Below the pieces are notes generated by a model. That model ran no database searches, was not told the DNA's origin, and worked only from the letters and a program-made list of their open reading frames with translations. A DNA stretch of 14,559 nt from Thermostichus sp. DRC_bins_24 (GTDB lineage: Bacteria; Cyanobacteriota; Cyanobacteriia; Thermostichales; Thermostichaceae): NCBI GenBank assembly GCA_039794845.1, contig JAUQVK010000068.1, positions 1-14,559 on the forward strand, given 5' to 3'. Of the stretch, positions 1 through 14,559 are shown one piece after another; position 1 is the first letter of the stretch; each line of letters starts with the position of its first letter. Made by a program: the position numbers and the translations under genes.

Positions 1-62
1 ATGGGGCTTTTAACGGGGCCAACCCTATCAAAATAATCGGGCTGTCGGTAATACGGCCTGGA

Positions 63-335
63 GGCTCCTGGTTATCCTGTGGGTTGAAGGAGATAGCCGG
101 AGGGCGACTGAAGGGCTTTTGGAAAGCCCGCGACTGCGTAAGCCGTCAGCATCGGGAAGACGTTACGTGTTTCCTGAGCTTTGCCGACGGGATGTCCCAC
201 CGTCAAAGGCTTGCCGTTGAAGACTGCGTTATTGTGGCCGCGGTCTGGCTTCAAACCGCAGTAGAGGCAGGAGTGCCCTCTACCCTAGATTGTTCTGGAA
301 ACCCTCTGATTGAGAGGAGCGGGCTGGCCGGAGCT
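63..335 (+). ncRNA. Candidate structured non-coding RNA (~270 nt), family not recognised
   Basis: A long-range helix 63-80/319-335 closes internal hairpins at 113-129, 143-190, 261-283, 285-298 and 303-317. Most non-Watson-Crick pairs read as G-U on the + strand. No recognisable protein is encoded in any frame. Confidence 0.4.
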
Positions 336-336
336 G

Positions 337-515
337 TCCTTCTTGGGGCCATTTCACCCAAGAGGTATTGACTCGCCAGGAGGTGGCTCAGAGCCATTTC
401 CTGCGGAAGCATCCCCTGACCCGCTAGGGGATCCCGTGGCCACTTTCACAACACCTCCTCTCACCTGCTCAGGTCACGGGGTCTGACCTACAGCATTGAA
501 GGCCCCAACGATGGA
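337..515 (+). ncRNA. ssrS: Probable 6S RNA (ssrS/ssaA)
   Basis: This is a ~180-nt rod-like hairpin. Pairings: TTGGGGCC 343-350/GGCCCCAA 501-508, AGGT/ACCT, GACTC/GGGTC, an asymmetric central bubble, AGGAGGTG 378-385/CACCTCCT 452-459, and apical ATCCCCT/AGGGGAT. The 3' strand CACCTGCTCAGGTCACGGGGTC resembles the 6S CACCUG...GGGUUC segment as I recall it. G-U pairs favour the + strand. The ends are approximate. Confidence 0.65.
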
Positions 516-547
516 GAATGGAATTGAATGTGGAACAGGCAGCGGGC

Positions 548-664
548 TCAGCGACGGCGGACTTTATCCTTTTGGCTAACAAAAATGATGGCGCCGAAGA
601 GAAGACCCAACACCACAGCACCAGCTACCAAGCTCCAGAGGAAGTTAGAAAGTGAGGCAGTCAT
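548..664 (-). CDS. psbX: Photosystem II reaction centre protein X (38 aa), not in the ORF track
   Basis: Manual translation gives MTASLSNFLWSLVAGAVVLGLLFGAIIFVSQKDKVRRR*. It has the PsbX signature MTxSLxNFLWSL, one TM helix and SQKDK. Confidence 0.95.
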   Translation of the reverse strand: MTASLSNFLWSLVAGAVVLGLLFGAIIFVSQKDKVRRR

Positions 665-788
665 AACAGAGTTTCCTTTTCATGCAAGTGAACCGTTGCC
701 CAAGGGCTTCTCGATCATATCGAGCTTTGGAATCCGTTCGAAACCCCATTTGCTATCCCGGCAGCAGACAGTTCGCCAGGGATCCCGT

Positions 789-1133
789 TTAGTATTCCAA
801 GGCCACTTCTTCCAGGGTTTGGCTGCTGCCCGCAAAGGGGTTTTCTGGAGTGAGGAACAGCAGACAGTGACATTCCTTGCGCTCCCGCATCGGCACGCAG
901 GGGCAATTCCAGTAGCCTGCTTTTGCCTCTGCCTCTTTGTCTTCGTAAAAACGGCAGGGACACAGTGGAGCACCCAATTGCTCTTTGTGCAGGGCTAACC
1001 CCTCAATCACCGCCGTCGTAATCGAAGGATCCGAGCAGAAAAACGTATCGGAACGCTTGGCGTAGGTTTCGGCGAAATTCCGCATCACCTCAAAGTTTTT
1101 CTGCGAGGACTTGTTGTGACCACGACTTTCCAT
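789..1133 (-). CDS. ftrC: Ferredoxin-thioredoxin reductase catalytic subunit (114 aa)
   Basis: Motifs GAPLCPCR, YWNCPCVPMRERKECHCLLF (CPC, CPC, CHC) and N-terminal MRNFAETYAKRSDTFFC are present. I placed the start at ATG 1133, not the ORF-track start at 1271. Confidence 0.95.
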   Translation of the reverse strand: MESRGHNKSSQKNFEVMRNFAETYAKRSDTFFCSDPSITTAVIEGLALHKEQLGAPLCPCRFYEDKEAEAKAGYWNCPCVPMRERKECHCLLFLTPENPFAGSSQTLEEVALEY

Positions 1134-1307
1134 GACGATTCCCAGGGGTGGAACTAACCAGCTACAGCAGCAATGGATCTTCTCTTGCTCTTCGTTGTAC
1201 CGTAGCCCCTTTGACAAGACAAATGACAACAGCCCCGCTGTTACACAAGGCAACATCAAGGGCTTCGGCAAGAGCCAGCGTTGACGTACTCTGACGTTCT
1301 CTATAGA

Positions 1308-1339
1308 AGAATACCGTTTTGTGAGAATACCGTTTCGTG
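1308..1339. repeat. 16-bp tandem direct repeat, 2 copies with 1 mismatch
   Basis: AGAATACCGTTTTGTG (1308-1323) is followed directly by AGAATACCGTTTCGTG (1324-1339). Confidence 0.8.
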
Positions 1340-1352
1340 GGATCCCTGCTTC

Positions 1353-1757
1353 TCAGGGCACCACCAACACCGGGCAGGGGGAGAGGTTGATCACCCGGTT
1401 GCTGACAGAGTCATCCCGTCTTTCTCCCGATAGGCTAAGGCCACGGCAGCCCATGACAATCAAATCGATCTCCAGCTCATCCGCCACGTCACAAATGACA
1501 AAGGGGACTTTTCCCTCGCGGTACTCACTCTTGACGTTGCTAAGACCAATTTGATGCAGGCCAGACTCCGTCTGTTTGAGCAAGGCTTGAATGTTTTTCC
1601 GCGCCTGCTCAGACCGCTCCGGGTCGAGTTCGGCATCATCCAATACCGATAGCAAATACACCTGGCTCTTGTAGCGTTGCGCCATATCTGCCACCAACGG
1701 CAGGGCATGACTGGTCTCACGAGAGCTATCAATGGGAAAAAGCAGTTTGTCGAACAT
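1353..1757 (-). CDS. Universal stress protein (UspA family), 134 aa
   Basis: It starts MFDKLLFPIDSS, contains IDLIVMGCRG, and ends SVSNRVINLSPCPVLVVP. Confidence 0.93.
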   Translation of the reverse strand: MFDKLLFPIDSSRETSHALPLVADMAQRYKSQVYLLSVLDDAELDPERSEQARKNIQALLKQTESGLHQIGLSNVKSEYREGKVPFVICDVADELEIDLIVMGCRGLSLSGERRDDSVSNRVINLSPCPVLVVP

Positions 1758-2083
1758 AGCCTAAGGATCCCACAGTCAACCCACTTCCATTATTCTGCAA
1801 GGAAGGAGCTGGTTGGCCCTATTCTATCTTGCTGTGTAGGGTACAAAGCTCCCTTGAAAGCTGAATGGCCCCGTTGCATCCTTCCTCTTTTGTCAGAGAC
1901 ATCCTCCCTTGAACCCAAGACAGCGGGTGGCTCTTTCCACTTCTTGGTTCCACTTCGCCACCAAAGTGCTGTGCAAGGCCCAGAACCTCTAGACACGCTG
2001 TCACCCACCCACATTCCGATGTGCAGGAAGCTGCAGGGTGAAAAGATCGATGTTAGGATCCCAATGCATCTTCCAGCATCTTC

Positions 2084-2485
2084 ATGTTGTATTTGGCACG
2101 GGTGCACAAGAAAGGGTTGTTCGGCCATGCAGATTTACAGCTCTTGGCACAACAGACCCCTGACCGAGTTTGGTCTCCGCTACGCAGGCCGGAGCTGATC
2201 ACCTCTAGTGATGCCAGCCCCTACAATGTTGGGGTATTGCTGCTGGTTGAACTCTCGGATGAGCGGCGGGTGCAACGGGTGGAGGAGGCCACCATGAAGG
2301 TGGTAGAGATGTTGCACAGCCTATCCCAAACTCACAGCCTGGCAGACTTGACAGAAATTGAAAGCTGGCGACAATCGCTAACACGCCAAAGTCAGGAGCT
2401 GAGTCGCCGTGAAGCGGAGGTGGCTGCCCGTCAGGATCAGTTGCAGCAATGGGAAAACCGCCTACGGGAGAAGCAGTCCCTTTAG
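2084..2485 (+). CDS. Short HmpF N-terminal-like coiled-coil protein, 133 aa
   Basis: MLYLARVHK...LQLLAQQ...W and ESWRQSLTRQSQELSRREAEVAARQDQLQQ resemble the N-terminal region of cyanobacterial HmpF (recalled). The protein is much shorter than full-length HmpF. Confidence 0.7.
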   Translation: MLYLARVHKKGLFGHADLQLLAQQTPDRVWSPLRRPELITSSDASPYNVGVLLLVELSDERRVQRVEEATMKVVEMLHSLSQTHSLADLTEIESWRQSLTRQSQELSRREAEVAARQDQLQQWENRLREKQSL

Positions 2486-2491
2486 GTCTCT

Positions 2492-2701
2492 CGGCCCTAT
2501 CAGCTCTCTCTGAAACAAATCGCCTTCCGCCTTGATGGCCCACTCATCCCTACCGACCCCAGCGCCAATGACCCGATCCACTTCGTTGAGGTGCAATTCT
2601 AACCCGACCCCGACCCTAACTTTTACGGGCGGCTGCTGGCTGAAGTATGCCTTTATCTTTACTGCCATCCCCCGGCTCCCCGATGGCAAGCTTCAGTTTG
2701 A
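2492..2701 (+). pseudogene. DUF2887/Rpn-family PD-(D/E)xK nuclease fragment
   Basis: Manual translation gives RPYQLSLKQIAFRLDGPLIPTDPSANDPIHFVEVQF*PDPDPNFYGRLLAEVCLYLYCHPPAPRWQASV*. This matches the DUF2887 pattern KQxAFRxDG...IxFVEVQFQ...FYxRLxAExxLYL. There is an in-frame TAA at 2600-2602, no start codon, and truncation at both ends. Confidence 0.8.
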
Positions 2702-2745
2702 CTCTTGAGCCTTTCCGATAAGCCTTGAATGGTGAATGGGATGAA

Positions 2746-3003
2746 TTACAAACCCATCCCTGCCAGAGTGTCGATCACCTGCTCCAGGATCAGGGTGAGT
2801 TTGGGGTGGGAGGTTTCAAAGAGGCCAATGGCTTCTCCGATGCGGTCTTTGCTCTGGGTCGGGGATCCCATTTCCTTCAACACCGCTTCTACTTCTTGGC
2901 GAATGGCGGCGATCTGTTGTCGCTGCTTTTCATCCAAACCAGGAGTCTTCTGCAGCTCAGCATCCAAATTGTGCAGCAGCTGTCGCAGTTTCGATTCGGC
3001 CAT
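2746..3003 (-). CDS. DUF4404-like small helical protein (85 aa)
   Basis: The start MAESKLRQLLHNLDAEL and the end FETSHPKLTLILEQVIDTLAGMGL fit the family pattern FExxHP...LxxMG. A purine-rich GAAGAG precedes ATG 3003. Confidence 0.75.
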   Translation of the reverse strand: MAESKLRQLLHNLDAELQKTPGLDEKQRQQIAAIRQEVEAVLKEMGSPTQSKDRIGEAIGLFETSHPKLTLILEQVIDTLAGMGL

Positions 3004-3317
3004 CTCTTCAGATCCGACCACGCCACCTCGATCATACGGCCTGATGCGGTTAACCGGGGATTTCGCTGATGGGTCGGATGGTGGGTACTTCGGGAGCAAG
3101 GGGTGGGTTAACTTTTACAGTCAGGGATCCCACTGTCGAGGCGGCCCATTAAGATCGGCAGTAGCGGCCTCTCTGGCGCTTGGTTTCCAAAAAGTGTGCG
3201 CTTCTGCTCTATCCCTTGCCTTTGAGGACAGGATTGGATCGAGATCACGAGCTCAATGCCGTTTGAATTGCCACAAGACCTTATCCAACCATCCATTTCA
3301 TCTGGGAGAGCGAAAAC

Positions 3318-4076
3318 ATGACTCATCTTAAGAAAGGCCTGCCATCGGGATCCCGGAAGGGGGCTGCCTGGCTGGGGATGGTGCTGGCAGTGGCGCTGTT
3401 GGGTTGGAACTTGATCGGGGGTGGAGGGGTTATGGCCAGTCCCACGGAGGGATCCCGGATTTTGACGGTGACGGGCCAGGGATCCACCCAAGTGGAAACC
3501 TCCATTGCCCTGATCCGGCTGGGGGTGGTGATGCAGGGCGACTCTGCGCAATCGGTGCAACAACAGGTGGCGGAAAGCTCTGAGCGCTTGGTGAACCGCC
3601 TCAAGGAGTTGCAAGTCAGCGCCCTTCAAACCACCGGCATTTCCCTTTACCCGCAGTACGACTACCGGGATGGGCGGTCTCGGCTAACGGGGGTGCAGGG
3701 ACAAAACAGCGTGCAGTTCGAGGTGCCTGTGGCCAGGGCGGGACAATTGCTGGATGAAGCCGTTGCTGCCGGGGCTACTCAGGTGGAGTCCGTCAGTTTT
3801 CGGGCCGATGAGGGTGCTCTGGAACAAGCCCGTAGCACCGCTTTGGTCAAGGCTGTAGCCGATGCTCGGCGCCAAGCGGAGGATGTGTTGGGAGCCTTAA
3901 ACCTAACCGTGGGTTCGGTCGAACGCATCCAGATCCACAGCAATAGCCACTTTGCTCCACCCTCTGTTCCTCTGGCAACCCAGGCAGATTTTGCTCGCTC
4001 AGAGGTCGCGGCTACGCCGGTGGAAGGAGGAGAACAAACTGTTCGCGCTCAAGTTACCCTCGAGATCCGCTACTAA
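3318..4076 (+). CDS. SIMPL domain (DUF541) exported protein
   Basis: A hydrophobic N-terminal signal is followed by LTVTGQG, LQTTGISLYPQYDY, LLDEAVAAGATQVESVSF, ALVKAVADARRQAE and GGEQTVRAQVTLEIRY. Confidence 0.92.
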   Translation: MTHLKKGLPSGSRKGAAWLGMVLAVALLGWNLIGGGGVMASPTEGSRILTVTGQGSTQVETSIALIRLGVVMQGDSAQSVQQQVAESSERLVNRLKELQVSALQTTGISLYPQYDYRDGRSRLTGVQGQNSVQFEVPVARAGQLLDEAVAAGATQVESVSFRADEGALEQARSTALVKAVADARRQAEDVLGALNLTVGSVERIQIHSNSHFAPPSVPLATQADFARSEVAATPVEGGEQTVRAQVTLEIRY

Positions 4077-4226
4077 ATCCTGATCCTGTTTGAGCAACAA
4101 TAAACACCCACTGCCTGCAACAATCTCGGCAGATTTGAAACTGCTATCGATACCAACCGCTTAGAATAACGATGGAAAGTTCGCGGGTAGCTTGCTATCC
4201 TCGGCTTTTGCTTTACCCCTTTTGGT

Positions 4227-5543
4227 TTGCCCATGGATCCCAGTCCGGAGAGCGTTGCTGCAACTGCCACGTCTGAGAGTGCTCAGGCAGGATCCCTTTC
4301 TGGCAAAGGCGAAGACAGCAGCATCCGGGCTCATGTGCTGATTGTGGATGACAGCTACATGGTGGCGGAGATGTTGTCCAATTTTCTGGGCAAACAGGGC
4401 TGTAGCATCTCTTATGCCTTGGATGGCTTCTCAGCACTGGAGCAAATTCGTCGCCAACCGCCCGATCTGATCATCGCCGACTGGGTGATGCCCTCTTTGA
4501 ATGGCTTGGATCTGTGTCGGCAACTGCGGCAATCTCCAGAATATGCCTGGGTGTACTACATCATCATGACCGCCCGTGAGGGCAACGATAATATGGAGCG
4601 GGCCTTGGAGGCAGGGGCCGATGAGTTTCTCTCCAAGCCGTTTCAATCGGCAGAATTGATGACCCGTGTCCGGGCCGGGTTGCGCATTGTTGAGGGCCGC
4701 CGCCGGCAGCACTTGATCAAAACCGGACAAGGACGCCCCCCCTCTTCCCCGAAATCGATTGGCTTGGCAGTGGGCAATCGCCAAGATTTGGTGACGCGCT
4801 TGCCCTTGCGAGTGGCTCAAGCCCGCACGCAATCAGAACCCCTCAGCTTGTTTGTGTTGCGCTTGGCCAACCTCAGCGTCCTCAGTCAAGGGTTGGAAGC
4901 CCAGGCTCGGGCTGCCCTCCTTAAGCTTTTTACGGATCGCCTCGCCCACAACCTGCGAGATGGAGATGATCTGTTTTGCTACGACGAGGGGCAGTTTATC
5001 GTTCTGCTCCCTGGGAGCACCTTAGCCGCCACGCAAATTGCCGCCGAACGCTGTTGTCAGCGCATGATTCAGGATCCTTTCGTGGTGAATGGGCAAGCTC
5101 TGCCGGTGCAGTTGCACTTTGGAACCGCCAGCCTCACGGACAACGATGATCCCAAGGGGGTTGCTCTGTTGCGACGGGCTGCCCAAGCCATGCGAGACAG
5201 CCGAAATTTGCACAGCTCCGTCCTTACGGCTCCCAACGCCCCCTCTGCTCCAGAAGACCTGCTCAAACAGCTCCGAGAATTGCAGACAGAAAACGAAAGG
5301 CTGCGGCAAGAGCTGGAGCACCGCCTTACCGAGCTCAAGGAGCTCCAGGTGCAAAACCTGGAACTGAAACAGCGGGCCCAATCCTCCGCACCTGACTTAG
5401 CCCCTTCTCCGCAGGGCTTTCTTGGTGCCGCCTCCCCCCCATCCCCTCGAAGGCCTATCCAGCGAAGACTAAAGCGAAAAATGCGCCGCAAACCCAAGCA
5501 TTCCTTGAGAAGGCTTTTTAGGAAAACTTCTCATTATTGCTAG
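4227..5543 (+). CDS. Response regulator: receiver + degenerate GGDEF domain + coiled coil (start may be ATG 4233)
   Basis: Receiver motifs VLIVDD, DLIIADWVMP, TA and ADEFLSKP are intact. The GGDEF-like region LRDGDDLFCYDEGQFIVLLPG...HFGTAS...LLRRAAQAM lacks GG(D/E)EF. A heptad-rich segment follows. Confidence 0.85.
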   Translation: MPMDPSPESVAATATSESAQAGSLSGKGEDSSIRAHVLIVDDSYMVAEMLSNFLGKQGCSISYALDGFSALEQIRRQPPDLIIADWVMPSLNGLDLCRQLRQSPEYAWVYYIIMTAREGNDNMERALEAGADEFLSKPFQSAELMTRVRAGLRIVEGRRRQHLIKTGQGRPPSSPKSIGLAVGNRQDLVTRLPLRVAQARTQSEPLSLFVLRLANLSVLSQGLEAQARAALLKLFTDRLAHNLRDGDDLFCYDEGQFIVLLPGSTLAATQIAAERCCQRMIQDPFVVNGQALPVQLHFGTASLTDNDDPKGVALLRRAAQAMRDSRNLHSSVLTAPNAPSAPEDLLKQLRELQTENERLRQELEHRLTELKELQVQNLELKQRAQSSAPDLAPSPQGFLGAASPPSPRRPIQRRLKRKMRRKPKHSLRRLFRKTSHYC

Positions 5544-5587
5544 AATTTGACCGAGCTGTTGGACTTGTAAAGAGCAATGGTTGGGTG

Positions 5588-6073
5588 ATGATGTACAGGG
5601 CTTTCTTAACCAACTTCCTAAACAACATTGAGTTGATTTTGACCGGTGTGGGTTTGTTGCTCATTCTCCTGGTCGGTATGATTGCCGATCAAAATGGGAT
5701 CCCATTTTGGCTGGCCACTGCCATCTGTGCGATAGGGGTTGGCATTATTCATGGCATTCTCTTCTGGTTGCTGCGCCAGCGGCAAAGACAGGTGCGACAG
5801 AGGGCTATCGCAGAGATTCGAGAAATGCTGGAGGATTTGGCCAAAAACCGATTGGCAACCATCAAAATGAGCCTCCATATGGTTCAACTTCAGCAGCCTG
5901 AGCAGGAAGGGCAGATCCAGAGAAAGTTCGATAGAGTCTACGAAATCCTCCAAGAGCTCACAGGGATCATTGATCACATTTCCGATGAGTCTTTGGTTCA
6001 TTGGCGCCATTGCTATCAGCAAACTATAGCGCGCGTTGAAAGAGAGCGTGCTTCTGCCCTCTCTGGAAAGTAG
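5588..6073 (+). CDS. Hypothetical membrane protein: 2 TM helices plus a cytoplasmic helical hairpin
   Basis: Two hydrophobic segments (LILTGVGLLLILLVGMIA and FWLATAICAIGVGIIHGILFWLL) precede an R-rich stretch and an amphipathic helical region. The start is ATG 5588 or 5591. Confidence 0.75.
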   Translation: MMYRAFLTNFLNNIELILTGVGLLLILLVGMIADQNGIPFWLATAICAIGVGIIHGILFWLLRQRQRQVRQRAIAEIREMLEDLAKNRLATIKMSLHMVQLQQPEQEGQIQRKFDRVYEILQELTGIIDHISDESLVHWRHCYQQTIARVERERASALSGK

Positions 6074-6148
6074 CTGCATGCAACCTTTTTCTTTTTAGGG
6101 AAAGGTAAGTTTTATAAGTCCTGGACGAATTGAGAGAAGTTGTAACTT

Positions 6149-7027
6149 GTGCACCATTCAATTTCAGGAACAACACAGCTGCTGGGTTTAATCGGGGATC
6201 CGGTGGGCCATAGCCTATCCCCGGCCATGCACAATGCTGCTTTGGCTGCCCTGGGGGAGAACTACTGCTATGTGCCTTTTCCAGTTGCCCCAAACCGATT
6301 GGCCACTGCCGTTGCCGGGTTAGCCGCCATCGGGGTGCGGGGGTTTAACGTTACCATTCCCCACAAACAGGCGATTTTGCCCCATTTACAACAGATCGAC
6401 AGTCGGGCAGCCGCTGTGGGCGCTGTCAATACGGTGTATCCCTTGCCGGGGGGCGGGTGGGGGGGCACCAATACCGATATTGATGGGTTTTTGCATCCCC
6501 TACGGCAGTTGGGCACTCTAAAACCCGGGATCCCGACCACTCTCCTAGGATCCGGTGGGGCAGCGCGGGCGGTGATCCAAGGGTGTTTGGAAGCAGGGCT
6601 ACAGCCGCTGCGGGTGGTGGGGCGCTCTCCGGAAAAATTGGACGCTCTCCGGCAAACTTGGCCGCAAATCCAGGTTCTGACCTGGGCGGATCTGGATCCC
6701 TGGCTGCCCCAAACCCAGCTGTTGATCAACACCACCCCGATTGGGATGCAAAAGCAGGGATCCGATGCCAAAACCACAACTACCTCTCCCCTGAGCAGGG
6801 AGCAACTCTCGCTTCTGCCCGCGGGCGCGATCGTCTACGACCTGATCTACGTGCCGGATCCCACCCTTCTGTTGCAAATGGCAGCCGAGCTGGGCCATAC
6901 CCCGATCACCGGCCTGGAAATGCTCGTTCACCAGGGGGCTGAGGCCCTCTCCCTGTGGTTGGGGGGAAAACCCGTGCCGGTAGAGGTGATGCGACAAGCC
7001 GCTCAACAGCAGTTGGCCCAGGTTTAA
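6149..7027 (+). CDS. aroE: Shikimate dehydrogenase
   Basis: Motifs GDPVGHSLSPAMHN, GFNVTIPHK, GAVNT, NTD, GSGGAARA, INTTPIGM, YDLIY and GLEMLVHQG are present. The start is GTG. Confidence 0.96.
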   Translation: MHHSISGTTQLLGLIGDPVGHSLSPAMHNAALAALGENYCYVPFPVAPNRLATAVAGLAAIGVRGFNVTIPHKQAILPHLQQIDSRAAAVGAVNTVYPLPGGGWGGTNTDIDGFLHPLRQLGTLKPGIPTTLLGSGGAARAVIQGCLEAGLQPLRVVGRSPEKLDALRQTWPQIQVLTWADLDPWLPQTQLLINTTPIGMQKQGSDAKTTTTSPLSREQLSLLPAGAIVYDLIYVPDPTLLLQMAAELGHTPITGLEMLVHQGAEALSLWLGGKPVPVEVMRQAAQQQLAQV

Positions 7028-7144
7028 CTCCATCAAGAATCCTCACAGAATATGAGCAACCTACAGATCCATCCGGATCCCGTTTGACTTGCGCCCTCAA
7101 GTTTCGATAGGGTTTGGGTGCGCAATGCAGCAAGGAGTAGGAGC

Positions 7145-8266
7145 ATGGCCAGTGTCACTTACGAGCATGTAACGAAGCGATACGGAGACACCACCGCCGT
7201 GCACGATCTCAATATCGCCATCGAAGACGGGGAGTTTCTGGTCTTCGTCGGGCCCTCCGGTTGTGGCAAAACCACTTCCTTACGCATGTTGGCCGGACTG
7301 GAAGAAATCAGCGCTGGATCCATCTACATTGGCGACCGGGTGGTGAACGAAGTCCCCCCCAAGGATCGGGATATCGCCATGGTTTTCCAGTCCTACGCCC
7401 TTTACCCCCACATGAGCGTGGCGGAGAATATGGCCTTCGGTCTGAAGTTGCGCGGCCTACCCAAGGTGGAGATCGAAAATCGCGTTAAGGGGGTGGCCAA
7501 ACGATTGGGCATTGAGCATCTCTTGAACCGCAAACCCAAGGAACTTTCAGGTGGGCAACGGCAACGGGTGGCGGTCGGTCGGGCCATTGTGCGCAATCCC
7601 GCCGTGTTTTTGATGGATGAGCCCCTTTCCAACCTTGATGCCAAGCTGCGGGTGCAGGCACGGGCCGAGATCAGCAAATTGCATATGCAACTGGGAACCA
7701 CCTTCATCTACGTCACCCACGACCAAGTGGAAGCCATGACCATGGGCAGCCGCATCGCTGTGATGAAGGATGGCCGCCTGCAGCAGATCGATACCCCCCA
7801 CACCCTCTACACCCACCCCACCAATATGTTTGTGGCCGGGTTTATCGGTAGCCCCTCCATGAATTTCTTTGAAGCGAAGCTGATCGAACAAGAGGGCACC
7901 CTGCTGATAGATACCGGGGCCTTCCGCGTCGCCATTCCCCCCCACAAAGCGGATCCCTATCGGCAGTACGTTGGCAAAGCCGTGATCTTCGGCATTCGCC
8001 CAGAAAACATTCACGATCCCCAGTACCAACCTCAAGGGATCCAACCCGCCTCCGTCCGGGCCAAAGTCTCCGTCACCGAACTGATGGGCAATGAGGTGAT
8101 CCTCTACCTAAGCACCAGCGACAAAGAAGGGATCCTGGCGGAGCAAGAGTTTGTCGCCCGTGTGGATCCCCGTACCGCCATTCATGTCAATCAATGGGCC
8201 GAGGTGATCTTCGACATGGATCGCTTTCATCTGTTTGACAAAGAAAGCGAACAGCGGCTGGGGTAG
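7145..8266 (+). CDS. Carbohydrate ABC transporter ATP-binding protein (MalK/MsmX/UgpC family)
   Basis: It has Walker A GPSGCGKT, signature LSGGQRQR, Walker B FLMDEPLSNLD, H-loop VTHDQ, FVAGFIGSP and a C-terminal TOBE-like region. AGGAG lies just before ATG 7145. Confidence 0.95.
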   Translation: MASVTYEHVTKRYGDTTAVHDLNIAIEDGEFLVFVGPSGCGKTTSLRMLAGLEEISAGSIYIGDRVVNEVPPKDRDIAMVFQSYALYPHMSVAENMAFGLKLRGLPKVEIENRVKGVAKRLGIEHLLNRKPKELSGGQRQRVAVGRAIVRNPAVFLMDEPLSNLDAKLRVQARAEISKLHMQLGTTFIYVTHDQVEAMTMGSRIAVMKDGRLQQIDTPHTLYTHPTNMFVAGFIGSPSMNFFEAKLIEQEGTLLIDTGAFRVAIPPHKADPYRQYVGKAVIFGIRPENIHDPQYQPQGIQPASVRAKVSVTELMGNEVILYLSTSDKEGILAEQEFVARVDPRTAIHVNQWAEVIFDMDRFHLFDKESEQRLG

Positions 8267-8335
8267 GCGCTCATCTTCCCCCGGCTCAGCTCCTCAGGAT
8301 CCGTTACCATAGCCCCCAGAGAAATAGGGATCCCT

Positions 8336-9604
8336 ATGCCCGAGCAATCTATTCCCAGTCTGGTTCAGGCTCAGTTTGACGAATTCCCCTATCCCAACGT
8401 CCCAATCGAGCAGACGGTTACTGACAACTCCGCCCTCTTTGCCAACAGCATCACCACCGCCCGCTACCGACGGGATCGCAAGGTGGTCAAACCCGAGGGC
8501 AAAGTCATGCTCAATGCGGGCTGTGGCTCCGGCTGGGAAACCCTGGTGCTGGCCACCGCCAACCCAGGCGCCTACTTTGTTGGGGTGGATATTTCCGCTG
8601 AGTCGGTCAAAATGGCCGAGCAACGCTTCCGGTTTCACCAGATTGATCAGGCCCGCTTTCAGGTGATGGACATCACCGATATGACGGCTCTTGGCGAGCG
8701 CTTCGATTTCATCGCCTGCAATGATGTGCTCTACCTGCTAGACGACCAAGTGGCAGGGCTAAAAGGGATGCGCCAGGTGCTCAAACCCGATGGCATCATC
8801 CGCACCAACGTCCATAGCCTTTACCAGCGGCAATTTATTTTCCACATGCAAGATGCCATGGAACTGCTGGGGGTGATGGATGAGCCTGCTGCCAAAGCCG
8901 TGCCCATCCTCCGAGAACTGATGGATGCCCTGAACGACGGTAGCTTTGTCAAAAGCCACTGGAATGGTGATGCCATCAAAACCACCACCGGCATTTTGGC
9001 CAACTTCCTCCTGCGCAGTGACAAAGGCTTTACCATCCCGCAGGTGTTTCACATGTTGCGCCAAGCGGAGCTGGAGTTCATCAGCATGGTGAACTGGCAA
9101 ACCTGGAAATTGGAGCGGGTGCTCAACAAGCCGGTACCCTATGCTATGCGTCACATCAAAAAGCTCAGCCAAGAAGAACAACTGCATTTTATCGAGCTGA
9201 TTTTCCCCAACATGACCCGCCTCATTGACTTCTGGTGCGGACACCCCAGCCCAACTCCCCCCGAACCGTTTACCCAAGAGGAATGGTGGCAGGGCAGCGT
9301 TATGGGGCATCCTCTGTTGGTCAGGCTCAATGCCAAGCTGGCCTTTGAAAATGCCATCCGCGATAATGGCCCCGTCAACATCAACGGCTGGCCCGGCGCC
9401 GAAGGCAACATCAGCGTGGATCCCTTCTCGGTGCGCTGGTTGATTGATGTGTTTGGAGAAAAGCCTGTTCCGGTGCAAGCCCTGGTTGCCAAAGCGATGG
9501 AGCTGATGGACTGGACGCAAGAAGAAGCCTTCGGTCAGGTCTTGGCCAACCTCAAGTTTTTGGAAGAGCGCCTCGTTTTGTTGCTCAACTCCCCCTTTCG
9601 ATAG
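8336..9604 (+). CDS. Class I SAM-dependent methyltransferase
   Basis: It has QFDEFPYP, a motif I variant MLNAGCGSG, VGVDIS, FDFIACNDVLYLL and VLKPDGII. Confidence 0.88.
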   Translation: MPEQSIPSLVQAQFDEFPYPNVPIEQTVTDNSALFANSITTARYRRDRKVVKPEGKVMLNAGCGSGWETLVLATANPGAYFVGVDISAESVKMAEQRFRFHQIDQARFQVMDITDMTALGERFDFIACNDVLYLLDDQVAGLKGMRQVLKPDGIIRTNVHSLYQRQFIFHMQDAMELLGVMDEPAAKAVPILRELMDALNDGSFVKSHWNGDAIKTTTGILANFLLRSDKGFTIPQVFHMLRQAELEFISMVNWQTWKLERVLNKPVPYAMRHIKKLSQEEQLHFIELIFPNMTRLIDFWCGHPSPTPPEPFTQEEWWQGSVMGHPLLVRLNAKLAFENAIRDNGPVNINGWPGAEGNISVDPFSVRWLIDVFGEKPVPVQALVAKAMELMDWTQEEAFGQVLANLKFLEERLVLLLNSPFR

Positions 9605-9823
9605 ACAGAAGGCGATTCCATTTCGGCCAAGATCCCTCTAGACCTTACAGCCCCTTACGCTAAAGGCACGCTCACACACAACTGTAGCAGTCGAGACCTC
9701 CGGTTGCTCAGAAAGCGCAAGCCCCACTCTGGAAAACCCACGCAAGAGCTGTATTCTCGATTCATGGCTTACGACAATGTCTGCAAATACCTGGTGGAGC
9801 TTTTCCCCGAACAGTTTGCCCGT

Positions 9824-9847
9824 CGCGGTAGCGTTGCGGAGCAATAA
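9824..9847. mobile_element. 24-nt micro-insertion resembling cyanobacterial short dispersed repeats (SDR)
   Basis: CGCGGTAGCGTTGCGGAGCAATAA splits the family motif FAxWLL and contains the mini-hairpin TTGC-GGA-GCAA (9834-9844). The boundaries are inferred from the protein motif. Confidence 0.5.
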
Positions 9848-10381
9848 TGGTTGCTGGGATCCCCTCTGCCTCTGGCTCAATTGGATCCAACCGAGCTGTC
9901 GGCGGAGCCTATCCGAGCCGATTCAGTGATATTACTCAGCAGCTTTGAGCAGATTTTACATCTAGAGTTTCAGACGGATCCGGATCCCCAGTTGCCCTTT
10001 CGGATGGCGGATTATCGTCTGCGTCTTTATCGCAAATATCCCCAGCGAAGGGTACAACAGATTGTGATTTATCTGCGCCCAACTGGATCGGCATGGGTGT
10101 TTGAGACGGAGTTTCGAGCGGATGAACTGAGGCACCGATTTGGGGTGCTGCGCCTGTGGGAACAGGATCCCGCCTCTTTATCGGCTTTACCGGGTCTTTT
10201 GCCCTTTGTGATGCTGACCCACGTGGATCAAGCCCCCGAGATCACCCTCAGACAGGTGGCTGACCAACTTCAGCAGATAGGGGATCCCCAGCTCAAAGGG
10301 GATCTGAAAGCATCAACAGCAGTCTTGGCGGGGCTAGTATTGGACAAAGAGGTAATCAGGCAAATCTTGGAGGAGATCGAT

Positions 10382-10666
10382 ATGCGGGAATCGGTAATCT
10401 ATCAAGAGTGGCGAGCGGAAGCTCTCAAAGAAGGGCGTCAGGAAGGACTGCAACAGGGACTGCAACAAGGACTGCAACAAGGAGAGCTACAACTCACCCT
10501 GCGCCAGCTCCGCCGCAAGTTTGGATCCCTGTCCTCTGAAGTTGAATCTCAGATCTGCGCTTTGCCCCTTCAAAACCTAGAAGCTCTGGCGGAAGCCTTG
10601 CTGGACTTTACTTGCCAATCAGATTTGCAAGCTTGGTTAGATGATGAGGGATCTCGGATCCCTTAG
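10382..10666 (+). CDS. Predicted internally initiated small Rpn C-terminal protein (RpnS-like, DUF4351), 94 aa
   Basis: GGAGGAG at 10369-10375 lies 6 nt upstream of in-frame ATG 10382. The product is MRESVIYQEW...EGRQEGLQQG...RQLRRKFG...LEALAEALLDF...WL. Confidence 0.6.
   Translation: MRESVIYQEWRAEALKEGRQEGLQQGLQQGLQQGELQLTLRQLRRKFGSLSSEVESQICALPLQNLEALAEALLDFTCQSDLQAWLDDEGSRIP
10445..10483 (+). repeat. 12-bp tandem repeat, 3 copies, encoding GLQQ
   Basis: The sequence reads GGACTGCAACAG GGACTGCAACAA GGACTGCAACAA GGA. Confidence 0.9.
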
Positions 10667-10759
10667 TTTTCTCTTATTCTTCTTCAGATTAAGAAAATAG
10701 GTAATAGCCTGGCTCTGCAACCTGTCAACTCTTCAACACATCCTAGAGCCTTGTCTCAG

Positions 10760-11605
10760 TCATTGACCGCCCTCATTTGTAATGACAGTAATGCGCTCGG
10801 CCCTAATCGCCGCAGGGATCCGCCCTTCAGCATCCGCAACAATGGCAAATCGAACCGTCCCTTCCATCTCCACGGTTTCTCCGGGCCGCAGTTCCGTCCA
10901 GCGAATCGGCTCACCCCCACGGGTAATCTCAGCATCCTCCGCAGGAACCACTGAGACCCAACTATCTGCATAGCGCTCCAGGCTGGGGCTTACCTCCTCC
11001 AGATTCACCCCAATCCACTCCTCAGTGCGATTCAGAAGCCGCACCGTTCCCGTTAGCGTAAAAGGCTGACCTTCCTCTGCCAACTGAATGGGATCCTCAA
11101 GCACCGTTCGATTCAAGGGGCGCAGACGGGCCAGTTCCACACGCCAACCCTCGGCCCTGCGATACAAGGTAATATCCATGGCAGAGCGGAACCGACCATC
11201 CCCCAGAGGCTCATAAAAAGCCAATTGAGACCGCAAAGGGCGAAAACGCGGATCCTCACGATCAGGATCCGTTAAGAAAGCCTGCAACTCTTCTGCCGTC
11301 AACTGAAACCCAAAGGTGGGAACCAGTGCCTCCAGAGACAAAACCGAGTCCACCCGGTACACAGCCGTATTCCCAACTTCCTGAATCCGAGTCAGGGTAG
11401 AGCGCTCTGCTGAAGCCCAAGATCGATCCAAGGCACCCGGAGGGATCCCTCGCAGTAGTCTTGGGGTAAGCAATGCCTCAGCAGTGGCAAAGTCTCGGGC
11501 GTTGGCTGCCTCCACAAACTCTTGCAAAGTCTGTTCAGCCGTTTTGACCTGCCAGCAGCCGCTCAGGGGCAGTAGGGCCAGAACCAGAAAGAACCACAGT
11601 TTCAC
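10760..11605 (-). CDS. Putative lipoprotein: NTF2-like N-domain plus beta-rich C-domain, 281 aa
   Basis: The start is GTG, with signal peptide MKLWFFLVLALLP and lipobox LSGC. It is paralogous to 11676-12308. The fold assignments are inference. Confidence 0.8.
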   Translation of the reverse strand: MKLWFFLVLALLPLSGCWQVKTAEQTLQEFVEAANARDFATAEALLTPRLLRGIPPGALDRSWASAERSTLTRIQEVGNTAVYRVDSVLSLEALVPTFGFQLTAEELQAFLTDPDREDPRFRPLRSQLAFYEPLGDGRFRSAMDITLYRRAEGWRVELARLRPLNRTVLEDPIQLAEEGQPFTLTGTVRLLNRTEEWIGVNLEEVSPSLERYADSWVSVVPAEDAEITRGGEPIRWTELRPGETVEMEGTVRFAIVADAEGRIPAAIRAERITVITNEGGQ

Positions 11606-11675
11606 ATCAACACCATCCCGGAAACAATTGCAGCGCCGAAGTCCGAGCCATCCACGGACTATAGATGACTATCGA

Positions 11676-12308
11676 CTATGGATTTTCTGGAGATTGCTCA
11701 GTTTCGGGCGAAGAGAAGTCTGTGTCTCCCGAGTTCTGCAGTTCGGATCCCTGGGGATCCAGCTGAAGTTGTGGAGCGGTGTCTTGGGAAGAAGCACCCC
11801 CTTCTGGAGCATCCGGTTGCCACACCTCGATCCGCCAGCCCGCATCTTGCCGATACAGGGTAATTTTGATGCGGGAAGTAACGGTATCTCCCTCCAGGCG
11901 CATCCCCACCAGCTGTGGGGCCAACTGTTGGTAGCTGGGATCCGAAAAATCCGGCTCAGTCAGGTAGCTGCGCAAAGTGAGAGGATCCAAGCCCAAACGC
12001 TGCCCGATATCCTCCAGTGAACCCGTCCCTTCCACCCAAACGTAGGCCGTGTTTCCGATGACCTCTTGGTTGCGCAGCTGAACATTTTCCCCCACCAAGC
12101 CCCAAATCGAGGGCAGGGAACCGGGCCGCAGGGCATTGCTGAAGCGCTCTGTCAAGAAGCTATCCGCAGTCCCCCAGTCTCCCTTATCGGTGGCAGCGAT
12201 GAAGGTACTGACAACTTGATCGGGTGCTTGCACGGGCGCCGCCTGGGTACAGGCGATCCCTCCGCACAGGGCGACGACAGCAATCCAGACAGGGAAACGA
12301 CGCAACAT
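11676..12308 (-). CDS. Putative lipoprotein, paralog of the downstream gene, with an acidic low-complexity tail (210 aa)
   Basis: ATG 12308 gives a signal and lipobox-like start MLRRFPVWIAVVALCGGIAC. It shares EVxGNTA, LTxPDxxDP and ITLYRxxxGWRxE with 10760-11605. Confidence 0.8.
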   Translation of the reverse strand: MLRRFPVWIAVVALCGGIACTQAAPVQAPDQVVSTFIAATDKGDWGTADSFLTERFSNALRPGSLPSIWGLVGENVQLRNQEVIGNTAYVWVEGTGSLEDIGQRLGLDPLTLRSYLTEPDFSDPSYQQLAPQLVGMRLEGDTVTSRIKITLYRQDAGWRIEVWQPDAPEGGASSQDTAPQLQLDPQGSELQNSGDTDFSSPETEQSPENP

Positions 12309-12469
12309 GAATGCACCCAAGAACAAACAACACTGCCTCCTCACCCTACCAAACTTTTATGACAAGTTTGGAACAGATGTCGAGCAAAGAAACCGACCCT
12401 ATCCTGCCATGGCAGAAATGAACCAGAATAATAGGCTACTCTAGTCTGAGTAAAAACAATGCAATCGAG

Positions 12470-13954
12470 TTGGAGCTTAGGGTGTCTGGCAGACTGGCAT
12501 CAGATTGGAACGAACTTGGCCTATCAGAATCTGAAAGAGCTAGCAATGCTCTAACAGCTAAGGAGCGCAGGTCAGCCTGGGCTGCAGCTCTCTATTACTG
12601 GAATCAAGGCCTTGACACTGATCCCCTACATTTACCCTGCTTGCTAAATCGACTACATGCTCTGAAGGTTCTCGGAAATTCCTTTTCTGTGATGGAAGAA
12701 GCTGGGGTCTTGCTCACTCAGATGCAAGCCAACAAGGAGTCTTGGCAAAAACTCTCTCCCCCCAACACACCCGGCTGGGGGTTGGCCTGGAGACCCCCGC
12801 AGTTCCCATTCGTGAGTCGGCCTTTGGTTCTTAACCCTCACCTGTCACCTTGGGAGCAATATCTTCACTTTCTCGCACGTTGGATGGCTGCACATAGTGG
12901 CGTCAGCTTCCGACCTGAATCAACTCCTTTCTGGCGTCTCGCCCTGACTATCGATCCGGAAGATATTGAAGCCCAAGTTATTATAGGCCTCTACTTAGCA
13001 AAGCAAGCTCAAGTTGAAGGAGCCTTTTTACTGCACAAAATCCAAAAAGCTGTCGAAGATTCACATCTGCACTGGGCTGAATCCTGCGCCAACCTAGCTA
13101 AGGAACATCTCACTTCAGTTCTCAATGGCAAACCTCCAGTTTTGCCAGGTACGCAAAGTCATGAGAATCAAGGAATTAAAGCACTTTACGAGGATGATAG
13201 TATCATCCTCATCAGCCCCAGCTTAAACTCAATATCCACTCAGGTCATACTATCTTCAGGGCATTGGTTCGAGCCAGAAATAGATTTTTGTCGAAGGTAC
13301 TTAAGATTAGGAATGTCAATGCTAGATATAGGAGCTAGTATTGGCAGCTACACCATCTTAGCAGCGAAACAAGTAGGGGAAGAGGGTTCCGTCTTCGCTT
13401 TCGAGCCCTCGATCACCTGTGCATCCCTATTAGAAAAAAGCATTGAGTTGAATAGAATGTCTGGATATGTTAAAGCCGCAACAAAAGCAGTCGGTAGTCA
13501 AACAGGAAAAGTTTATCTCATCCTTAACGAAGATGATATCTTTAACCGAACAGTTTCCGACCTATATGGCGTTACCAGTCCAACTCAGCAAGTTGACCAA
13601 GTTACATTGGACGAATGGTGGCTCTCTAATCAAGAACCTAACATAGACTTAGTGAAAATAGATATTGGAGGCGATGCTCTAACGGTTTTGAAGGGCGCAC
13701 AACACCTTTTGAGCCATACTTCTCCTGTTCTGATTATGGAGGCAAATGGTGGACGAGGCTCTCTCTCTGAACAAGCAAGTGAATACTTGCGAGAGAGAGG
13801 CTATAGTGTTTTCTACTATAGCTATTACTTAAAAGAACTACTTCCAGCACAGAAATTTGTTGAGTCCTTATCTGCACTCAATGTTATTGCAGTTGCATCA
13901 GAGCGATATCAGGAGCTAGTAGAGCTGGGTCTCTTAGATCCCGATATCTTGTAA
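12470..13954 (+). CDS. FkbM-family methyltransferase with a TPR-like N-terminal region (start uncertain)
   Basis: It has MLDIGASIGSYT, VFAFEPS, TLDEW, IDLVKIDIGG and VLKGA...PVLIME. The N-terminal AALYYWNQGLDTDP and LALTIDPEDIEA are TPR-like. Confidence 0.85.
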   Translation: MELRVSGRLASDWNELGLSESERASNALTAKERRSAWAAALYYWNQGLDTDPLHLPCLLNRLHALKVLGNSFSVMEEAGVLLTQMQANKESWQKLSPPNTPGWGLAWRPPQFPFVSRPLVLNPHLSPWEQYLHFLARWMAAHSGVSFRPESTPFWRLALTIDPEDIEAQVIIGLYLAKQAQVEGAFLLHKIQKAVEDSHLHWAESCANLAKEHLTSVLNGKPPVLPGTQSHENQGIKALYEDDSIILISPSLNSISTQVILSSGHWFEPEIDFCRRYLRLGMSMLDIGASIGSYTILAAKQVGEEGSVFAFEPSITCASLLEKSIELNRMSGYVKAATKAVGSQTGKVYLILNEDDIFNRTVSDLYGVTSPTQQVDQVTLDEWWLSNQEPNIDLVKIDIGGDALTVLKGAQHLLSHTSPVLIMEANGGRGSLSEQASEYLRERGYSVFYYSYYLKELLPAQKFVESLSALNVIAVASERYQELVELGLLDPDIL

Positions 13955-13983
13955 AATTGCTTGGTAAAGATGAGGAATGCATA

Positions 13984-14559
13984 ATGATTGTAATCGATGG
14001 ATTGGCTTGGCAGTCAAGTGCAAAGGTGCCGCCTATAATAGGCCAAACTTGGCTTAAACTGGTCGAACAGTGGGTTACGGATGGAAAAGCACAAGATTTC
14101 GCTATCCTTGTTCGTGGAGAAGAAATGCCTCCACTTCCAAAAGATGCTTTTTTCTCATACATACCAGCATATAAGTACGAAGAGGCAGAGGAGGATCGGT
14201 TCGGCCTGCAGAGTGCTTGTGATCAACTCGATGCCAAATTATTCGTTTCGACACACTACACTGTTGCCTTAAAAACGCCGAGTATTGCTGCGGTTTACGA
14301 TCTCCAAGCCGAGAAACTTGAGAGAAACGATTTAGTAGCTCAAGAGAAAAAGCTTTCGATTCTTACTTCAGTTGCTTGCTTGTGTTTTTCCGACTGGGTT
14401 TTGAGGGATCTTAAAAGCTACTATCCTGGAATACCGAGCGATATGACACGTGTAGTCTATCCGGGAATCCATTCAGACCTGAGAATGATCTCTCCTCTGC
14501 CATTAAAAAAGTTTCGTCAAGAGCATGGTCTAGAAAGACCCTACGTTATTTTTAGAGCA
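13984..14559 (+). CDS. Glycosyltransferase family 4 (GT-B), N-terminal part, runs off the window end; not in the ORF track
   Basis: GAGGA precedes ATG 13984 and the frame is open to the end: MIVIDGLAWQ...WLKLVEQW...LFVSTHYT...TPSIAAVYDLQAE...EKKLSI...SDWVLRDL...VVYPGI...RPYVIF. This matches cyanobacterial GT4 N-domains as I recall them. Confidence 0.8.
   Translation, partial: MIVIDGLAWQSSAKVPPIIGQTWLKLVEQWVTDGKAQDFAILVRGEEMPPLPKDAFFSYIPAYKYEEAEEDRFGLQSACDQLDAKLFVSTHYTVALKTPSIAAVYDLQAEKLERNDLVAQEKKLSILTSVACLCFSDWVLRDLKSYYPGIPSDMTRVVYPGIHSDLRMISPLPLKKFRQEHGLERPYVIFRA

Follow-up and report, generated by a model that had tools for sequence, protein, structure and literature searches.

The first few hundred nucleotides of a contig from the cyanobacterium Thermostichus sp. 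DRC_bins_24 (14,559 nt in total; referred to here as the window) raise the question of whether they encode a large structured RNA of a novel kind. An earlier note, made from the sequence alone, had read positions 38-335 of the plus strand as a multi-branched domain of about 270 nt that is closed by the pairing of 63-80 with 319-335 and packed with smaller hairpins. All of the helices that had been described are indeed present in the DNA. The hairpins 38-45/53-60, 113-119/123-129, 285-289/294-298 and 303-307/313-317 were found precisely where they had been placed, and the same holds for the complementary segments ACTGCG (223-228) and CGCAGT (257-262) and for GTAGAGG (261-267) and CCTCTAC (277-283). 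The minimum free energy structure of 38-335 on the plus strand contains the closing helix 63-80/319-335, and its stability (-126.7 kcal/mol) exceeds that of shuffled sequences (-113.2 ± 5.1 kcal/mol; z = -2.65), none of which folded as well in 200 attempts. The assignment to the plus strand was likewise correct, the moderate fold signal being stronger there than on the minus strand (z = -1.59; 14 of 200 shuffles as good).

We nevertheless favor, with considerable confidence, another explanation of this stretch: positions 1-166 very probably represent the 3' terminus of a tnpB insertion sequence that includes an omega RNA (reRNA) scaffold, and positions 187-335 are host DNA flanking the insertion, whose pairing with the element is fortuitous. 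A phmmer search of 1.84 billion representative proteins with the translated open frame from the start of the window recovered two proteins at E ≤ 0.001. One of these (P0001; 135 amino acids; E = 9.7e-5) aligned through its residues 77-130 with residues 3-55 of the query, and a BLASTP comparison of the window frame with this protein gave 35 identities in 57 positions. The upstream part of P0001 corresponds to the Cas12f1-like TNB domain of Pfam (PF07282; 7.9e-14), which represents the zinc-ribbon/RuvC-III end of TnpB, and P0001 is hence a C-terminal fragment of a TnpB protein. The other protein (P0002; 1124 amino acids; leucine-rich-repeat-like) was matched in eight short stretches and was discarded as a repeat or low-complexity match. 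Pfam did not yield any match for the ORF at positions 3-368 itself, and word-indexed protein searches with this ORF gave 29 candidates of near length and 1642 candidates of greater length, none of which passed.

An alignment of the window ORF with P0001 was used as the query for a scan of genome contigs, and 2 of the 38 pattern matches were confirmed. Each of them represents a complete element, one located at positions 492-1819 of a 2.9-kb contig from a Thermostichus metagenome-assembled genome (MAG; L001), and the other at positions 6834-8160 of a Tildeniella nuda sequence (L002). The two elements are 79% identical at the nucleotide level over 1333 nt, and the DNA flanking them on both sides is unrelated between the two. 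Both contain a full-length tnpB gene, with products of 398 amino acids (L001) and 399 amino acids (L002) in which Pfam recognizes the OrfB_IS605 and Cas12f1-like TNB domains. The TnpB protein of L002 matches 22 distinct solved Cas12f/TnpB-type chains; in tblastn searches it also matches plasmid genes annotated as 'RNA-guided endonuclease TnpB family protein', with a Gloeobacter morelensis gene (L003; 55.6% amino acid identity) as the best match. A search of plasmid DNA with the 3' end of the L002 tnpB gene returned no matches. The layout of the element, with a left end of about 105 nt, the tnpB gene and 25 nt past its stop codon, leaves no room for a tnpA gene, and it is best explained as a tnpB-only insertion sequence of the IS200/IS605 type with an IS1341-like organization. 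The left end (LE) and the TAM were not defined by the comparison of L001 with L002, which involves two copies. This element of approximately 1.33 kb is common to a Thermostichus MAG and to Tildeniella nuda, a distribution which suggests that it has spread between distant cyanobacteria.

The comparison with these relatives places a sharp boundary inside the stretch under study. Window positions 1-166 align with positions 1659-1819 of L001 (161 nt; 73.5%) and with positions 7993-8160 of L002 (168 nt; 76%), and every BLAST alignment of the window to its relatives stops at base 166. The last 13 nt before this point (154-166, plus strand) constitute a conserved terminal 13-mer of the element that is identical at positions 1807-1819 of L001 and 8148-8160 of L002; past it, the sequences of the window, L001 and L002 are mutually unrelated. 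The protein match to P0001 ends at the same place, at the residues ...REDVT encoded by 154-166, so that P0001 is the fourth copy in which the element ends here. Both the homology to TnpB elements and the boundary shared by these copies are direct observations. Neither L001-L003 nor the remainder of the window shows similarity to window positions 167-560, and a search of plasmid DNA with this segment gave no matches; the only repeat touching positions 1-560 within the window is a 30-nt, 70% pair at 761-790. Because all similarity stops at 166|167, the interval 38-335 straddles the right end of a transposon, and on this comparison we assign 38-166 to the element and 167-335 to copy-specific flank.

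Positions 1-141 of the plus strand are homologous to approximately the last 46 codons of tnpB in L001 and L002, and the fragment P0001 shares this homology. Judged from these alignments, position 1 of the window falls inside a tnpB-like gene, in its final codons; the part of the element visible in the window amounts to its last 166 nt, and the remainder of tnpB lies upstream of position 1. A TAA triplet (139-141) occupies the site of the conserved tnpB stop codon but is out of frame in the window copy. Because indels have shifted this TAA out of frame, the open frame runs on into the flank as far as position 371. The earlier note had considered that the frame 3-371 might be the C-terminus of a real protein; this proved right for positions 3 to about 140, which belong to TnpB; the remaining codons, up to 371, are read through as a result of indels.

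Relative to L001 and L002, the window copy carries a 9-nt insertion (81-89), a 7-nt deletion between positions 112 and 113 (ACTTCCT in the relatives) and a 4-nt deletion between positions 132 and 133, all given for the plus strand. The insertion lies in the loop of a hairpin at 64-105, and the 7-nt deletion takes out the CUUCC strand of a CUUCC/GGAAG helix that is predicted for L001 and L002 just upstream of the element end. In addition, the codon at positions 6-8 of the plus strand reads GCT (Ala) in place of the GAT (Asp) of L001 and L002, and P0001 likewise has an Asp residue here. This is the first position of the motif D-x-N-G-A-x-N-I, which aligns to 'NADYNAARNI' of solved Cas12f/TnpB-type chains and whose Asp is presumably the third catalytic residue of the RuvC domain. 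An intact RuvC triad (D, E, D) is consequently not found in the window copy; its third residue is Ala, and the positions of the first two lie upstream of the window. Residues 100-135 of P0001 read the last approximately 45 nt of the element in a frame other than that used by L001 and L002, as does the window copy. Because the tail of P0001 also uses an alternative frame, the frame shift in the window is by itself weak evidence for decay; in this TnpB family, the extreme C-terminus thus varies by frameshift among copies. Taken together, the Ala residue at the RuvC-III position, the indels and the loss of a guide-proximal helix strand make it more likely, as far as the sequence can tell, that the window copy is nuclease-dead or decaying than that it is active. 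Given that a predicted helix of its scaffold is lost, any RNA produced from this copy may be non-functional.

The 3' part of the element shows features beyond those of a protein-coding end. An RNAalifold consensus of four copies comprises 35 base pairs in local hairpins at 37-61, 64-105 and about 130-160; a further hairpin at 113-129 comes from the single-sequence fold and from the folds of L001 and L002, and the minimum free energy fold of 1-166, whose stability is at chance level (z = -0.42), retains the local hairpins. In the consensus structure, 90.6% of the cells are paired, compared with 31-46% when the partners are slid against each other, and six pairs are changed on both sides compared with zero to three in slid arrangements, a value reached by 1 of 500 shuffles; this test is weak, with four sequences, one of them distant (Gloeobacter), and a structure taken from the same alignment, which favors it. 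Synonymous positions point to the same region. Between L001 and L002, the final 38 codons agree at the third position in 32 cases, and the 360 codons before them in 206 (Fisher p = 9e-4; a test on one pair of copies), and identity rises from about the position that corresponds to window 25-40. Such high third-position identity is expected if an RNA or DNA signal overlaps the coding sequence. The local hairpins in four copies and the extra conservation at synonymous sites are observed directly, and we consider 37-166 to be probably a structured, plus-strand element of the non-coding RNA type, the 3' part of a putative omega RNA (reRNA) scaffold, with hairpins at 37-61, 64-105, 113-129 and 130-150, that overlaps both the tnpB 3' terminus and the right end of the insertion sequence. 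The hairpins and the synonymous-site conservation could also reflect right-end signals at the DNA level, for instance for recognition by a transposase, but an RNA is the most likely reading on the precedent of the family. No Rfam family was matched at the gathering threshold in L001 and L003. A sigma-70-like site on the plus strand (TTAACG, 16 nt, AATAAT; 10-37) is positioned directly upstream of the hairpin 37-61; it is absent at the homologous place in L001 and L002 and is probably a chance occurrence.

The precedent is provided by ISDra2, for which RNAs of about 150 nt have been described whose sequence is that of the tnpB 3' end and of the element's right end, except for approximately the last 16 nt of the reRNA, which derive from the flank (Karvelis et al., 2021; PMC8612924). 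We read the layout in the window as that of an RNA because its architecture matches the description of the ISDra2 reRNA (PMC8612924). Sharing the coding strand with tnpB, the putative scaffold overlaps the final codons at the 3' end of the gene and reaches the right end, and the copies diverge abruptly where a flank-derived guide would begin; with a start near the hairpin 37-61, the scaffold would measure about 125-135 nt, again in keeping with the reRNA. It differs in that no similarity to described omega RNAs was found at the level of sequence or of Rfam, in that the element is tnpB-only, and in that the window copy has no Asp at the RuvC-III position and carries indels within the scaffold. 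By analogy, the C-terminal codons of TnpB would overlap a guide RNA scaffold that is read from the same strand and ends at 166|167, and an RNA made from the 3' end of tnpB would read through approximately 16-20 nt into the flank. The first 20 nt of the flank (167-186, plus strand) are accordingly marked as the would-be guide on the model of the ISDra2 reRNA (PMC8612924). By the precedent of the family, such an RNA would be bound by TnpB, and 167-186 as a guide would direct the protein to cut the empty donor site. Apart from its own site, 167-186 has no match with three or fewer mismatches in the 14.5-kb window. The hairpins of 187-335 and the long-range pairing of this segment with 63-80 would then be fortuitous, 187-335 being host DNA that happens to lie beside the insertion.

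How do these findings bear on the proposal that 38-335 forms one multi-branched non-coding RNA closed by 63-80/319-335, be it an independent molecule or a 5' module of a 6S RNA? The stability of the whole stretch, unmatched by any of the 200 shuffles, the occurrence of the closing helix in its minimum free energy structure and the better folding of the plus strand all speak for it, yet we give it hardly any credence. The supposed domain is cut in two at 166|167, where homology ends, and a hairpin listed for 143-190 spans this boundary. Of the two arms of the closing helix, 63-80 forms the 5' strand of a conserved local hairpin (64-105) and pairs locally in all four copies; the 3' arm, 319-335, belongs to the copy-specific flank and is absent from the relatives. 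When folded separately on the plus strand, the two halves behave at chance level, with z = -0.42 for 1-166 (65 of 200 shuffles as good) and z = -1.59 for 167-335 (12 of 200), so that the departure from shuffled sequences holds for the composite stretch and not for its parts. The duplex between the arm 61-82 and the flank 167-335 reaches -25.7 kcal/mol, and its best form does not lie at the site proposed for the closing helix; 31 of 1000 dinucleotide-shuffled flanks matched this value, a count uncorrected for the choice of the arm, and several other 22-nt arms of 1-166 pair equally well or better with the flank. The single closed domain is therefore no more than chance and selection would give. 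The database searches do not favor it either. In the whole 14.5-kb window, no Rfam family was found at the gathering threshold, and at E ≤ 10 positions 1-1000 matched only SMCR2_2 (13.2 bits) and sR23 (11.7 bits), chance-level scores in view of gathering scores of 55 and 45, respectively; ARAGORN reported no tRNA or tmRNA genes. A resemblance to the raiA-motif RNA that the earlier note had mentioned amounts to a loose order of motifs, and no Rfam match to this family was found at the gathering threshold or, in 1-1000, at E ≤ 10. The suggested role as a 5' module of 6S RNA is likewise unsupported; Rfam finds no 6S RNA here, and adjacency is the only link between the two. We conclude that the stretch contains the ordinary end of a mobile element rather than a new class of RNA.

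Two further readings accept the TnpB-derived end but attribute more to its surroundings or to its protein. Compatible with the insertion sequence end as we describe it, although unlikely in our judgement, is a function of 187-335 as a promoter, a leader or a small RNA upstream of the neighboring segment 337-520. Several short perfect hairpins at 223-317 fit such a function, and so does the good folding of the next segment (336-525; z = -3.30, none of 200 shuffles as good). Nonetheless, 167-335 shows no strand preference in its folding, the minus strand (z = -1.66; 13 of 200 shuffles as good) equalling the plus strand, no promoter-like site was found in 187-335, and Rfam gives no match there; minus-strand ORFs at 72-254 and 251-412 are without a Pfam match, and a word-indexed protein search with the minus-strand ORF 254-412 produced no candidates. 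We therefore annotate 187-335, which has no similarity to the relatives, as copy-specific flank with several short hairpins, no assigned strand and no evidence of function. The other reading, which we hold to be very improbable, is that the element encodes a domesticated, nuclease-dead TnpB resembling TldR, an RNA-guided DNA binder or repressor whose fixed guide would be 167-186 or a segment close by. The Ala in place of the RuvC-III Asp codon would suit such a protein, as would the retention of the hairpins 37-61, 64-105 and 113-129 despite the indels, and nuclease-dead TnpB derivatives with guide RNAs are reported to exist (10.1101/2023.11.30.569447). The likeness to TldR (10.1101/2023.11.30.569447) lies in the combination of a scaffold of the guide RNA type with a neighboring protein of the TnpB family in which a RuvC residue is replaced. 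Against it stand the lack of any match to 167-186 elsewhere in the 14.5-kb window and signs of decay in this copy, namely frame-shifting indels and a lost predicted scaffold helix; moreover, a single substitution is weak evidence when the window shows one catalytic position and none of the more upstream part of the gene. Slimmer still is the chance that a dead TnpB of this thermophilic cyanobacterium, with an omega RNA extending into 167-186, acts at or near the psbX/6S-like locus described below. With the terminus of a tnpB insertion sequence abutting unrelated host flank as the preferred explanation, the consequence of the element for the host locus is probably nil.

The main value of this analysis lies in a correction: what appeared to be a new structured RNA of 270 nt is the end of a transposon joined to its flank. 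The 3' ends of tnpB elements combine secondary structure on the coding strand with, in many cases, a long open frame. A transposon end together with its flank can in this way mimic a structured RNA and constitutes a trap for structure-based scans. At the same time, the data add a family of cyanobacterial tnpB-only elements whose right end can be defined and whose 3' part supplies a candidate omega RNA scaffold, a family that could be of interest for the mining of compact RNA-guided nucleases from thermophiles.

The segment immediately downstream (337-520, plus strand) had been taken for a 6S RNA, an identification that Rfam does not bear out, neither at the gathering threshold nor, with E ≤ 10, within 1-1000; a separate search of 320-545 at the same cutoff gave three weak matches, none of them 6S. 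About 180 nt long, oriented on the plus strand, closed by a long stem and folding well, 337-520 is like 6S RNA (RF00013), but it differs in having no Rfam 6S match even at this permissive threshold. It may be a divergent 6S RNA, another RNA or nothing. Farther downstream, psbX (548-664; PF06596, 1.4e-21) and the genes for the catalytic chain of ferredoxin-thioredoxin reductase (789-1271; PF02943, 3e-38) and for a universal stress protein (1353-1757; PF00582, 2.2e-26) are all encoded on the minus strand, and these three genes converge on the end of the element from the opposite strand.
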